Shown here one piece after another: positions 1 through 64,000 of a stretch of 64,000 nt of DNA (position 1 is the first letter of the stretch; the number at the start of each line of letters is the position of its first letter). The translations under genes were made by a program, and so were the position numbers. The notes below the pieces were generated by a model. That model worked only from the letters and a program-made list of their open reading frames with translations, was not told where the DNA came from and made no database searches. The stretch is taken from assembly GCA_047947115.1 (NCBI GenBank), contig CP170459.1, positions 1,248,001 through 1,312,000 on the forward strand, written 5' to 3'. This DNA comes from Verrucomicrobiota bacterium. GTDB lineage: Bacteria; Verrucomicrobiota; Verrucomicrobiia; Limisphaerales; AAA164-E04.

Positions 1-165
1 GCATTGGTCCTGATCTTTATTGGTGGCAAAATGCTTTTGGCTTTCAAGTATCACCTGGATACCTTGCTTTCCCTGATCATTGTAGCCGGAATCATTTTTA
101 CTTCGGTCATGAGTTCCCTGATTCTAAGCCAGCTCCAGGGGAATAATGATGAATCCGATGGGTGA
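1..165 (+). CDS. TerC/Alx-family membrane protein, 3' end only (truncated by window edge)
   Basis: Frame 1 reads ALVLIFIGGKMLLAFKYHLDTLLSLIIVAGIIFTSVMSSL to TGA at 163-165; LxFIGxKML plus a final TM helix is typical of TerC C-termini. Confidence 0.6.
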   Translation, partial: ALVLIFIGGKMLLAFKYHLDTLLSLIIVAGIIFTSVMSSLILSQLQGNNDESDG

Positions 166-222
166 TTTTTTGCCCTTTCCGGAATGCATGGCACATATGA
201 GAATAGTTGTTTGTAGTCGTGC

Positions 223-867
223 ATGAAACCGACCCCGCTTTCCAAAACACTGGATGAGTTGTTGGATGGGCTCCCCGAGGGGGAGGCTGTCAGTGTGAAC
301 TGGATGATTTCCAAAACCGGCGGTCGTGGTATTTACCTGGTTTTCATATGGCTGGGTCTGCCATTTGTCGTGCCGGTTTCCCTGCCTGGAACGAGTGTGG
401 TGGCGGGTATGATCATGATGGTCATGTGCTGGTCGCTCATGTCCGGACGCGCCGGTCAATTGCCCGCTTTCATTGGAGATCGATCTTTGCCCATAAACCG
501 AGAATCCAAGATTTACCGTGGAAGTATGGCATTTCTCAAGTGGATGGAAAAATGGATCAAGCCTCGCAAGAGTGACTGGATCGAATGGCCGGCTGTATCC
601 AAGTTTAATATTCTATTGCTCGGTTTTTTGGCCTTCCTGCTTGTATGTCCAGTTCCCGGGGTGATACCTTTCACCAACGCCTTGCCATCCTATGCAATCA
701 TCGCCGTCGCCGCAGGGGTGATGGAGAAAGATGGTCTTTGCTTGTTTTATGGATATATTTTGGCCATAGCAACATCGGTGTATTTTGGCTTTGTGGCAGG
801 CGGGATTATTGCATTGTTCGTTCGATATTCTAAGGATATCCTGCTCTGGGTGCAGCAATTGATATGA
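223..867 (+). CDS. ExoD-family exopolysaccharide synthesis membrane protein
   Basis: 214 aa hydrophobic protein with LPFVVPVSLPG and PFTNALP...GVMEKDG motifs typical of ExoD. Confidence 0.8.
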   Translation: MKPTPLSKTLDELLDGLPEGEAVSVNWMISKTGGRGIYLVFIWLGLPFVVPVSLPGTSVVAGMIMMVMCWSLMSGRAGQLPAFIGDRSLPINRESKIYRGSMAFLKWMEKWIKPRKSDWIEWPAVSKFNILLLGFLAFLLVCPVPGVIPFTNALPSYAIIAVAAGVMEKDGLCLFYGYILAIATSVYFGFVAGGIIALFVRYSKDILLWVQQLI

Positions 868-2576
868 ATTTTAGATGGTCCATCGCGCCGATTCAGGATT
901 TGCAGGTCAAACGACTCTCCGAGGAGTTTGACCTTTCGCCGCTATTGGCCCAGTGCTTGCTCAATCGCGGGCATGGAGATTTTGAAAAAGTAGATCACTT
1001 TCTCCGCCCCAAACTCAAGAATCTTTCCGATCCCTTCACCCTTCCGAATATCAAAAAAGCGGTCGAACGCCTGTTGGCTGCCCGTGAACTGGAACAAAAG
1101 GTGGTGGTTTTCGGTGATTATGACGTCGATGGTGTCACTTCCACCGCACTAATCATCGAAGTTCTGCGTGAACTGGGATGGCGCATCGACTACTACCTGC
1201 CTCATCGACTCGAGGAAGGTTATGGACTCAGCCAGGAAGGAGTTGAGAATTGCCTCGAAAAGCTTCATCCGGATCTGATCCTGGCCGTCGACTGCGGCTC
1301 GACTGCCGTCGACACCATCGGTTGGTTGAAAGAGCGAGGTCTCGATGTCATTGTGCTCGATCATCATCAGGTTACCGATCCCGAACCGGAAGCCTACGCC
1401 TTGGTAAATCCACAACTAAACGGAGGACACCTGTGCGAACTGAGTTCCGTGGGCTTGGCGTTTAAACTGGCCCACGCGGTGATCAAGGTGTGCCGTGAAT
1501 TGAATCAACCGCCATCCGTGCATGACTTCGACATGCGTCCTTTGCTGGATCTGGTCGCTCTTGGAACGATTGCCGATTTGGTGCCGTTGACGGGCGAGAA
1601 CCGGGTGCTGGTGACAACCGGGCTCAAACGTTTGAATCAAACCCGTCGAGCGGGACTGCTTGCGCTGATGGAAGTCGCCCAGGTGCGGGATCAGGTAGGT
1701 GTTTTCGAAATCAGTTTTCAACTCGGCCCCCGGATCAATGCAGCAGGGCGTCTCGTGAATGCCGATACGGCGCTGCGGCTCATGTTGAGCGACAATCTTG
1801 AAGAAGCGCGCCAATTGGCTCAACAACTGGATAGCCATAACAAGGAACGCCAGACCATCGAGAAGGGAATTGCCGATCAAGCGATTGGCAACATACGTTC
1901 GCAGTTTGATCCGAAGCGGGATTATGTGATCGTGGAAGGCCAAATGTATTGGCACATTGGTGTGGTGGGCATCGTCGCCTCACGCGTCCTGCGCGAGTTC
2001 TATCGTCCCACCATCATCCTCGGGGGTGAGGGAGGCGAGTGGCGTGGGTCGGGACGGAGTGTGGAAGGTTTTGATCTGGCGGAAGCCTTGCGGACATGTG
2101 ACGATCTGCTGGTTCGACATGGTGGGCATGCCATGGCGGCGGGGATGTCGATTGATCCCAAGAACCTCGAAGAATTTCGTGAACGCATCAACGATTACGC
2201 CTCCAAACAGTTGACCAAGGATTGCCTGGTTCCTGTCTTGCATCTGGATGCCGAAATACCGCTTTCAGAAATATCACTCGAACGCATGGAAGAACTTGGG
2301 CGACTCCATCCTTTCGGTTCGGGTAATTCCGCCCTTCAATTTGCCAGCCGCCGGGTTTCACTCCAAAGTCACCCTCACCGCATGGGAAGGGAACATCAAC
2401 ACGTCAAGTTTTGGGTGACTGATGGAGCGTCCAGTTACGAAGTACTCTGGTGGAACTGCGGGAAATCCGAACTTCCATCGGGAAAATTCGATCTGGCCTA
2501 CGCGCCTCAAATCAATGAATACAACGGTCGCCGATCCGTTCAGCTCAAATTGCTGGACTGGCGTCCATCAAAGTAA
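864..2576 (+). CDS. recJ: Single-stranded-DNA-specific exonuclease RecJ
   Basis: GDYDVDG, VDCG, DHH, GTIADLVPL, GPRINAAGR, RGSGRS and GGHAMAAG motifs. Confidence 0.97.
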   Translation: MNFRWSIAPIQDLQVKRLSEEFDLSPLLAQCLLNRGHGDFEKVDHFLRPKLKNLSDPFTLPNIKKAVERLLAARELEQKVVVFGDYDVDGVTSTALIIEVLRELGWRIDYYLPHRLEEGYGLSQEGVENCLEKLHPDLILAVDCGSTAVDTIGWLKERGLDVIVLDHHQVTDPEPEAYALVNPQLNGGHLCELSSVGLAFKLAHAVIKVCRELNQPPSVHDFDMRPLLDLVALGTIADLVPLTGENRVLVTTGLKRLNQTRRAGLLALMEVAQVRDQVGVFEISFQLGPRINAAGRLVNADTALRLMLSDNLEEARQLAQQLDSHNKERQTIEKGIADQAIGNIRSQFDPKRDYVIVEGQMYWHIGVVGIVASRVLREFYRPTIILGGEGGEWRGSGRSVEGFDLAEALRTCDDLLVRHGGHAMAAGMSIDPKNLEEFRERINDYASKQLTKDCLVPVLHLDAEIPLSEISLERMEELGRLHPFGSGNSALQFASRRVSLQSHPHRMGREHQHVKFWVTDGASSYEVLWWNCGKSELPSGKFDLAYAPQINEYNGRRSVQLKLLDWRPSK

Positions 2577-2651
2577 GGCGTTGCCTTCAACGCGATGAAT
2601 GTGGATCGGCAATCAAGGAGCTGTCACACCGTCTGAACCCACTTACGTTTC

Positions 2652-3569
2652 ATGGCACAAACTTCACCCACCGCGCCCATTCAATACTTCAATCGCTACA
2701 CCCAGCAACTGGAAACGGAGGCGGTGTATGGGGATACTTTCCTGAAATGGGCCTATGGAAATCCTTTGGGCAAATTGACGGTTGAACTGATGGTAAAGCG
2801 CGCTTTTTTTTCGTCCTTTTACGGCTGGTGGATGAGTCGGCCTGCGACCGCCCAAAAAGTGCGACCATTTATCAGGCAGTTTGGGATGGATCCCAAGGCA
2901 TTCGTCAAATCAGTGGACAGTTTCGATTCGTTCAATGATTTCTTCAGTCGCGCCTTGAAACCTGAAGCTCGACCGATTCAAAGCGAGCCTTACACCCTTG
3001 TTTTTCCTGCGGATGGAAGGCACTTGGGATTTCAGGATTTGTCGGAATTGAAATCCGTGTTTGTCAAAGGACAGTCTTTTGATCTGAATGCTTTCCTGGG
3101 TGATCCTGAATTGGCGGATCGTTATCAGAAAGGTTCGGCCGTCCTGTCGCGACTTTGCCCGACGGACTACCATCGATTTCATTTCTCTGTGGATGGGGTT
3201 CCGGAAGCGCCACAACTCATCAACGGCATGCTCTATTCGGTGAACCCGATGGCGCTGCGTCAATCACTGGATTATATCTGGCAGAACAAACGCGTATTGA
3301 CGCGGGTTCGAACAGAATCATGCGGTCAGGTGCTCATCATGGAAATCGGTGCCACGAATGTCGGGAGCATTCTGCAAACGTTCACACCTGGGAAATCCGT
3401 TGTGCGTGGAGATCAAAAGGGGATGTTCCGGTTCGGAGGATCCGCCACCATGACCTTCTTTGAACCGGGCGCAGTGGAATTGGCGGAAGATCTGCTTCAA
3501 TACTCCTCAAAGTCCACTGAACTCTATGCCCACATGGGTGACGTCATGGCTTCTGTCTCCCAACACTAA
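2652..3569 (+). CDS. psd: Phosphatidylserine decarboxylase proenzyme
   Basis: SFNDFFSRALK, RLCPTDYHRFH, GATNVGSI and the FGGS autocleavage motif. Confidence 0.92.
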   Translation: MAQTSPTAPIQYFNRYTQQLETEAVYGDTFLKWAYGNPLGKLTVELMVKRAFFSSFYGWWMSRPATAQKVRPFIRQFGMDPKAFVKSVDSFDSFNDFFSRALKPEARPIQSEPYTLVFPADGRHLGFQDLSELKSVFVKGQSFDLNAFLGDPELADRYQKGSAVLSRLCPTDYHRFHFSVDGVPEAPQLINGMLYSVNPMALRQSLDYIWQNKRVLTRVRTESCGQVLIMEIGATNVGSILQTFTPGKSVVRGDQKGMFRFGGSATMTFFEPGAVELAEDLLQYSSKSTELYAHMGDVMASVSQH

Positions 3570-3588
3570 CCGAGAGTGCCAGACGCCC

Positions 3589-3772
3589 TTTGGAGTGCTC
3601 CGAGAATCGGAGCTCTGGATACGATCCGCAAGCACTTAAGGTATTCAAACTTCCTTGATCCTTCGTTCACGTAGAAATGGGCATCCTTTATCAGGGGTGA
3701 GCGTGGGGTTGATTGAGCATCTATACCGCTTCCCTGAGGTATCCAAAGCGGCGCTGTACGCCGCACTCCAAA
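3589..3772. repeat. REPIN-like inverted pair of GGAG-footed palindromes (copy 1)
   Basis: 3589-3622 TTTGGAGTGCTCCGAGAATCGGAGCTCTGGATAC; the reverse complement of 3739-3772 is TTTGGAGTGCGGCGTACAGCGCCGCTTTGGATAC. Flanks are shared, each has its own internal hairpin, and the pair recurs at 8336-8539. Confidence 0.7.
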
Positions 3773-3828
3773 ATGCCGTGGCATTGAGCGGGTGTTTGTG
3801 TGGGGTGGTTATTTTCAAATAAAACAGC

Positions 3829-3861
3829 TTGCCTTTATTCAACTACGAGCGTAGATATAAA
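3829..3861 (+). promoter_or_regulatory. Putative blaI promoter with BlaI/CopY-type operator palindrome
   Basis: TTGCCT at 3829-3834, dyad CTACGAGCGTAG at 3843-3854 and an AT-rich -10 candidate just before blaI; resembles TACA-N-TGTA operators. Confidence 0.45.
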
Positions 3862-3880
3862 ACAACAACCCCATTTGTAG

Positions 3881-4255
3881 ATGAATATGAAACGCCTGCC
3901 GCAGATCTCCGAATCGGAATGGGAAGTCATGAAGACGCTTTGGGATGAATCTCCTTTGTCTTCTCTGGAAATTGCCAAGCGACTGAAGTTGCATCCACAA
4001 ACGACCCGCACTTTTATCAGTCGGCTAGTACAGAAGAAGGCCATTCGGTTTCTCAAAAAGGGCAGGGCTTACCTGTATGAACCGTCGATTGAGGAGTCGG
4101 ATTGCAAGACGATGATTAGTCAGAAGTTTCTGCAACGTGTGTTCGGCGGATCACTGCAGCCGATGTTGACCCACCTCGTCGAGCAGGATGCCTTGAGCGA
4201 GGAGGAAATGGATGCATTAAGAAAAATTCTCCGTAGGAAAGGGAATCAGTCATGA
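3881..4255 (+). CDS. BlaI/MecI/CopY-family transcriptional repressor
   Basis: ISESEWEVMKTLW, TTRTFISRLVQK, GRAYLYEP, FLQRVFGGSL; ATGA overlap with the downstream M56 gene. Confidence 0.93.
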   Translation: MNMKRLPQISESEWEVMKTLWDESPLSSLEIAKRLKLHPQTTRTFISRLVQKKAIRFLKKGRAYLYEPSIEESDCKTMISQKFLQRVFGGSLQPMLTHLVEQDALSEEEMDALRKILRRKGNQS

Positions 4256-5655
4256 ACTATCTCATTTCCCAATTTGAAGCCATAGGAGCCTCGGTTTTTA
4301 AAATGTCGCTGGAAGCTTCCTTGTTGATCCTTGCGGTCCTGGTAGGGCAGCGGCTTTTGAATGGACGTTTGTCTGCACGTTTGCGTTATTCATTATGGAT
4401 ACTGGTCTGGATCAAGTTGAGCCTTCCCTGGCTGCCGGGGAGCATGACCAGTGTTTATGGTCTTTGGGAGGTTCGTTCAGGTTTGGCGGATCGAGGTGAA
4501 AATGTGAGTTATGCCAGGAGCTCAGCTGCTGCCATAACGTCCAGTGAGTTTGCTTTGGGTAACGGTGCAGGAGTGCCAAACATTGAAGTGAGCAAATTAC
4601 TTTCGAATAGCGGAGAACCTGGTGAAGTGCTCGCAGGAAGTAATCCTACAAGTGATGCCACAAAACAACCTGTGATATCGAAAGATGGATCCAGTCTGAA
4701 TCATCTTCAAATAGCGTACTTTGCCTGGGGACTTGGGGTGATGGGTGTGTACCTGGTGATTGTCCGGAATATGATTTTATTACGTCGCCGTGTTCGTTCC
4801 TTATCGGTTCCATTGTCGGAAGAAGTCAACGACCAGTTTGCCCAATGTCTGGAAACGCGAGGTATTTCTGGAAAGGTGTCGGTTCTCATCACCGGGGCTG
4901 TGGATTCGCCGGCGCTATATGGAATTTTCCGCCCAGTCATTCTGCTTCCAACGGATGTGATGAATCGATATTCGGACAAAGAATTGCATCTGGTTTACAT
5001 GCACGAACTGGAGCATTTGTCACGTCGCGATCACTGGATGAATGTTTGGACGAGCATGCTGCTTGTGCTGCACTGGTTTAATCCACTCGTTTGGTATGCT
5101 GTGAAACATATGCGATCTGACCGAGAATTTGCTGTGGACGAAGCGGTGCTCCGACATTCGGATGCCGATGCTGAGACCTATGGTGAATCCATATTGAAAG
5201 CCATGAATCAAGTGACTGTTCAAAGAATACAACCGGGGCTCATCGGGATTCTTGAAGACAAGACCGCGCTAAAGGAGCGGTTTGAACGGATTGCTCGATT
5301 CGATGTTCGAAAACAAGAGTCAAAGGGGATATGGATTCTGGTTATGCTGCTTCTGGCAAGTGTATTTTTAAGCCATCCGGTCAAGTCTGATTTAACAGTT
5401 CCCGATAATCAGAACGGGACTACAGCAGATGAGCATATTCAAAAAGTCGATTCGAATCATCCTACGCTAACCAGAGCTGATCATATTCGAAATAGATTGA
5501 AGGAAAAAATCATCAAAGAAGTGCATTTTAAAAATGAAGCGTTTTCAAATGTTTATCAGTGGTTGTATTATGAATGTGGATTCGATCGTGACAACATGCT
5601 TGGTGCATTTTTTTTGGTGACCGGATCGGATGACGGTATCATTAACAAACAAAAC

Positions 5656-7126
5656 GAACGGTGTCAAAAAAGCTAATCATAACTTCGCATATAAACGGAT
5701 GAGATGAGCCGCCATGTCAATGAGGGGCTTTTCTAAAAAGAAAAATGATCTCAAGCACCGGATAAACTTTACGCTTCGCTTGGAGTAGCGCTGGACGCAT
5801 TCGTACACCGTTGACCATTTTCTCCCGGCTTCTTTGGCAGCGTTTTTCATTGCTTCAAAACGAATTTGACGTCGACGAATTTCTGCTTCGTTGCTCACTC
5901 CGTAATCCTTTTCCAAATCATGCTCCATCAAGAGACAGAGGTTATGTGCCAGGCAAAGAAAGTTGGCTTGAATCTTCTTGGCCCGGACTGATCCGGCCCA
6001 TGCCTTTTTCTCCTGAAGTGTATTTTTAAACTCATCGAATACCTTCTCAATATCCCAACGCATCCGATATAGCTGTGCTAACAAACCTGGCGAAATAGTC
6101 AATTGATTGGTGATCAAAACGTGTTCCTTCCCAGTTTGCGGATCGACACATACGATACGTCGAAGAATGCTCTGGTTATTGACTATGATTTTTTTATCGG
6201 ACGTGATTCCGTGATTGAGACCATTTTCATGATCGATTTCCAGTTTATCCAGACATTCATAGGCAGTTCCGTCTTTCATGCGGGAAACAAAATAAATTCC
6301 ACCTCGTGATTTCCACCAATCCCACTCATCGAAATCGATGGACGCAGAGTCATACACATAGAGAACTTTGCGTCCCGTCTTGGCACCCTGCCTGAGTGTT
6401 TCGATACCCATCCTTTTGAGGGCTCGCATGTCATGCTCATGCTTACGATGAACCTCATCGGCTGTATCCAGCAACTTGATTGCATGGGATCTCAGATTCA
6501 GGGCGTAGAAGTAACCGGGAGCCCATTTCTTTTCATTCTTGCGTACTTCATGAGCCGAAGCACCATGCCAATGGCCATCAGCGGCATATATGTCATATTT
6601 TTTTAGTTCCTCAAAATCCTGAAGAGGGTCATTAAGTTCTTTGACAGCTTTAGCGCAAATACTATCATTTAATTCATCGGCAAGAAGGAGGCGTCGATTA
6701 CTTTTGAGAGATTCGAAATAAAGCCCCACAGAAACATCACTCTGAAAGTGGGGGCCGTATTGTTGGAGAAACCCTCGGCCGCTGGGGGATTCCATAAGAA
6801 TTCGGGTGACTCCTAATTCAAGCCAATGCTGGTCGGGTAATTCATTACATTGGCGAGTGTGAACAGCTCGATTCAAGGCGTCAAATAAAGGATTGAAGAA
6901 TGCTGCAAATATCTTATTATCAGTTAATAGTGCTCTTGGCATGAAAATTTTTTGGGGTCAGCGCGTCAGAGTCAACTTTAATCGCACAAAAACCGGGTAA
7001 ATTCTCTGTTTTAGAGCATTTTAATCTTTTTGAAACCATTGAAAAGAACCGAGTCAGTCAAGTGATTCCCGTCGCAGGAAACCGCTTTCAGGCGTCAAAT
7101 TGAGTTTCGCCCTTTTGACACCGTTC
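5656..7126 (-). mobile_element. IS4-family insertion sequence, 1471 bp
   Basis: Perfect 14-bp TIRs GAACGGTGTCAAAA (5656-5669) and TTTTGACACCGTTC (7113-7126); 8-bp direct repeat AACAAAAC at 5648-5655 and 7127-7134. Confidence 0.93.
5677..6942 (-). CDS. DDE transposase (IS4 family)
   Basis: 421 aa; AADG and VYDSASIDF motifs and the Y-x2-R-x3-E-x6-K motif (YRMRWDIEKVFDEFK). Confidence 0.9.
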   Translation of the reverse strand: MPRALLTDNKIFAAFFNPLFDALNRAVHTRQCNELPDQHWLELGVTRILMESPSGRGFLQQYGPHFQSDVSVGLYFESLKSNRRLLLADELNDSICAKAVKELNDPLQDFEELKKYDIYAADGHWHGASAHEVRKNEKKWAPGYFYALNLRSHAIKLLDTADEVHRKHEHDMRALKRMGIETLRQGAKTGRKVLYVYDSASIDFDEWDWWKSRGGIYFVSRMKDGTAYECLDKLEIDHENGLNHGITSDKKIIVNNQSILRRIVCVDPQTGKEHVLITNQLTISPGLLAQLYRMRWDIEKVFDEFKNTLQEKKAWAGSVRAKKIQANFLCLAHNLCLLMEHDLEKDYGVSNEAEIRRRQIRFEAMKNAAKEAGRKWSTVYECVQRYSKRSVKFIRCLRSFFFLEKPLIDMAAHLIRLYAKL

Positions 7127-8335
7127 AACAAAACACATCCATTGCCAAACAGGTAATGGCAAGCCGAATCAGCATCGATCCCCCCATGTATGATGTGACA
7201 GCTTGGGATATTTGTGAGCGCATCGTTAAAGAATCATCTATTCCTATCAAACTACGGATGACGGATTCTGGTGTGTTGTTTTGTTACGATTCTTCTGCAT
7301 ACCAGATCAAGTTTGAGGCGCGGACTTATAGGTTGCCCAACGCTGAGCAATTGATTCATCGTGCAAAGGATATACTTCAAGTTCAGGGTGATGAGGAATG
7401 GGATGCATTTGAAAGCTTGAGAAAAATATTCAAAGCGGCGGGTCTTTCTTTGTTGGATCAACCGGACACGCTAACCAAGGAAGAAGAGCAATCGATCCAA
7501 TCCTTGTTTTACCCACTTTCCAAACCACCATCTGATCCTTTGCCTGATGATTCAAAACCAGATGGAAGAGCTGTTTTTTATAAACCTAATCCTGGATTGC
7601 TTTACGTACGCGCTCCCGTAAGTGAATTGACCCTGGTTGATAAAATTGTTGAAACGTTGGTTTATTCTGTTCCTGCCAGTGTTCAAATTGTAATCGAAAT
7701 GAAAGCTGGATTTTTGACTCGGTCGGTTCCATAGGATTCAACACGACATATTTTGTTGCGTCCATTGGACAAGGAAACTGGCAAAGAGGAATCAGTTTCC
7801 ATGTTTTCCAATCAACAATTCCATCTTTCACTCGATGAAGCGGATTCTTATTGGGAGACCATACAGGGTATCAAAGGAGTGGAATTGGTTCCGTCCCGAT
7901 CCGTCACAACGCTCAGTCACAGGCCCGTTACCTGGTTTGTTCCACTTGAAAAAGAAGACAATCTTGCTCCTCAGTTTTTTGCTTCAGGTCCTGCCGATAT
8001 GAAGGTGGAAGTTCATCCGGCAATCAATCAAAAAGCTGAGTCGAAACTGGAGATGGTTGTTGGACTCAATGCCATTTTACCAGGACTAACTCGGCAGGGT
8101 CAATTTGTGATGTTTCCTGACGGAACCCAATTCCCAGAACTCAACGGAGGAGGCATTATACCAAAGGGGAAGACGCTTTTGGTTCATTATTCCCGCAGCA
8201 AAAGAAAGGGATTACCATGGAAAGAAAGCGACGAAGAGTGGCTCCAGGAGTTTGTTGTCATGGTCACCCCAACGCTGATTGATCCAGCTGGGAACCGAAT
8301 CGATTGATGAGCAGGCATAGGTGAGCCGATGGCTC

Positions 8336-8539
8336 TTTGGAGTGCTCCGAGATATCGGAGCTCTGGATCTGGTTCGCATGTCAAAATAAGGTGCTGATAC
8401 CAAGGCGCAAAATTTAAGCCCCATAAGGATTCGCATGATTCAGGGTTTTAGCTCGGTTGGGGGGGAAGATTTTATGAAATGTGGTTGCAACGGCGTTTCC
8501 CTGAGGTATCCAGAGCGGTGATGCTCACCGCACTCCAGA
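8336..8539. repeat. REPIN-like inverted pair of GGAG-footed palindromes (copy 2)
   Basis: 8336-8368 TTTGGAGTGCTCCGAGATATCGGAGCTCTGGAT and 8497-8539 TTCCCTGAGGTATCCAGAGCGGTGATGCTCACCGCACTCCAGA match the two ends of the 3589-3772 element. Confidence 0.7.
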
Positions 8540-8650
8540 TGGCGTTCACTTGGTCTAGATCGGTTGGAAAAATGGGGAGCGCATGGGATTTAGGGTGTCG
8601 CAATGTCCTTGGGTTTTCCTTTGGGTGGTGAGTCCAAGTTTATGGAAGTT

Positions 8651-8687
8651 ATGAGGGTGGCGCGTCGGGGACGACACTCCCTACCTG
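8651..8687 (-). repeat. GTAG-type REP-like palindrome
   Basis: Reverse complement reads GTAG-GGAGTGTCG-TCCC-CGACGCGCC; near-identical copy at 61485-61520. Confidence 0.65.
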
Positions 8688-8690
8688 CAC

Positions 8691-8724
8691 AAAAAACCCG
8701 GGCGCTGGTTGCAGCGCCCGGGTT
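8691..8724 (-). terminator. Intrinsic terminator of the giant surface-protein gene
   Basis: AACCCGGGCGCTG-loop-CAGCGCCCGGG followed by T6 on the minus strand, 26 nt after the stop codon. Confidence 0.85.
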
Positions 8725-8750
8725 GGTTGCTTGGTTGAGGGGGGTAAGTG

Positions 8751-11700
8751 TTAGGGTTCGACGGTGCGAACGCGGTAGAATCCGGCACCGCTGGAGATGT
8801 CCAGATCAAACGTGAGAGCTGTTTCGTTACCGGTTGCTTTCAGTTCGCTGACCAGTTCCCAGTCCACGAAGTTAGTTGTGACTTCGAGCAGGTAGACCAC
8901 GCCTTCGGTGCCGAACAACGAGAGGGTCGAGCCCTGGATGCCCAGTTTACCGGGTTCAGCCTTGGGAGCGGGTTGGGTCACTTGGATACTCCAGGTGGCC
9001 GCAATGTCTGCGCTTTCATTGCCGGCTGCATCTTTGGCGGCACCGGCCGTGACTCCAAGGCTGATCGTGCCTTCTCCTTCGAATCCGGAGAGGGTGATCA
9101 CTGCTTCGGTGTCCGAGGTTTTCTCTAGGTCAACACCCGCTTTCAAGCTTTCACCGGTCAACACGAGTTGAATGTGGCCTGCGTTGAGATCCGAGAACGT
9201 GCCGCCCTGGACGGTCAACGGTATGCTGATCATTTCTCCCTGGGTTGCCAGGCTGGAGGGATCACCGATTGCCACGGTGGGTCCGGTTTGATCGATCGTT
9301 GCCAAGGGGCTTAACAATGCGGTTTGATCCACATTGCCAGCCTGGTCCGATGCGCTGCCTGCGCTGACTTCGACCTGGAGGGTTCCGTCACCCTGGATGT
9401 TGTTCACCACAATCTGACGTTGGTTTGTGTTGCCTGGAACCGTTTGGACCGAAGCACTGGCCTGGGTGTTTCCAGTGGTGATCAGTCGAATGTGATCATT
9501 GTTCAAGTTGATGTTTTCCGCGCCGTGGTATTGCACGCCATAGATCAACATTCCACCGTTCACATTGACTTCCTGCACATTGAAGAAGGCAACGGTTGGC
9601 GCGGTTTGGTCGATACGGATCCATTCGCTGGAACCGCCCTGATTCTCGTGAATACCAGTCCGGCTGAGTGCTCTGCCGGGGGCTACGTTGACACGGATGG
9701 CTCCATTGCCCTGGATGTTGAAGAGGCGCACCCGGCGTGTGTTCGCGTCAACTTCTAGTAATTCGAACTCAGCGGTCACAGCACCGTCGTATTGAAGGGC
9801 GATGTATTCTTTTCGCAGAACAATCAGGTAAGCGCCATCGTAACGAACGTCTACCAAGGCTTCCGAACCGTTGGTCAATGTTGTGAGTGTGCTGACCGAC
9901 ATGACCGGTGCGCTGTTGTCAATCTGGATGGAACGGCTTTCACCCCCGGAATCAGTAATGCCGAGTTGGTTTTGACCACTTCCGGATTTCACACGCACTG
10001 CGAGGGTGCCTGTTCCGCTGATGCCACTGATAATGATGCGTGGTGTGCTCGAGTTGCCGTCCTCCACAGAAACTGTTCCTGTGGCGGAGCCCGTTTGGAT
10101 CAGCTCCACATCATCCGGACTGAGGGCGACTTTGCTGACTCCCTGATAGGAGAGGGGAATGGTCACCGGTCCCTCCCGAGTCGCGATGGTTGACGGGATT
10201 CCAACGGACAAATTGGGAGCTTCACCCAGAATTTCAAATCCAGCAGAAACGGCTCCTTGATCATTGTTGCCAAGTAAGTCCTGAGCGGAACCCCCGGCTA
10301 TCCGGATATATGGATTCCACATGCCAGTGATGTTGCTCAGTGTCACGGTTGGATTACGCGTCGTGGCATTGGTGATCTGGATGTCGGCTTTGACATTCAG
10401 GCCGCCTTCGACCGTAACCTGACTGGCTTTCAAGTTGACCGCAAAGGCATCGTTGGCATAGGTCACCGGGAAGGAAACCGGGCCATTCAATGTGACCGAA
10501 GCGGATGGGTTGCCGATACTGATGGCGGGGCCGGTGTTGTCCACGGTGAAAGTGGAACTTGTCACACCTGCATCACCATTGCCCAGAGCATCCAAACCAC
10601 GCCCGGCTGCGACCTGTATGGCGAGCGTGCCGTCTCCGGTGATGTTGCTGACCGTTACTTTTGGTGTAGCCGTGGTGCCGCCTGTCATGGTGACCCTTCC
10701 TGTAGCTGTGCCGGTCTTGACCAGTGTGATGTCGGACAGTCTTACGTCGACAGAAGCAGCACCGGCGTATTGCAGATCCACTGTCACAGGACCGTTTCGG
10801 GTTTGTGTGACCGAGGGGTTCGAGCTGGTCACGTTCACCTGTGTGGCCACATCGTTGTCGACGATGGTGGCTGTGAAGGTGTTTTGAGCCCCTAAAACGG
10901 CACCGGGGGCGCTTCCTGCACCAATGGCCAGGGTGAGCTGGAATGTTTCATTCGGCTCGGCCAAGACCAGGTCATCAATGACTGGGAGCAGCACGACTTT
11001 TTTGGAAGTCCCGGCGGGGAAGGTTACCTGCATGGCCGCGTTGTTGAAGTCGCTGCCCGCGGTGGCTCCCTGCAGTGCTGCTACCGAGATGTCGAGCACC
11101 ACCTGGCCGCCGAGACCCTGCGTCCGTTCTATGACTACTTGACGGCTTGCTTCGTCTCCCTCGATCACATTGCCTTGTGCTGTGGCGAAGGCGAATGTGC
11201 CGGACGCATCGTTGTCGAGGATGTTCACCGTGGCGGTGGTTTGAGCCCCGAATTGCGCGTTAGCGGGTGAGCCGGGTTTCAGCGTGAGCTGCAGGTTCAT
11301 GGTTTCGTCCCCTTCAACTGCGGCATCATCCTGAATGATGTTGGCCAGGGAAACCGTCTTGTAGATTTCCGTGTCTGCGAAGGTGACTTCCACGGTATTG
11401 GCCAGGAAGTCTCCATTGGCCGTGGTGGCGGTTCCATCGGTCGGGGTGACAATCAAGGTCACGGTTTGTTGATTGCCGTCTTCACGTTTGATCGTGATGG
11501 AATCAACGCTGATCTTTTGCGCGCCCCCTGATGCGACGGGACCTTCATACTGATTGTAGGTCGCCTTGCTGAAGGAGAACGTTCCGATGCGGTTCTCATT
11601 GGCGAAGACGTCACCCACAGGGGCCTGGTTCACGGCATTCTCCAATCCGTTGCCGGAGTAGGTTGCCTGGAGTTCGTCCGCATCCACTTTGCCGCTTTGC

Positions 11701-14700
11701 ACATTGGCCAGGTCGTCGGTCAATTGGGACTGGGTCACCAACTGTGTCTTGGCGATCTGTTTCACTGCATCGGCCGGATTGTTGCTGTCGGCTGCCTTCT
11801 GTTTCAATTGATTACTGTTTGCAACCGAGTTGGCCCATGCATCGACCACGGTGGCGTCCACTGCGATGTTCAGGCTTTGTTGAAGTGATGCGATCATTGT
11901 CTTCAGAAAATCCGCATCCGTCAGGGTGACGGGTTGATTCAACATCAGACGATTGGCGATATAGCGGTAACCGGCTGCCTGAATAGTGCCCAGTTGATTG
12001 CCTCCACCTGCGGTGTTCAGAATGCGCGTCATGGTGAAGACCGTGTCCTGCACCATGGCGGCTGCCGCAAACACCTGACCGGATGCGCCATCGCCTTGCG
12101 CGGCTGATGCAATCGGATCGTAGGTGTTGATGTTTACGCTGCCTGACAGGTTCAATCCTTGCTTGATGCTGGTTTGTGCCTGGGCGAATGTGAAGGTCGG
12201 GTTGAGGTCCACGATGGCCACGATCAGTGATGAGAGGGGCGTTGCGAGGCTTGCTCCGACCGGTGCCAGGAATTGTCCTTCAAAGGCGAGACCGGTCGAG
12301 ATATCCACACCACCCTGCATGATCAGCACACCTTCCGATGGGTCCAGCACGTTGTTGTTGTTATCGTCATACTGAGACAGATCAATGGCCAGTTGGAAGG
12401 CGCCCTGATTATTGGTGAAGGTGGAAGGTTCACCGTTGTCGTGTTGACCGTTGCGATTCTCATCGAAGAATACCAGCGCTCCGGAGATGTAACCATCCTG
12501 CAACTTGCCGCCCAGAGCAAACAACTTGTTGGTCAGGTCCACATTGTCAGGATCATTGGCATTTGATTTGTCCGCGAAGGTCAAGTCGGTGATGGCCAGT
12601 GATTGGGTCCCGCCTGTGTCCGTGTTGTTCGCGGCGTCCTTTGCGCCTCCGGGTGCAATGGTTAGCACCAGGTCTCCGGTCACGCCACTTGGGAAGGATT
12701 CCAATCGGACAGATGGGTTCAGCGAATCGCCTCCATTGACCGCCAGGGTTCCCAAGTTTGTATTTCCGACCACAGCTGTGATCATTCCTGGGAGCAAATT
12801 CACTTCGGTGGCGCCCTGATATTCCAAGGGCCATTGGATGGCTCGGCTTGCCACGTCGATGTCAGGAACACCGATGGTCAGTGCCGGTGGTGTGTTGTCG
12901 ACGGCCACCGTTGGACTGGTACCTGCCGGGGCCGAGTTTCCTGCTGCATCAAATGCGACATCCGTTGGAATTTCGATGGCCAAGGTGCCGTCTCCACCGG
13001 TGATGGTGATTTCGACAGCATGATCGGTTCCATTAATGTTCAATACCAGTGTTGGATCGAAGGTGACCGAACCGGAAGCCAGCACTTTGATATCATCCAG
13101 ATCCAGCAACACAGCCGATACATTTTCAAACGCAACCGGGAATGATGCCACACCTTTGTTGAGCAGGTTCGGTGTAGGATTGCCGAATACAAGCTGCGGG
13201 TTTGGATTGTTCTGTGGATCGTTTGGATCACCTGGATTTCCCGGGTTATTGGGGTTGTTGGGATCATCCGGAATTTCCGGATCGAGTTCGGGATTTGCTT
13301 CCGAAGCAACGTAGATGACGTCATCGATGGAGAAGATATCACGTTCGCCTGCGGGTTCTCCGTCATAAAGTTCATTGAAAGTGACCCGTTTGATCCAGCA
13401 TGTGGAGTCCTGAAGATCGGGTGCCAGGTAGCCCAGGAACTGCGTGCCACCATCATTCAATGGTCCAGGTACGATGTCCGCCGGGCGGACCTGCATGCTT
13501 CCGTCTGCATGAAGGATTGTCACTTCAATGTCGCGTTTGTTCTCTTCCACGCCCATGACATACATGCCGACTGCAGGAACTGCTTTGTCGAACTCAATGG
13601 CCAGCCCACCGGGTAGGTTTTCGCTGGGCAGCGCTTCCAGGAAATGAAAACCGCCCGGTGTTGTGTTGATACCACGGTCCGAATCGTTGGAACCGTCCAT
13701 GTCCCCGATACCCGGTTCATCGATGCCCGCTGCGTGACCGTTGTTGAAGAGTGTGAATCTCACGGTGTTGTCCGCTCCGTTGTAGGAAACACTGCCAACT
13801 GCATCGCCCGTGGCCATCTCTCCGGATGTTCCGAAGGCGGCTGATGTGTAGGGGCCTCCCGCGTAGGGAGCGCCACTACCTGCGAACAAGTCGCCGGTTC
13901 CATTGACAGGGCTCCATCCGTTGGATCCTTCAAAGGTGATGATGTCAGTGCTGATCCCGAGTGAGGCGAGGTCTGCCAGAAAGTTTGCCTGTTCCGTGGC
14001 TGAGTTTGGATAAGTCCATCCGGCTGCAACCGGATCAGGTTCGCCCCCACCGGGCAAACCGTTGTCGTGTGCGATGTAATCATCGATGGGGCAGTTTGAG
14101 GGTGGCATCTGTTCATCATATTCGCAGATGTGATCGATCCAAAGTTCCTGACCACCTATGATGAATTGGGTGATCGGCGCACCGGTCATGCGCAGTTCGC
14201 CGGTGTCATTGCCCAGGCCCCCGGTCGGAACCGAAAGCATGGCGCCCCCGAGTGTCAGGCCGTCCAGATCGATGAAGTTGGCGACGTTGGCCGCGACGCC
14301 GTTGACGGACAAATTGATGTTGCCTCCGTACTCACCAAACATCACGGAAAGACCCATAGGGGAGGCTCCGGTGGGTGTGAATTCAAGGTTGATGTTGTTG
14401 ACTTCCATTTCATGGCCATAGTAGCCGGCCAGTCCGCCGTTCTCGACTTCCGCAAATCCGCCACTGAAGGCGGATCCGCTGGAAAAGAAAAAGTCGGAGG
14501 CGACAACATCAAAACCGAAACTCCCATCGGCGCTATGAACGGTGAAGGTATCTCCGACATTGTATACACTGCCCAGCGTCAGGTCCTGGAATTCGACGCA
14601 CCCGCTGCAGCAAGCCAGTTCGGGGGCGATGTGCTGGATGCCGATGTTGTCGACGTGAAAGCCGTTGTTGTCCGAGGGGCTTTCGAGATAGACCGTGTCA

Positions 14701-15497
14701 AAGGTGACAATAGGTGCAGCCGAGCTATCCACCGCTTTGCCAATCAGGGTCGGGGGAAATCCATGGTAAAGGCAAACCTCAACCGCTGTGCCGGTGTTTG
14801 AAACACAGATAACGGCGGCGTGGTCGCTCGTGACGCCATCGTCAAAGGGTTTGGGCCAGTTGGCCATCATGCCGTCCGGTTGGAACATGGTCACAATGTC
14901 TCCCGTCTCTGGAACGGCAGGCGGTGTGAAAGCGACAGGGGAAACCTGATTGTCCAGCAGGGGACCCAGATCGAAATCATCCCAGACATTGTCTTCGCGA
15001 CGAATGGAATAATCCCCGCTCTTGGCTCCGGAGCCTTGTTGCCAGTAGCTGACGTCGGCAAGGTAGCCGATATCGTCGGTGAATGTGGCGGTTCCGAAAG
15101 TTTGGTAAGCACCGAAGCGCAGGAAGTTGTATTGTTGGATACCAGGGCTCGTCGGTGTGGCGACATATTTGTAATCCACTTTCACCCTCAACGTTTCCCC
15201 GGGTGCCAGCGTGGTAGAGGGGAATTCGATTTTGATGTTGGTTTGATCCTGTGTGCTTTCGTAAACGTTTTCGGGCGCTGCCGGATCCAATACCGAGTCT
15301 GTCACCACGGTCCAGTCCGCGATGGTCGAGTGTACGATGTTTGGATTGGATGACTGTGTTCCGACGGTATCCAAGTCAAAATCGACCACCGGAATGACGA
15401 GTTGTGCCATGGCGGGGACACAAGCGGCGATACTGCAAGCGGTCAGGGCGAGGTCTTTCCACCATGACCGGTACTTACGACATATTAGTTTTTTCAT
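8751..15497 (-). CDS. Giant secreted/surface protein (2248 aa) with Calx-beta and Ig-like repeats
   Basis: Signal peptide (..ACVPAMA-Q), Pro/Asn linker, Calx-beta motifs (DDAAVEGDETMNLQL; TATVNILDND), repeated DNTxP-x-IG-PS..GPV..PVTY Ig-like units, C-terminal TTNFVDW...FYRV domain. Confidence 0.8.
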   Translation of the reverse strand: MKKLICRKYRSWWKDLALTACSIAACVPAMAQLVIPVVDFDLDTVGTQSSNPNIVHSTIADWTVVTDSVLDPAAPENVYESTQDQTNIKIEFPSTTLAPGETLRVKVDYKYVATPTSPGIQQYNFLRFGAYQTFGTATFTDDIGYLADVSYWQQGSGAKSGDYSIRREDNVWDDFDLGPLLDNQVSPVAFTPPAVPETGDIVTMFQPDGMMANWPKPFDDGVTSDHAAVICVSNTGTAVEVCLYHGFPPTLIGKAVDSSAAPIVTFDTVYLESPSDNNGFHVDNIGIQHIAPELACCSGCVEFQDLTLGSVYNVGDTFTVHSADGSFGFDVVASDFFFSSGSAFSGGFAEVENGGLAGYYGHEMEVNNINLEFTPTGASPMGLSVMFGEYGGNINLSVNGVAANVANFIDLDGLTLGGAMLSVPTGGLGNDTGELRMTGAPITQFIIGGQELWIDHICEYDEQMPPSNCPIDDYIAHDNGLPGGGEPDPVAAGWTYPNSATEQANFLADLASLGISTDIITFEGSNGWSPVNGTGDLFAGSGAPYAGGPYTSAAFGTSGEMATGDAVGSVSYNGADNTVRFTLFNNGHAAGIDEPGIGDMDGSNDSDRGINTTPGGFHFLEALPSENLPGGLAIEFDKAVPAVGMYVMGVEENKRDIEVTILHADGSMQVRPADIVPGPLNDGGTQFLGYLAPDLQDSTCWIKRVTFNELYDGEPAGERDIFSIDDVIYVASEANPELDPEIPDDPNNPNNPGNPGDPNDPQNNPNPQLVFGNPTPNLLNKGVASFPVAFENVSAVLLDLDDIKVLASGSVTFDPTLVLNINGTDHAVEITITGGDGTLAIEIPTDVAFDAAGNSAPAGTSPTVAVDNTPPALTIGVPDIDVASRAIQWPLEYQGATEVNLLPGMITAVVGNTNLGTLAVNGGDSLNPSVRLESFPSGVTGDLVLTIAPGGAKDAANNTDTGGTQSLAITDLTFADKSNANDPDNVDLTNKLFALGGKLQDGYISGALVFFDENRNGQHDNGEPSTFTNNQGAFQLAIDLSQYDDNNNNVLDPSEGVLIMQGGVDISTGLAFEGQFLAPVGASLATPLSSLIVAIVDLNPTFTFAQAQTSIKQGLNLSGSVNINTYDPIASAAQGDGASGQVFAAAAMVQDTVFTMTRILNTAGGGNQLGTIQAAGYRYIANRLMLNQPVTLTDADFLKTMIASLQQSLNIAVDATVVDAWANSVANSNQLKQKAADSNNPADAVKQIAKTQLVTQSQLTDDLANVQSGKVDADELQATYSGNGLENAVNQAPVGDVFANENRIGTFSFSKATYNQYEGPVASGGAQKISVDSITIKREDGNQQTVTLIVTPTDGTATTANGDFLANTVEVTFADTEIYKTVSLANIIQDDAAVEGDETMNLQLTLKPGSPANAQFGAQTTATVNILDNDASGTFAFATAQGNVIEGDEASRQVVIERTQGLGGQVVLDISVAALQGATAGSDFNNAAMQVTFPAGTSKKVVLLPVIDDLVLAEPNETFQLTLAIGAGSAPGAVLGAQNTFTATIVDNDVATQVNVTSSNPSVTQTRNGPVTVDLQYAGAASVDVRLSDITLVKTGTATGRVTMTGGTTATPKVTVSNITGDGTLAIQVAAGRGLDALGNGDAGVTSSTFTVDNTGPAISIGNPSASVTLNGPVSFPVTYANDAFAVNLKASQVTVEGGLNVKADIQITNATTRNPTVTLSNITGMWNPYIRIAGGSAQDLLGNNDQGAVSAGFEILGEAPNLSVGIPSTIATREGPVTIPLSYQGVSKVALSPDDVELIQTGSATGTVSVEDGNSSTPRIIISGISGTGTLAVRVKSGSGQNQLGITDSGGESRSIQIDNSAPVMSVSTLTTLTNGSEALVDVRYDGAYLIVLRKEYIALQYDGAVTAEFELLEVDANTRRVRLFNIQGNGAIRVNVAPGRALSRTGIHENQGGSSEWIRIDQTAPTVAFFNVQEVNVNGGMLIYGVQYHGAENINLNNDHIRLITTGNTQASASVQTVPGNTNQRQIVVNNIQGDGTLQVEVSAGSASDQAGNVDQTALLSPLATIDQTGPTVAIGDPSSLATQGEMISIPLTVQGGTFSDLNAGHIQLVLTGESLKAGVDLEKTSDTEAVITLSGFEGEGTISLGVTAGAAKDAAGNESADIAATWSIQVTQPAPKAEPGKLGIQGSTLSLFGTEGVVYLLEVTTNFVDWELVSELKATGNETALTFDLDISSGAGFYRVRTVEP

Positions 15498-15844
15498 TAT
15501 TTTGAGTGATTATAGGCTTCTCTGGTTATCGTTCATTACTCCTGTGTTGGTTCGGTGGCACTTTCGCACCGCCTGACAGTCATGATGCATGCGGAGTGCC
15601 ATTCTCATCTTTGAGAGTGAACAACTTATTATCAAAAGTATTTAAGTCTGGATGCTCCTCTTCGGGGCTTGCAAAACGTGACTATTACAATCATCGGCTT
15701 CAGGCCGGGAAAGATTTAGCAGTAATTACTTAAACCTGTTGAATTTGAATGTGTAACATGGCATTTCAACAGACAGCCAATAGGAAGCTGGGAATAAATG
15801 ATTGCCAATGTTCTCTCATGCTCCACAGTGATTTGGCGGTGATT

Positions 15845-17152
15845 ATGAACAGGCGATTAACCATTTTGATACTGCTTTGTGTGGGGTTGGGGGTGTTCGC
15901 ATTTTTGGGAGGAAGTGGTGTTTCCCGACTGTTGACGCTTCAGTTGTTGATCAGGCAGGAAGCTCCTTCCGAGGAGGCACTTTTTGACATTATATCTTCG
16001 ACGGCGGAGCCGGATGCATACCTGCAATCATTGTGGGATACGGGAAAAATTCCGCATCGACATCTGACCATCAAATTGATTCATCAACGTCTCTTTAGCC
16101 ATCCTGAGGATTTATCCATATATGGCCGATTGATTCAGGAAGCGGTTGCCGATGCCGATTTTGCCAATCGGGAACTGGCGATGGGCATTTTGGATGTCAA
16201 GGATCCGAAAAAGTTGCGTGACGTGGTGCCGCGCAGCCTCAGGGACTCCGACCAAGGGACGCGTCTAAGGGCACTGCAGTATGTCAAAGTAACTGAGGAT
16301 GCGCGATGGATTCCTGAATTCATGCGACTGTTGGATGATCCCGACGAGATGATCGTGGCTCATGCAGCCTCCAAATTGCGGCAATGGACCGGGGAGGATT
16401 TTGGTATCCGAATGATGCACGCCATCACACGACTTCCTCAAACCAATCAACCGGCGAGTTTGAATAACGAACAGGAGATTGCGTTTTCCAAGGGGATTGC
16501 CGGGTGGAAGCAATGGTGGCATTCGGGTAAACATGACTATCCGGTGTCAAACCAATGGGAGAGTGACACCGAACCGTATGTCACACCTGCCCTGCCGGTG
16601 GAGGATTTCGAGGTGGGTATGCTTGACGGTAGCACGAAGCGCTTGTCCGATTTCCGGGGCAAGGCTGTTCTCCTGAATTTTTGGACTACCTGGTGCAGTG
16701 CCTGCATGACCGAGATGCCGGATTTGAATCAGTTGCACGATTTATATCCCGATAACCTCAAGGTGATCGGCATTTCGCTGGACGGTGGCGAAGATCATGG
16801 TCATGAGCATGCATCGGTTGTGGACATTGAGGAGGCACGTGAAGCTGGTTTGGAGGCTGTAGAGTCCGAGTATGGTTTGCACGACCACTCGCATCAGGAG
16901 CATGCGCATGATGACGAGAAGATCAAAAAGAAAATCGAGCGTGTCGTTCGCAAAAAGGATTTGAAATACCTGATCGGCATGGATTCTGGATTTGAAATCG
17001 GCAATCGCTTTAATGGCCAGGAGTTGCCCACCAACGTCCTCATTGATCCCCAGGGAAAATTACGCCGCCGCTTTGTCGGAGCGCGTCCTTTGCACTCATG
17101 GAAAGCCATGCTGAAGGACATCGGTGTTCCCGAACCTCCGTATTCCAACTAA
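15845..17152 (+). CDS. Membrane-anchored HEAT-repeat plus TlpA/redoxin-domain protein
   Basis: N-terminal TM segment, HEAT-like helices, LSDFRGKAVLLNFWTTWCSAC and LPTNVLIDPQG; ATG 15845 preferred over 15749. Confidence 0.8.
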   Translation: MNRRLTILILLCVGLGVFAFLGGSGVSRLLTLQLLIRQEAPSEEALFDIISSTAEPDAYLQSLWDTGKIPHRHLTIKLIHQRLFSHPEDLSIYGRLIQEAVADADFANRELAMGILDVKDPKKLRDVVPRSLRDSDQGTRLRALQYVKVTEDARWIPEFMRLLDDPDEMIVAHAASKLRQWTGEDFGIRMMHAITRLPQTNQPASLNNEQEIAFSKGIAGWKQWWHSGKHDYPVSNQWESDTEPYVTPALPVEDFEVGMLDGSTKRLSDFRGKAVLLNFWTTWCSACMTEMPDLNQLHDLYPDNLKVIGISLDGGEDHGHEHASVVDIEEAREAGLEAVESEYGLHDHSHQEHAHDDEKIKKKIERVVRKKDLKYLIGMDSGFEIGNRFNGQELPTNVLIDPQGKLRRRFVGARPLHSWKAMLKDIGVPEPPYSN

Positions 17153-17217
17153 GCTCTTTCCGGAACTCCTGAAGAGAAAGCATTGTCCTTGCCCGACTTA
17201 ATGATGCATGGCTTGAT

Positions 17218-18486
17218 GTGCGGATGGATTGGATAACACCCACAGGATTTGCCTGGTTTGTTGGCGGACTGGTTGCCTTGCGCGGATTTGCGGAATGGAT
17301 GCTGGATCGTTTGAACCTTGCCCATCTTCAAAAACACCGCGGCCACAGGCCCGCCGGTTGGGAGTCTATCATGAGCGAATCGGAATATGCCCGCGCTTTG
17401 GATTATACCGAGGTGAAAAATCGTTTTGGTCAATGGAATGGTTGGTATGGTGTGTGGATGTTGCTGATCCTTCTTTTCAGTGGTTTACTCCCCGCTTTGG
17501 AAGGGCAATGGAAGGTTTTGTTGGGAAGTTCGCTGTGGATGCAGTCGGGTTTCTTGCTTTTTGCCCTGATGCTTTATTCCTGGTTGGATCTTCCCTGGAA
17601 TTATTATTCACAGTTTCACATTGAAGAACGGTTTGGTTTCAACAAATCCAATGTGGGACTCTGGCTGGTCGATCAAGTGAAAATGGTGTTCCTGGCCGTA
17701 GCAATCGGTTGGCCATTGTTGACCTTGCTGCTCTGGATCGTCGGGAAAACCGGCGCTCAATGGTGGGTTTGGGCCTGGGGTGTGATGCTGGTGTTCCAGC
17801 TGATCATGATGATTCTGGCTCCCATGCTCATCCTTCCCTTGTTCAATAAACTTTCGCCCCTTGCAGATGGAACTTTGAAGGATCGGCTTTATCAGCTGGC
17901 CGACCGAACAGGTTTTGGCATGCAGTCAATTCAGGTGATGGACGGAAGCCGCCGGTCCGGGCATTCCAATGCCTTTTTTACCGGGTTTGGATCTTTTCGA
18001 CGGATTGTTCTTTTTGACACACTCATGGATCAGCTTGAGCATTCGGAGATTGAGGGGGTACTGGCGCATGAGATCGGGCATTATCAGAAGAAGCATGTTT
18101 TGCTGATGATGACAGTAGGTTTGGCAGGGATGTTGGTTCAGCTGTGGATATTGGCATGGTTGGCGGGGCAGAGCTGGTTTTTCCAGGCCTTTGGATTCTC
18201 AGAACCTTCCATGTCGATCGCTTTTTTGTTGTTTGTGATGATTTTCGGAACCATGACCTTTTGGATCAGTCCCCTGGGGCATCTGCTATCCAGGCGATTT
18301 GAGTATGAAGCCGATGCTTATGCGGTGGAGGCTACCGGTGATCCTGCCGCCTTCGTCAGCGCTCTGCGAAAGATCAATCAGGAGAATTTAAGCAATCCGG
18401 TGCCTCACCCCCTTTACAGTTTTGTTTATTATTCGCACCCCACCCTGACTGAGCGTGAGGGCGCTTTGTCACAGGTGAAGCCTTAA
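17218..18486 (+). CDS. M48 family Ste24-like zinc endopeptidase
   Basis: FHIEERFGFN, MDGSRRSGHSNAFFTG, LAHEIGH, EYEADAYA, YSHPTLTER. Confidence 0.93.
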   Translation: MRMDWITPTGFAWFVGGLVALRGFAEWMLDRLNLAHLQKHRGHRPAGWESIMSESEYARALDYTEVKNRFGQWNGWYGVWMLLILLFSGLLPALEGQWKVLLGSSLWMQSGFLLFALMLYSWLDLPWNYYSQFHIEERFGFNKSNVGLWLVDQVKMVFLAVAIGWPLLTLLLWIVGKTGAQWWVWAWGVMLVFQLIMMILAPMLILPLFNKLSPLADGTLKDRLYQLADRTGFGMQSIQVMDGSRRSGHSNAFFTGFGSFRRIVLFDTLMDQLEHSEIEGVLAHEIGHYQKKHVLLMMTVGLAGMLVQLWILAWLAGQSWFFQAFGFSEPSMSIAFLLFVMIFGTMTFWISPLGHLLSRRFEYEADAYAVEATGDPAAFVSALRKINQENLSNPVPHPLYSFVYYSHPTLTEREGALSQVKP

Positions 18487-18547
18487 TAGTCAAAAGGCTC
18501 CAGGCAATTGCCCGAAGCCTTTTGAATCATAAGTTGTTTTGACGGGT

Positions 18548-19642
18548 TTAACGACGCGGTGAATGATGGTTGCGTCTGTTTTTCTGTTGTTTTTGTTTGG
18601 CCTTGTCTTTGGAACCTTTTTTCGCCCCTTTTCCATGACGCAGGTTCTTCTTGTTTGATTTTCCATGATCCTGCCCGCGACCACGTTCCTTCAATCCGTG
18701 TTTCCTCGATCCTTTGCCCTCTCGTGATTTGAGGTTTTTACCTTTGTGATCATCTCGTTTGTTGTGTGAACGCATCCCGTCTGTATCCCTGCCCCGCTTG
18801 GAAGGGCCCCGATGCAGAGAGCGCCGGTCCTGGCCCGGACGTCCTCGTTCCGCCTGCAAGGCGCGGAATCTTTGTGAGTGCTGCATGGGGCGCATCATGG
18901 CGCCGCGCTGCATCGGACCGAAATGACGTGCCTGCATGGAGCGGAATGCTTGTCCACGTGAGAATTGCGGCCCGCGCGGACCTCTGTGATCCATGGATGG
19001 GCGGAATGCTGAACCCGGACGGTTCCGGCGCATTTGGAAAGGACCGTTTCCGCGTGAACTTTGTCCACGGCTTTGCATCCAGGGGGGGCCGTTTCGTTGA
19101 GGTCCTCTTTGTTGAGCACTTGGTGCCGGGCCTCGTCGGTCAGACTGACGATCATTTCCCATGTTACCCGGCCGATGCGCATCTCTTCGGGAGAGCTGGC
19201 TGTCAGGGCGAGCATCCCGGTTGGGAGTGTTGCTTGGTCGCATGCCCTGACCACCTCGGCGTCCCTCTGCCCGGGCGGGCGCTGCGTCACGCTGAGGGCG
19301 TTCGCGGTTTTCGGTGGGACGATCGGCACGTTGGTTGGGTGCATTTTGAGGTCGTTCATGGTCTGAGGGGGCATGGCGTGGTCCTATCCCCTGATCTCCC
19401 CGGTGTCCTTCGGCACGTGCCGGAGCGGCGTCACGCCGGGGGCGCTCGCGTTCACGATCCGGTCTTCGGGCTTGAGGTGTGTCCTGGACACGCTCGGTGT
19501 GTCGGTCCTGAATATGGTCGTCCCGGCGCGCTTCCCGCTCCTCGGATTGTGCCGCCAGGTTGTTCATGCTTCCGGTCATCAAGGCCAGAAAGAGTCCTGC
19601 CAGGCCTAAACCTTTGGTAATGGTGGTATTCTTTTTCATCAT
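18548..19642 (-). CDS. Secreted low-complexity Arg/Gln/Gly/Pro-rich hypothetical protein
   Basis: Signal peptide, duplicated RERPxRDAAPARAEGxRGxQG unit, Lys/Arg/His-rich tail. Confidence 0.65.
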   Translation of the reverse strand: MMKKNTTITKGLGLAGLFLALMTGSMNNLAAQSEEREARRDDHIQDRHTERVQDTPQARRPDRERERPRRDAAPARAEGHRGDQGIGPRHAPSDHERPQNAPNQRADRPTENRERPQRDAAPARAEGRRGGQGMRPSNTPNRDARPDSQLSRRDAHRPGNMGNDRQSDRRGPAPSAQQRGPQRNGPPWMQSRGQSSRGNGPFQMRRNRPGSAFRPSMDHRGPRGPQFSRGQAFRSMQARHFGPMQRGAMMRPMQHSQRFRALQAERGRPGQDRRSLHRGPSKRGRDTDGMRSHNKRDDHKGKNLKSREGKGSRKHGLKERGRGQDHGKSNKKNLRHGKGAKKGSKDKAKQKQQKNRRNHHSPRR

Positions 19643-19922
19643 TTTATTTCCTATACGAACACTTGTTGTTGTGTGAATAGGACAGACGTGTTGGTTTTAG
19701 GGTTGGTTACACGGTCTGAAATTTTTGATCTTCCTCCCGGGTGTGATCCCTGAAGGACATGACCTGACCGGTTTCATCCGGATCAGTTTATAAAGATAAA
19801 CATTGGAATCATCCTCCCGAAGTCGTATTCAATGGGCTTCCTGTCGAGGGATTTTGGTTTTTCCTCGGTTGAATGGAAGCAGTACAGCCTTATCAGGCTG
19901 ATGAGATTTAGTATTTGAGCAT

Positions 19923-21026
19923 ATGTTAAGAGCAGGCATTGTCGGACTCCCGAACGTTGGCAAATCAACCTTGTTCAACGCGATCACCCGAACCCGCAAG
20001 GCGGAATCGGCAAACTATCCATTCTGTACCATTGACCCGAATGTGGGGGTGGTGACGGTGCCGGATGATCGCTTGGAACCACTTCAGAAAATTGCCAAAA
20101 CCAGTGTTGTCATCCCGACGTCCTTCGAATTTGTGGATATTGCCGGATTGGTCAAAGGAGCAGCCCAAGGGGAAGGTCTGGGCAACAAGTTCTTGAGTCA
20201 TATTCGTGAAGTCGATGCCATTATCCAGGTCATCCGTTGTTTTGAGGATGAGGATATCCATCATGTTGCCGGCAGTATTGATCCGGTTCGGGATATTGAA
20301 ACTATTTTGACCGAACTGATCATGGCAGACATGGAGTCGGTCGAGAAGAGCATGAACCGCCGCGCCAAGGAAGCCAAGAAAGGCGACAAAACCGCCAAGG
20401 CAGAATACGCCGTTTTGGAAAAGGTATTGCCGCACCTGAATGACGGAAAACCGGCGCTTACGCTCGAGTTGACTCCCGACGAACAGGAAGTGTTGCATCC
20501 GTTTTTTCTGCTGACTTCCAAGCCCACCATTTTTGCGGCAAACGTCAAGGAAAGCGAATTGGCCGATGCCGAAAACAATCCGCACGTTGCCAAGGTTAAA
20601 CAGTACGCCAAGGAACATCATGCCTGCGAAACGGTAATCATCAGCGCTCAGATTGAGAGTGATCTGGTGGATTTGGATCCGGCCGAGGCTGAGGATTTCC
20701 TCAATGAAATGGGGGTTAAAGAATCCGGTGTGGGTTCCATGATCCGCAGCACGTACCATCTGCTGGGATTACGCACCTTTTTCACAGCCGGCGAAAAGGA
20801 AGTCCGAGCCTGGACCATCCATGAGGGAGACAAGGCTCCGCAGGCAGCCGGTGTGATTCATACCGATTTTGAGAGAGGCTTCATCAAAGCCGAAACCGTG
20901 GCCTACAAGGATCTCCTGGAGTGCGGTTCTATCGCCGTCGCACGCGAAAAAGGTCTTTATCGCATGGAAGGTAAAGAATATGTGGTGCAGGATGGTGATG
21001 TGATGTTGTTCAAATTCAACGTCTGA
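19923..21026 (+). CDS. ychF: Redox-regulated ATPase YchF
   Basis: GIVGLPNVGKSTLFN, ANYPFCTIDPN, DIAGLV, GVIHTDFERGFI and a TGS tail. Confidence 0.97.
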   Translation: MLRAGIVGLPNVGKSTLFNAITRTRKAESANYPFCTIDPNVGVVTVPDDRLEPLQKIAKTSVVIPTSFEFVDIAGLVKGAAQGEGLGNKFLSHIREVDAIIQVIRCFEDEDIHHVAGSIDPVRDIETILTELIMADMESVEKSMNRRAKEAKKGDKTAKAEYAVLEKVLPHLNDGKPALTLELTPDEQEVLHPFFLLTSKPTIFAANVKESELADAENNPHVAKVKQYAKEHHACETVIISAQIESDLVDLDPAEAEDFLNEMGVKESGVGSMIRSTYHLLGLRTFFTAGEKEVRAWTIHEGDKAPQAAGVIHTDFERGFIKAETVAYKDLLECGSIAVAREKGLYRMEGKEYVVQDGDVMLFKFNV

Positions 21027-21097
21027 GCCTCATTCCATGGTTGAAATGTAGGTGCGTGCGTAGGTGGCTGCAATTCCCGTAGAAGGGGAGTGGCGGC

Positions 21098-21514
21098 TTA
21101 CCCTGCCATGGCGCTTGTCTTTTTCCCGGCCTGGATGGTGCAGCGGCGTTTTTCGAGTTCGACCATCTGGATGGGGGACATACCATAGAATGTCTTCACT
21201 TCGGAAATAAAATGGCTGTAACGCTTGAATCCTAGGTAAACTGAGATGTGTTTTAACGGGAATCCTTCGCGTATCAGGTAGCGAGCACGGACCATACGCT
21301 GTTGTCTCAGCCAGTACTTGGGACTGACTCCCAGTGAATCATAAAACATACGTTCCATGTGGCGTGGAGTGAGCCCCAACACCTTGGACAACTGGCTCAC
21401 TTTGTATTCGCTTTGGAATGCCAGTTCAATCAGGTTCACCGACTGTTGAACCCGCTTGGGTGAATCGAACATGACTCTTCCATTTCTGATAACAATCATA
21501 ACGCTGATTTCCAA
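21098..21514 (-). CDS. AraC-family HTH-only transcriptional regulator
   Basis: LSKVLGLTPRHMERMF..LGVSPKYWLRQQRM..LGFKRYSHF..FYGMSP double HTH; no sensor domain. Confidence 0.85.
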   Translation of the reverse strand: MEISVMIVIRNGRVMFDSPKRVQQSVNLIELAFQSEYKVSQLSKVLGLTPRHMERMFYDSLGVSPKYWLRQQRMVRARYLIREGFPLKHISVYLGFKRYSHFISEVKTFYGMSPIQMVELEKRRCTIQAGKKTSAMAG

Positions 21515-22016
21515 TAAGTTATACCATCATGGACCAGAAGCTGAGGCTGACAATAAAAAACAGTACCAAAAATGCGACATTTTGTTCACTTAAAAAGTGT
21601 GGTCTCCTAATGAGATCCATTTCTCTTAGTATTCTCTCTTTTTTTTCTTGGAAAAATCGTATATAACAGACAAGTAATAGGTAAGTCTTGAATGGCTTGT
21701 CTAAAAGGAAGTTCAACTCTCCTGTTCAAGGGAGAGGCCGAGAACATAATTCTGTTGCTGGGCAACTACTTCATCATGATTGTGTTCTACATAAGAATCG
21801 TCTTCTGGGTTGTTACGACCTGTGGATTTTGGTCCGGGAATGCAGATGACGATTCGGTTTGATGTCCGTCTCCTCTTTGACCTTGGGCTGGATTTGCAAA
21901 CTGTTACAATCCTACTATTCGTTTTTTATGCCACTTCCCAGAAAGAAGGGTTCGGTGTGAGGTTACTTGATTCTGCAAAGTAGCTTGTAACAGGGATGAT
22001 TGCTCAATGAAAGATC

Positions 22017-23444
22017 ATGGAAGCAGCACAGAAAATAATTTCCGACGATGACAGTCTGGTCTTGTGTGTCAACAGCCAGGGGCACGAACTCCGTGCCACA
22101 CCGGTTCGGCTAACCCGACATCTCGTTGTTTTTGAAGTATATAATCCCTATAGTATATTACAGCTTTCTGAGGTACTGCAGGAATTCCAGATATATATCA
22201 ATCAACGCATGGTGTATTCCGGTCGCGCAGTGGTCAGCAATCTGGTCAATACCGGAATTTTTCTCGTATGCGAAGCATCAATGGACGAAGGATGGCTGGA
22301 TGTGGACCTTACCCGTCCGATCAAAGCAGCCAATGTGCTGCGTTCTGAGTTCGATCAGTTCATCGAGGAGTACAAGAAGCATGATCTGGTATTGCCTGAT
22401 TTCAAACTCGTTGTTGCGGACCTGCAGGGATTCCTTGTTGAACTGAGGCGTTGGCTTGAAAAGCTGGAGTTTGTCATCCGGTCCAATCCGAGTGGCGACC
22501 GTTACCACCAGGAAGTTGAGATTATCAATGATGTTCTCAACCCGGCCCTACCCATGCTGGCGGAGTATTTTGAACGGTTCGAGAAGGCTGCCCTGAGTGT
22601 GGACGGAAATCTGCAACCCGTTCATCGTTTTTATGTCCGAAGGCAGCTGCATCCCATCGTCCTGTGCGCCCCCTTCAGTTGGCGCACCTATACCAAGCCT
22701 CTTGGATATGCAGGCGATTACGAGATGGTGAACATGATGACCCGTCCTCCTTATGAGGGGAGTTCCTTGTTTGCAAAGATCCTGAACACGTTCTTTCTGA
22801 ATTCGGCTCCTGTGGTGGCGCATCAGAATCGCATCCATTACCTCAAGGAAAACCTCAAGAACGAGATCAAACGGGTTACTGAACAATACGGCAGAAAAGC
22901 CCGTATTTTCAATCTTGGATGCGGTCCCGCCAGGGAGCTGCAGGAATTGCTGGAAGATGATATTGCGGATCAGGCAGAGATCTTGTTGCTGGATTTCAAT
23001 GAGGAAACATTGAGGAACATTCAGCAGGTGTTTGGTGAGTTGGTCAACAAACACTGCAGGACGACGCAAATCACCACGCTGCTGAAAAGTGTGCACCAAG
23101 TGCTTAAAGAAGCTCACAAAGAAACCGATGAGTTCACTAAGAATCACTATGACGTCGTGTATTGTGCCGGTCTTTTTGACTATCTATCGGATCGTATCTG
23201 TAAGAGATTGACCGCCATCTTCTACGATTTGCTTGCGCCGGAAGGACTGATGATCACCACCAACGTGCATGCCAGTAATCCATCGCGCAAATGCATGGAG
23301 TTCATTTTGGATTGGCATCTGGTTTACCGTAACGACGAAACCTTCAGCAGCCTGAATCCGGATCAACTCCCTGATGGAGTCTCTTCTTTGGATCATGATT
23401 CGACAGGTGTGAACGTCTTCAATGTGGTCCGTAAACCAAAATGA
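22017..23444 (+). CDS. phcB: PhcB-like class I SAM-dependent methyltransferase (putative 3-hydroxy fatty acid methyl ester synthase)
   Basis: 475 aa; EVYNPYSILQLSEVL, AVVSNLVNTG, LHP..APF..RTYTKPLGYAGDYEMVN, AHQNRI, NLGCGPARE and YCAGLFDYLSD are motifs recalled from Ralstonia/Cupriavidus PhcB. Confidence 0.8.
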   Translation: MEAAQKIISDDDSLVLCVNSQGHELRATPVRLTRHLVVFEVYNPYSILQLSEVLQEFQIYINQRMVYSGRAVVSNLVNTGIFLVCEASMDEGWLDVDLTRPIKAANVLRSEFDQFIEEYKKHDLVLPDFKLVVADLQGFLVELRRWLEKLEFVIRSNPSGDRYHQEVEIINDVLNPALPMLAEYFERFEKAALSVDGNLQPVHRFYVRRQLHPIVLCAPFSWRTYTKPLGYAGDYEMVNMMTRPPYEGSSLFAKILNTFFLNSAPVVAHQNRIHYLKENLKNEIKRVTEQYGRKARIFNLGCGPARELQELLEDDIADQAEILLLDFNEETLRNIQQVFGELVNKHCRTTQITTLLKSVHQVLKEAHKETDEFTKNHYDVVYCAGLFDYLSDRICKRLTAIFYDLLAPEGLMITTNVHASNPSRKCMEFILDWHLVYRNDETFSSLNPDQLPDGVSSLDHDSTGVNVFNVVRKPK

Positions 23445-26218
23445 GACTTTCCCAACAAGTCCAACTGACCCCTGAGATGCATCGTGCCCAGATGGAGTAC
23501 GAAATGCCTCTGGTGGTTCAGAATTATCGGATTGCCTGTCTGTTCGGTATCATATTCATGCCTTTCGGAGGTGTGTTGGACTATCTGGTATATCCCAGGT
23601 ATCTCGAATACTTTTTATGGTTGAGGCTGGAATGTTCCGTTTTGCTGTGCATGATCTGGTGGTTGTTGGGCCAACCCTTTGGCAGAAAATTTTATCGCCC
23701 TCTCGGTCTCATTGAGGTCATTCTCCCCATCTTTTTTCTGTCATGGATGATTTTTGAAACCGAAGGCATGCATTCGGATTACTATGCCGGCATCAACCTT
23801 GTTTTGGTTGGTGTGGGGTTCCTGATGCGCTGGGGACTTGCCGACACCACTCGCATGGTGTTCATCAGCATTCTTCTTTATCTGGGGGCATGTCTTGCCC
23901 GGACCAACTCCATCTCCAGCCTTGGCGAGGCCAAGGATTTATTGTATTCACTCTATTTCATCGTCCTCACCGGGATCATCAGTATGACCGGCAATTTTCT
24001 CTACAATTTGAATCGCACACGCGAATTTGCCCTGCGCTTTGAATTGGATGAAAACCGGCGTCAGCTCGAAAAGAACAACCGAAAACTTCAGGAGCTGGAC
24101 CGGGTCAAGAATCGTTTCTTTGCCAATATCAGTCATGAGTTGCGCACCCCGTTGACGTTGTTGTTGACGCCCCTTGAGTCACTGATCGCCAAAGGGCAGA
24201 ACGCCTTTGCTCCAGACGTGCGTGAAACGCTGCATGCCATGCAGGCCAACGGTATGCGCCTGTTGAAATTGATCAACGATCTGCTGGACCTGGTGCGTCT
24301 GGAATCGGGCAAGTTGAAAATCACCGCCCAGGAAGTGAAGGTCGAGTCCTTCGTCAAGGGAATCATCGCTTCGGTGCGGAAAGCCGCCGAAGATCGCGGG
24401 ATCAAGGTTCAGGCGGATATTTATGATACCGAACTGGTGCTGCAAACCGATGGCGACAAGCTGGAAAAGGTTCTGTTGAACCTCATTTTCAATGCGGTGA
24501 AGTTTACCAGTCCGGGTGGTGTGGTTCGCGTGTCTGCTTATGCAGAGGAGGGGCAAGTAATCATCGAAGTAGCCGATACCGGGATCGGTATTCCGCAAGA
24601 AAGTCTGGCTTTTATTTTTGATCGATTCTGGCAAGTGGACAATTCAAGCAAGCGGAAACATCAAGGCGCGGGAATTGGTCTGGCATTGGTCAAAGAGTTT
24701 GTGGAACTCCTCAAAGGAACCGTGGATGTCAGAAGCGAGGAAGGAAAAGGCACCGAGTTTATTATGCGTTTTCCCACACGCCTGCAACAAGTGTCCGAAT
24801 CGGAAAAATTGTCCCAAGAAGCGGACGATTCAGAAGTCAGCGCTGCCCCCACGACAGGAGAAAAGGGTTCTCTACCTCTCCCTGTTGTCTCCACAGCTTC
24901 GGGCGACCAGGAGGAGGGTTCGGATGAAGACGACAACAAAGAGTGGTTGTCAAAACTATATCGCCGTGCGGAACTCTTCCCTGTTTCTTCATTGGAACCG
25001 ACCCGGGTTGGAAATGAGCTTCCGGTACGAGGGAAATCCCGCCCATTGTTGCTGGTGGCGGATGATGAACCCGATATGGTTCGATTCCTTCGCAGCCAAC
25101 TCGAGACACATTACGAAATCATGGAGGCACAGGATGGACAGGAAGCGATCGACAAGGCGCGGCAATTCCTTCCTGACATTATCCTGACCGACATGATGAT
25201 GCCGGAAAAGGACGGACTCCAGGTGTGTCAGGAATTGCGCCGAAACACTTCCACCGAGAACATTCCCATCATCCTGCTCACAGCACGCGTGGATGAAGAT
25301 ATCAAACTGTCGGCGCTGCAGTCGGGAGCAAGCGATTTTCTTACCAAACCTTTTTCACTGGCTGAAATCCATGTGCGCCTGAAAAATCTTTCCGACTCCT
25401 ATCTCTTTCAACGTTCGCTGGCTCGCCAGAAGAAAAAACTGGAAGTTACCCTGGAGGAACTGAAGGAAACTGAAACCCAACTGGTGCAATCCGAAAAGAT
25501 GGCCTCTCTGGGCAAGATGAGTGCCGGCATTCTCCACGAAATTAACAATCCCCTGAACTTTGCCAAAACAGGTTCCTACACCCTCCGGGAATTTGCCCAT
25601 CAACTCCCGGAACAGGATCGAGAGGATTTTCGCGATATCCTCAAGGATGTGGAAGAGGGCATTACGCGAGTATCTGAAATCGTGAAGGATTTGCGAGGTT
25701 TCAGCCATCCCGACAACGAGCAAAAAACGGGTGTTTCCGTGGAACTCGTGATCATGAAATCAATTCGCTTGTTGAGCAACGAAGTCAAGCACTTCGAAGT
25801 AAACGAGGATGTGCCGGAAGGCCTTGAAGTATACGGCAACGAGAATCAACTCGTGCAAGTGCTGGTAAATTTATTGCAAAATGCTTCCGATTCCTTAAAC
25901 TCCAAGGAATTCGCCGATGACACCGACGGTCCGACCATCCGGATCAAAGGATTCAAGGCGGACGGTCGCGTGCATCTCCTGGTGCGGGACAATGGTCAGG
26001 GTATTGATGATGCTCACCTCACTCGGATCTTCGATCCATTCTATACGACCAAAGATGTCGGGGAAGGAATGGGATTGGGGCTGAGTATTTGCTACAAAAT
26101 TATGGAAAATCACCAGGGCACGATCAAAGTAAAAACCGAACACCTCGCTTTTACTGAGTTTGATTTGATCTTTCCCGATCCGGATTCACTGGTGAACGAC
26201 AAAGATTCGACAGAATGA
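23441..26218 (+). CDS. PhcS-like membrane hybrid sensor kinase (TM-HK-REC-HK)
   Basis: About 6 TM helices; SHELRTPL with HATPase; REC (ADDEPD, TDMMMP, TKPF); second H-box HEINNPLN with HATPase; ATGA overlap with phcB. Confidence 0.9.
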   Translation: MRLSQQVQLTPEMHRAQMEYEMPLVVQNYRIACLFGIIFMPFGGVLDYLVYPRYLEYFLWLRLECSVLLCMIWWLLGQPFGRKFYRPLGLIEVILPIFFLSWMIFETEGMHSDYYAGINLVLVGVGFLMRWGLADTTRMVFISILLYLGACLARTNSISSLGEAKDLLYSLYFIVLTGIISMTGNFLYNLNRTREFALRFELDENRRQLEKNNRKLQELDRVKNRFFANISHELRTPLTLLLTPLESLIAKGQNAFAPDVRETLHAMQANGMRLLKLINDLLDLVRLESGKLKITAQEVKVESFVKGIIASVRKAAEDRGIKVQADIYDTELVLQTDGDKLEKVLLNLIFNAVKFTSPGGVVRVSAYAEEGQVIIEVADTGIGIPQESLAFIFDRFWQVDNSSKRKHQGAGIGLALVKEFVELLKGTVDVRSEEGKGTEFIMRFPTRLQQVSESEKLSQEADDSEVSAAPTTGEKGSLPLPVVSTASGDQEEGSDEDDNKEWLSKLYRRAELFPVSSLEPTRVGNELPVRGKSRPLLLVADDEPDMVRFLRSQLETHYEIMEAQDGQEAIDKARQFLPDIILTDMMMPEKDGLQVCQELRRNTSTENIPIILLTARVDEDIKLSALQSGASDFLTKPFSLAEIHVRLKNLSDSYLFQRSLARQKKKLEVTLEELKETETQLVQSEKMASLGKMSAGILHEINNPLNFAKTGSYTLREFAHQLPEQDREDFRDILKDVEEGITRVSEIVKDLRGFSHPDNEQKTGVSVELVIMKSIRLLSNEVKHFEVNEDVPEGLEVYGNENQLVQVLVNLLQNASDSLNSKEFADDTDGPTIRIKGFKADGRVHLLVRDNGQGIDDAHLTRIFDPFYTTKDVGEGMGLGLSICYKIMENHQGTIKVKTEHLAFTEFDLIFPDPDSLVNDKDSTE

Positions 26219-26238
26219 GACTTTAACAATCGGCAAAA

Positions 26239-27513
26239 ATGGACAACCTCTACGATTACAAAAAGTTTGCCATCCTCTATGTGGATGACGAAGAAAAGTC
26301 ACTGAAATACTTTCAACGAGCTTTCGGGACCAAATTTCGCGTGTTCGTCGCAACCAACGCCAAGGATGGTTACCGCGTATTCGAGGAACACCGCAATGAA
26401 ATCGGCATCCTCCTCACTGACCAACGCATGCCTGGTGAGAAAGGAGTACAACTTCTCGAAAAAGTGCGGGCTATCAAACCCAACGTCATCCGTATTCTGG
26501 TGACCGCCTACAGCGACTTTGAGGCCGCGATCGATGCCGTGAACACAGGGGCCATTTACAAATATATATCCAAACCCTGGGATGTTGCGGATCTGGAAAT
26601 CACTCTCCGGCGCGCCATGGAATTCTTCCTGGTGCATCATGAACGGGACCGCCTCATGCGCCAGAAGTTCACCGCTCTGCATAAAACCCTGATCCTCGAT
26701 CGTGTGGTTGGCCTGACCGTTCTTGCCTCCGGCATAGCGCGACTTTATCGGAACTCATTGGATGCGGTTCGGGCTTACATGGAGCTGGATTCGCAGAACC
26801 CTACCATGGACGACCTGCAGCTGTCCGAACTCAACAATCCGAACCTCTATCGCAAACTCTATATGCAGACGCGGGAACAGATCCACAGGGTGGTTAATGT
26901 CCTGCAACTGGAAGGATTCACTGAGAAGGAAGGTCCCAACGCGAGTTCGCTTGAAGAGACCCAACTGATCTCGGTGCTTCAAAACACACTGAAATCCTTC
27001 CAACCCCAGTTTCAGCAAAAAGGCATTGAAGTCGGATTTGAGACACTGCAAAACCCTGAAGTGATCGTCTCGGAAACCAAACGATTTCAGAAACTCCAGG
27101 ACCTGATCATCCAGAACCTGCTTCTGTACATTCCTGACAACACCAAAGTCAGAATCGTGGTATTCACCCAAAAAGCAGGTTCCAGTGGGACCAGTGTTTG
27201 CATCAGTGTGGAAGATGGATCCGATAAAACACCGATCTCCGGTACCCGAGCCATCCTGGACCCCTTCTTCACAACTGACGCCCTCCTGCATCACCTGGGA
27301 CTGAACCTGTTGGCCATATCGGTCCTGACCTATCACCTCGGAGGGAGTGTTGGGTACGATCAGGCACAAGGAGATTACTGCAACCGTTTACGAATCACGC
27401 TTCCGCTTAAACTGAGCTATCTCCCCGAAGAAACCACCGAAGTAGCGTCACTGGAGAAAGCCCTGATCAACGAGTCCCTATGGGAAACCGTGATCAGCCA
27501 GATGGAAAACTGA
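26239..27513 (+). CDS. PhcR-like response regulator (REC plus degenerate histidine-kinase-like domain)
   Basis: ILYVDDE, TDQRMPG, VTAYSD, KYISKPW; C-terminal kinase-like region with ILDPFFT but no H-box His. Confidence 0.8.
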   Translation: MDNLYDYKKFAILYVDDEEKSLKYFQRAFGTKFRVFVATNAKDGYRVFEEHRNEIGILLTDQRMPGEKGVQLLEKVRAIKPNVIRILVTAYSDFEAAIDAVNTGAIYKYISKPWDVADLEITLRRAMEFFLVHHERDRLMRQKFTALHKTLILDRVVGLTVLASGIARLYRNSLDAVRAYMELDSQNPTMDDLQLSELNNPNLYRKLYMQTREQIHRVVNVLQLEGFTEKEGPNASSLEETQLISVLQNTLKSFQPQFQQKGIEVGFETLQNPEVIVSETKRFQKLQDLIIQNLLLYIPDNTKVRIVVFTQKAGSSGTSVCISVEDGSDKTPISGTRAILDPFFTTDALLHHLGLNLLAISVLTYHLGGSVGYDQAQGDYCNRLRITLPLKLSYLPEETTEVASLEKALINESLWETVISQMEN

Positions 27514-27606
27514 CGGGAGCAACAAGAACCATTAACCAAACCCCGGCCGGGAGTCACTCTGCAAACCCGGTCGACCCGGTCCTTCACCGATCCCGGAAAC
27601 AGCCCT

Positions 27607-27647
27607 CTCTCAAGCCCGAAAGACGGGTTCGATTCCCGTACGTGCTG
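27607..27647 (+). pseudogene. 3' fragment of tRNA-Glu(CTC), possible att-site remnant
   Basis: CTCTCAA anticodon loop, GCCCG, AAAG, T-arm ACGGG-TTCGATT-CCCGT, ACGTGCT-G; no pairing 5' anticodon or acceptor strand upstream. Confidence 0.7.
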
Positions 27648-27778
27648 ACATTTTTTGTTCTGGGCTCACATGAGGGGTTACGGTGAGAAGATGGTCCGTT
27701 GGGAGGAAACCTTTCCCTCGACTTCCCATGGATGGTTTGCTAGTTGTTTCCACGTCTGGTGCTGCCAACATATTTATC

Positions 27779-28147
27779 ATGACTCCTTTTCAAATCATTT
27801 TTAATCCGACCAGTGCTCGGGAGTTGTCCAAGTTGCCGAAGGAGCTTCAGTTGGATGTTCTCGGGGATTTTCGTGGGTTTCCGCAGGACGTGCGGTCCAG
27901 GGATCTGGATCGTTTCGGTAAGTTGGAACGTCAGGGTAAGCAGCTGTATCGCTATCGTCTTGGGGAATATCGCGTTTATTTTCAGAGATGTGATCTGGGG
28001 ATTATCGTTCATCGTATTCTGAACAAGAACACGTTGAAGGATTTCCTATTTCGCTCCAGTCTTCCAACGGGCGAAGATGAGGCGTTGCAGGAAAATCCGA
28101 AGTTCTGGGAGTTGATGGAGGTGAATCCTTCGTCCGGCGGCAACTGA
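27779..28147 (+). CDS. RelE/ParE-fold protein without adjacent antitoxin
   Basis: FQIIFNPTSARELSKLP...LYRYRLGEYRVYF...IIVHRI; ATG 27779 preferred over GTG 27683. Confidence 0.65.
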   Translation: MTPFQIIFNPTSARELSKLPKELQLDVLGDFRGFPQDVRSRDLDRFGKLERQGKQLYRYRLGEYRVYFQRCDLGIIVHRILNKNTLKDFLFRSSLPTGEDEALQENPKFWELMEVNPSSGGN

Positions 28148-28157
28148 GCTCTGGTGT

Positions 28158-28784
28158 TCAGGATACGTCTTCTCCGATTTCGACGTTCCAGTAGGCGATG
28201 TCCAAAAAGTGACGCCAGCTTGAGTGGCTGTTCAGTGTGAAGTTGACCTGCACGAATGGTCGCCATTTGGGGCGTTTCGGTTTGCGGATCAGATGCATGC
28301 CTGCTTCCGGCGGGGTGCGGTTGGCTTTGCGGGTGTTACAGGGAATGCAGGAGCAGACAATGTTTTCCCAGGTGGTTGGTCCTCCCCGGTCACGTGGAAC
28401 AACATGATCAAGGTTAAGCAATTTTCGCTCAAGAATTTTGCCGCAGTACTGGCACTGGTTTCGATCCCGCTCAAAGATGTTGTGGCGCGTGAATTTGACT
28501 TCTTTCTTCGGGAACCGGTCATACACCAACAGCAAAATGACTTTGGGTATCCCGATTTTGAATGAGATGGTGTTTATCTGGTCCTCTTCCCCGGATTCCT
28601 GTTCGACGGAGAAATCTTTCCATTCGCCGAAATCGTATGTGTGGAAGGCTCCGGTTGGGGATTCATAGACAACCTGGGCCCTTCCCTCGAAGAGAAGGGT
28701 CAATGCTCTGCGCGCCGAACAGACGTTGACTGCCTGCCAAAGTCGATTGAGCACGAGCACAGGTTGTTGCAATACACAAGCCAT
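28158..28784 (-). CDS. HNH endonuclease (McrA/HNH_5-like)
   Basis: VLVLN, RHNIFERD, CQYCG, LDHVVPRDRGG..WENIVCSCIPCNTRK; the ORF extends to 28847. Confidence 0.9.
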   Translation of the reverse strand: MACVLQQPVLVLNRLWQAVNVCSARRALTLLFEGRAQVVYESPTGAFHTYDFGEWKDFSVEQESGEEDQINTISFKIGIPKVILLLVYDRFPKKEVKFTRHNIFERDRNQCQYCGKILERKLLNLDHVVPRDRGGPTTWENIVCSCIPCNTRKANRTPPEAGMHLIRKPKRPKWRPFVQVNFTLNSHSSWRHFLDIAYWNVEIGEDVS

Positions 28785-28939
28785 GAGCTTTGCGAGGTTG
28801 CGTATTGTGCTAACAGAGGCGTTGACGTCTGTCAATTCACCGTTCATAAATGTAACCGGTTTATCGATGAAATGTCACACATAGCCCTCTTTTGGGGTGG
28901 TAGCATGACGTCGGTTCAATCCAAGTAAGGAATTTAAAT

Positions 28940-30589
28940 ATGCGAATAAAAATTTTGATGAATTGGGCGCTGGTTGGCTTGTTGGCGCTGCCGTTGATAT
29001 CGAATCAGGTGCGATCGCAGGGTGCGGATCAGGACTACATTGAGATTTACAAACTAATCAAGGAGGCGGATCAGTATCGCGATACGGGACTTGCCGAGCA
29101 AGCTGCCACCGCGTATGCGCAGGCTTCCAACAGGCTCCGTACCTTTCAAAAAACTAATCCTAGCTGGAACAACCGGGTGATAGATTTTCGTCTCAAGTAC
29201 ATTGCCAGGGAGATGGAGAAATTGCCCAGCGCCTCGATTCCCGCTCAATCTGCCATCGTTCAGTCTGCAGACGCCGTTGAGCTTGTATCCGAGGTCGATG
29301 AGCAAGTTGAGGCTGCCGTTGCGGAAGCCACTTCGGAGTTGGGCGGTCAGGTTCAGGCTTTGAATACCCGTATCGAGCAGTTGCAGGAAGAGAACAGGTT
29401 ATACATTGCCAGGCTGCGCGAGGCCATGGCCGCCAAACCGGCCGGTTTCAATCCTGAAGAGCTTCAACAAGCCGAAGCCCGCATCATGGATTTGCAAAAG
29501 GAGAAGGAATTATTGCTGGTTAAACTGGAGCAGGAAACCCGTTCTGGAGGTGCACCGGTTGACGGAATGCAAGCACAGTTGGAGGCGGCTCAATCCACGA
29601 TTGAACGGCAGGAGCAGTTGATCGCTTCACTCAAGAGGGAAGTAACCGACACGAGCGTTCCCAGTGCAGCTCCTGCCGATGCGGATCGTGATCAGCTTAT
29701 TCAGGAATTGATGGAACAGAATGCGCTGTTGCGCCGTCAGGTGCAGGAGTCATCTGTGAAAGTTGAAGCTCCGGTTTCCGTTCAACCTGTTCAAAAGACG
29801 CCCACCCGCAGCAGCGAAGGTTCGAGTCGCCGTGGATGGTGGCCCTTTTCACGCCGCAACAAGGATACGGATGATCGTTGGTTGCATGCCAAATTGGCGG
29901 CTTACGAAGCAGAGCGAGTTCCTTATGGTCCGGAAGAGCTGGCACTCATGGAAAAGAAAGATCCCAGCCAGATCGGGATCGAAAATGTGGCGCCGGCTCC
30001 TGTGGCGGGTTTGAATGCGGAGCAGGCTGCGACTGCTGCCCGACTGGAACGTGAAGCCCAGCAGTCAGCTGCTTCAGGAGATTTCAACACAGCAGCCAGC
30101 CGATTCAAAAGTATTTTGGAAATGGCTCCTGATAATGTGCACATTTTATCCAACCTGGCTTTGATCCAGATTCAAATGAATACCGTGCAAGATGCGGAAT
30201 CCACATTGCAGCGTGCGTTGACTCTGGACCCAAATCACACTTTCGCACTGTTTTTATCCGGACTGATGAAGATCAATCAGGGCGATTTTGAGGGTGCTTT
30301 GGGGTATCTTTCTCAAGCGGGTCGATTGGATCCCAACGATGCCGAAGTACAGAACCATTTGGGTGTTGTATTAAGTGAGCTTGGGCAGCGTGATGCCGGT
30401 GAAGCCGCCCTGAGAAAAGCCATCCAGCTTCAGCCCAGCTATCCGGACGCCCATATCAATCTTGCGGTGGTTTACGCCTCACAGGAACCGCCTTACAAGG
30501 AATTGGCCCGATACCATTACCAATTGGCCCAGCAAGCGGGTCACGGGAAGGATCCGCGCCTTGAACGGTTGATTGATGGGGCTGAATAA
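28940..30589 (+). CDS. Secreted coiled-coil plus tetratricopeptide-repeat protein
   Basis: Signal peptide, heptad-rich middle, C-terminal TPRs (ALTLDPN, LDPNDAEVQNHLG, AIQLQPSYPDAHINLA). Confidence 0.85.
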   Translation: MRIKILMNWALVGLLALPLISNQVRSQGADQDYIEIYKLIKEADQYRDTGLAEQAATAYAQASNRLRTFQKTNPSWNNRVIDFRLKYIAREMEKLPSASIPAQSAIVQSADAVELVSEVDEQVEAAVAEATSELGGQVQALNTRIEQLQEENRLYIARLREAMAAKPAGFNPEELQQAEARIMDLQKEKELLLVKLEQETRSGGAPVDGMQAQLEAAQSTIERQEQLIASLKREVTDTSVPSAAPADADRDQLIQELMEQNALLRRQVQESSVKVEAPVSVQPVQKTPTRSSEGSSRRGWWPFSRRNKDTDDRWLHAKLAAYEAERVPYGPEELALMEKKDPSQIGIENVAPAPVAGLNAEQAATAARLEREAQQSAASGDFNTAASRFKSILEMAPDNVHILSNLALIQIQMNTVQDAESTLQRALTLDPNHTFALFLSGLMKINQGDFEGALGYLSQAGRLDPNDAEVQNHLGVVLSELGQRDAGEAALRKAIQLQPSYPDAHINLAVVYASQEPPYKELARYHYQLAQQAGHGKDPRLERLIDGAE

Positions 30590-30629
30590 GGTTTGGGGCA
30601 ATCGTTTAATTAGTTTCAAGTCGGTTTCC

Positions 30630-31058
30630 ATGTCTTTGAGTCAGCATCAGCAGCGGTTGGATCTATCCACGTCGGGTCGCGGTTTGTTTGAGATCACAGC
30701 TGATGTGCAGGGTGTGCTTTCCGAATCGGGTTTGCGGCTGGGTACGGTGCAGTTGCTGGTTCGGCACACTTCCGCATCTTTAGTGATTCAGGAAAACGCG
30801 GATCCGGATGTGAAAACGGATCTCGAACGTTTTTTCAAGCGGCTATGTCCCGATGGAGATTCCATTTACGAACACACGTTGGAAGGTCCTGATGACATGC
30901 CGGCCCACGTGCGATGTGCACTGACTGCGGTGAGTTTGAACATCCCGTTCGATAACGGAAGACTCCTGCTTGGAACTTGGCAGGGAATTTATCTTTGGGA
31001 GCATCGAACGCACCCTCATCGCCGACAGGTTGTCGTGCACGTATTAGGTGAATCATGA
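30630..31058 (+). CDS. yjbQ: YjbQ/UPF0047 family protein
   Basis: HTSASLVIQENADPDV, HTLEGPDDMPAH, LGTWQGIYLWEHR. Confidence 0.92.
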   Translation: MSLSQHQQRLDLSTSGRGLFEITADVQGVLSESGLRLGTVQLLVRHTSASLVIQENADPDVKTDLERFFKRLCPDGDSIYEHTLEGPDDMPAHVRCALTAVSLNIPFDNGRLLLGTWQGIYLWEHRTHPHRRQVVVHVLGES

Positions 31059-33436
31059 TGGATCGATCTGTATTTCGTTCAGGGTACCTAGCTTCCTTGC
31101 TTGCCATGTGCGGTTTGAGGGCTGCGGTTGCTTTTGCAGATGATTTGGCCCCCCGTGAATGGGGGTTTGATGTACCCGAGATGTTTCCCATCGAGTCCCA
31201 GATCGAATTCCTGCAAACCGGTGATCTGGATGGTGACGGTCTGATAGATTTGGTTTTATCGAATCCCAGAAGGTCGGAAATGACCCTGCTGTTCAATCGC
31301 ACAGGTGCCGAAGAGGCCTCCGACTCAGGCGGAGCGGTTGAAAGTGGGACGAATGTATCTTCCATCAACGACCTACCTCCGGATGCGCGTTTTTTCAATG
31401 AATCGGTGCTGGTTCAAAGCCGGCTCAAAGGATTGCACGTTGCGGACCTGGATGGCGATCAACTCCCGGATCTGGTGACGTACGATGCTAAAAATGATTT
31501 GATGGTTCGCTGGAACCATAAGGAGAACCCCTGGGCCGAGGTGGTTGACTGGCGAATTGACGGCGGATTGACGGGGCAGCGCGTTTTGCAGTCGGCTGAT
31601 GTCAATGAGGATGGTTTGGTGGATCTGATGTTGATGGGGGAGCAATGGTTGGCCCTTTTCATGAATCAGGGCGAACGCCGGTTCGATCAACCTAAAAAGA
31701 TAAGATTGCCCAACGGGTTCTCGGAATATGCCGTTCAAGATTTGGATGGCGACGGTGTCAAAGACCTCCTGTTTCATGCTCCCAACAGAGAGGGCGGATT
31801 GTTGGTGACATTTCGTCACAATCAATCTTTCACCACCTTGAGTCAGATTGCCTCGTCTCCCTTGGGGCAGATTCAATGGCTGCGGCAGGGGAATGACGAC
31901 TCTCTCAGTGCACTTGGTATTTCCGATCAACGCGATCAGCTGATGGTTTTTCATTTGAACTCATCGAATACGAATCATCGAGGGGATATCGGTTTGAGAA
32001 CGGATAGCCACTATTTGAAATTCCCGGATTTTGGTGGTGTGAAGCGAGGTATTTGTTGGGCGGATTTGAATGGAGATCAGCAGCCCGATTGTCTGGCAGC
32101 GGATCTAGACGCCGGTTTGATTCATGTTTATTTATCCAATGGCCATGGCCGTTGGGATCAGCCCAGGACCTTTCCATCCCTGACCGGCGTCCAGGAACTT
32201 GTATCATTTGATTGGGACGGAGACAAAGTGGCCGAGGTGTTTGTATTGAGTCGGGATGAGAATCAGATCGGTGTGTCCAAGTGGAATTCCGGCAATCAAT
32301 CCTTATCCTACCCTGAGCGAATTCCCGGTCTGGTCAATCCGCTCGTCATGACTTCTGGTCTGCATGGCAATGATCGATACCTTGTGGTCCTGTTGGAAAA
32401 GGACGGAGCTTGGGAACTGGCCGAGGTGGATCATCAGTTCGAGTTGACCACGCAATCTTTCGAGAAAAAGCATAGTGGTCATCCCGAGAGATTGATGGAG
32501 CATGACATGGATCAGGATGGGGTGGAGGATTTTATTGTATTCACCCCGTATGAACCGCTGGCTTGTTTTCGTCGACAAGGCGGTGGTGGCGCATTTGAAC
32601 TGTTTGATTTGTCACTTCCGGGAGGGACTTGGCAGCGCGGATGGGCCAATGTCGGGGACTTGAATTCGGACGGAGTGGCCGATTTGATTCTGCCGTTCAA
32701 CAATTTGATCCGGGCTTTCAAGATGGCACCGGTTCGGGAGAGCCATGCGTCTGCTGAAGGAACCACACAGTGGGAGCTTCAGGTAGTGCAGCAAATCAAT
32801 GGTCCAACCGGAAACTCGCATTTGCTGTCCGGTTTGGTGTTGGCGTCTTACGGGGAACAAACTGCAAAGGTGCTATTGTTGGATGAAGCGGAGAACCAGT
32901 TGCATCTGGCGCTTCAGGACAGCATGGGCGTTTGGAGGATTCAGGAGAGCCAGAAGCTGTTTTTAGAATCCGGTTTGCAGTTGTCCCAGCTCGAAATACA
33001 AGATTCCGTTAAAGGGCCTCGGATTCTTTGCCAGGGAAAACAAGATGCGTTGGTGCTGGATCTGGGGACGCGTCAACCGGAATTGCTGTCTTTGAGTTCA
33101 CTGCGGTCCGAGACCAAAAATGCACAGTATCTGCGGGTTTATGGGGCAGATTTTAATGGGGACAATCAACTGGAGTTGTTTGGTTTGGAATCCCGGGAAC
33201 ATGCCGTTGAGTGCGTGGCATGGGGAAGTCAGAATATTTTGAAGCCACTGAATCGCTGGCAGGTTTTTGAATCCAGGAGTTACCGGAACCAGGGCGCCGC
33301 TTTTCCTGAGCCACGGGAAGGGCTTATTCAGGACCTGACCGGGGATGGGCTGTTGGATTTTTGTCTGATCGTGCATGATCGGATTATTTTATATCCTCAG
33401 AGAGATTCATGGAACGAGCAGACATCCGGGCAATAA
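31055..33436 (+). CDS. Secreted FG-GAP/VCBS repeat protein
   Basis: Many DLDGDGxxD-type Ca-binding repeats after a signal peptide. Confidence 0.85.
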   Translation: MMDRSVFRSGYLASLLAMCGLRAAVAFADDLAPREWGFDVPEMFPIESQIEFLQTGDLDGDGLIDLVLSNPRRSEMTLLFNRTGAEEASDSGGAVESGTNVSSINDLPPDARFFNESVLVQSRLKGLHVADLDGDQLPDLVTYDAKNDLMVRWNHKENPWAEVVDWRIDGGLTGQRVLQSADVNEDGLVDLMLMGEQWLALFMNQGERRFDQPKKIRLPNGFSEYAVQDLDGDGVKDLLFHAPNREGGLLVTFRHNQSFTTLSQIASSPLGQIQWLRQGNDDSLSALGISDQRDQLMVFHLNSSNTNHRGDIGLRTDSHYLKFPDFGGVKRGICWADLNGDQQPDCLAADLDAGLIHVYLSNGHGRWDQPRTFPSLTGVQELVSFDWDGDKVAEVFVLSRDENQIGVSKWNSGNQSLSYPERIPGLVNPLVMTSGLHGNDRYLVVLLEKDGAWELAEVDHQFELTTQSFEKKHSGHPERLMEHDMDQDGVEDFIVFTPYEPLACFRRQGGGGAFELFDLSLPGGTWQRGWANVGDLNSDGVADLILPFNNLIRAFKMAPVRESHASAEGTTQWELQVVQQINGPTGNSHLLSGLVLASYGEQTAKVLLLDEAENQLHLALQDSMGVWRIQESQKLFLESGLQLSQLEIQDSVKGPRILCQGKQDALVLDLGTRQPELLSLSSLRSETKNAQYLRVYGADFNGDNQLELFGLESREHAVECVAWGSQNILKPLNRWQVFESRSYRNQGAAFPEPREGLIQDLTGDGLLDFCLIVHDRIILYPQRDSWNEQTSGQ

Positions 33437-34134
33437 ATCCCTCGGCCCGTACCGTTCAAGAGCACCTCCTCTGGGACGAGTATATCCTTAGAGCATGTGA
33501 TCGGGGAAAATTGGGTCCCACATTGAGGTTTTGGAAAGTCTGCGAGCCGGCTGTGGTGCTTGGATATTCCGGCAAGATCCATCGCGAGGTTAGGTTGGAA
33601 GTGTGTCGAAAAATGGGAATCCCGGTGGTTCGGCGCACAAGTGGAGGTGGAACAGTTTTGTTGGATCCCGGAAGTTTGAATTACAGTTTGGTGCTGCCCA
33701 TGCATTGGCATCCGTCACTCATTTCCGTCAGTTCTACCAATCAATTCATCATGAATCGGCATCAGTTGGCGATTGCTGCCTTGACAGGTGAGGTGGTGGA
33801 TCTGGAAGGAGACACCGATCTCGCCATTCGTGGCAGAAAGGTCTCGGGCAATGCGCAGCGTCGCATGAAATCGGCCATTCTCTTCCATGGAACTTTCCTT
33901 TGTGAGATCAACCACGACCTCATGGAGCAGGTGTTGCCCTGTCCAGACCGACAGCCAAAGTATCGAAAAGGTAGAAAACACATTCATTTTTTGAGAAAAT
34001 TGTCATTTGATGAGATATTGGTCCGTCAGTCTATTCAGGATTGTTGGCATTGCTCAGGAGATCAACCATTTGAATGGGTGGTGGACCAGTCTCTGATGAG
34101 GGAAGCTGAAGAGCGTTTTGTGCGGGAATCGTGA
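33409..34134 (+). CDS. Lipoate-protein ligase A family protein
   Basis: VVRRTSGGGTV, LNYSL, RKVSGNAQ, HGT. Confidence 0.88.
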   Translation: MERADIRAINPSARTVQEHLLWDEYILRACDRGKLGPTLRFWKVCEPAVVLGYSGKIHREVRLEVCRKMGIPVVRRTSGGGTVLLDPGSLNYSLVLPMHWHPSLISVSSTNQFIMNRHQLAIAALTGEVVDLEGDTDLAIRGRKVSGNAQRRMKSAILFHGTFLCEINHDLMEQVLPCPDRQPKYRKGRKHIHFLRKLSFDEILVRQSIQDCWHCSGDQPFEWVVDQSLMREAEERFVRES

Positions 34135-34263
34135 TCCGTTTCATCAACGTTGGACCATTCAGGATAAAAAAGTTACAAGAATAATAACAGGGGTTTGGAT
34201 TTGGTTTTACAAGGAACCGAAGAAACGGCATGATCCGTGCTTTGTAGGGGGAATTATCACAAT

Positions 34264-35511
34264 ATGCGAAAAAAGCATAAGAACAGATTCAAAACGACCC
34301 AAAGTGCATGGGTGCTGGGAGGTTTGGCGGGTATGGGCTTGCAGGCCCAAGCCGTTGAACCCGATGATGTGTTGCATTTTAAGGTTGGGAATGTCCATAT
34401 CCGGCCGCAGTTCGGCACCGGGTTGAATTATAACGACAACATCTTTTTTCGCAGCACGAACCCTGCCGACACGGTTTTATTCGGACCAAAGGAAGGGGAT
34501 TTGATTGCGAATGTGAATCCAGGTGTTTCCTTCACCCTGGGGCGAAACGAGATCAATACCCTTTCACTCACTTATCGGCATGACCATCGGTTCTATACAG
34601 ATCACTCGGAAGTCAGTTCAGGAGATCACGCTCTGAGTCTGGCTGGCGCTGTCACCAGCGGCAAAGTGCGGATTTCAACGGACCATTCATTGAGCTACTT
34701 AACGGGTATACAAGGGGGAAATAGTTTGATCATACAACAAAATGATCGCGTCCAACTTCAAGACCAGCTGCGTGTCAGCCTAGATGTGACCCCCAAGAGT
34801 GACATTTACGTCGACGGTTCATACAGTTTGACGGATCAGGATGAAAGTTCTCAGTTTTCAGATTTCAATTCATGGCGTACTGCTGGCGGATATGGATTCA
34901 AATACAGTGAAAACCTCAGATTTTTCAGTCAATTAAGCTATGGAGTTCAGGAAACCAGTGCACAGTCGGGAAATTCCCGAGAGTGGGATTTCATAGGCGG
35001 CAGCTTTGGCGCGGAAGGCAATTTTACGGAAAAACTAACCGGAACCCTTCAGTTTGGCTATCAGCGGCGTAGTTCTGACATAACCGGAGCCAGTGACGGC
35101 GCCCCTACTGTGACCGCCGAATTGGAACAAATACTTGGTGATCGCACGATGGTGGCCTTGTCCTACAGCCGCGTCAACCAAGTCAACATGGATGCCTTTG
35201 ATACCGCATCCGTGTCGGATTCGTTTCGTCTGACATTGCGACGAGCGTTGGGAAATCGAGAAAAATGGTTTGCCTCCGTTTACGGGAGTTACTACCAGAA
35301 TGACTTTTCTGGTTCGGGAGGCGGTTCTCAGGGGCGTTCGGACACATCGATGGGGTTCGGGGCCGCTTTGGACTACCGCATTCAGGAATGGATGACCACC
35401 CAGTTCAGCTATTCCTTCGCCGATTTTTCAGCTGATCTGCCATTCTCATCGAGGAGTTCTGTTGACTATCAAGTAAATCAGGTTAATCTATCTGCCAAAT
35501 TTGGCTTCTAA
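34264..35511 (+). CDS. Outer-membrane beta-barrel associated with polysaccharide export
   Basis: Signal peptide, YNDNIF motif, alternating beta-strands, C-terminal Phe (AKFGF); directly upstream of OPX and Wzc. Confidence 0.78.
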   Translation: MRKKHKNRFKTTQSAWVLGGLAGMGLQAQAVEPDDVLHFKVGNVHIRPQFGTGLNYNDNIFFRSTNPADTVLFGPKEGDLIANVNPGVSFTLGRNEINTLSLTYRHDHRFYTDHSEVSSGDHALSLAGAVTSGKVRISTDHSLSYLTGIQGGNSLIIQQNDRVQLQDQLRVSLDVTPKSDIYVDGSYSLTDQDESSQFSDFNSWRTAGGYGFKYSENLRFFSQLSYGVQETSAQSGNSREWDFIGGSFGAEGNFTEKLTGTLQFGYQRRSSDITGASDGAPTVTAELEQILGDRTMVALSYSRVNQVNMDAFDTASVSDSFRLTLRRALGNREKWFASVYGSYYQNDFSGSGGGSQGRSDTSMGFGAALDYRIQEWMTTQFSYSFADFSADLPFSSRSSVDYQVNQVNLSAKFGF

Positions 35512-35514
35512 ATC

Positions 35515-36093
35515 ATGAAATCCTTTTCCTATTTTTTCATTCAGCTCACACTTGGGATCCTTATGGTTTCTGAAACCTTGTTGGCTCAGTCTCCAATGGC
35601 TTCTGATTATAAAGTGAAGCCGGAGGATTTGTTAAGCATCGAGGTGTTCAGAGAGCCAGATCTGACGGTTCCAGCAGTCCGTGTTGAGGCCTCTGGAACG
35701 ATTACCATGTATTTGCTCGATGAAATTCCCGTGGCGGGACGAACCGTGCGCGAGATTCAGGATGATATTGCGAAGAGGTTAAAGGATGGTTACATCAAGA
35801 ATCCTCAGGTCAAGGTTCAGGTTGAATTTACAGATCAGTTTTTTACAATTATTGGAGAGGTGGTTATCGACGGGATGTACGAACTCCCCAACGAGAAACG
35901 AATGGATTTGACCGAAGCTATTGCCAAGGCCAACGGTTTCACTCCGAACGCCAAGAAATCCCGAATCGAACTATGGCGAAGCGGAGAAAAGAAAACTTAC
36001 GATTTTGACGAGCTGCTGCAAATCAAAGAAGATGAGAATAAGATCTTCATTCGACCAGGGGACAAAATCGTCGTGCCGGCTCGATTCTTTTAA
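35515..36093 (+). CDS. Short OPX (Wza-like) polysaccharide export protein
   Basis: DYKVKPEDLLSIEVFREPDL Poly_export domain plus one SLBB (IIGEV..GMY..AIAKANGFT). Confidence 0.88.
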   Translation: MKSFSYFFIQLTLGILMVSETLLAQSPMASDYKVKPEDLLSIEVFREPDLTVPAVRVEASGTITMYLLDEIPVAGRTVREIQDDIAKRLKDGYIKNPQVKVQVEFTDQFFTIIGEVVIDGMYELPNEKRMDLTEAIAKANGFTPNAKKSRIELWRSGEKKTYDFDELLQIKEDENKIFIRPGDKIVVPARFF

Positions 36094-36117
36094 TCAATAA
36101 CCCTATCTCATTTTTGC

Positions 36118-38319
36118 ATGGAACCGAACGCCCCATCTGGAAACACTGAATTTTCCGCCTCAGAGAGCTTGAATCTGCGTCATTACTGGCATGTTATGCT
36201 TGAACGCAGATGGCTCGTGATCACCGCCTTTATCTCGGTTTTCATCCTGAGCATCATCTATCTCGTCAAGGCAACCCCGATCTATCAGGCGACAGCGATA
36301 CTTCAAATCAACAAGGAGTCGAACAGTGTCATGGATATCGGGGCTCCGATCGTTTTTAATTCCAACGATCAGGAGTATTTGCAGACCCAATATAAGAACT
36401 TGGTCAGCCGCTCCTTGATTGAATCTGTGGTGGAGGATCTGGATTTAAAAAAGGACGAACGTTATGTGGATGCTCAAGATACCGTTCGAGCTGTTAGAGA
36501 CGATATTTCAATATCCCCTGTGAGACTCAGTCGCTTGGTGGAAGTTTCTGTCGAGCATCCTTCGCCCAGAGTGGCTGCAGAAATAACCAACAAGCTCTTG
36601 CAGAATTTTTTGGCTCTCAACCAGGACCAGAAGCGTGATCGAGCATTGGATTCCTACAACTTTCTCACTTCTCAGGTGCAGGGACTGGCGAACGATGTCC
36701 GCCAGGCTCGAAGAGCTGTTTTCGATTTTCGTAAAAAAGAACAAATGCCTTCTCTGGAAGAAAGTCAGAATACCCTGAAGGCTCAGCTTGATCAGGCCAA
36801 TGCGAATTACCTGCAAGCACAGGAAGAGGCGGTTCAGGCCCAGCAGAGACTTGACACGGTTAATAATTTGATTGCCGAGATGAAATCGGAAAACCGTGAG
36901 CTGGACATTTCTTCCATCCCTGAAATCGCGAGTTCCGTCATTATCCAGGGTCTCCGAATTGATCGAGCAAGAGCTCAAGCCGAATTAGCCAAGTTGGAGG
37001 AGCGATATCTGGAAAAGTGGCCTGCCGTCAAAGAGGCAAAGGAGCAAATAGAGGAATATACCAATCGTATTCAGGAACAGGCCCAATACGAACTCGAGGC
37101 GCTCAAGACAGCCGCTCGTTTTTCGAGAGCGAAAGCTGATCGGGCCAAGGCTTCCTACGAGTTGGCTCAGCGGGAGATGAGCCGCCTGAACGAACTTAAG
37201 GTGGAATATGACAACCTCGTCATGGAGCAGGAGCAAAGCGAGCAGATTTATTTGACGATGCTTGGTAAAACTAAGGAAATGGACCTGAATACTAAGGACA
37301 TGTACCAGAATCTGGTTATTGTTGACCAAGCCATCGTTCCGTTTAGTCCTGTCAAACCCAGGAAGGCTCTCACACTTCTTCTGGGGATGATTGGTGGCAT
37401 GGGATTGGGTTTCGCTTTGGCCTTCTTCGCGAATTATCTGGATGACTCGGTCAAGAGTCAGGACGATGTAGAAACTTACCTCAAATTGAACTTTTTGGGG
37501 TATATTCCCAACATCAAATCCAATTCTCTGGTGGAACGCGATCAACAGGCGCATCTCCATCCGCAGTCCAATGCGGCGGAGGGATTCAGAACAGTCCGGG
37601 CAGCGATTTCACTCGTTCACAAATCGGACAAGTTCAAAGTATTGGCCTTCACCAGTACGATTCCATCTGAAGGAAAATCGCTGGTCACTTCCAATCTGGC
37701 CATTGTGACCGCTCAGACAGGGGTCAGAACCTTGTTGATCGATGCCGACCTGCGTCGTCCATCCATGCACAAGGCATTTCAGATGCAGAGCCCTGTTGGA
37801 CTATCAGCCTATCTAACTGGACAGGTGACAGATGTCGATGAGATCATCCGTAAAACCGAGATTCCGAATCTGGATATCATGTGTTGTGGAGCGGTTCCTG
37901 ATAACCCCTCTGAATTGGTCGGATCCAAGAAAATGGGAGAATTGCTGAACGCTGTGAGGGACAAGTATGATCGTGTTTTCGTTGATTGTCCCCCTGTTTC
38001 GGCTGTGAGTGATCCTCTGATGGTGGCTTCAAGAACGGACGGCATTGTGTTTGTCACCAAATTCAACAAGATCCGTCGGGATCATGCACGCCGCACTGTC
38101 CAACGTATTCAGGATGCTGGAGTGTTTATTCTGGGGAATGTCATCAACGATATTGATTTCGAAGGTAAGGATTCTTACTATTATTCCTACTACTACTACC
38201 AGAATCGCTACTACGCATCCTATTACAGTAATGAAAAGAATCAGAAAGGCGGCAAGTCTGACAAAGGCAACCTCGCCACCAAGGGAAAAGGCAAACAGGA
38301 TGACCAATCGGCTGCCTGA
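36118..38319 (+). CDS. wzc: Wzc-like polysaccharide co-polymerase / BY-kinase
   Basis: Two TM segments, coiled coil, Walker A STIPSEGKS, IDADLRRP, VDCPP, C-terminal Tyr cluster DSYYYSYYYYQNRYYASYY. Confidence 0.92.
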   Translation: MEPNAPSGNTEFSASESLNLRHYWHVMLERRWLVITAFISVFILSIIYLVKATPIYQATAILQINKESNSVMDIGAPIVFNSNDQEYLQTQYKNLVSRSLIESVVEDLDLKKDERYVDAQDTVRAVRDDISISPVRLSRLVEVSVEHPSPRVAAEITNKLLQNFLALNQDQKRDRALDSYNFLTSQVQGLANDVRQARRAVFDFRKKEQMPSLEESQNTLKAQLDQANANYLQAQEEAVQAQQRLDTVNNLIAEMKSENRELDISSIPEIASSVIIQGLRIDRARAQAELAKLEERYLEKWPAVKEAKEQIEEYTNRIQEQAQYELEALKTAARFSRAKADRAKASYELAQREMSRLNELKVEYDNLVMEQEQSEQIYLTMLGKTKEMDLNTKDMYQNLVIVDQAIVPFSPVKPRKALTLLLGMIGGMGLGFALAFFANYLDDSVKSQDDVETYLKLNFLGYIPNIKSNSLVERDQQAHLHPQSNAAEGFRTVRAAISLVHKSDKFKVLAFTSTIPSEGKSLVTSNLAIVTAQTGVRTLLIDADLRRPSMHKAFQMQSPVGLSAYLTGQVTDVDEIIRKTEIPNLDIMCCGAVPDNPSELVGSKKMGELLNAVRDKYDRVFVDCPPVSAVSDPLMVASRTDGIVFVTKFNKIRRDHARRTVQRIQDAGVFILGNVINDIDFEGKDSYYYSYYYYQNRYYASYYSNEKNQKGGKSDKGNLATKGKGKQDDQSAA

Positions 38320-38338
38320 ACAAGGCTGGCAATTGGGA

Positions 38339-39295
38339 TTAGGGAGTGGTTTTCGGTGTTGCCAGTGCTTTTGAAATGGTTGCGATGTTGTGCCCGACCC
38401 AACCTTCATAGGTACCAAGGTCGAATCTCAACCCCTTGTAGGATTCAATCTCTCCGGTCGTTCCCAGGGCATCAGAAAAGAGTTCACCGCCAATTTTTGT
38501 GCCCGAATCTTCGCTGATGCGTTTGATCGTAGCCGGTGACACACTTGATTCCACAAAAACAGCCGGGACATTTCTGGACTTGATAAAATCGACGATATGG
38601 ATGATGTCAGCCAATGGCGCTTCCGCTACAGTTGAGATTCCTTGTACCCCGACCACTTGCAGACCGAAGGCGTTTCCAAAGTAGTTGAATGCGTCATGAC
38701 TGGTTACCAAAACCCGTTTTTCCGTGGCAATTCCGTTGATTTGTTCCATACCCCAGCTGATCAATTTATCCAGCCTTTTGATGTAAGCATCCCGGTTGGC
38801 TTGATAGGTTTGCTTGCCGGAAGGGTCATGTTTGATAAGGATGGTGGTTATGGTTTCAACGCATTTCGTCCATAATCTCGGATCCCCCCAAATATGCGGG
38901 TCCCAATGCCCTTGTACGTTCGCTGGTTTCAATAACTTGCTATGAGCGATGTTTTCCGTCACAGCAAACACGGCTTTACCCTGCTTGTTTAAACGGTCCA
39001 GAAGATCTGACATTTTTCCTTCCAGCAGCAGTCCGTTGTAGAAGACAAGTTTGGCTCTGGAAAGTTTCAAGACATCAGAAGCAGCCGGCTTGTAGAGATG
39101 AGGGTCAACACCCGGCCCCATCAAACCTTCCACAGACACACGATCACCACCAATTTGTTTGACCGTATCGGTGATCATGGTCGTGGTTGTCACGATGTTG
39201 AGTGCCGCACCATGTAAACAACTGGAATTTAGGACAAAAAAGCTCATGCAAAACAACATCGAACGACCAAAAACCCAACTGAAGGAAGTTATCAT
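38339..39295 (-). CDS. Zn/Mn ABC transporter substrate-binding protein (TroA/MntC family)
   Basis: GPGVDPHLY, DPHIW, TSHDAFNYFG, FVESSV, LFSDALG. Confidence 0.92.
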   Translation of the reverse strand: MITSFSWVFGRSMLFCMSFFVLNSSCLHGAALNIVTTTTMITDTVKQIGGDRVSVEGLMGPGVDPHLYKPAASDVLKLSRAKLVFYNGLLLEGKMSDLLDRLNKQGKAVFAVTENIAHSKLLKPANVQGHWDPHIWGDPRLWTKCVETITTILIKHDPSGKQTYQANRDAYIKRLDKLISWGMEQINGIATEKRVLVTSHDAFNYFGNAFGLQVVGVQGISTVAEAPLADIIHIVDFIKSRNVPAVFVESSVSPATIKRISEDSGTKIGGELFSDALGTTGEIESYKGLRFDLGTYEGWVGHNIATISKALATPKTTP

Positions 39296-39334
39296 GGTGC
39301 CAAGTTAGTGGAAAAAATAATTGAATCAAGAAAT

Positions 39335-39357
39335 AAAGTTAGACTAATCTATGTTTT
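39335..39357. promoter_or_regulatory. Possible DtxR/MntR-type operator upstream of the metal SBP
   Basis: AT-flanked dyad TAGA-CTAA-TCTA (39340-39351) about 45 nt upstream of the start codon. Confidence 0.4.
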
Positions 39358-39401
39358 TTAAGAAGCCAATTATTCCATGCCTGGCCTGACGAACCCTCCT
39401 G

Positions 39402-40721
39402 TTATTTGTCCTGAATACGATAAAGATGTGTTTTGCTGCGTAGGATCAAGGCCTGATCGATAACGGCAGGAGAAGCCATGAATCCGGACCCCAATTCATT
39501 GATTCCAACAATTTCAAACGTTTCGGAAGCTTTAATGATGGTGGTTTTTCCTTCCTCACTGAAGAGATATATCAAATTGCTCCACAAAAGCGGTGAAGCT
39601 GAATAATTTCCACCCACTCTTTCTTGCCAAATGGGATTTCCGGAATGTGCGTCAATGCATGAAGCCACACCTCCGTCGTGGATCATATAAATCTTATCAT
39701 CATTGAAAATGAGCGAGGGCTTATTGGGAACGCTTCTTTTGAGTCGCCAGGAAACATGGGTATCAGTGACATTGCCTAAGCCGCCTGGCTGGACTGCCCA
39801 AAGTTCTCCTTTGGAAAATCCGGTGCAATAATAGATGCTATCATTGGAGACAGTCGGTCGAGTACTGGCTGAATGTCCGATTCTGGATTCAGTTCTCCAT
39901 AATTCATTGCCTGTGATAGGATCGTAACCATACAGAGCCTTTGATCCAATGCTTAAAAGTGTAGGGATTCCATTAAAAACAGCAACATGAGGTGTGGAGA
40001 AACCCTTGCGCCAGTCACCATCAGCCTCAGGCTTTCCGTTCGCATCCAGATCCATGTAGTCAATGGAGCGCTGCGTGCGCCATCTGGTTTCCCCGCTGGC
40101 CTTGTCGAGAGCGATGGTGAACTGGTGGTCGCTTCCATCGAAATTCATAATCAGCAGATTGTTGTATAAAATTGGAGAAGATCCTGCACCCCTGAAATGA
40201 TTGCATTCTATGTCATCTCGTTCCCATATTACCTTTCCGGTCTCACCGTCCAGACAGGCCGTTCCCGGGCTGCCAAAGGTGATGAATACGTGTCGATTGT
40301 CTACAACTGGGGTTGGAGAGGCATAGGAATTAAATTTGTGCGCAAATTGCGGGGCATCAATTGTGAAAAGTTGCTGATCCATTAAAATCGCTCCGGATGA
40401 GGCATCTATAGCGATGGCGAAAAGGTTTTTTCCATCTTCGGAGGCGGTTGTGACCCATACTTTGTCCTTCTGGATAACAGGCGAGGACCACCCCCGGTCA
40501 TGGATAGGTGTTTTCCAGGCGACATTATGCTGTTCATTCCATTGTGTTGGAAGAGATTTTGCAGAAGTGATGCCCTGACCGGTAGGGCCTCTGAACTGAT
40601 TCCAGGATTCTGCTGTCAATCTGTCTGAAAAGACCGAGGTTACCCAAATCAACAAGCAGTAGCATAAAGAAAACTTTAAACAATCACCGGGTTTCATGGA
40701 AGGATTCATGACCGAAAGCAC
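39402..40721 (-). CDS. PQQ-like beta-propeller repeat protein (BamB-like, PVC-expanded family)
   Basis: WNQFRGPTGQG, GWSSPV, SYASPTP, GAGSSP, YSASP, MASPA repeats. Confidence 0.88.
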   Translation of the reverse strand: MLSVMNPSMKPGDCLKFSLCYCLLIWVTSVFSDRLTAESWNQFRGPTGQGITSAKSLPTQWNEQHNVAWKTPIHDRGWSSPVIQKDKVWVTTASEDGKNLFAIAIDASSGAILMDQQLFTIDAPQFAHKFNSYASPTPVVDNRHVFITFGSPGTACLDGETGKVIWERDDIECNHFRGAGSSPILYNNLLIMNFDGSDHQFTIALDKASGETRWRTQRSIDYMDLDANGKPEADGDWRKGFSTPHVAVFNGIPTLLSIGSKALYGYDPITGNELWRTESRIGHSASTRPTVSNDSIYYCTGFSKGELWAVQPGGLGNVTDTHVSWRLKRSVPNKPSLIFNDDKIYMIHDGGVASCIDAHSGNPIWQERVGGNYSASPLLWSNLIYLFSEEGKTTIIKASETFEIVGINELGSGFMASPAVIDQALILRSKTHLYRIQDK

Positions 40722-40862
40722 TTCTGGAGGCCAGCTTTTTTTGGGAAGTTATTTTGAAAATAAATTGAAATAATCTTGGTTTTCCGGTGTCATTACGTTT
40801 ATTGACAGCCACACTCCGTGGGTGGACAGAATAGAAGAACCGAAACAAATAAAGTTAAATCT

Positions 40863-41696
40863 ATGAAGCAAATTCTAGCCGTATTATCCGTTGTTGCCGT
40901 CGTCGCCTCCTTGCAGGTGATTGGTGGTGACAAGAAGGGAGCTTGTTCCAGTTGCCCAAGCGCAAAAACCGCCGTGGGAGCCACTGCAGCAACTGAAGGT
41001 TCCGCATGTGCCGCATCCAAAACTGAAGTGGGCAGTGAAGCCAAATCCGAATGTGCATCCGGATCCTGTGAAAAAGGCAAAACCGCCGTGGGTGAAACTG
41101 CCGCATCTGAAGGAGCCGCTTGCGACGCTTCCAAGGCCAAGGTTGGCACAGAGGCAAAATCCGATTGCGGATCCTGTGAAAAGGGTAAAACTGCTGTGGG
41201 CGAACAAGCCAAATCAGATTGTAGCTCCTGCGAATCTTCCAAGACCGCAGTTGGAGAAAAAGCCAAAGCAGAATGCAGCCAGAAAACACTGACGTTCAAG
41301 GTGGGTGGAGCAGCTTGTGAAGAGTCCTGCGGCAACTTGGTCAAGACATTGACCAGCATCAAGGGCATCAGTACCGCTGAGTCTTGCTCTAAGAGCTCCA
41401 TGACCAAAATTTCCTACGATCCTGCCACGGTGAAATCCGAACAAATCGCCGCTGCTATCGTAAAGGCTGGATACAAAATCGAGGGTCAGCAGGTTTCCTT
41501 GCCTGTGGAAGGTATGGCTTGTGAAGCATGTTCAACCAAGGTTGGCAAAACCTTGACCAGCTTGGAAGGTGTGATCAGTGGTTCGGCTTGTCACGAAAGC
41601 AAGAAAGCCACCGTGCTCTACGATCCTGCAAAAGTGAAAGAGCAGCAGATCGTTGCCGCCATCAATGGCGCCGGTTTCAAGGCTTCCGCTCAATAA
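40863..41696 (+). CDS. Exported heavy-metal-associated protein with Cys-rich repeats and two HMA domains
   Basis: Signal peptide, six KTAVG..C repeats, HMA motifs GAACEESC and GMACEAC, YDP..V....I..AI..AGY/F. Confidence 0.82.
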   Translation: MKQILAVLSVVAVVASLQVIGGDKKGACSSCPSAKTAVGATAATEGSACAASKTEVGSEAKSECASGSCEKGKTAVGETAASEGAACDASKAKVGTEAKSDCGSCEKGKTAVGEQAKSDCSSCESSKTAVGEKAKAECSQKTLTFKVGGAACEESCGNLVKTLTSIKGISTAESCSKSSMTKISYDPATVKSEQIAAAIVKAGYKIEGQQVSLPVEGMACEACSTKVGKTLTSLEGVISGSACHESKKATVLYDPAKVKEQQIVAAINGAGFKASAQ

Positions 41697-41727
41697 GGCA
41701 ATTTAAAATCAATTGAATCAAAATCAG

Positions 41728-41758
41728 AAAAGCGTCCTCTCGTGAGGGCGCTTTTTTT
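41728..41758. terminator. Bidirectional intrinsic terminator
   Basis: AAAAGCGTCCTC-TCGT-GAGGGCGCTTTTTTT between convergent genes. Confidence 0.8.
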
Positions 41759-42029
41759 ATAGCAACATCTTTACGCCCTCAACTGATCGAATGGCTTGGT
41801 CTATTTCCAGCATTCGATCATGTGTTTCCACCATCAAAGAAACTTCAAAGCTGATGTATTTTCCTTTTTTGGATCGATTGGCTGGTTGAAAAGCGATGTC
41901 CTCAAGGCCGATTTCAACCAAAGCCAGATTCAAGTTTTTATGAATGCCCATCAAATCTATGCAAATGACCTTAAAATGGCACTCGGCTGGGAACAACGAT
42001 TCCTTTTCTTCTTTGGTCAACTCTCTCAT
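41757..42029 (-). CDS. DUF493/YbeD family protein
   Basis: LFPAECHFKVI..SKKGKYISF..VKMLL; ATG 42029 preferred. Confidence 0.8.
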   Translation of the reverse strand: MRELTKEEKESLFPAECHFKVICIDLMGIHKNLNLALVEIGLEDIAFQPANRSKKGKYISFEVSLMVETHDRMLEIDQAIRSVEGVKMLL

Positions 42030-42197
42030 GTCCGATTTCCTGAAATCTGGTTTAGTGGAGACTGCTCTTCTTTTCAATGTAATCCTTGAGGAAATGATGC
42101 AGTTGAAACGGTTTTGGTCAGATAAGATTTCGAGAATCTTTTGTCCTTCTTGCAGCACATGGGATTTTTATCCCATTCGATTTTGACAGAAGCATTC

Positions 42198-42596
42198 TTA
42201 ATTCCCAACAAACTGCGGGTGTTTCCAGATGGGCACCCGTTTTTTCATTTCGACGATAAGCCATTCGCACGCTTGGAATGCTTCCTGTCTGTGAGGAGAT
42301 GTCACTTCGACCCACAATGAGGATTCATTGACCGGGACATGGCCGATGCGGTGGATCAAACGGATGGATTCAATCGGCCATTTTTGTTCCACCTCGTCGA
42401 ATATCAATTTAAACTGATGCACAGCCATTTCTTCAAAGGCCTCATATACGATGGCATCAATTTTCCTTCCCTGTTCCCCCTCACGGACGATACCTGAAAA
42501 ATAAACGACAGCGCCCATCTGATGACTCAGGGTTCGTGATGAAACCATGAGGCCCTCATCAATGGGATCTTTGGTCAGTTCAATGGATCGTTTCAT
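42198..42596 (-). CDS. moaE: Molybdopterin synthase catalytic subunit
   Basis: GAVVYFSGIVR, YEAF..MA, HRIG, SPHRQEAF, KKRVPIWK. Confidence 0.92.
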   Translation of the reverse strand: MKRSIELTKDPIDEGLMVSSRTLSHQMGAVVYFSGIVREGEQGRKIDAIVYEAFEEMAVHQFKLIFDEVEQKWPIESIRLIHRIGHVPVNESSLWVEVTSPHRQEAFQACEWLIVEMKKRVPIWKHPQFVGN

Positions 42597-42620
42597 GATG
42601 ACTACAGTGATGCCCTGGAA

Positions 42621-42869
42621 TCAGCCACCCTGCACCGGAGGAAACAGGGAGATTTCTTCACCTTCAGACAGCACATGATCCGTAGCCACGTACTCCAGGC
42701 CAACCGCTACAAGCGTCGAGCGTTTCATGGATTCCAGTTTGGGAAATTTTTCGCGAACCATTTCCATTGCTTGTTCCAAAGTGGCGCCTTCTTCCAGATC
42801 GATCCTGATTGCCTCGCACCCGGTCAGATCCTTGAAGTAGGAGAAGAAATTGACTTTGATTTCAATCAT
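42621..42869 (-). CDS. moaD: Molybdopterin synthase sulfur carrier
   Basis: Ubiquitin-like fold ending FPPVQGG; ATG 42869 overlaps the hpt stop codon. Confidence 0.9.
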   Translation of the reverse strand: MIEIKVNFFSYFKDLTGCEAIRIDLEEGATLEQAMEMVREKFPKLESMKRSTLVAVGLEYVATDHVLSEGEEISLFPPVQGG

Positions 42870-43470
42870 TTGCTGTATGGGTTGCATGAGCATCGAGCAC
42901 GCCGATGAATGGAAGTTGGCGGAATTGCAAGGCAAAGTCCAGTCCGTAACCGACGACAAATTGATCAGGAATGAAAAAACCGACGAAATCCGCATCAACC
43001 GAATGTTCGGAGGGTTGCTGACGTTCTTTTCGCAATAAAACGCAGGTCCGAAGTGACGCGGGTTGGCTCAGGTGCAGCTTGTCGGTTACCTTGCGGAGTG
43101 TTTGGCCCGTATCCAGAATGTCGTCGATCACCAGGACATGCTTTTCTTTCAAATCGATTTGCATCGGATGGGTCCATGAAAGTTCACCCGATGCGACATT
43201 TTTGCCATAACTGGAAACTCCCATGAAATCGAGCTCGAAAGAAAAACGCCAATGGCGTACCAGGTCCGCAGTAAAGAGAAATGCACCTGACAGCAGACTC
43301 AATACCACTACCGGTTTGTCGTCAGGCATGCTTCGATCGATTTCATCCGCCAGTTCGCCCACTCGTTTTTGGATCAATTCTGAAGAAATCATCATCCCCT
43401 TCAGCATATCCGAATTCCAGGATGTCGGAACGGGTTCCAGACGGTTCAGAGTCAGATCAACGGGTTTCAT
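42862..43470 (-). CDS. hpt: Hypoxanthine phosphoribosyltransferase
   Basis: FMGVSSYG, VLVIDDILDTGQTL, FVVGYGLD, RQLPFIG. Confidence 0.93.
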   Translation of the reverse strand: MKPVDLTLNRLEPVPTSWNSDMLKGMMISSELIQKRVGELADEIDRSMPDDKPVVVLSLLSGAFLFTADLVRHWRFSFELDFMGVSSYGKNVASGELSWTHPMQIDLKEKHVLVIDDILDTGQTLRKVTDKLHLSQPASLRTCVLLRKERQQPSEHSVDADFVGFFIPDQFVVGYGLDFALQFRQLPFIGVLDAHATHTAND

Positions 43471-43485
43471 GACAATTCAATGGCT

Positions 43486-45534
43486 TCAAAAATCAAGCGA
43501 CGCTTTCAGCGCATCAAACATGGCGCTGCCTTTCTCCTGACTTGCTGGTCTGTGAAAAACACTGTCCACATGATCAACACATTCTTCCGGTAGCTCTGTC
43601 AGGAAGCGCGACGGGTGACTGGGGACAATCTGACCGTATTTCTTCCGGCTTTCACAATGGCTGATGGTCAACGATTCCATGGCCCGCGTAATGGCCACAT
43701 AAAAAAGGCGCCGTTCCTCATCCAGAGTTCCTTCCTCGACAGACCTGGTGTGGGGAAGGAGTCCCTGTTCCATCCCTACGATGTGTACGTGCGGATATTC
43801 CAGCCCCTTGCAACTGTGCATGGTGATCAGAGTGACTGCATCGGGAAGATCATCCTCGTTTTCAAAACGATCCTGGTCCAGCGTGATTTCCTCCAGAAAA
43901 CGGATCAATCTTGCTTCTCCGGTAACCGTCCCCAGAGCATCGGTCAGGCTGTCGATTGAGGAAAGGAGTTCATGCGCACTTTGCAGTCTGTTTTCCGCCA
44001 CTTTTGGATCTTTCTCCGAATGTTCCAGATCGACAAAGTAACCGGTTTGCTCAAGAAACCCTTTCGCCCACGCTGCGACATTGCCTTGTCCTTCTTCCTG
44101 CAGGAACTGACGGCACCCCTCTATGAACTCAATGAATGATTGGGCACTCTTGCGTGCTGCCGTGTGCAAACGGTCCAATACGTCGGTGTGCTTCATGACC
44201 GCGTACACCGAGGTTTTACGATCCTGACTGATCTGCAGGAGCGTTTGCATCGTTTTGGCGCTCAAACCCCGGGCCGGTACGTTGGCGATACGCAGTAGAC
44301 TGATGTCGTCATCGGGGTTGATCATGACTTTCAGATAGGCCAGCACATCCTTCACTTCCCGTCGATCAAAGTAGCTTTGACTGCCAACGAGCCGGTATTT
44401 CACCTTGGCGCTGCGCAAGGCGGTTTCGATGGGTCTGGCCTGTAGATTGGTGCGAAAGAGAATGGCCTGTTCCTTCCAGGGGATGTGGGTGGAGATGCGT
44501 TGCACCTCGATTTCCTCCACAATGCCATTCGCTTCCTCTTCGTCGGTTTCGAACAGGATCAACCGGATCGGTGTGCCATGTCCTTTTTGGGACCAAAGGG
44601 TTTTGTCTTTTCGGAGTGGATTGTTTCGGATGACGCCATTGGCGGCGTTCAAAATGGTGCTTGTTGAGCGATAATTCTGTTCGAGTTTGACGACTTTGAC
44701 CTCTGGATAATGATCCTCAAGATTCAACAAGTTGGCGATTTCCGCGCCACGCCATCCATAGATACTCTGATCGTCGTCGCCCACCACGCACAAGTTGCGA
44801 TGCTCCGAGGTCAACGCGTGAATGAGTTGGAATTGTTTCCCGTTTGTGTCCTGGTATTCGTCCACCATGACATAGCGATACATTTCCCTGCAGGCTGTCA
44901 AAGCCTCCGGATGCTCTTCAAAGAGCCGCAATGTCAGAATGATCAAATCATCGAAATCAACCGCGTTACACGCTTGAAGAGCCGTGTTGTAACGCTCCAT
45001 CAATCTTTGGGCGAGTTTGGCGGTGGAGGGATCCAGCCCCAGAGCGTCCAGCGATGAGGTATTTCTCAATCGACTCAGGAAACCAAGCCATTCTGCAGGT
45101 TTGATGTTGATATTGCTTTTGCTCCAGTCGCTCGTCAGTTTGCGAATCACACCAATCTGATCTGATTGATCGTAGATCACGAAATTCCGCTTGTACCCCA
45201 GTTTGTCGATGTAACGTCTCAATACCCGGACGCAGAATGAATGGAACGTGCAGATGGTCGGCTTGGTGTGGGCCGGCCCATCCTGCTTCGACGGGGATTT
45301 TTTCCTGGGTAGCAGCGCCCGGACACGTTCCTGCATCTCGCGCGCCGCTTTGTTGGTGAAAGTCACCGCCAGGATGTTGTGCGGCATCACACCCTTCTGT
45401 TGCAGATAGGCGATGCGATGGGTGATGACACGGGTCTTCCCCGTGCCCGCCCCGGCAAGAATCAATACGGGTCCGTGTGTGGTTTGAACGGCTTCTCTTT
45501 GTTGCGGATTGAGCTTGTTCAGCCACATGGACAC
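43486..45534 (-). CDS. UvrD/Rep/PcrA superfamily 1 DNA helicase
   Basis: AGAGTGKT, VDEYQDTN, VGDDDQSIY, LEQNYRS, TMHSCKGLE, EERRLFYVAITRA. Confidence 0.95.
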   Translation of the reverse strand: MSMWLNKLNPQQREAVQTTHGPVLILAGAGTGKTRVITHRIAYLQQKGVMPHNILAVTFTNKAAREMQERVRALLPRKKSPSKQDGPAHTKPTICTFHSFCVRVLRRYIDKLGYKRNFVIYDQSDQIGVIRKLTSDWSKSNINIKPAEWLGFLSRLRNTSSLDALGLDPSTAKLAQRLMERYNTALQACNAVDFDDLIILTLRLFEEHPEALTACREMYRYVMVDEYQDTNGKQFQLIHALTSEHRNLCVVGDDDQSIYGWRGAEIANLLNLEDHYPEVKVVKLEQNYRSTSTILNAANGVIRNNPLRKDKTLWSQKGHGTPIRLILFETDEEEANGIVEEIEVQRISTHIPWKEQAILFRTNLQARPIETALRSAKVKYRLVGSQSYFDRREVKDVLAYLKVMINPDDDISLLRIANVPARGLSAKTMQTLLQISQDRKTSVYAVMKHTDVLDRLHTAARKSAQSFIEFIEGCRQFLQEEGQGNVAAWAKGFLEQTGYFVDLEHSEKDPKVAENRLQSAHELLSSIDSLTDALGTVTGEARLIRFLEEITLDQDRFENEDDLPDAVTLITMHSCKGLEYPHVHIVGMEQGLLPHTRSVEEGTLDEERRLFYVAITRAMESLTISHCESRKKYGQIVPSHPSRFLTELPEECVDHVDSVFHRPASQEKGSAMFDALKASLDF

Positions 45535-45578
45535 ACTGTTCTAGGCAAACATGCTTTGGGTCAACGCTTGACTGGAAG

Positions 45579-48500
45579 TCAGGCCCCAAAGACGTTCAGC
45601 GGTTGCACTCCGATGGTTCCGTTCAGGAAATCCAGGTAATCCGGTTTGGCGACATCGGCTCGATTGGCTTTGGCCTCCTCCAGTCGTTCGGTCAGCTGAA
45701 GACGTTGTGCTTCCTCTTTGTAGCTGATCTTTGCCAAAAACGTCTTGAGATAATCGATATGCCGTTCCCACAAAGCGATTTCCAGTTTTTGTTTGGTTTT
45801 CAGTCTTTCAATGTACCAATCACTCTTCATGAGATGGTCGCGAGTGAACAACTTCCGAATTTCGGGATCATTCAATGTTTTTCCTTCGTAGGATCCTTCC
45901 ACCATGATGGTCAACAAGGCTTTCAAAGGAGGGCAGGCCGCGTCGATGCTTCTGTCATCAATATAGAGCAGCCCCACCCGCTTCTGCGTGGCTTCGATAT
46001 TGTCCAAACCGTCCACAAAAGTCTCTACACCCTGCAACTCAGGTTGCAGCATTTCTTTCGTGAATACCTTGTGAGGGTGATTGAAGACGCGTCCGAAAAA
46101 GTCGCGGACAAATTTCATGTTGATGCGATATCCCAGTCGGCTGAAGAACAGGGTTCTTCCTGCGTGTTCGACATCCTCGCATTTTTCCAGATAGCCATTC
46201 TCGATCAGATAGGATGCGTGACGTTCCTCATCCTTCATTCGACACCACACTTCCGGGATCAACATGCTGATATCATGTGCCACTTCTACGTTGGGGCCGA
46301 TATAACCGGCAGCCGTAACAAAACCGTCGTGTCCGGTGAGGATCATGGACACCAGGGCGTTGTTCAAATCAATGATCGGCGGCAAGGCATTGAACGGTCC
46401 CTTGGTCAGTGCGCCTTCCGAACCCGCTCCAGTGGTGGAAGGGGATTTTCCGGTCATGCTGCAGATGTACTCAATGAAAAGTTCCGGCAGATCCATGTAG
46501 TGGATGGGATTATAGACTGCCAACGGGCGGATGCCTGCATTGGCGTCGGCAGGGTTGTTGCGTCGGCCGGGAACCACCGCGTCCACCACTGAATACAGGG
46601 GATGGGTCCTATCCAGCTTTCGATGAAGTCGCATGGACATTTCTTCAAGATGGCAGGCGCGTTCGTTGATGAGGTCGGGACGGATTTCCAAATACCTGGG
46701 GTTTTTTGTAGGCTTGCCATTTACCATTCTGGGATGGGCGCTGCTCACAAAGTAGGTGGGCTTTTCGGATGCCTGTGCGCTTTTCACCAGATCCTGCATG
46801 GGTTGGGTGTATTGGTAGAACCCGATGGCGTCCTCGATGATGGCATCTGCATCTTCTTTTTTCAACGGTTCGAAGTTGGAAATAAAATTGCCCGTTTGTG
46901 CCAGATCCGCCTCTGCATGTTTGTCGTAACCCCGGATGATGGCGTCATCCGGTCTTTGGAAGAATCGGTATTCACAGTTTTTGATAAACTTGACCGAGCG
47001 ATCGTGATGATCAGGCATCACTCCTTCCAGATTTTTGTGGGAGACGACCACGCTTGCGGTGATGTCATCTTCCAGCGATTGTTTGGCGGCCGGATGGAAA
47101 TCTTTTCGAAGGCCGAACGTTCTCCAAAGTCCGTTGTCTTGAAAACCGACACGCAGGTAATTGGTGACCAGTTTACGGTTGTCACACTTCAGTTCGTTTC
47201 CGGGTTTACCATTGATGAGGTCGACCGTGAAATGTTCACGCCAGCCAGCTCCCCATTCGGGCCTGTAATAACGTTTCAGAACGAAGACAAGTTCTTTGAC
47301 ATATTGGGGAATGGACTCGAGCCAAGCGTTGTACTCGTCCGTATAGTCCTTGGCGGCCGGCGTCAACAATTTGATGACCGATCCCAGGGATCTTTCAGGG
47401 CTTAGAATGCCCCTTTGATCCTTCCGCGAACTGTCGCGGAAACGGTCGGAATAATCTTTTGCCAGGATTTCATCGACTTTTTCCAGATCTGGATGGATGT
47501 CAGCCACGATGACGGGGCCCTGAATGATGGCATCCGTGATGGGTTTGGATATTTCGGATTTGCCCCCACCGGAAACCGTGCATGGTTTGTGGCAAAGCAG
47601 GCCTTCCGCGACGGTACCCACCAGTCGCCAGGAGCGGTTGCCGGGAGGTTTTTCCATTTGAACCTTGTAACCTGAAGGGCGCACATAAGTTTTACCCACC
47701 AGAAGGCTTATGGATTGTTCACCTTCGTCATTCGTCCATGTAACCTTCTGTTGATGCAGGTCGAAGTGAACGTTTTCGGCTACATAGATGATGTCCGGAA
47801 ACCGTTTATCCACCGCATAACCCTCCGGTTTGGCATCCATGACATCCGCGAACCTTTCCACCATGTCCTTGAAGCTGTGACCGCGTCGTTTGACGTGCAG
47901 GTGTCCGCTGAATTCCTCGCCCAGATCGTAGCTGGGATATACCATGGCGCCTCCTGCATGCTCTTCTTCCGCCAAACCGTACAAGTTTGCCGAATAACTG
48001 ATCTGGGTTTTTACTTCCTTTTTGCAATAGCCGAAATAGTTGTCGGCAATGATGGTGACCATCACCCCTTTTTCATCGCGGGCGCAAAGTTTGAAAGCCG
48101 TGCCGCCGTTGTAGCGTTCATCCGGATCTTTCCAGCACATGCCTTGTTCACGTTGTTTTTCGGTGGCGTCGTCATAGTGAGGGAGCCCGGCGTCTTTCTT
48201 TTTGACCCGTGTCAGATGCGGTGCAAGGATCACGCAACCGGTGTGCCCGGTCCAGTGGTGCACATCCAATCCGGCATCATTTTCGGGTAGCTGAGGATCG
48301 CCGGCGTTGCCAAAAATACTTTCCACAAAGTCCAGATTGCTAACCAGATTTCCGGGGGCGAAAAATCGAATTTCACTGCGTTTCTCCTTGATGACTCCAG
48401 GCACCTCCGGCACGACCAGGGGACGCAGTAGTAAAGAAACAAAACATTCGGCTTTTGTTTCCAAATTGCTCGTGAACGGCAGTTGCATCAGGGAGGAAGG

Positions 48501-49037
48501 CGGTTGAAGGGCAAAACCGAGCATCCGGTTGAATGTGATCAATGGAACCGCGATCTTGTCTGCGGGTACGGGCAAACCGGCATCCGCTATATGGAACACA
48601 CCTTTTGTCGTGCGCCGATCATTGACCGGATTGTGTAATACCCCCTGTCGGATGCGGTAGGATTGTATGATGTCCGAATCGAAACGATCCTCATTCACCG
48701 GAAGGGACAAGGTGCGTGCAACGCCATGCCTGTCCAGAACGAATGATTTTGAAGGTAATCGGGGGACATCGCCCGTTTCATAAAGGAATTCATTCAACCA
48801 TTGCTGAATGCGCCAGTCGGCCGGACAAAGGTAATTTGAAAGCAGGCGCTCCTGTTCGCGGTGGTTGGCAATGAGCGATTCGGCAACATCATGGAATGGG
48901 GAATCACTTTTCGCAGGCACCGTGGAACAGCCCATGGCGGCCAATTTCAAATTGATGTAATCAACCATGTAGTCGTCGGGATACACCTCGTTGGATGCAT
49001 GTAGTCCGATCGCTTTTTGTAAATTAATGGAACTCAT
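45579..49037 (-). CDS. PPi-dependent phosphoenolpyruvate carboxykinase (PEP carboxytransphosphorylase)
   Basis: 1152 aa; GVLHNPVNDRRTTKGVFH, NLDFVESIFGNAGDP, ADNYFGYCKKEVKTQIS, CHKPCTVSGGGKSEISK, GKSPSTTGAGSEGALTKGPFN. Confidence 0.85.
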   Translation of the reverse strand: MSSINLQKAIGLHASNEVYPDDYMVDYINLKLAAMGCSTVPAKSDSPFHDVAESLIANHREQERLLSNYLCPADWRIQQWLNEFLYETGDVPRLPSKSFVLDRHGVARTLSLPVNEDRFDSDIIQSYRIRQGVLHNPVNDRRTTKGVFHIADAGLPVPADKIAVPLITFNRMLGFALQPPSSLMQLPFTSNLETKAECFVSLLLRPLVVPEVPGVIKEKRSEIRFFAPGNLVSNLDFVESIFGNAGDPQLPENDAGLDVHHWTGHTGCVILAPHLTRVKKKDAGLPHYDDATEKQREQGMCWKDPDERYNGGTAFKLCARDEKGVMVTIIADNYFGYCKKEVKTQISYSANLYGLAEEEHAGGAMVYPSYDLGEEFSGHLHVKRRGHSFKDMVERFADVMDAKPEGYAVDKRFPDIIYVAENVHFDLHQQKVTWTNDEGEQSISLLVGKTYVRPSGYKVQMEKPPGNRSWRLVGTVAEGLLCHKPCTVSGGGKSEISKPITDAIIQGPVIVADIHPDLEKVDEILAKDYSDRFRDSSRKDQRGILSPERSLGSVIKLLTPAAKDYTDEYNAWLESIPQYVKELVFVLKRYYRPEWGAGWREHFTVDLINGKPGNELKCDNRKLVTNYLRVGFQDNGLWRTFGLRKDFHPAAKQSLEDDITASVVVSHKNLEGVMPDHHDRSVKFIKNCEYRFFQRPDDAIIRGYDKHAEADLAQTGNFISNFEPLKKEDADAIIEDAIGFYQYTQPMQDLVKSAQASEKPTYFVSSAHPRMVNGKPTKNPRYLEIRPDLINERACHLEEMSMRLHRKLDRTHPLYSVVDAVVPGRRNNPADANAGIRPLAVYNPIHYMDLPELFIEYICSMTGKSPSTTGAGSEGALTKGPFNALPPIIDLNNALVSMILTGHDGFVTAAGYIGPNVEVAHDISMLIPEVWCRMKDEERHASYLIENGYLEKCEDVEHAGRTLFFSRLGYRINMKFVRDFFGRVFNHPHKVFTKEMLQPELQGVETFVDGLDNIEATQKRVGLLYIDDRSIDAACPPLKALLTIMVEGSYEGKTLNDPEIRKLFTRDHLMKSDWYIERLKTKQKLEIALWERHIDYLKTFLAKISYKEEAQRLQLTERLEEAKANRADVAKPDYLDFLNGTIGVQPLNVFGA

Positions 49038-49208
49038 TGTCTAATGCGGATTGGCGATTTTAATTTTGGCTACTTTTAAGCCAAACTGGTGGTTATTCTA
49101 AAGGAATCCTCACCCATTAGCAAGTGCCCCACGATCAAAGATTGGTTTGTCACAGTTTTTTGACATTTTTAGTGGTTCCGACCTTCGTGCCATTGATATG
49201 GTTCGCCT

Positions 49209-49946
49209 GTGCTTTTGGAAATACGATGGCGTCCGGATACGTTGATTCGCTTTTTTGCCATGCTGCTGTTTTGTTTTGGAATCAGCGGCGTTGCAGGTTT
49301 CTGGATGTACAAAGCTATTGACGCCGGGTTGCCTCTGGACGAAAAGACCGGAGCCATTTTGATCAATGTATTCTTCCTCGATTTCGGAATCCTGGCCATC
49401 ACCTGGATGTTGCTGAAGGACAATCAGATCGGATGGCGGCAGGCTTTCGGGTTTTCAAAGGATAAAATCGGTGCGATGGGTGTGCTTGCCCTGCTGACAG
49501 CTATTGGGGGATTTTTTATGGCAGCCATGCTGGGTGGGGTGATGACCGTGATTCTGGAGTCTTTGGGTTTTGAGGTATCGCCGCAGGAAGTGGTGGACAC
49601 TTTTCAGAACACCGAAAGTTTGTTCCAACGCATTCTACTTGGAGGCATGGCGGTATTGTTGGCTCCGATCGTGGAAGAAATTTTATTCAGAGGCGTTCTT
49701 TATTCCGTGATGCGCCAATATTTACCCGGCGTTTGGGCGGTGTGGGGAAGTTCGTTTCTCTTCGGCTTGGTGCATGCCAACAAAGTCAGCTTGATCCCCT
49801 TGACCTGTCTTGCGGTGGTTTTGATTCGACTTTATGAAAAGACAGGCAATTTATGGGCTCCCATCATGGCACACGCGTTTTTTAATTCCATCAACCTGTG
49901 CCTGATGCTTATGGTGCCAGAAATGATTGAAATGAACACGCCATGA
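49209..49946 (+). CDS. CPBP/Abi (CAAX protease-like) intramembrane metalloprotease
   Basis: APIVEEILFRG, FGLVH, AHAFFN. Confidence 0.9.
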   Translation: MLLEIRWRPDTLIRFFAMLLFCFGISGVAGFWMYKAIDAGLPLDEKTGAILINVFFLDFGILAITWMLLKDNQIGWRQAFGFSKDKIGAMGVLALLTAIGGFFMAAMLGGVMTVILESLGFEVSPQEVVDTFQNTESLFQRILLGGMAVLLAPIVEEILFRGVLYSVMRQYLPGVWAVWGSSFLFGLVHANKVSLIPLTCLAVVLIRLYEKTGNLWAPIMAHAFFNSINLCLMLMVPEMIEMNTP

Positions 49947-50875
49947 GTCGGGAAATCAAATTAATCCAGTCCATCATCGAGAAGCTTCCCATCCGCGAAG
50001 ACACCGTTGTCGGCGCGGGGGATGATTGCGCTGTGATTGACACCGCGGGGGACATGCAGTTGTTGTTTAAAACCGATGCGATCGTCGAGGGTATTCATTT
50101 CACGGGGGATCATCCACCGGAAAAGGTCGGATACAAAGCCCTGGCTCGGGCCTTGAGCGATGTTGCCGCCATGGGAGGCAGTCCAAATAGCGCGGTCATC
50201 ACCATCGGATTACCCAGGGATTATGATGAGGCCTGGGTCATGGGCTTTTATCAGGGTTTGAATCAATTGGCACAGACATTTGGTGTCGCCGTGGTCGGGG
50301 GGGAAACCGTTTGTTCACCGGACCGGATTTTTTGTTCGGTTGCACTCACCGGCAATGTGAGCAGAGGCAAAGCCGTCCGTCGATCGACCGCTCGAGTGCG
50401 CGATGCGGTGTTTGTGACCGGTGAACTGGGGGGATCCATCGATGGAAAACATCTGGACTTCGTTCCCAGAATCAAGGAAGCCGCCTGGTTGGTGAAACAT
50501 TTCGATGTGCACGCGATGATTGATCTCAGTGACGGTCTGGCCGGCGACATCCAGCACATCTGCCGTTCCAGCGGCGTGGGCGCCGAGTTGTGGGGTGCAT
50601 ACCTGCCTGTGAGCCGAGCCGCGAAATTGCGCGCCAGGAAGGGCGACACCGCCAAACCCGCGGTTGCGGCTGCCATGACCGATGGTGAAGATTTTGAATT
50701 GTTGTTCTGCGTGGATCCTGCCGAGGCGGTTTCATTGAAAGACAAATGGAGGCAAGTTTTTCCCGACACCCCCATCAGTTGCATCGGCAAGATCATCGAA
50801 CAACCCGAAGTCCTGTTCAAAGATCAAAACGGCATTCGTCCTCTGCGCTGGCATGGTTACGATCACTTCCAATAG
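49943..50875 (+). CDS. thiL: Thiamine-monophosphate kinase
   Basis: GDDCA, EGIHF, SDVAAMGG, VGGET, IDLSDGL, GEDFELLF. Confidence 0.95.
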   Translation: MSREIKLIQSIIEKLPIREDTVVGAGDDCAVIDTAGDMQLLFKTDAIVEGIHFTGDHPPEKVGYKALARALSDVAAMGGSPNSAVITIGLPRDYDEAWVMGFYQGLNQLAQTFGVAVVGGETVCSPDRIFCSVALTGNVSRGKAVRRSTARVRDAVFVTGELGGSIDGKHLDFVPRIKEAAWLVKHFDVHAMIDLSDGLAGDIQHICRSSGVGAELWGAYLPVSRAAKLRARKGDTAKPAVAAAMTDGEDFELLFCVDPAEAVSLKDKWRQVFPDTPISCIGKIIEQPEVLFKDQNGIRPLRWHGYDHFQ

Positions 50876-51314
50876 TCCTGAAGAAACCCATGCACTCGGC
50901 ATCCAATGGGCCGGCGAAATGGAACAGGGCTGGATTGTCGGTCTTTCCGGCGACTTGGGAGCTGGAAAAACCCAGCTGGTCAAAGGCCTCGCCGAGGGAT
51001 GGAAGATTCAGGACCGTGTCGCTTCTCCCACTTTTACCTTGATACACGAATATCGCGCCGAAAAGGGAACCATCTTTCACCTGGATCTCTACCGCCTTGA
51101 AACACCTGATGCCATATGGGACGCTGGCATGGCGGAATATCTTCGCTCCCCCATGCCGGGATGGGTGATGGTGGAATGGATCGATCGTTGGACATTGGAA
51201 TCCCTGCAACAGCAAACGCGTGTCCCCGATGTAAGAAGACCTTTCCGATGGGTGCACATCGAAGGGGATCTGGAAGAGCAACGCACGATATCGTATGAAG
51301 ATTTTAGGAATTGA
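50853..51314 (+). CDS. tsaE: t6A biosynthesis ATPase TsaE
   Basis: GDLGAGKT, SPTFTLIHEY, HLDLYRL, VEW. Confidence 0.95.
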   Translation: MVTITSNSPEETHALGIQWAGEMEQGWIVGLSGDLGAGKTQLVKGLAEGWKIQDRVASPTFTLIHEYRAEKGTIFHLDLYRLETPDAIWDAGMAEYLRSPMPGWVMVEWIDRWTLESLQQQTRVPDVRRPFRWVHIEGDLEEQRTISYEDFRN

Positions 51315-52005
51315 ATGGTCCTCTTCACTGAGAACCTTGGCATTTGGACAATGGTCGGCGGATGGCGGCATGTGCGTCCTGTCCATGGCTCAGTTGCCGG
51401 AAGGACGTGATTCGCGTTACTTCCAGACATTTCAAAAGATTTCCAGGGAGACTGGCGTCATGAAATCAGATATCCATGCGGTGGTGGTAGGGATCGGCCC
51501 GGGTTCGTATGCCGGCATTCGTTCAGCCATCTCGGTGGCCTATGGTTGGCACTTGGCCAATGACGCCAAACTGATAGGACTTTCCAGCGCGCAGGTGATG
51601 GCCCGAAAGGCTTTCGAACTTACTGGTCAAAAATCATTGCACACCCTTATTGATGCCCAACGTGGGGAATGTTACCACGCTCAATTCCGGCAAATGACGG
51701 ATGGTTCAGCAAGGGAAGTTGAGCCTCTGGCCATCAAAGGAACGGAACAATTGGCTTCCTTTGTTCAAACAGGTGCGTGCGTCGTGGGTGAGGATGTCCG
51801 TCGTTGGTTTCCGGAAGGTACCGCTGCAAGCGTGGAAAGCATCGACGTTCTTCCCGATGCGGCATCCTTGCTTAAGGAAGCTTCCGGGCTGATCAACCAA
51901 CCGGGATGCGAAAGACTGGAACCCATTTACCTGAGACCCACCTCCTTCGTCAAAGCACCACCCAGTCGTATACCGCTTTCGGAGGAAGAGCTGAACCATC
52001 TCTAA
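51295..52005 (+). CDS. tsaB: t6A biosynthesis protein TsaB
   Basis: GIGPGSYAGIR, IDAQRGECY, LEPIYLR. Confidence 0.9.
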   Translation: MKILGIEWSSSLRTLAFGQWSADGGMCVLSMAQLPEGRDSRYFQTFQKISRETGVMKSDIHAVVVGIGPGSYAGIRSAISVAYGWHLANDAKLIGLSSAQVMARKAFELTGQKSLHTLIDAQRGECYHAQFRQMTDGSAREVEPLAIKGTEQLASFVQTGACVVGEDVRRWFPEGTAASVESIDVLPDAASLLKEASGLINQPGCERLEPIYLRPTSFVKAPPSRIPLSEEELNHL

Positions 52006-52016
52006 AGGAGTTTCCG

Positions 52017-53159
52017 ATGACATGCGAACGACGATGCTGGGTGGAAGTGGACCTGGATGCGTTGAGGAACAATCTCTCATGGATCCGGCATCGTGTCGGC
52101 AAGGAAACGAAAGTCATGACTGTTGTCAAAGCGGACGCCTATGGTCACGGTTTGAAGCAGATTGCCGGTCATCTCATGCAGAACGGTACCGATTTTTTTG
52201 GAGTGGCAAATCTGGAAGAAGCTCACGCCATCCGGCTGACCGGAAAGGATTGGCCAATTTTGATGCTGGGGTCTTGCTTGGACACCGAATGGGCGCAGGC
52301 GGTCGAATGGGGGGTGAGCGTCACCATCTCATCTTTTGAAGAGGTGGTCCGACTGCATCGAATTGCCGAACACCAGAAGAAAACAGCAAAAGTCCACCTT
52401 AAAGTGGATACCGGCATGGGAAGGCTTGGTTGTCAACCCGGCTCGGTGTTGGAATTGGCGGGTTTCATCCATTCGACAAACCGGCTCCATTTCGAAGGGA
52501 TTTACACGCACTTTGCCGATGTTGAAACCGATGTCGCATTTACCAGATCTCAAAAACTTCTGTTCCGCTCCGTTCTGCGGCGGTTTGGGAGTCGGCTTTT
52601 GTTGCCATCCTTTGTTCACTCCTGCAATAGCGGTGCCTTGATATATGACCGCACGCTGGTCGGAAACATGGTGCGTCCCGGATTGCTGGTGTATGGAATC
52701 ATTCCCCCCGGCCATCGGAAACCGGTGGGTGCAATGCACCGCAGGTTAAAACCTTCACTCGCTTTTTACAGTCGCGTCACCCATATCAAATGGATTGGCA
52801 GGGGGGATTCATTGAGTTATGGCCGCACTTACAAGGCCAGGCGTAGAACCAAAGTGGCCACCGTTTCGTCCGGTTATGGGGATGGTTACCCTTTGGCGGC
52901 TTCCAATCAGGCGGAGGTGTTGATTCGGGGCGTGCGGTGCCCCGTTTTGGGTCGAGTGACCATGGATCAGACCTTGGTCGATGTGACTGCAATTTCAGAA
53001 GTGACTGCAGGCGATCTGGTCACCCTGATCGGAACGCATGGCAATGAGGCAGTTTCTGCCACCGAGTTGGCTTCCCGCACCGGTTCCATTGCCTGGCAGG
53101 TGTTGACTAACATTACATATCGTGTTCCAAGGATTTATCGTGGCACACGTGCTTCCTGA
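52017..53159 (+). CDS. alr: Alanine racemase
   Basis: VVKADAYGHG, KVDTGMGRLG, LSYGRTY, GYGDG, GRVTMDQ; RBS AAGGAG before ATG 52017. Confidence 0.95.
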   Translation: MTCERRCWVEVDLDALRNNLSWIRHRVGKETKVMTVVKADAYGHGLKQIAGHLMQNGTDFFGVANLEEAHAIRLTGKDWPILMLGSCLDTEWAQAVEWGVSVTISSFEEVVRLHRIAEHQKKTAKVHLKVDTGMGRLGCQPGSVLELAGFIHSTNRLHFEGIYTHFADVETDVAFTRSQKLLFRSVLRRFGSRLLLPSFVHSCNSGALIYDRTLVGNMVRPGLLVYGIIPPGHRKPVGAMHRRLKPSLAFYSRVTHIKWIGRGDSLSYGRTYKARRRTKVATVSSGYGDGYPLAASNQAEVLIRGVRCPVLGRVTMDQTLVDVTAISEVTAGDLVTLIGTHGNEAVSATELASRTGSIAWQVLTNITYRVPRIYRGTRAS

Positions 53160-53240
53160 TTGGGGTGTGTACCGTGTTGTCACATGGATTTCACACATTT
53201 TTAAAATGACGGATTTCGAATTCTGGGCATAATCCTCCGC

Positions 53241-54875
53241 ATGCCTCTTCAAAATAAATTGAATCAATGCAAAGGGATCCCTTTCTCTTGCCTGGCTTTC
53301 ATGTTTGCTGGCTTGATGGCGATCACCGTGAACGCGCAGGATCAAGCGGCGGGTACTGTTTATCACGATCAAAACCGAAATGGCGTGCGCGATGAAGGTG
53401 AACCCGGAATCCCGGGTGTTCGCGTATCGAACCAGGTGGACATTGTGACGACCGATGCGGATGGACGCTGGGAATTGCCTGCCTCCGACGATGTCACTTT
53501 TTTTGTCATCAAACCGCGTGATTGGATGACCCCTGTCAATGAAGTTCAATTGCCCCGGTTCTTTTACACACACAAACCCAGTGGATCTCCCGAGCAAAAA
53601 TATCCAGGAGTGGAACCCACTGGTCCTTTGCCTTCATCAATCGATTTTCCATTATATCCCACACAAGAACCTGATCGTTTTGACGCGGTGTTCTTCGGAG
53701 ACCCGCAACCACGTGATGTGCGCGAAGTGGAATACATCGGACACGATGTCGTGGAGGAATTGATTGGAACCACGGCCAAGTTCGGAGTGACTTTGGGGGA
53801 TATCGTGTTCGATGACCTGAGTGTGTTCGAGCCTCTCAATGCCACCGTGGCACTGGTTGGAATTCCCTGGTACAATGTGATCGGCAACCACGACATCAAT
53901 TACGATTCCGCGGTCGACAAGGATTCCGATGAAACATACACCCGGATTTATGGGCCCAATTATTATTCCTTTGATTACGGTCCGGTTCATTTCATTGTGG
54001 TGGACGACATCATCTGGGGTGGAGAAAAACCGGAAGGGACCGGCAGTTACACCGGTGGCTTGGAACAGGATCAACTGGATTTCATCCGCAACGATCTGGC
54101 ACTGGTCCCGGAAGATCGCCTGGTGGTGTTGATGATGCACATACCATTGACCGGAGTGGTCAATCGTGAGGATCTTTACCGAATCATTGAAAACCGTCCC
54201 TACACTTTTTCCATTTCAGGACACACCCATTGGCAGGCACACAAACTGATTAAAAAGGAAGATGGCTGGTTGGGGGCAAAACCCCATCATCATCTGATCA
54301 ATGTCACCGTCAGTGGCAGTTGGTGGAGTGGATTTCCGGATGAATATGGCATCCCTCACACCACCATGCGCGATGGCGCTCCCAATGGATACACGGTGTT
54401 GACCTTTTCGGAGAACAATATGCCCGAAATCACCTTCAAGGCAGCCAGAGATCCGGAAGATTTCCAGATGTCAGTTTATGCCGCCGACCAGGTCTTCACC
54501 GAATCATTGAGTGAAGAATGGGTTTATGTAAATGTATTCAACGGATGGGATGATTCCGTGGTGCAGGTGCGCTGGGGTGGACAGGCAGCCTGGCAGACAT
54601 TGGATCAAACGCTCGAGAAGGATCCGAATCTTCAGGCGGTGTTCAATCGTGAACCCGAAACTCCCCAAAGCCCATATCGGCGTATTTCTGCTCCCGTTGA
54701 TTCGTTCCATCTTTGGAAGGGACTGGTTCCTTCCGACGTGGAATCTGGCATTCATGTGCTTCAGGTGCGGGCAACCGATGTCAACGGCAGATGGCACAGG
54801 GCGGAGCGAGTGATCCGCGTGAGCGAAGGCAAAAAACCGGAGCCACCCCGGGAAGAAACTCCGGAGGAAAAGTGA
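53241..54875 (+). CDS. Secreted calcineurin-like metallophosphoesterase with N- and C-terminal accessory domains
   Basis: GDPQ, GDIVFD, GNHD, MHIP, SGHTH, MRDGAPNGY. Confidence 0.88.
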   Translation: MPLQNKLNQCKGIPFSCLAFMFAGLMAITVNAQDQAAGTVYHDQNRNGVRDEGEPGIPGVRVSNQVDIVTTDADGRWELPASDDVTFFVIKPRDWMTPVNEVQLPRFFYTHKPSGSPEQKYPGVEPTGPLPSSIDFPLYPTQEPDRFDAVFFGDPQPRDVREVEYIGHDVVEELIGTTAKFGVTLGDIVFDDLSVFEPLNATVALVGIPWYNVIGNHDINYDSAVDKDSDETYTRIYGPNYYSFDYGPVHFIVVDDIIWGGEKPEGTGSYTGGLEQDQLDFIRNDLALVPEDRLVVLMMHIPLTGVVNREDLYRIIENRPYTFSISGHTHWQAHKLIKKEDGWLGAKPHHHLINVTVSGSWWSGFPDEYGIPHTTMRDGAPNGYTVLTFSENNMPEITFKAARDPEDFQMSVYAADQVFTESLSEEWVYVNVFNGWDDSVVQVRWGGQAAWQTLDQTLEKDPNLQAVFNREPETPQSPYRRISAPVDSFHLWKGLVPSDVESGIHVLQVRATDVNGRWHRAERVIRVSEGKKPEPPREETPEEK

Positions 54876-54929
54876 ACTCCACAGCTCTATGCGAACGAGC
54901 AGATTCTAAAAACTCTCATCACCGATAGA

Positions 54930-55679
54930 TTAGGGCAGAGCTTTGCGCAGCCGTCGATCGTCGAGGAGACCAAGGGCACGCTTTTGGATTTCCTTGGCGG
55001 TGTCGACTTCGTTCAAAGCTTTGGCTGTTTCGATCAGAAGCAACGTTTCTTCAACCAGGCGGTTTTCGTTCATACTTTTCAATTGAGCCCGACCCACCTT
55101 GATCTTGTCGCTTCTGGATACCATCATTTCATACCTTTCCTTTATCACAGCGAATTCAGTGAGCAAGTTGCCTAGGTATTTGTCAGCCAAGTCAAATCCC
55201 TTGTTTTTAATGACAACTGGTTTTGCTACTATCCAGCAAATCTTTGCCAAATCAGGTTGTTTTTCATCGATCAATCGAAAGAGATCGATCGTTTTGCTTT
55301 CTTCTTTCAAGGTGCGGTTCAAAGCATTGACATCCATGAAGAGATTGAAATTGCCCCTGCCGGATTTCAATGTGTCCGTTTTCTCATCGCGCACTTTTTG
55401 CATGGCTTTCAGGGCGGCGGGATACTTTTCAGCAAGGTCCATCCAGTCGCCCAATGCAAAGGACAATCGCACGCCGCTCATACTGGGTTGATGTTTCATT
55501 GCGTTGTCATGAAACCAAAGGGTGCGTTCCAGTACTTTTTCATATTCTCCCTGCTTTGCCAGAGCTTCCGTATCCCTCATGTATTGTTGCATGTCGAGGG
55601 TTTCCGCCGATAACAGGTTAGTGAAACTCAGTGCCAGGAATAGGGCGAGGATTTTCATAAGTTGCATGATGTGATACAT
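54930..55679 (-). CDS. Secreted helical hypothetical protein
   Basis: 249-aa ORF with signal peptide; no family recognised. Confidence 0.65.
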   Translation of the reverse strand: MYHIMQLMKILALFLALSFTNLLSAETLDMQQYMRDTEALAKQGEYEKVLERTLWFHDNAMKHQPSMSGVRLSFALGDWMDLAEKYPAALKAMQKVRDEKTDTLKSGRGNFNLFMDVNALNRTLKEESKTIDLFRLIDEKQPDLAKICWIVAKPVVIKNKGFDLADKYLGNLLTEFAVIKERYEMMVSRSDKIKVGRAQLKSMNENRLVEETLLLIETAKALNEVDTAKEIQKRALGLLDDRRLRKALP

Positions 55680-55764
55680 TTATTATTTGTTGCAAGTGTT
55701 TAATGACGCGCATGGTGCTGCATGGTGCATCCGGTCAAAATATGAATGGGAACATTCGGTGAAA

Positions 55765-56328
55765 CTATGGCTCAACGCTTTTCATTTTAATGTCCAGGAA
55801 GCTAGATACCTTTTGTGCAATTTGGTTTAGCAGATCTGTGTCGTCCTTAGGTGCAGTTTCGATGACGATGGATCTCACCGGATCCCTGAGAATGAGCGCT
55901 ACCTGTCTGTGATTCTCCTCTTCTCCATATTGATCCTGGGAGGGAGAATCGTTTGGCGTGAACGTTCGATTGGAGATTTCAATACACTCCATATGCTCCC
56001 ATTCGAATTCAATGGATTCCTCTGTAAACAGGTAGGGTGTCGTGGTGATGTAAGTCCCGATCCGTTTGGTTTTGTCCAGAATCAATCGTTCCCTTTCCCT
56101 CAATATCGAAATACCGATCCAGATAAAACCGATGCCGAAAAGGGCTCCCAGTCCCAGTGGAAACAGTAGGAAAGGAGACATCGAATCGTTCAACACTTTG
56201 AACGACATCAACACAGCAATCGTCATCAGGAGGAGTCCACAAAACGTCAGGATCAACATCCAACCCATTGAACCCGGGATGCCCGCAAGAATCATTTGGG
56301 CTGATGTTTGTTTTTGAATTCTCATCAA
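55765..56328 (-). CDS. Two-TM membrane hypothetical protein
   Basis: Two hydrophobic helices followed by a soluble domain. Confidence 0.6.
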   Translation of the reverse strand: MMRIQKQTSAQMILAGIPGSMGWMLILTFCGLLLMTIAVLMSFKVLNDSMSPFLLFPLGLGALFGIGFIWIGISILRERERLILDKTKRIGTYITTTPYLFTEESIEFEWEHMECIEISNRTFTPNDSPSQDQYGEEENHRQVALILRDPVRSIVIETAPKDDTDLLNQIAQKVSSFLDIKMKSVEP

Positions 56329-56427
56329 ATTGGATTGGTTTCAGGAAGCCATTGCCCGCTCCTGCACGTCTCCTTGCTCCTTATGTACTTGAATATCCAC
56401 AATGACGCCGACAAAGTCAAAACTGTT

Positions 56428-58188
56428 ATGCCTCCAATTAATCGCTATTCTTTTCGTGTGCCCGCCATGTCCTTGACGGCATTCATGTTTTCTTGTCTTT
56501 GGGTGTCCGGTTTGATGCTCGGTTCGTCAACTGCCACGTCGCAGGACTTGGAATATCGTGTCGAACAAAATGTCATGATTCCCATGCGCGACGGAATACT
56601 TCTGGCGTCAAATATTTATCAACCCCGGGCAGAAGGATCCTATCCGGTCATCCTCCTTCGCACGCCCTATGGAAAACCGGGAGCATCCTGGGGAGAGGCC
56701 AAACGCTACACGGAGGCCGGATTCATCATGGTGGCTCAGGATTGCAGGGGCCGGGGGGATTCGGAAGGCGAATGGGATCCTTTCCGTCATGATCCCGACG
56801 ACGGATTCGACACCCAGGAATGGATCGGCCAACAGTCCTGGTGCAATGGTAACATAGGAACCAGCGGTGGTTCCTATGTCGGGTGGACCCAATGGGCATC
56901 TGTTACGAAAGGGAGTCCATATCTCAAAACCATGGTTCCCATTGTGCCTTTTGGGAATGTGTTCAGCGAGATTGCCTACGACGGTGGTGCCTTTCAACTT
57001 GCCCTGTTGATGGGATGGGGAGCCGGTGTTGGTGGTGTGGCTTTGAATCCTGAAAAGTTACAGGATGCCTATAGTTTCCTGCCTTTGCGCGAGTTCGGCA
57101 ACCAGTTTGAACCTGGTGTGAATTACCTCAACGATTGGGTGGCACATCACTCCTATGATGACTATTGGGCACAACGCGGGATGGGGTATGCCTATGACAA
57201 GGTGAAAGTGCCTATTCTGAATATCGGTGGCTGGTATGATATTTTTTCCAAAACAACCATCGAACTGGTCGATAAAGTAAGAGAAAGCTCTGAAGACAGA
57301 ATGGCTCGCCGCAACCAGTTTGTCGTCATGGGCCCTTGGGCACATGGCCCAGGCGTTCGTAAGGTGGGGGATCTTGATTTCGGTGAACAGGCACAACTCA
57401 ACTTGGGGCAGCTTCAGTTGGAATGGTTCCAATACTGGCTTCAGAATGTGAACTCAGGTGTGGAGGATTGGCCGCCTTATTATCTCTTTGTGATGGGAAG
57501 CAACACCTGGCGTGCTGAAAATGAATGGCCTTTGAAACGAACCCGGTGGACCTCCTATTATCTTCATAGCGACGGCACCGCCGGTGCAGTGGATAGTGAC
57601 GGAGTCCTGAGCCTGGAAAAACCCGGGGTCGAATCAAGCGATGTGTTTACCTATGATGGTGACAACCCCGTGCCAACCGGTGGGGGGAACAATCTGGTCG
57701 GAGCCCCCATTGGGCCCAGGGATCAAAGCGACATTGAAAAGCGGTCAGATGTTCTGACTTATACAACACAACCCTTGACTGAGCCGATTGAGGTGATCGG
57801 GCCGGTCAGGATGACCCTGTTTGCAGCCAGTTCAGCCAGAGACACGGACTTCACGGCCAAACTGGTGGATGTTCACCCCGATGGCAAAGCTTATAATTTA
57901 TGCGATGGAATTGTGCGTGCTCGCTATCGAAATGGCATGGACAATCAGCATTTGATCGAACCCGGCAAGATCATCGAATACGAAATTGATCTCTGGGTGA
58001 CCTCCAATGTCTTTCTGGAAGGGCACCGCATACGGCTCGAAGTATCCAGCAGCAACTATCCGCGCTTTGATCGAAATCCAAATACGGGATTACCCTTCGG
58101 AACCGATACGGAACTCCTGGAGGCACACCAAACCATTTACCACGATGCAGTGCGTCCATCGCATTTGATTCTACCTGTCATTCCTTAG
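56428..58188 (+). CDS. CocE/NonD family (S15) serine hydrolase
   Basis: IPMRDG, RTPY, QDCRGRGDSEG, GGSY, GGWYD, GPWAH, SSSNYPRFDRN; start uncertain (ORF opens at 56308). Confidence 0.92.
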   Translation: MPPINRYSFRVPAMSLTAFMFSCLWVSGLMLGSSTATSQDLEYRVEQNVMIPMRDGILLASNIYQPRAEGSYPVILLRTPYGKPGASWGEAKRYTEAGFIMVAQDCRGRGDSEGEWDPFRHDPDDGFDTQEWIGQQSWCNGNIGTSGGSYVGWTQWASVTKGSPYLKTMVPIVPFGNVFSEIAYDGGAFQLALLMGWGAGVGGVALNPEKLQDAYSFLPLREFGNQFEPGVNYLNDWVAHHSYDDYWAQRGMGYAYDKVKVPILNIGGWYDIFSKTTIELVDKVRESSEDRMARRNQFVVMGPWAHGPGVRKVGDLDFGEQAQLNLGQLQLEWFQYWLQNVNSGVEDWPPYYLFVMGSNTWRAENEWPLKRTRWTSYYLHSDGTAGAVDSDGVLSLEKPGVESSDVFTYDGDNPVPTGGGNNLVGAPIGPRDQSDIEKRSDVLTYTTQPLTEPIEVIGPVRMTLFAASSARDTDFTAKLVDVHPDGKAYNLCDGIVRARYRNGMDNQHLIEPGKIIEYEIDLWVTSNVFLEGHRIRLEVSSSNYPRFDRNPNTGLPFGTDTELLEAHQTIYHDAVRPSHLILPVIP

Positions 58189-58235
58189 CATTGACTTGGC
58201 ATCGTTTCGTGGTCAAACATGGTTCAGGTTTATTT

Positions 58236-59009
58236 ATGAAAATGTTGGAAGGAAAGATTGGATTGGTGGCCGGTGTGGCCAATAAGCGCTCGATCGCATG
58301 GGCCATTGCGCAGGCATGGCACGAAGCGGGAGCCAAACTGATTTTCACTTATCAAGGCGAACGTCTGAAAGACAATGTCGAACAATTGGCAGGCGCTTTC
58401 GGTGAGGACACCCTGATGTTGCCCTGTGATGTTACATCAGACGAACAGGTTGACGAAGTATTTGCCCAAATCAAAGAACGCTATGGGAAGCTGGATCTTC
58501 TGTTGCATTCGATTGCTTTTGCCCCCAAGGAAGCTCTTGAAGGCGAATTCATCAATACCAGTCGCGAAGCATTCAAGGTGGCGCATGATGTTTCCGCTTA
58601 CTCATTGGTTTCCTTGTCCAGAGGAGCCGCTCCTCTGATGACTGATGGCGGCAGCATCGTGGCCATGTCCTATTATGGCGCTGAAAAAGTCGTGCCGCAT
58701 TACAACGTCATGGGTGTGGCAAAGGCCTCCCTGGAAGCGTCCACCCGCTACTTGGCATACGATCTCGGCCCTCAAAAAATCCGGGTCAATTGCATCAGCG
58801 CAGGTCCCATGAATACCTTGGCCGCTCGAGGTATCTCCGGGTTCACTGCCATGCTCAAACATTACGAAGCCAATTCGCCTCTCAAACGCAATGTACTCCC
58901 TGAAGAACTTGGTGCAACGGGTGTCTTTCTGGCCAGCAATGGTTCTGCTTCCATCACCGGTCAGGTGCTCTACGTGGACAGCGGATACCAGATCATGGGG
59001 ATGTATTGA
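58236..59009 (+). CDS. fabI: Enoyl-ACP reductase
   Basis: GVANKRSIAW, HSIAFAP, YNVMGVAKASLE, ISAGP. Confidence 0.96.
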   Translation: MKMLEGKIGLVAGVANKRSIAWAIAQAWHEAGAKLIFTYQGERLKDNVEQLAGAFGEDTLMLPCDVTSDEQVDEVFAQIKERYGKLDLLLHSIAFAPKEALEGEFINTSREAFKVAHDVSAYSLVSLSRGAAPLMTDGGSIVAMSYYGAEKVVPHYNVMGVAKASLEASTRYLAYDLGPQKIRVNCISAGPMNTLAARGISGFTAMLKHYEANSPLKRNVLPEELGATGVFLASNGSASITGQVLYVDSGYQIMGMY

Positions 59010-59050
59010 TCGGATTCATTGGATCGCATTGTCAATTTAATCTATGTCGC

Positions 59051-59087
59051 AAAGTCGTCCGAGCTCCCGATCGGACGACTTTTTTTT
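59051..59087 (+). terminator. Intrinsic terminator after fabI
   Basis: AAAGTCGTCCGA-loop-TCGGACGAC followed by T8. Confidence 0.88.
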
Positions 59088-59174
59088 GAACTTTTCGGGT
59101 TGTTTGCCAGATGAGATCCAGTGGTAATGCGCTTTTGACTTCGGTGTCGTTTCGCCCTAGCCTCTGATGATCCT

Positions 59175-61307
59175 ATGAAATTACGTTTTTTTATCGCCTG
59201 CATTGCAATGGGTGCGTTCTGTCTTTGTGATGGACTGCTTGCTCAGAAGGAATTGCATTCGAGCCAGACGGATTGGTCGATCTACCACGGGGATTATGGT
59301 GGTTCACATTACTCGGCCTTGGATCAGATCAACCGGTCCAATGTGAAAGATCTTGAAGTGGCATGGATTTGGCATGCGGGAGACACGGGGAGCACAATCG
59401 AATGCAATCCCATCATGATCGATGGATTGTTGTATGCCACCTCCCCGAGGTTGAACTGTGTGGCGCTCGATGCAGCCACAGGCAAACAGGTCTGGCGCTT
59501 CGATCCTTGGAACGGTGGTCGGGGAGGGGGGATCAATCGCGGTGTGGCTTATTGGTCGGACGGTGTTTCCGATCACCGCATCTTTTTTTCAGCCGGGGAC
59601 CATCTGTATGCCTTGAATGCTAAAACCGGCAAACCAATTGAATCATTCGGAGAGGGCGGGCGCATCAGTCATCGTGATGGTTTCGACACGGATGTCTTCT
59701 TCTTTTCCATCGGCAACAATACGCCGGGTGTGGTGTGGAAGGATCTGCTGATTCTTGGATCCACCACAGGCGAGGGACCTCAGCCCTGTGCACCGGGCCA
59801 TATCCGGGCCTTTGATGTTCGGACCGGGGTGCGCAAGTGGATTTTTCACACCATTCCTCATCCGGGTGAGTTTGGGTATGAAACCTGGGGACCGGAATCC
59901 TGGAAGCAGGTGGGCAGCGCCAATGTCTGGGGTGGTTTTACTCTGGACGCTGAGCGAGGGATTGTTTTCTGTGGAACCGGATCCCCTGCCTACGACAGCT
60001 GGGGTGGAAACCGTCCGGGGCAGAATCTCTTTGGCAATTGTACCCTGGCACTCAATGCGGAAACAGGAGAGCGCATCTGGCATTTTCAGGCGGTGCATCA
60101 TGACTTGTGGGATTATGACCTGCCCACACCTCCAGTGCTTGCTCAAATGGAAAAAAACGGTAAGACGGTGGATGTGGTGGTGCAACCCACCAAGATGGGG
60201 CATTTGTTCGTGCTGAATCGTGAGACAGGGGAACCCATGTTTTCGGTAGAAGAAGTGGCGGTGCCGCCTTCGGATATGCCGGGTGAACACAGTTGGCCGA
60301 CACAGCCTTTCCCTCCCGCCGAATTCCGTTTAGCCAATACGCGTATGGATCCGGAAAATGCCACTTTCCTCAACGCAACCGCTCGCGCCAAAGTACTGGA
60401 TGATCTCAAGGACATGTTGAACGGCGATGTGTTTATTCCGCCAACTTATCAGAAATCGGTGGTGCTGCCTCAGTTCAATGGTGGTTGTGAGTGGGGTGGG
60501 GCGGGCTTTGATCCGGAATCCAATACGGTGATTGTCAATGTCAGCAATGAAGCGGAATGGACCTCCATGGTGGATTCGCGGCCCAAGGAACAGATGTCGT
60601 TGAACCAGCTTGGCGGACATGTTTATCGAGCAGTGTGTGCGTTTTGTCATGGGATGAGTTCGCCCGTGAATCCGGCGTCCCCATCCCTCGAAAACGTGCG
60701 GCAGCGCTTATCCGAACAACAGATCCGGGAACTGATGGAAACCGGGCGCGGTCAGATGCCTTCTTTCGCATCGTTTAGCCATCTTGAGAAACGAGCGGTG
60801 ATCGCGTTCCTGTTCGAAAACGGTCATGACGAGCAAATTCAAACGAAGGATTTGAAGTTGAGTTACGCTGAGGATGTTCCGGTCGTTACAACCGGACATC
60901 ATGACTGGCGGGATCCGGAGGGGTTTCCGGTGAACAAACGTCCTTGGGGCACCTTGAATGCGGTCGATCTCAACAGTGGCCAACTCAAATGGCAGGTACC
61001 GCTGGGAACCTATCCTGAACTGGAAAAGAGGGGGGAATCTCCAACCGGCACGTTTAACATTGGAGGACCTTTGGTGACCAAAGGTGGCTTGGTGTTTATT
61101 GGCGCAGCAATGGATGAACGGTTTCATGCGTTCGACAAGGAATCGGGTGAATTGATTTGGGAGTATCAAATGGAATCCGGCGGATATGCTTCTCCGTCCA
61201 CCTATGAACTGAACGGCAGACAATACATCGTCATCGCGGCGGGTGGTGGAGGGAAGCCTGGAACGAAAAAGGGGGATGCCTATTATTGTTTTGCGTTACC
61301 GAAGTGA
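59175..61307 (+). CDS. PQQ-dependent glucose/quinate dehydrogenase-like protein with inserted cytochrome c domain
   Basis: YSALDQINRSNV, RGVAYW, WHFQAVHHDLWDYD, CAFCH heme motif, GGPLVTKGGLVF. Confidence 0.88.
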   Translation: MKLRFFIACIAMGAFCLCDGLLAQKELHSSQTDWSIYHGDYGGSHYSALDQINRSNVKDLEVAWIWHAGDTGSTIECNPIMIDGLLYATSPRLNCVALDAATGKQVWRFDPWNGGRGGGINRGVAYWSDGVSDHRIFFSAGDHLYALNAKTGKPIESFGEGGRISHRDGFDTDVFFFSIGNNTPGVVWKDLLILGSTTGEGPQPCAPGHIRAFDVRTGVRKWIFHTIPHPGEFGYETWGPESWKQVGSANVWGGFTLDAERGIVFCGTGSPAYDSWGGNRPGQNLFGNCTLALNAETGERIWHFQAVHHDLWDYDLPTPPVLAQMEKNGKTVDVVVQPTKMGHLFVLNRETGEPMFSVEEVAVPPSDMPGEHSWPTQPFPPAEFRLANTRMDPENATFLNATARAKVLDDLKDMLNGDVFIPPTYQKSVVLPQFNGGCEWGGAGFDPESNTVIVNVSNEAEWTSMVDSRPKEQMSLNQLGGHVYRAVCAFCHGMSSPVNPASPSLENVRQRLSEQQIRELMETGRGQMPSFASFSHLEKRAVIAFLFENGHDEQIQTKDLKLSYAEDVPVVTTGHHDWRDPEGFPVNKRPWGTLNAVDLNSGQLKWQVPLGTYPELEKRGESPTGTFNIGGPLVTKGGLVFIGAAMDERFHAFDKESGELIWEYQMESGGYASPSTYELNGRQYIVIAAGGGGKPGTKKGDAYYCFALPK

Positions 61308-61316
61308 TTTGTGGAG

Positions 61317-61576
61317 GTAGATTCCCGATATCATCGGGATCCCGGTCCGGCCTTGAGGTATTGGACTTCAAAAATGCCAATCAAAGGAAAACCCAAGCGT
61401 GTTGGATGTGCCGGTTTGCTGAGACGGTAGGAAATTGGATGCCGAGGGTTTCCCAAAACGGAATTGCTTGAGAATTTGGATGCCATGAGGTGGCGCGCCG
61501 GGGACGACACGCTCTACCTGTGGGTGCGTTGGGAGGTTTGGGTGGTATGCGGCTGAGCAGCAGTTCAGCCCTACCG
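61317..61576. repeat. Cluster of GTAG-type REP-like palindromes
   Basis: Plus-strand GTAG-ATTCCCGAT-ATC-ATCGGGAT (61317-61340); minus-strand GTAG hairpins at 61485-61520 and about 61549-61576. Confidence 0.6.
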
Positions 61577-61601
61577 CATGGGGTGTTTTTTACTGATTAT
61601 T

Positions 61602-62537
61602 ATGAAATTGTTTTGGAAAGTTATGTTGCGTCTGCTGAGTGTGCTGCTGTTGCTTGTATTGGCGATGGCGGTGACGTTCGGTTTTTTTTGGCGGCAGTTT
61701 CATCCGGCCGTGGATCGGACGGATGGTGTTGTTTACGGGCAGCGTCATGGAAAGGATCTCACTATGGACGTCATTCGTCCGGCCAGGGGCTCCAACGGTT
61801 ATGGTGTTGCCTTGATGGTCAGTGGAGGATGGAAGTCTGGTAAGCCCGGGGATTCGCCGACTTGGTTAATGGCTCCTTTGTTGAGGCGGGGATACACCAT
61901 CTTCGCGATCTGCCACATATCACAGCCCGATTCCACTGTGATGGAGATCATTGATGACATGCATCGTGGGATTCGGTTCGTGCGTCATCATGCTGATGAA
62001 TACGGGATTGATCCCGACAGGATCGGAGTGACGGGCGGTAGCGCGGGAGGTCATCTAAGTCTGATGCTGGCGACGACCGGAGGTCCCGGTGATCCGGATG
62101 CCGAAGATCCCATCGACCCTGAAAGCAGCGCGGTTCAAGCCGTGGCTATCTTTTATCCGGTGACGGATTTATTGAATTTGGGAGATTCAACAGAAAACCC
62201 GGGTGACGGAGGACCGCCAAAAAGTTTTGTCAAAGCGTTTGGTCCTGATTCGACCAACATGGAGCTTTGGAAAACCATTGGGCGAGAATCATCTCCCATT
62301 TACCACGTTCATAAAAACATGCCTCCCACCTTGATCTATCACGGAGATGCCGACACCTTGACACCTTTGGAGCAGTCGGAATGGTATGTCCAAAAAGCAC
62401 GCGAACAAGGTAATGAGATTGAGTTGGAAGTGCATCCCGGTGGTCAGCATGGCTGGTACACCATGATGTTCGACATTCATCATTTCGGGGAATGGTTCGA
62501 CCATTACCTGAAATCTGAAACGGGAAATGCAAAGTAG
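61602..62537 (+). CDS. Alpha/beta hydrolase (esterase/lipase)
   Basis: VSGGW, GGSAGGHL, HGDAD, GQHGW. Confidence 0.9.
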   Translation: MKLFWKVMLRLLSVLLLLVLAMAVTFGFFWRQFHPAVDRTDGVVYGQRHGKDLTMDVIRPARGSNGYGVALMVSGGWKSGKPGDSPTWLMAPLLRRGYTIFAICHISQPDSTVMEIIDDMHRGIRFVRHHADEYGIDPDRIGVTGGSAGGHLSLMLATTGGPGDPDAEDPIDPESSAVQAVAIFYPVTDLLNLGDSTENPGDGGPPKSFVKAFGPDSTNMELWKTIGRESSPIYHVHKNMPPTLIYHGDADTLTPLEQSEWYVQKAREQGNEIELEVHPGGQHGWYTMMFDIHHFGEWFDHYLKSETGNAK

Positions 62538-62693
62538 CCCGAGCCGAAGTCTGGAACACTCTGGATACCACTGGCTAACCTTCGGGTTTCCTTGTGCCAA
62601 TACCTCTCCACGCTCCCATCAGTTTCTATAAAGTTTATCCGCAGATGTAAAAGGAGGATCCATTCGCCTGGCAGTTGAAATTCGGACCACCAT

Positions 62694-63464
62694 TCAGGAA
62701 AACCGAAGTGCCTGCTCCATTTCACGGATGCCTCGGGTCATGGTCAGTTCTTTGCCGTCTTTCAGTATGACGGCATACTCACCTTTGAACATAACGGATA
62801 ATTCCCTGACGAATTCCAGATTCACGATGGCTCCCCGGCTGATGCGAATGAAATGGGAGGGATCCAGGTTTTGTTCGAGTGAGCTGAGGGATTCCCGCAG
62901 GATGTGGTTTTCATTGCCAACCTTGGCGACGACATAGTTACCGGCGGATTCAATGCACTCGATGTCGGCGGTTTTCACCAAGGTGATTTTTTCTTCCGAT
63001 TTGACGGTGAGGCGTTGCAGGTATTTGTCGGTTTGTTTGGGTTCGCTCGTCTGTGTTGCCGCAAGGAGGGCCTGCAGTTTGTTGGAAACATCCTTCGACG
63101 TCCGATTGTTTTGGTGCTCCCGTGCATGCTGAAGAGCTTCTTTGAACCGCGCCGGTTTGAAGGGTTTGAGCAGGTAATCAATGGCATGTATCTCGAAGGC
63201 CTGCAAAGCGTATTGATCGTAGGCGGTGGTGAAGATGATGATGGGCAGGTCTTCTTTGGATAGTTGGGACAGCATTTGAAATCCATCCATTTCCGGCATC
63301 TGTACATCCAGAAAGATCAGATCGGGTTTGTGTTCCTTTATTGGAGGCAACGCCTCTTTTCCGTTTTGAAATTCTCCTATCAACTGGACGTCCTTCTCCT
63401 CTTCCAGAAGCATTCGGATGCGTTGGCGTGCCAGGGGTTCGTCGTCAATGATGAGGGCTTTCAT
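62694..63464 (-). CDS. LytTR-family response regulator
   Basis: IIDDEPLAR, FLDVQMP, DYLLKPF, C-terminal FIRISRGAIVN. Confidence 0.93.
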   Translation of the reverse strand: MKALIIDDEPLARQRIRMLLEEEKDVQLIGEFQNGKEALPPIKEHKPDLIFLDVQMPEMDGFQMLSQLSKEDLPIIIFTTAYDQYALQAFEIHAIDYLLKPFKPARFKEALQHAREHQNNRTSKDVSNKLQALLAATQTSEPKQTDKYLQRLTVKSEEKITLVKTADIECIESAGNYVVAKVGNENHILRESLSSLEQNLDPSHFIRISRGAIVNLEFVRELSVMFKGEYAVILKDGKELTMTRGIREMEQALRFS

Positions 63465-64000
63465 GTGCTTGTGTTCTTGTCTGCATTGAGTGGTTCCACC
63501 GGGAGTTCAATCGTCACCAGGCAACCGCCTTCTTGCGGGTTGAAAAGGGTCAGGGTTGCTCTTTCACCATAGAGCCGATCCAGACGCTGACGGGTGTTCG
63601 TCAACCCGATGCCGGTTCGACCTGATTCAGAGGGTTTGTTGTCCAAACCTGGGCCGGTGTCCCGAATGGAAATGTGCAATTTATCCGGATGCTGTAGAAT
63701 GGTCAGGGTGATGGTACCCTTCGATGAAGTGCGTTCGATACCGTGGCGGATAGCGTTTTCAACGAGTGGTTGCAGGATGAAGGTCGGCACGGGCGTTTCA
63801 TGTGATTTATTGTCGACTTCTAGCTGAACGGTGAGGCGGTCTCCGAAGCGCTTCTTTTCTATCTCCAGATAGCAGTCCAACAATTGAAGTTCGCGACTCA
63901 AGAGGATCGTGGGCGTGGATTTGCTGTCCAGCGAGGCCCGCAACAGACCGCTCAGGTCCGTCAGCATTTCGTCTGCGGCATTCGGATCGGTGTGGACGAG
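63461..64000 (-). CDS. LytS-type sensor histidine kinase, 3' part (truncated by window edge)
   Basis: YLEIEKKRFGDRL, LQPLVENAIRHG, DTGPG, GIGLTNTRQRL. Confidence 0.9.
   Translation of the reverse strand, partial: LVHTDPNAADEMLTDLSGLLRASLDSKSTPTILLSRELQLLDCYLEIEKKRFGDRLTVQLEVDNKSHETPVPTFILQPLVENAIRHGIERTSSKGTITLTILQHPDKLHISIRDTGPGLDNKPSESGRTGIGLTNTRQRLDRLYGERATLTLFNPQEGGCLVTIELPVEPLNADKNTST

Follow-up and report, generated by a model that had tools for sequence, protein, structure and literature searches.

A candidate Phc-type fatty-acid-methyl-ester signaling cassette with a two-kinase hybrid sensor in a Verrucomicrobiota bacterium

The window analyzed here, a 64,000-nucleotide stretch of contig CP170459.1 from a Verrucomicrobiota bacterium, carries three adjacent plus-strand genes: (i) gene 1 (22017..23444), encoding P0001, a 475-aa PhcB-type SAM-dependent methyltransferase and predicted signal synthase; (ii) gene 2 (23441..26218), encoding P0002, a 925-aa hybrid sensor kinase with a PhcS-type sensor, a first kinase, a receiver, and a PhcS-type second kinase; and (iii) gene 3 (26239..27513), encoding P0003, a 424-aa member of the PhcQ/PhcR family with a receiver and a degenerate kinase-like part. 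At the first junction (aaaATGAga), stop and start overlap by 4 nt in the ATGA at 23441-23444, while at the second the TGA of gene 2 (26216-26218) is followed by a 20-nt gap and the ATG at 26239. The ORF list and the sequence thus bear out a preliminary description of this DNA, which had listed three co-oriented genes with an ATGA overlap and then a 20-nt gap. Upstream of gene 1 lies a 502-nt spacer (21515..22016), which presumably contains the operon's promoter and leader. An Rfam search of 21400-22200 gave no match, and promoter-like and terminator-like sites were no more frequent than in shuffled sequence. The divergent neighbor on the minus strand (21098..21514) encodes a small stand-alone AraC-type HTH protein of 137 aa (Pfam HTH_18, 2.9e-18). 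The conservation and structure of the cassette are far beyond chance expectation.

The product of gene 1 aligns with PhcB of Ralstonia sp. R-29 at 37% identity, from residues 12-468 against 8-458 (E 4e-101), and with a plasmid-borne homolog of Paraburkholderia graminis, which itself sits in a phcBS-type locus, at 36.7% identity. Judged by these alignments, gene 1 is a full-length PhcB homolog, including approximately 290 residues ahead of the methyltransferase fold, and the PhcB likeness proposed in the preliminary description therefore extends over the whole protein and beyond the SAM fold. The PhcB motifs named in that description are all present in P0001, with YNPYSI at residue 42, VNTG at residue 77, and TKPLGYAGDYEMVN at residue 226. 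In a 22-member alignment of the PhcB family drawn from Verrucomicrobiota, Omnitrophica, and Betaproteobacteria (including Ralstonia and Cupriavidus), most residues of these three motifs occupy columns with no variation or with at least 90% conservation. The invariant columns of this alignment lie in the N-terminal part, in KPLGYAGDY, and in the SAM-binding part, and the conserved columns span all three domains. Close relatives of P0001 carry the JGI label “3-hydroxypalmitic acid methyl ester biosynthesis protein.”

In AlphaFold modeling (pLDDT 85.8 overall, and 80.8 for the N-terminal barrel), P0001 is predicted to have three domains. The first (aa 14-89; 22056..22283, plus strand) is a beta-barrel for which Foldseek returned mostly PilZ domains in its top rows (BcsA, PP4397, YcgR, MrkH, VCA0042, and Alg44), with TM scores of 0.5-0.6 and weak E-values of 7e-3 to 0.1. 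The PilZ-like assignment is one of fold only, since the Pfam PilZ profile matches 0 of the 22 family members at E<=1, and the sequence of P0001 contains no RxxxR motif before the barrel. The second, a helical middle domain defined by the secondary structure of the model (aa 100-291; 22314..22889, plus strand), contains KPLGYAGDY, of which K227-Y235 are invariant in all 22 members. The third is a Rossmann-fold methyltransferase domain, assigned from Pfam and the model (aa 295-472; 22899..23432, plus strand), whose SAM motif, LGCGPA, is at aa 300. Pfam places a class I methyltransferase at residues 295-418 (Methyltransf_12/25 above the cut-off), and the class I motifs are intact, the SAM-binding columns C302, G303, P304, D326, and C383-L386 being invariant across the 22 members. 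No solved structure matched P0001 by sequence at E<=0.01. The best fold matches are small-molecule and PKS/acyl-carrier-linked C-methyltransferases and an unannotated Bordetella protein (3ocj), not protein methyltransferases.

Gene 2 encodes a considerably larger protein than a plain PhcS. Pfam detects in it a HisKA and HATPase_c pair, a Response_reg domain, and a second HATPase_c. Its membrane-embedded sensor (aa 24-190; 23510..24010, plus strand) comprises five to six hydrophobic segments joined by short loops, and is 28% identical to the PhcS N-terminus over 177 aa (E 1e-18), with similar hydropathy windows in both. PF20968 (MASE8) is assigned to 25 of 27 relatives in precomputed Pfam, and a direct scan found this domain on Ralstonia PhcS only, below threshold (E 0.058). 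The sensor is followed by kinase module 1 (aa 223-446; 24107..24778, plus strand), in which Pfam recognizes HisKA (7.3e-26) and HATPase_c (3.9e-53), and which has His232 and intact N, G1, and G2 boxes; in a kinase-core tree this module forms a separate clade (support 99, starred). An internal receiver with Asp584 (aa 538-647; 25052..25381, plus strand; Pfam Response_reg, 5.5e-28) separates it from the PhcS-type kinase module 2 (aa 660-912; 25418..26176, plus strand). Module 2 is 36% identical to PhcS residues 196-444 over 256 aa (E 2e-49), and is placed on the side of the PhcS cores in the tree (support 84, unstarred). Its His699 aligns with the H-box histidine of PhcS, which corresponds to H230 in strain OE1-1 (PMC11960443, in the portion available). 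The PhcS-type sensor kinase of the preliminary description is therefore sustained in its membrane sensor and kinase core, but as a 925-aa two-kinase hybrid rather than as a plain PhcS.

Gene 3 encodes a receiver (aa 12-120) with Asp61, Thr89, and Lys112, and Response_reg is the only Pfam domain found in the protein, with no kinase domain detected. P0003 matches PhcQ with 40% identity across 199 aa (E 2e-45) and PhcR with an E-value of 1e-26, and profile-profile comparison likewise ranks PhcQ (3e-52, 181 columns) ahead of PhcR (9.5e-39, 137 columns). On these comparisons, the receiver and linker helix are nearer PhcQ than PhcR. The alignments to PhcQ end near residue 210 and the remainder of P0003 matches kinase domains weakly; orthologs of gene 3 align with PhcR end to end. 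By Pfam, Ralstonia PhcR has a receiver, HisKA, and HATPase_c, whereas PhcQ has no kinase remnant. In the pseudokinase domain of P0003 (aa 140-392; 26656..27414, plus strand), Arg168 replaces the H-box histidine and both the G1 box and the N-box asparagine are lost, and its NCBIfam kinase matches are weak only (AtoS, 7.9e-10; ZraS, 1.4e-8). P0003 is the most degenerate among its orthologs, with a very long end branch (2.62) in the kinase-core tree, where its kinase-like part does not group with the PhcR cores (support 84). The earlier naming of gene 3 as PhcR consequently stands for the layout of a receiver followed by a kinase-like part, but not for a receiver and linker closer to PhcQ, nor for a kinase-like part that has lost its phospho-histidine and G1 box and falls apart from the PhcR cores.

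The host is non-betaproteobacterial, as had been proposed, the nearest named homologs being from Verrucomicrobiota. Metagenomes place the organism in marsh, estuary, and seawater. A scan of metagenome contigs found three near-identical loci only (95% amino-acid identity), which therefore count as one comparison. In a sample of the phylum comprising 401 genomes from 185 genera, a PhcB homolog (E<=1e-30) and a PhcS-type sensor (E<=1e-6) occur in the identical 15 genomes (9 genera), and neither is found alone in any genome; these carriers are related, so the count is not one of independent cases. In the sample, one protein of a genome listed as “same class” is letter-identical to an NCBI entry from Prosthecobacter debontii, and the culturable genera Prosthecobacter and Roseimicrobium have the same cassette type. 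In 14 of the 14 other carriers the synthase gene is immediately followed by the kinase gene, and in 12 of them a PhcQ-like receiver protein comes next; the synthase and kinase genes are adjacent in Burkholderiales loci too. The long kinase is common to the other carriers, in 13 of 14 as a single protein of 862-1015 aa and in the last as a split pair of 485 and 395 aa, while in 76 of 80 betaproteobacterial loci the kinase gene is short, at 442-590 aa. The synthase family as a whole comprises 519 representative clusters at E<=1e-30. In a rough, unrooted tree of this family (FastTree, drawn with midpoint rooting), the Ralstonia/Cupriavidus proteins occupy a single small twig, and P0001 and the betaproteobacterial clade lie in opposite major halves.

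Genes 1 and 3 are under purifying selection. Relative to a sister lineage, dN/dS is 0.020 for gene 1 and 0.025 for gene 3, compared with 0.024 for the housekeeping gene ychF, these ratios being rough because dS (~1.1-1.2) is near saturation. Contigs from four metatranscriptome runs, each from a different study, extend over the three genes and cross both junctions; they are compatible with expression without proving it, carried-over DNA being possible. In three of the four RNA runs, contigs leave off on the AraC side at 21501-21503 and restart at 21687-21747, and DNA contigs cover this stretch in four of four runs. This gives a weak hint of a transcript start near 21687-21747. However, no start site is claimed, because DNA contigs likewise break at 21712-21767 in two of four runs and the spacer is polymorphic.

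In Ralstonia, PhcB makes methyl 3-hydroxymyristate, which is sensed by PhcS in a manner that requires H230 (PMC8578825 and PMC11960443, in the available parts of both), and PhcQ binds and stabilizes PhcA, according to the accessible portion of PMC13320629. The query for PhcA was a 356-aa LysR protein of Ralstonia sp. R-29, encoded ~14 kb away from phcB and presumed to be PhcA on account of its position and charged tail. No ortholog was found at E<=0.01 in the present genome, and four other carriers gave generic LysR matches (1.9e-9 or weaker) or none, compared with 2e-243 for the self-control. The AraC-type neighbor is a candidate output regulator as a lead only. Among the 401 genomes, its best matches outside its own genome (E ~1e-20, ORFs of ~134 aa) are in two genomes, G327 and G081, where each lies just downstream of that genome's own Phc-type cassette. 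A paralog in the same genome (E 2.4e-19) is located elsewhere, beside apbE and sugar genes, and because of this second copy the AraC subfamily is not tied to the cassette alone. A complex prediction of P0003 with the AraC-type protein scored 0.19, the mark for an answer being 0.32, and speaks neither way.

Compared with the Ralstonia Phc system, the present cassette shares full-length homology of the synthase, a homologous sensor membrane domain and kinase core with an aligned phospho-histidine, a receiver protein of the PhcQ/PhcR group, and the tightly packed order of synthase, sensor, and receiver protein. It differs in having an extra HisKA-HATPase-receiver module between the sensor and the PhcS-type core, which in PhcS (~445 aa) are joined directly as a sensor and a single core. 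In addition, there is one receiver protein here, with a dead kinase-like half, whereas Ralstonia has two, of which PhcR has HisKA and HATPase_c; the search for PhcA described above found no ortholog in this genome or four other carriers; and a Verrucomicrobiota host from marsh, estuary, and sea water contrasts with a betaproteobacterial host from soil and plants. In the alpha-hydroxyketone systems CqsA/CqsS of Vibrio and LqsA/LqsS of Legionella, a synthase gene likewise lies beside a kinase gene, the hydrophobic autoinducer is bound by a multi-helix membrane domain of the kinase, and receiver proteins are encoded downstream. On the other hand, their proteins are unrelated to those described here, the synthases being PLP-dependent acyl transferases and not methyltransferases, and searches with the three proteins found nothing tying them to CqsA/CqsS or LqsA/LqsS. 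Leptospira LvrA/LvrB also pairs a hybrid kinase/receiver with a receiver plus kinase-like protein, and the LvrB model aligns with P0003 residues 8-389. NCBIfam ranks LvrA first for gene 2 and LvrB first for gene 3; both were rejected as identities, at 302.7 bits against a cut-off of 1200 and 36.4 against 500, respectively, the LvrA match being limited to the generic kinase core at 198-456.

The literature covered, from which subscription journals were mostly absent, gave no account of such a cassette in Verrucomicrobiota or outside Burkholderiales, and Phc signaling is regarded as peculiar to wilt-causing Ralstonia and its near neighbors in the available text of a 2026 review of quorum sensing (PMC13220807) and a 2026 preprint (10.64898/2026.03.20.712958). 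Automatic annotation already gives these proteins their names.

The reading that we favor, and consider rather probable, is that of a Phc-type cassette in which the gene-1 enzyme would synthesize the methyl ester of a hydrophobic carboxylate, to be detected by the PhcS-type sensor of gene 2. The ester would most likely be a 3-hydroxy-fatty-acid methyl ester or a close analog. Since the enzyme and the membrane sensor are full-length relatives of the Phc synthase and receptor, the cell likely makes and senses a signal of this kind. The ligand would bind within the membrane-embedded sensor and set the activity of kinase 1 (His232), which would phosphorylate the internal receiver at Asp584; this receiver may then gate the PhcS-type kinase 2 (His699), which in turn would phosphorylate Asp61 of the gene-3 protein. 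As it lacks a DNA-binding domain and its kinase domain is dead, the gene-3 protein would act by partner binding, possibly as Ralstonia PhcQ acts on PhcA. Several observations count against this reading: the kinase architecture is unlike that of all 76 intact betaproteobacterial PhcS genes seen, the known system's output, PhcA, has no ortholog found, and gene 3 is the most degenerate of its orthologs. Density sensing by a diffusible signal is also less obvious in this organism, because marsh, estuary, and seawater habitats imply dilution.

The same habitats lend some weight to a cell-autonomous circuit of envelope or lipid homeostasis, in which the methyltransferase would work within the cell that makes it, altering or detoxifying a fatty acid or a lipid of the membrane, and the sensor would track the state of the membrane or free fatty acids, with no signal passing between cells. 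The nearly complete embedding of the sensor in the membrane and the failure to find a PhcA-type global regulator in any of the five genomes searched would suit such a circuit as well. However, the only characterized members of the family make an exported signal (PMC8578825 and PMC7694676, as far as their available text goes), and the strict pairing of synthase and sensor in 15 of 15 carriers fits a dedicated ligand and receptor, though it would fit homeostasis too; we consider this circuit unlikely while giving it more weight than the other alternatives. It is rather improbable that the cassette keeps the Phc logic and not the molecule, and that gene 1 makes a different methylated carboxylate or a C-methylated acyl compound. 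At only 37% identity to PhcB the substrate could differ, P0001 lies across the family tree from the betaproteobacterial clade, and PKS C-methyltransferases are among the top fold matches, but the columns conserved between the Ralstonia protein and P0001 span all three domains, and Pfam detects no FadL, PKS, or DUF2156 gene among the neighbors of the cassette.

A role of gene 1 as a CheR-like protein methyltransferase, acting on the neighboring kinase in chemotaxis-style adaptation and not in signal synthesis, is very improbable. Weak matches to the Pfam CheR SAM-binding domain occur in 14 of the 22 family members (best E 5.3e-5) and one distant plasmid match bears a CheR annotation, but these CheR matches are confined to the generic SAM-binding half, the Ralstonia ortholog is a signal synthase (PMC8578825 and PMC7694676, in the same available text), the fold search puts small-molecule methyltransferases first with no CheR among the matches listed, and the cassette neighbors include no CheB-like demethylase. 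Taken as a whole, the preliminary description's account of a fatty-acid-methyl-ester signaling operon is partly supported.

The synthase-sensor pair of the favored Phc-type reading is a conserved module in a phylum without a described autoinducer system. Should the gene-1 enzyme make a methyl ester that diffuses, the cassette would offer a directly testable entry to cell-cell signaling in Verrucomicrobiota, the long kinase would be a naturally occurring tandem kinase gated by a receiver, and the pseudokinase adaptor would point to a PhcA-free output route. A broader joint reading is possible, albeit tentative and on balance doubtful in its entirety: Verrucomicrobiota and other PVC bacteria (e.g., Tepidisphaeraceae) would have their own lipid methyl-ester cell-to-cell signals, received by a two-stage “kinase within a kinase” and relayed by a pseudokinase adaptor in place of PhcA, and Ralstonia Phc would be a late, slimmed-down offshoot of a larger and older family. 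If that were true, Verrucomicrobiota would gain its first defined autoinducer system, and cross-talk may be possible between environmental Verrucomicrobiota and Burkholderiales that use Phc.

The cassette consists of three closely packed genes on the + strand: gene 1 (22017-23444, encoding P0001, 475 aa), gene 2 (23441-26218, P0002, 925 aa) and gene 3 (26239-27513, P0003, 424 aa). The ATGA overlap joining genes 1 and 2 and the 20-nt gap between genes 2 and 3, both reported in the preliminary description, are confirmed by the ORF listing and by sequence inspection. The contig is not betaproteobacterial: for genes 1 and 2, the closest named homologues come from Verrucomicrobiota MAGs (75 and 73% identity, respectively), and a sampled genome flagged "same class" encodes a protein whose sequence is identical to that of an entry named Prosthecobacter debontii. 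The operon's upstream spacer (21596-21828) carries many polymorphisms among environmental strains, and assemblies often break within it, whether from DNA or RNA. Downstream lie a 154-aa ORF with no Pfam match (27683-28147, + strand), which by eye resembles a RelE/ParE-type toxin core, and, on the opposite strand, an HNH endonuclease gene (28158-28847, - strand). In the sister contig L108, approximately 1.5 kb of extra DNA separates the gene-3 homologue from the 154-aa ORF.

Reference Phc sequences were obtained by searching plasmids and species genomes; an alignment-seeded scan of the latter took 80 loci (Paraburkholderia, Cupriavidus, Janthinobacterium, Ralstonia, and others) out of about 1600 estimated matching stretches. 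Ralstonia sp. R-29 (L080) displays the canonical order of phcB (464 aa), phcS (447 aa), phcR (384 aa) and phcQ (339 aa). P0001 aligns with the R-29 PhcB at 37% identity (residues 12-468 against 8-458, E 4e-101), and since this alignment is full length and extends beyond the SAM fold, the proposal that gene 1 is a PhcB homologue holds; the PhcB motifs named in that proposal are found at residues 42, 77, and 226. Another P0001 homologue (36.7% identity, 96% coverage) is present on a Paraburkholderia graminis plasmid, with a 445-aa kinase and receiver proteins encoded after it.

Pfam detects in P0001 only a class I methyltransferase domain (approximately residues 295-418). The predicted structure (pLDDT 85.8) has three parts: (i) a beta-barrel (residues 14-89; 22056-22283, + strand); (ii) a helical domain (residues 100-291); and (iii) a Rossmann domain (residues 295-472). 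Invariant columns common to 22 aligned family members, from both the Verrucomicrobiota side and the betaproteobacteria, occur in all three. The top fold match of the whole model is an unannotated Bordetella protein (3ocj), followed by small-molecule and polyketide C-methyltransferases. Modelled alone (pLDDT 80.8), the barrel matches mostly PilZ domains (TM 0.5-0.6, weak E-values), and the N-terminal domain, conserved through the whole PhcB family including Ralstonia, is predicted to fold in a PilZ-like manner. The canonical RxxxR motif is absent from the P0001 barrel, and Pfam PilZ matched 0 of 22 family members; in the Atlas, PilZ-methyltransferase clusters of Myxococcota and Nitrospirota adjoin the PhcB family.

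P0002 matches Ralstonia PhcS in two separate regions: its N-terminal membrane region (28% identity over 177 aa, E 1e-18) and residues 660-912, which correspond to the PhcS kinase core (36% identity, E 2e-49). In the alignment, His699 falls opposite the PhcS H-box histidine, the residue numbered H230 in strain OE1-1 and required for signaling (PMC11960443). Pfam places HisKA/HATPase_c (223-446) and Response_reg (538-647) between the two matching regions, and a second HATPase_c at 803-905. P0002 is therefore a PhcS in which a further kinase (His232), seemingly intact, and a receiver (Asp584) have been inserted between sensor and kinase core. The earlier equation of gene 2 with phcS is thus sound for the sensor and the kinase core, but the architecture is that of a distinct two-stage variant. 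In a 48-row kinase-core tree, with support of only 84 for the split and several long branches, the C-terminal kinase groups with PhcS cores and gene-3 pseudokinases on one side, and the inserted kinase with PhcR cores on the other. Precomputed Pfam assignments place PF20968 (MASE8) on the sensor region (23510-24010) of 25 of 27 long kinases (P0283-P0308 among the relatives), and a local Pfam copy gives a sub-threshold match on Ralstonia PhcS only (E 0.058). It is possible that this membrane-sensor family includes the PhcS sensor. The linker between the inserted kinase and the receiver (aa 447-537; 24779-25051) is acidic, serine-rich, and probably disordered, and it may contain the 28 gaps seen when gene 2 is aligned with the sister lineage.

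Gene 3 had been taken for phcR. P0003 belongs to the PhcQ/PhcR family, and its orthologues align with PhcR end to end, through the receiver, DHp-like, and ATPase-like parts; however, its receiver is nearer to PhcQ (E 2e-45 over 199 aa) than to PhcR (E 1e-26 over 141 aa), as is its profile (3e-52 vs. 9.5e-39), and its kinase motifs are lost, so that it is not PhcR. The receiver is complete (Asp61, Thr89, Lys112). The H-box histidine, retained in two orthologues and missing in three, is Arg168 in P0003; the N-box asparagine is missing from every Verrucomicrobiota gene-3 sequence aligned; and the G1 box is missing in P0003 only. On these grounds P0003 is a receiver plus pseudokinase. Gene 3 is not decaying, as its dN/dS against the sister lineage (0.025) is close to those of gene 1 (0.020) and ychF (0.024), values that are rough because dS is about 1.1-1.2 and that represent one comparison, the three sister contigs being near-identical.

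Within the phylum, a PhcB homologue (E<=1e-30) is present in 15 of 401 sampled genomes and 9 of 185 genera, this genome included, and the PhcS-type sensor domain occurs in exactly the same 15. Directly behind the synthase gene, each of the 14 other carriers has a full-length P0002 relative, unbroken in 13 of them (one ORF, 862-1015 aa); a PhcQ-like receiver protein comes next in 12 of the 14. In G290, the carrier without an unbroken kinase ORF, the kinase is split (485 + 395 aa): sensor and inserted kinase (L101:4395-5852) precede a receiver remnant and C-terminal kinase (L101:5925-7112), a layout that recalls PhcS then PhcR. In contrast, 76 of 80 betaproteobacterial loci have a single PhcS gene of 442-590 aa; of the others, one is split, one is cut at a contig end, and two have none in the fetched stretch. 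The long kinase is therefore standard in the Verrucomicrobiota sample and the short one in Burkholderiales. In family f14, each of the three carriers contains a further PhcS-type sensor domain outside the cassette, within an ORF of approximately 500-517 aa (G342:C8:82181-82762; G354:C17:55386-55937; G369:C21:8738-9319); these may be extra short receptors. Families f6 and f9 (L103-L107; G249, G033, G363, G096, G294) have two further receiver-containing genes after the first PhcQ-like one.

Among 8000 candidate proteins, 6079 score as P0001 relatives at E<=1e-3, and the family comprises 519 clusters (50% identity) at E<=1e-30, one member being a Tepidisphaeraceae MAG protein. Where relatives are named, they come mostly from Verrucomicrobiota (Prosthecobacter, Roseimicrobium), plus one from Omnitrophica; automatic annotation at JGI labels the proteins "3-hydroxypalmitic acid methyl ester biosynthesis protein". 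A quick, midpoint-rooted FastTree of 123 rows has two halves (support 100). All nine betaproteobacterial rows cluster tightly in a single clade (99), nested in the half holding Verrucomicrobiota families f6, f9, f42, and f63 together with the Tepidisphaeraceae protein, and P0001 lies in the opposite half with f14 and Omnitrophica. The nesting of the betaproteobacterial clade is a lead rather than a result.

As to output, the query was a 356-aa LysR protein of Ralstonia sp. R-29, encoded approximately 14 kb from phcB and taken as PhcA by its position and charged tail (a feature described in PMC13320629). Nothing in this genome matched it at E<=0.01, and four other carriers gave only generic LysR matches or none (self-control 2e-243); this genome has four LysR-type proteins, none near the cassette. 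By these searches, PhcA appears to be missing from this Phc-type system. The divergent neighbour is a stand-alone 137-aa AraC-type HTH protein (Pfam HTH; 21098-21514, - strand), whose best matches outside this genome, among the 401, lie directly downstream of the G327 and G081 cassettes. This subfamily (approximately 130-137 aa, stand-alone, N-terminal RNGRV motif) has clear members in 3 of 401 genomes, each with one copy beside a Phc-type cassette (L097:8254-8646 and L099:9676-10068 being the others); a paralogue in this genome (G000:C1:3762777-3763064) adjoins apbE. A link between the AraC-type neighbour and cassette output is a lead only.

The stretch is present in 20 public runs of marsh, estuary, seawater, and aquatic metagenomes; these runs belong to 13 studies and include six RNA libraries. 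In four RNA runs, contigs span all three genes and both junctions, although DNA carry-over is possible and a single transcript is not demonstrable from contigs. The Phc and quorum-sensing literature searched (PMC8578825, PMC6989110, PMC11960443, PMC13220807, PMC13320629, preprint 10.64898/2026.03.20.712958) yielded no description of Phc-type genes in Verrucomicrobiota. PMC6989110 mentions homologues solely in Ralstonia, Cupriavidus, and Paraburkholderia, and the preprint calls Phc "sporadically present" among neighbours of the pathogens. Homology of the synthase and sensor to PhcB and PhcS is supported, and the most likely reading, which we hold with somewhat more belief than doubt, is that the cassette would work as a methyl-ester quorum signal.
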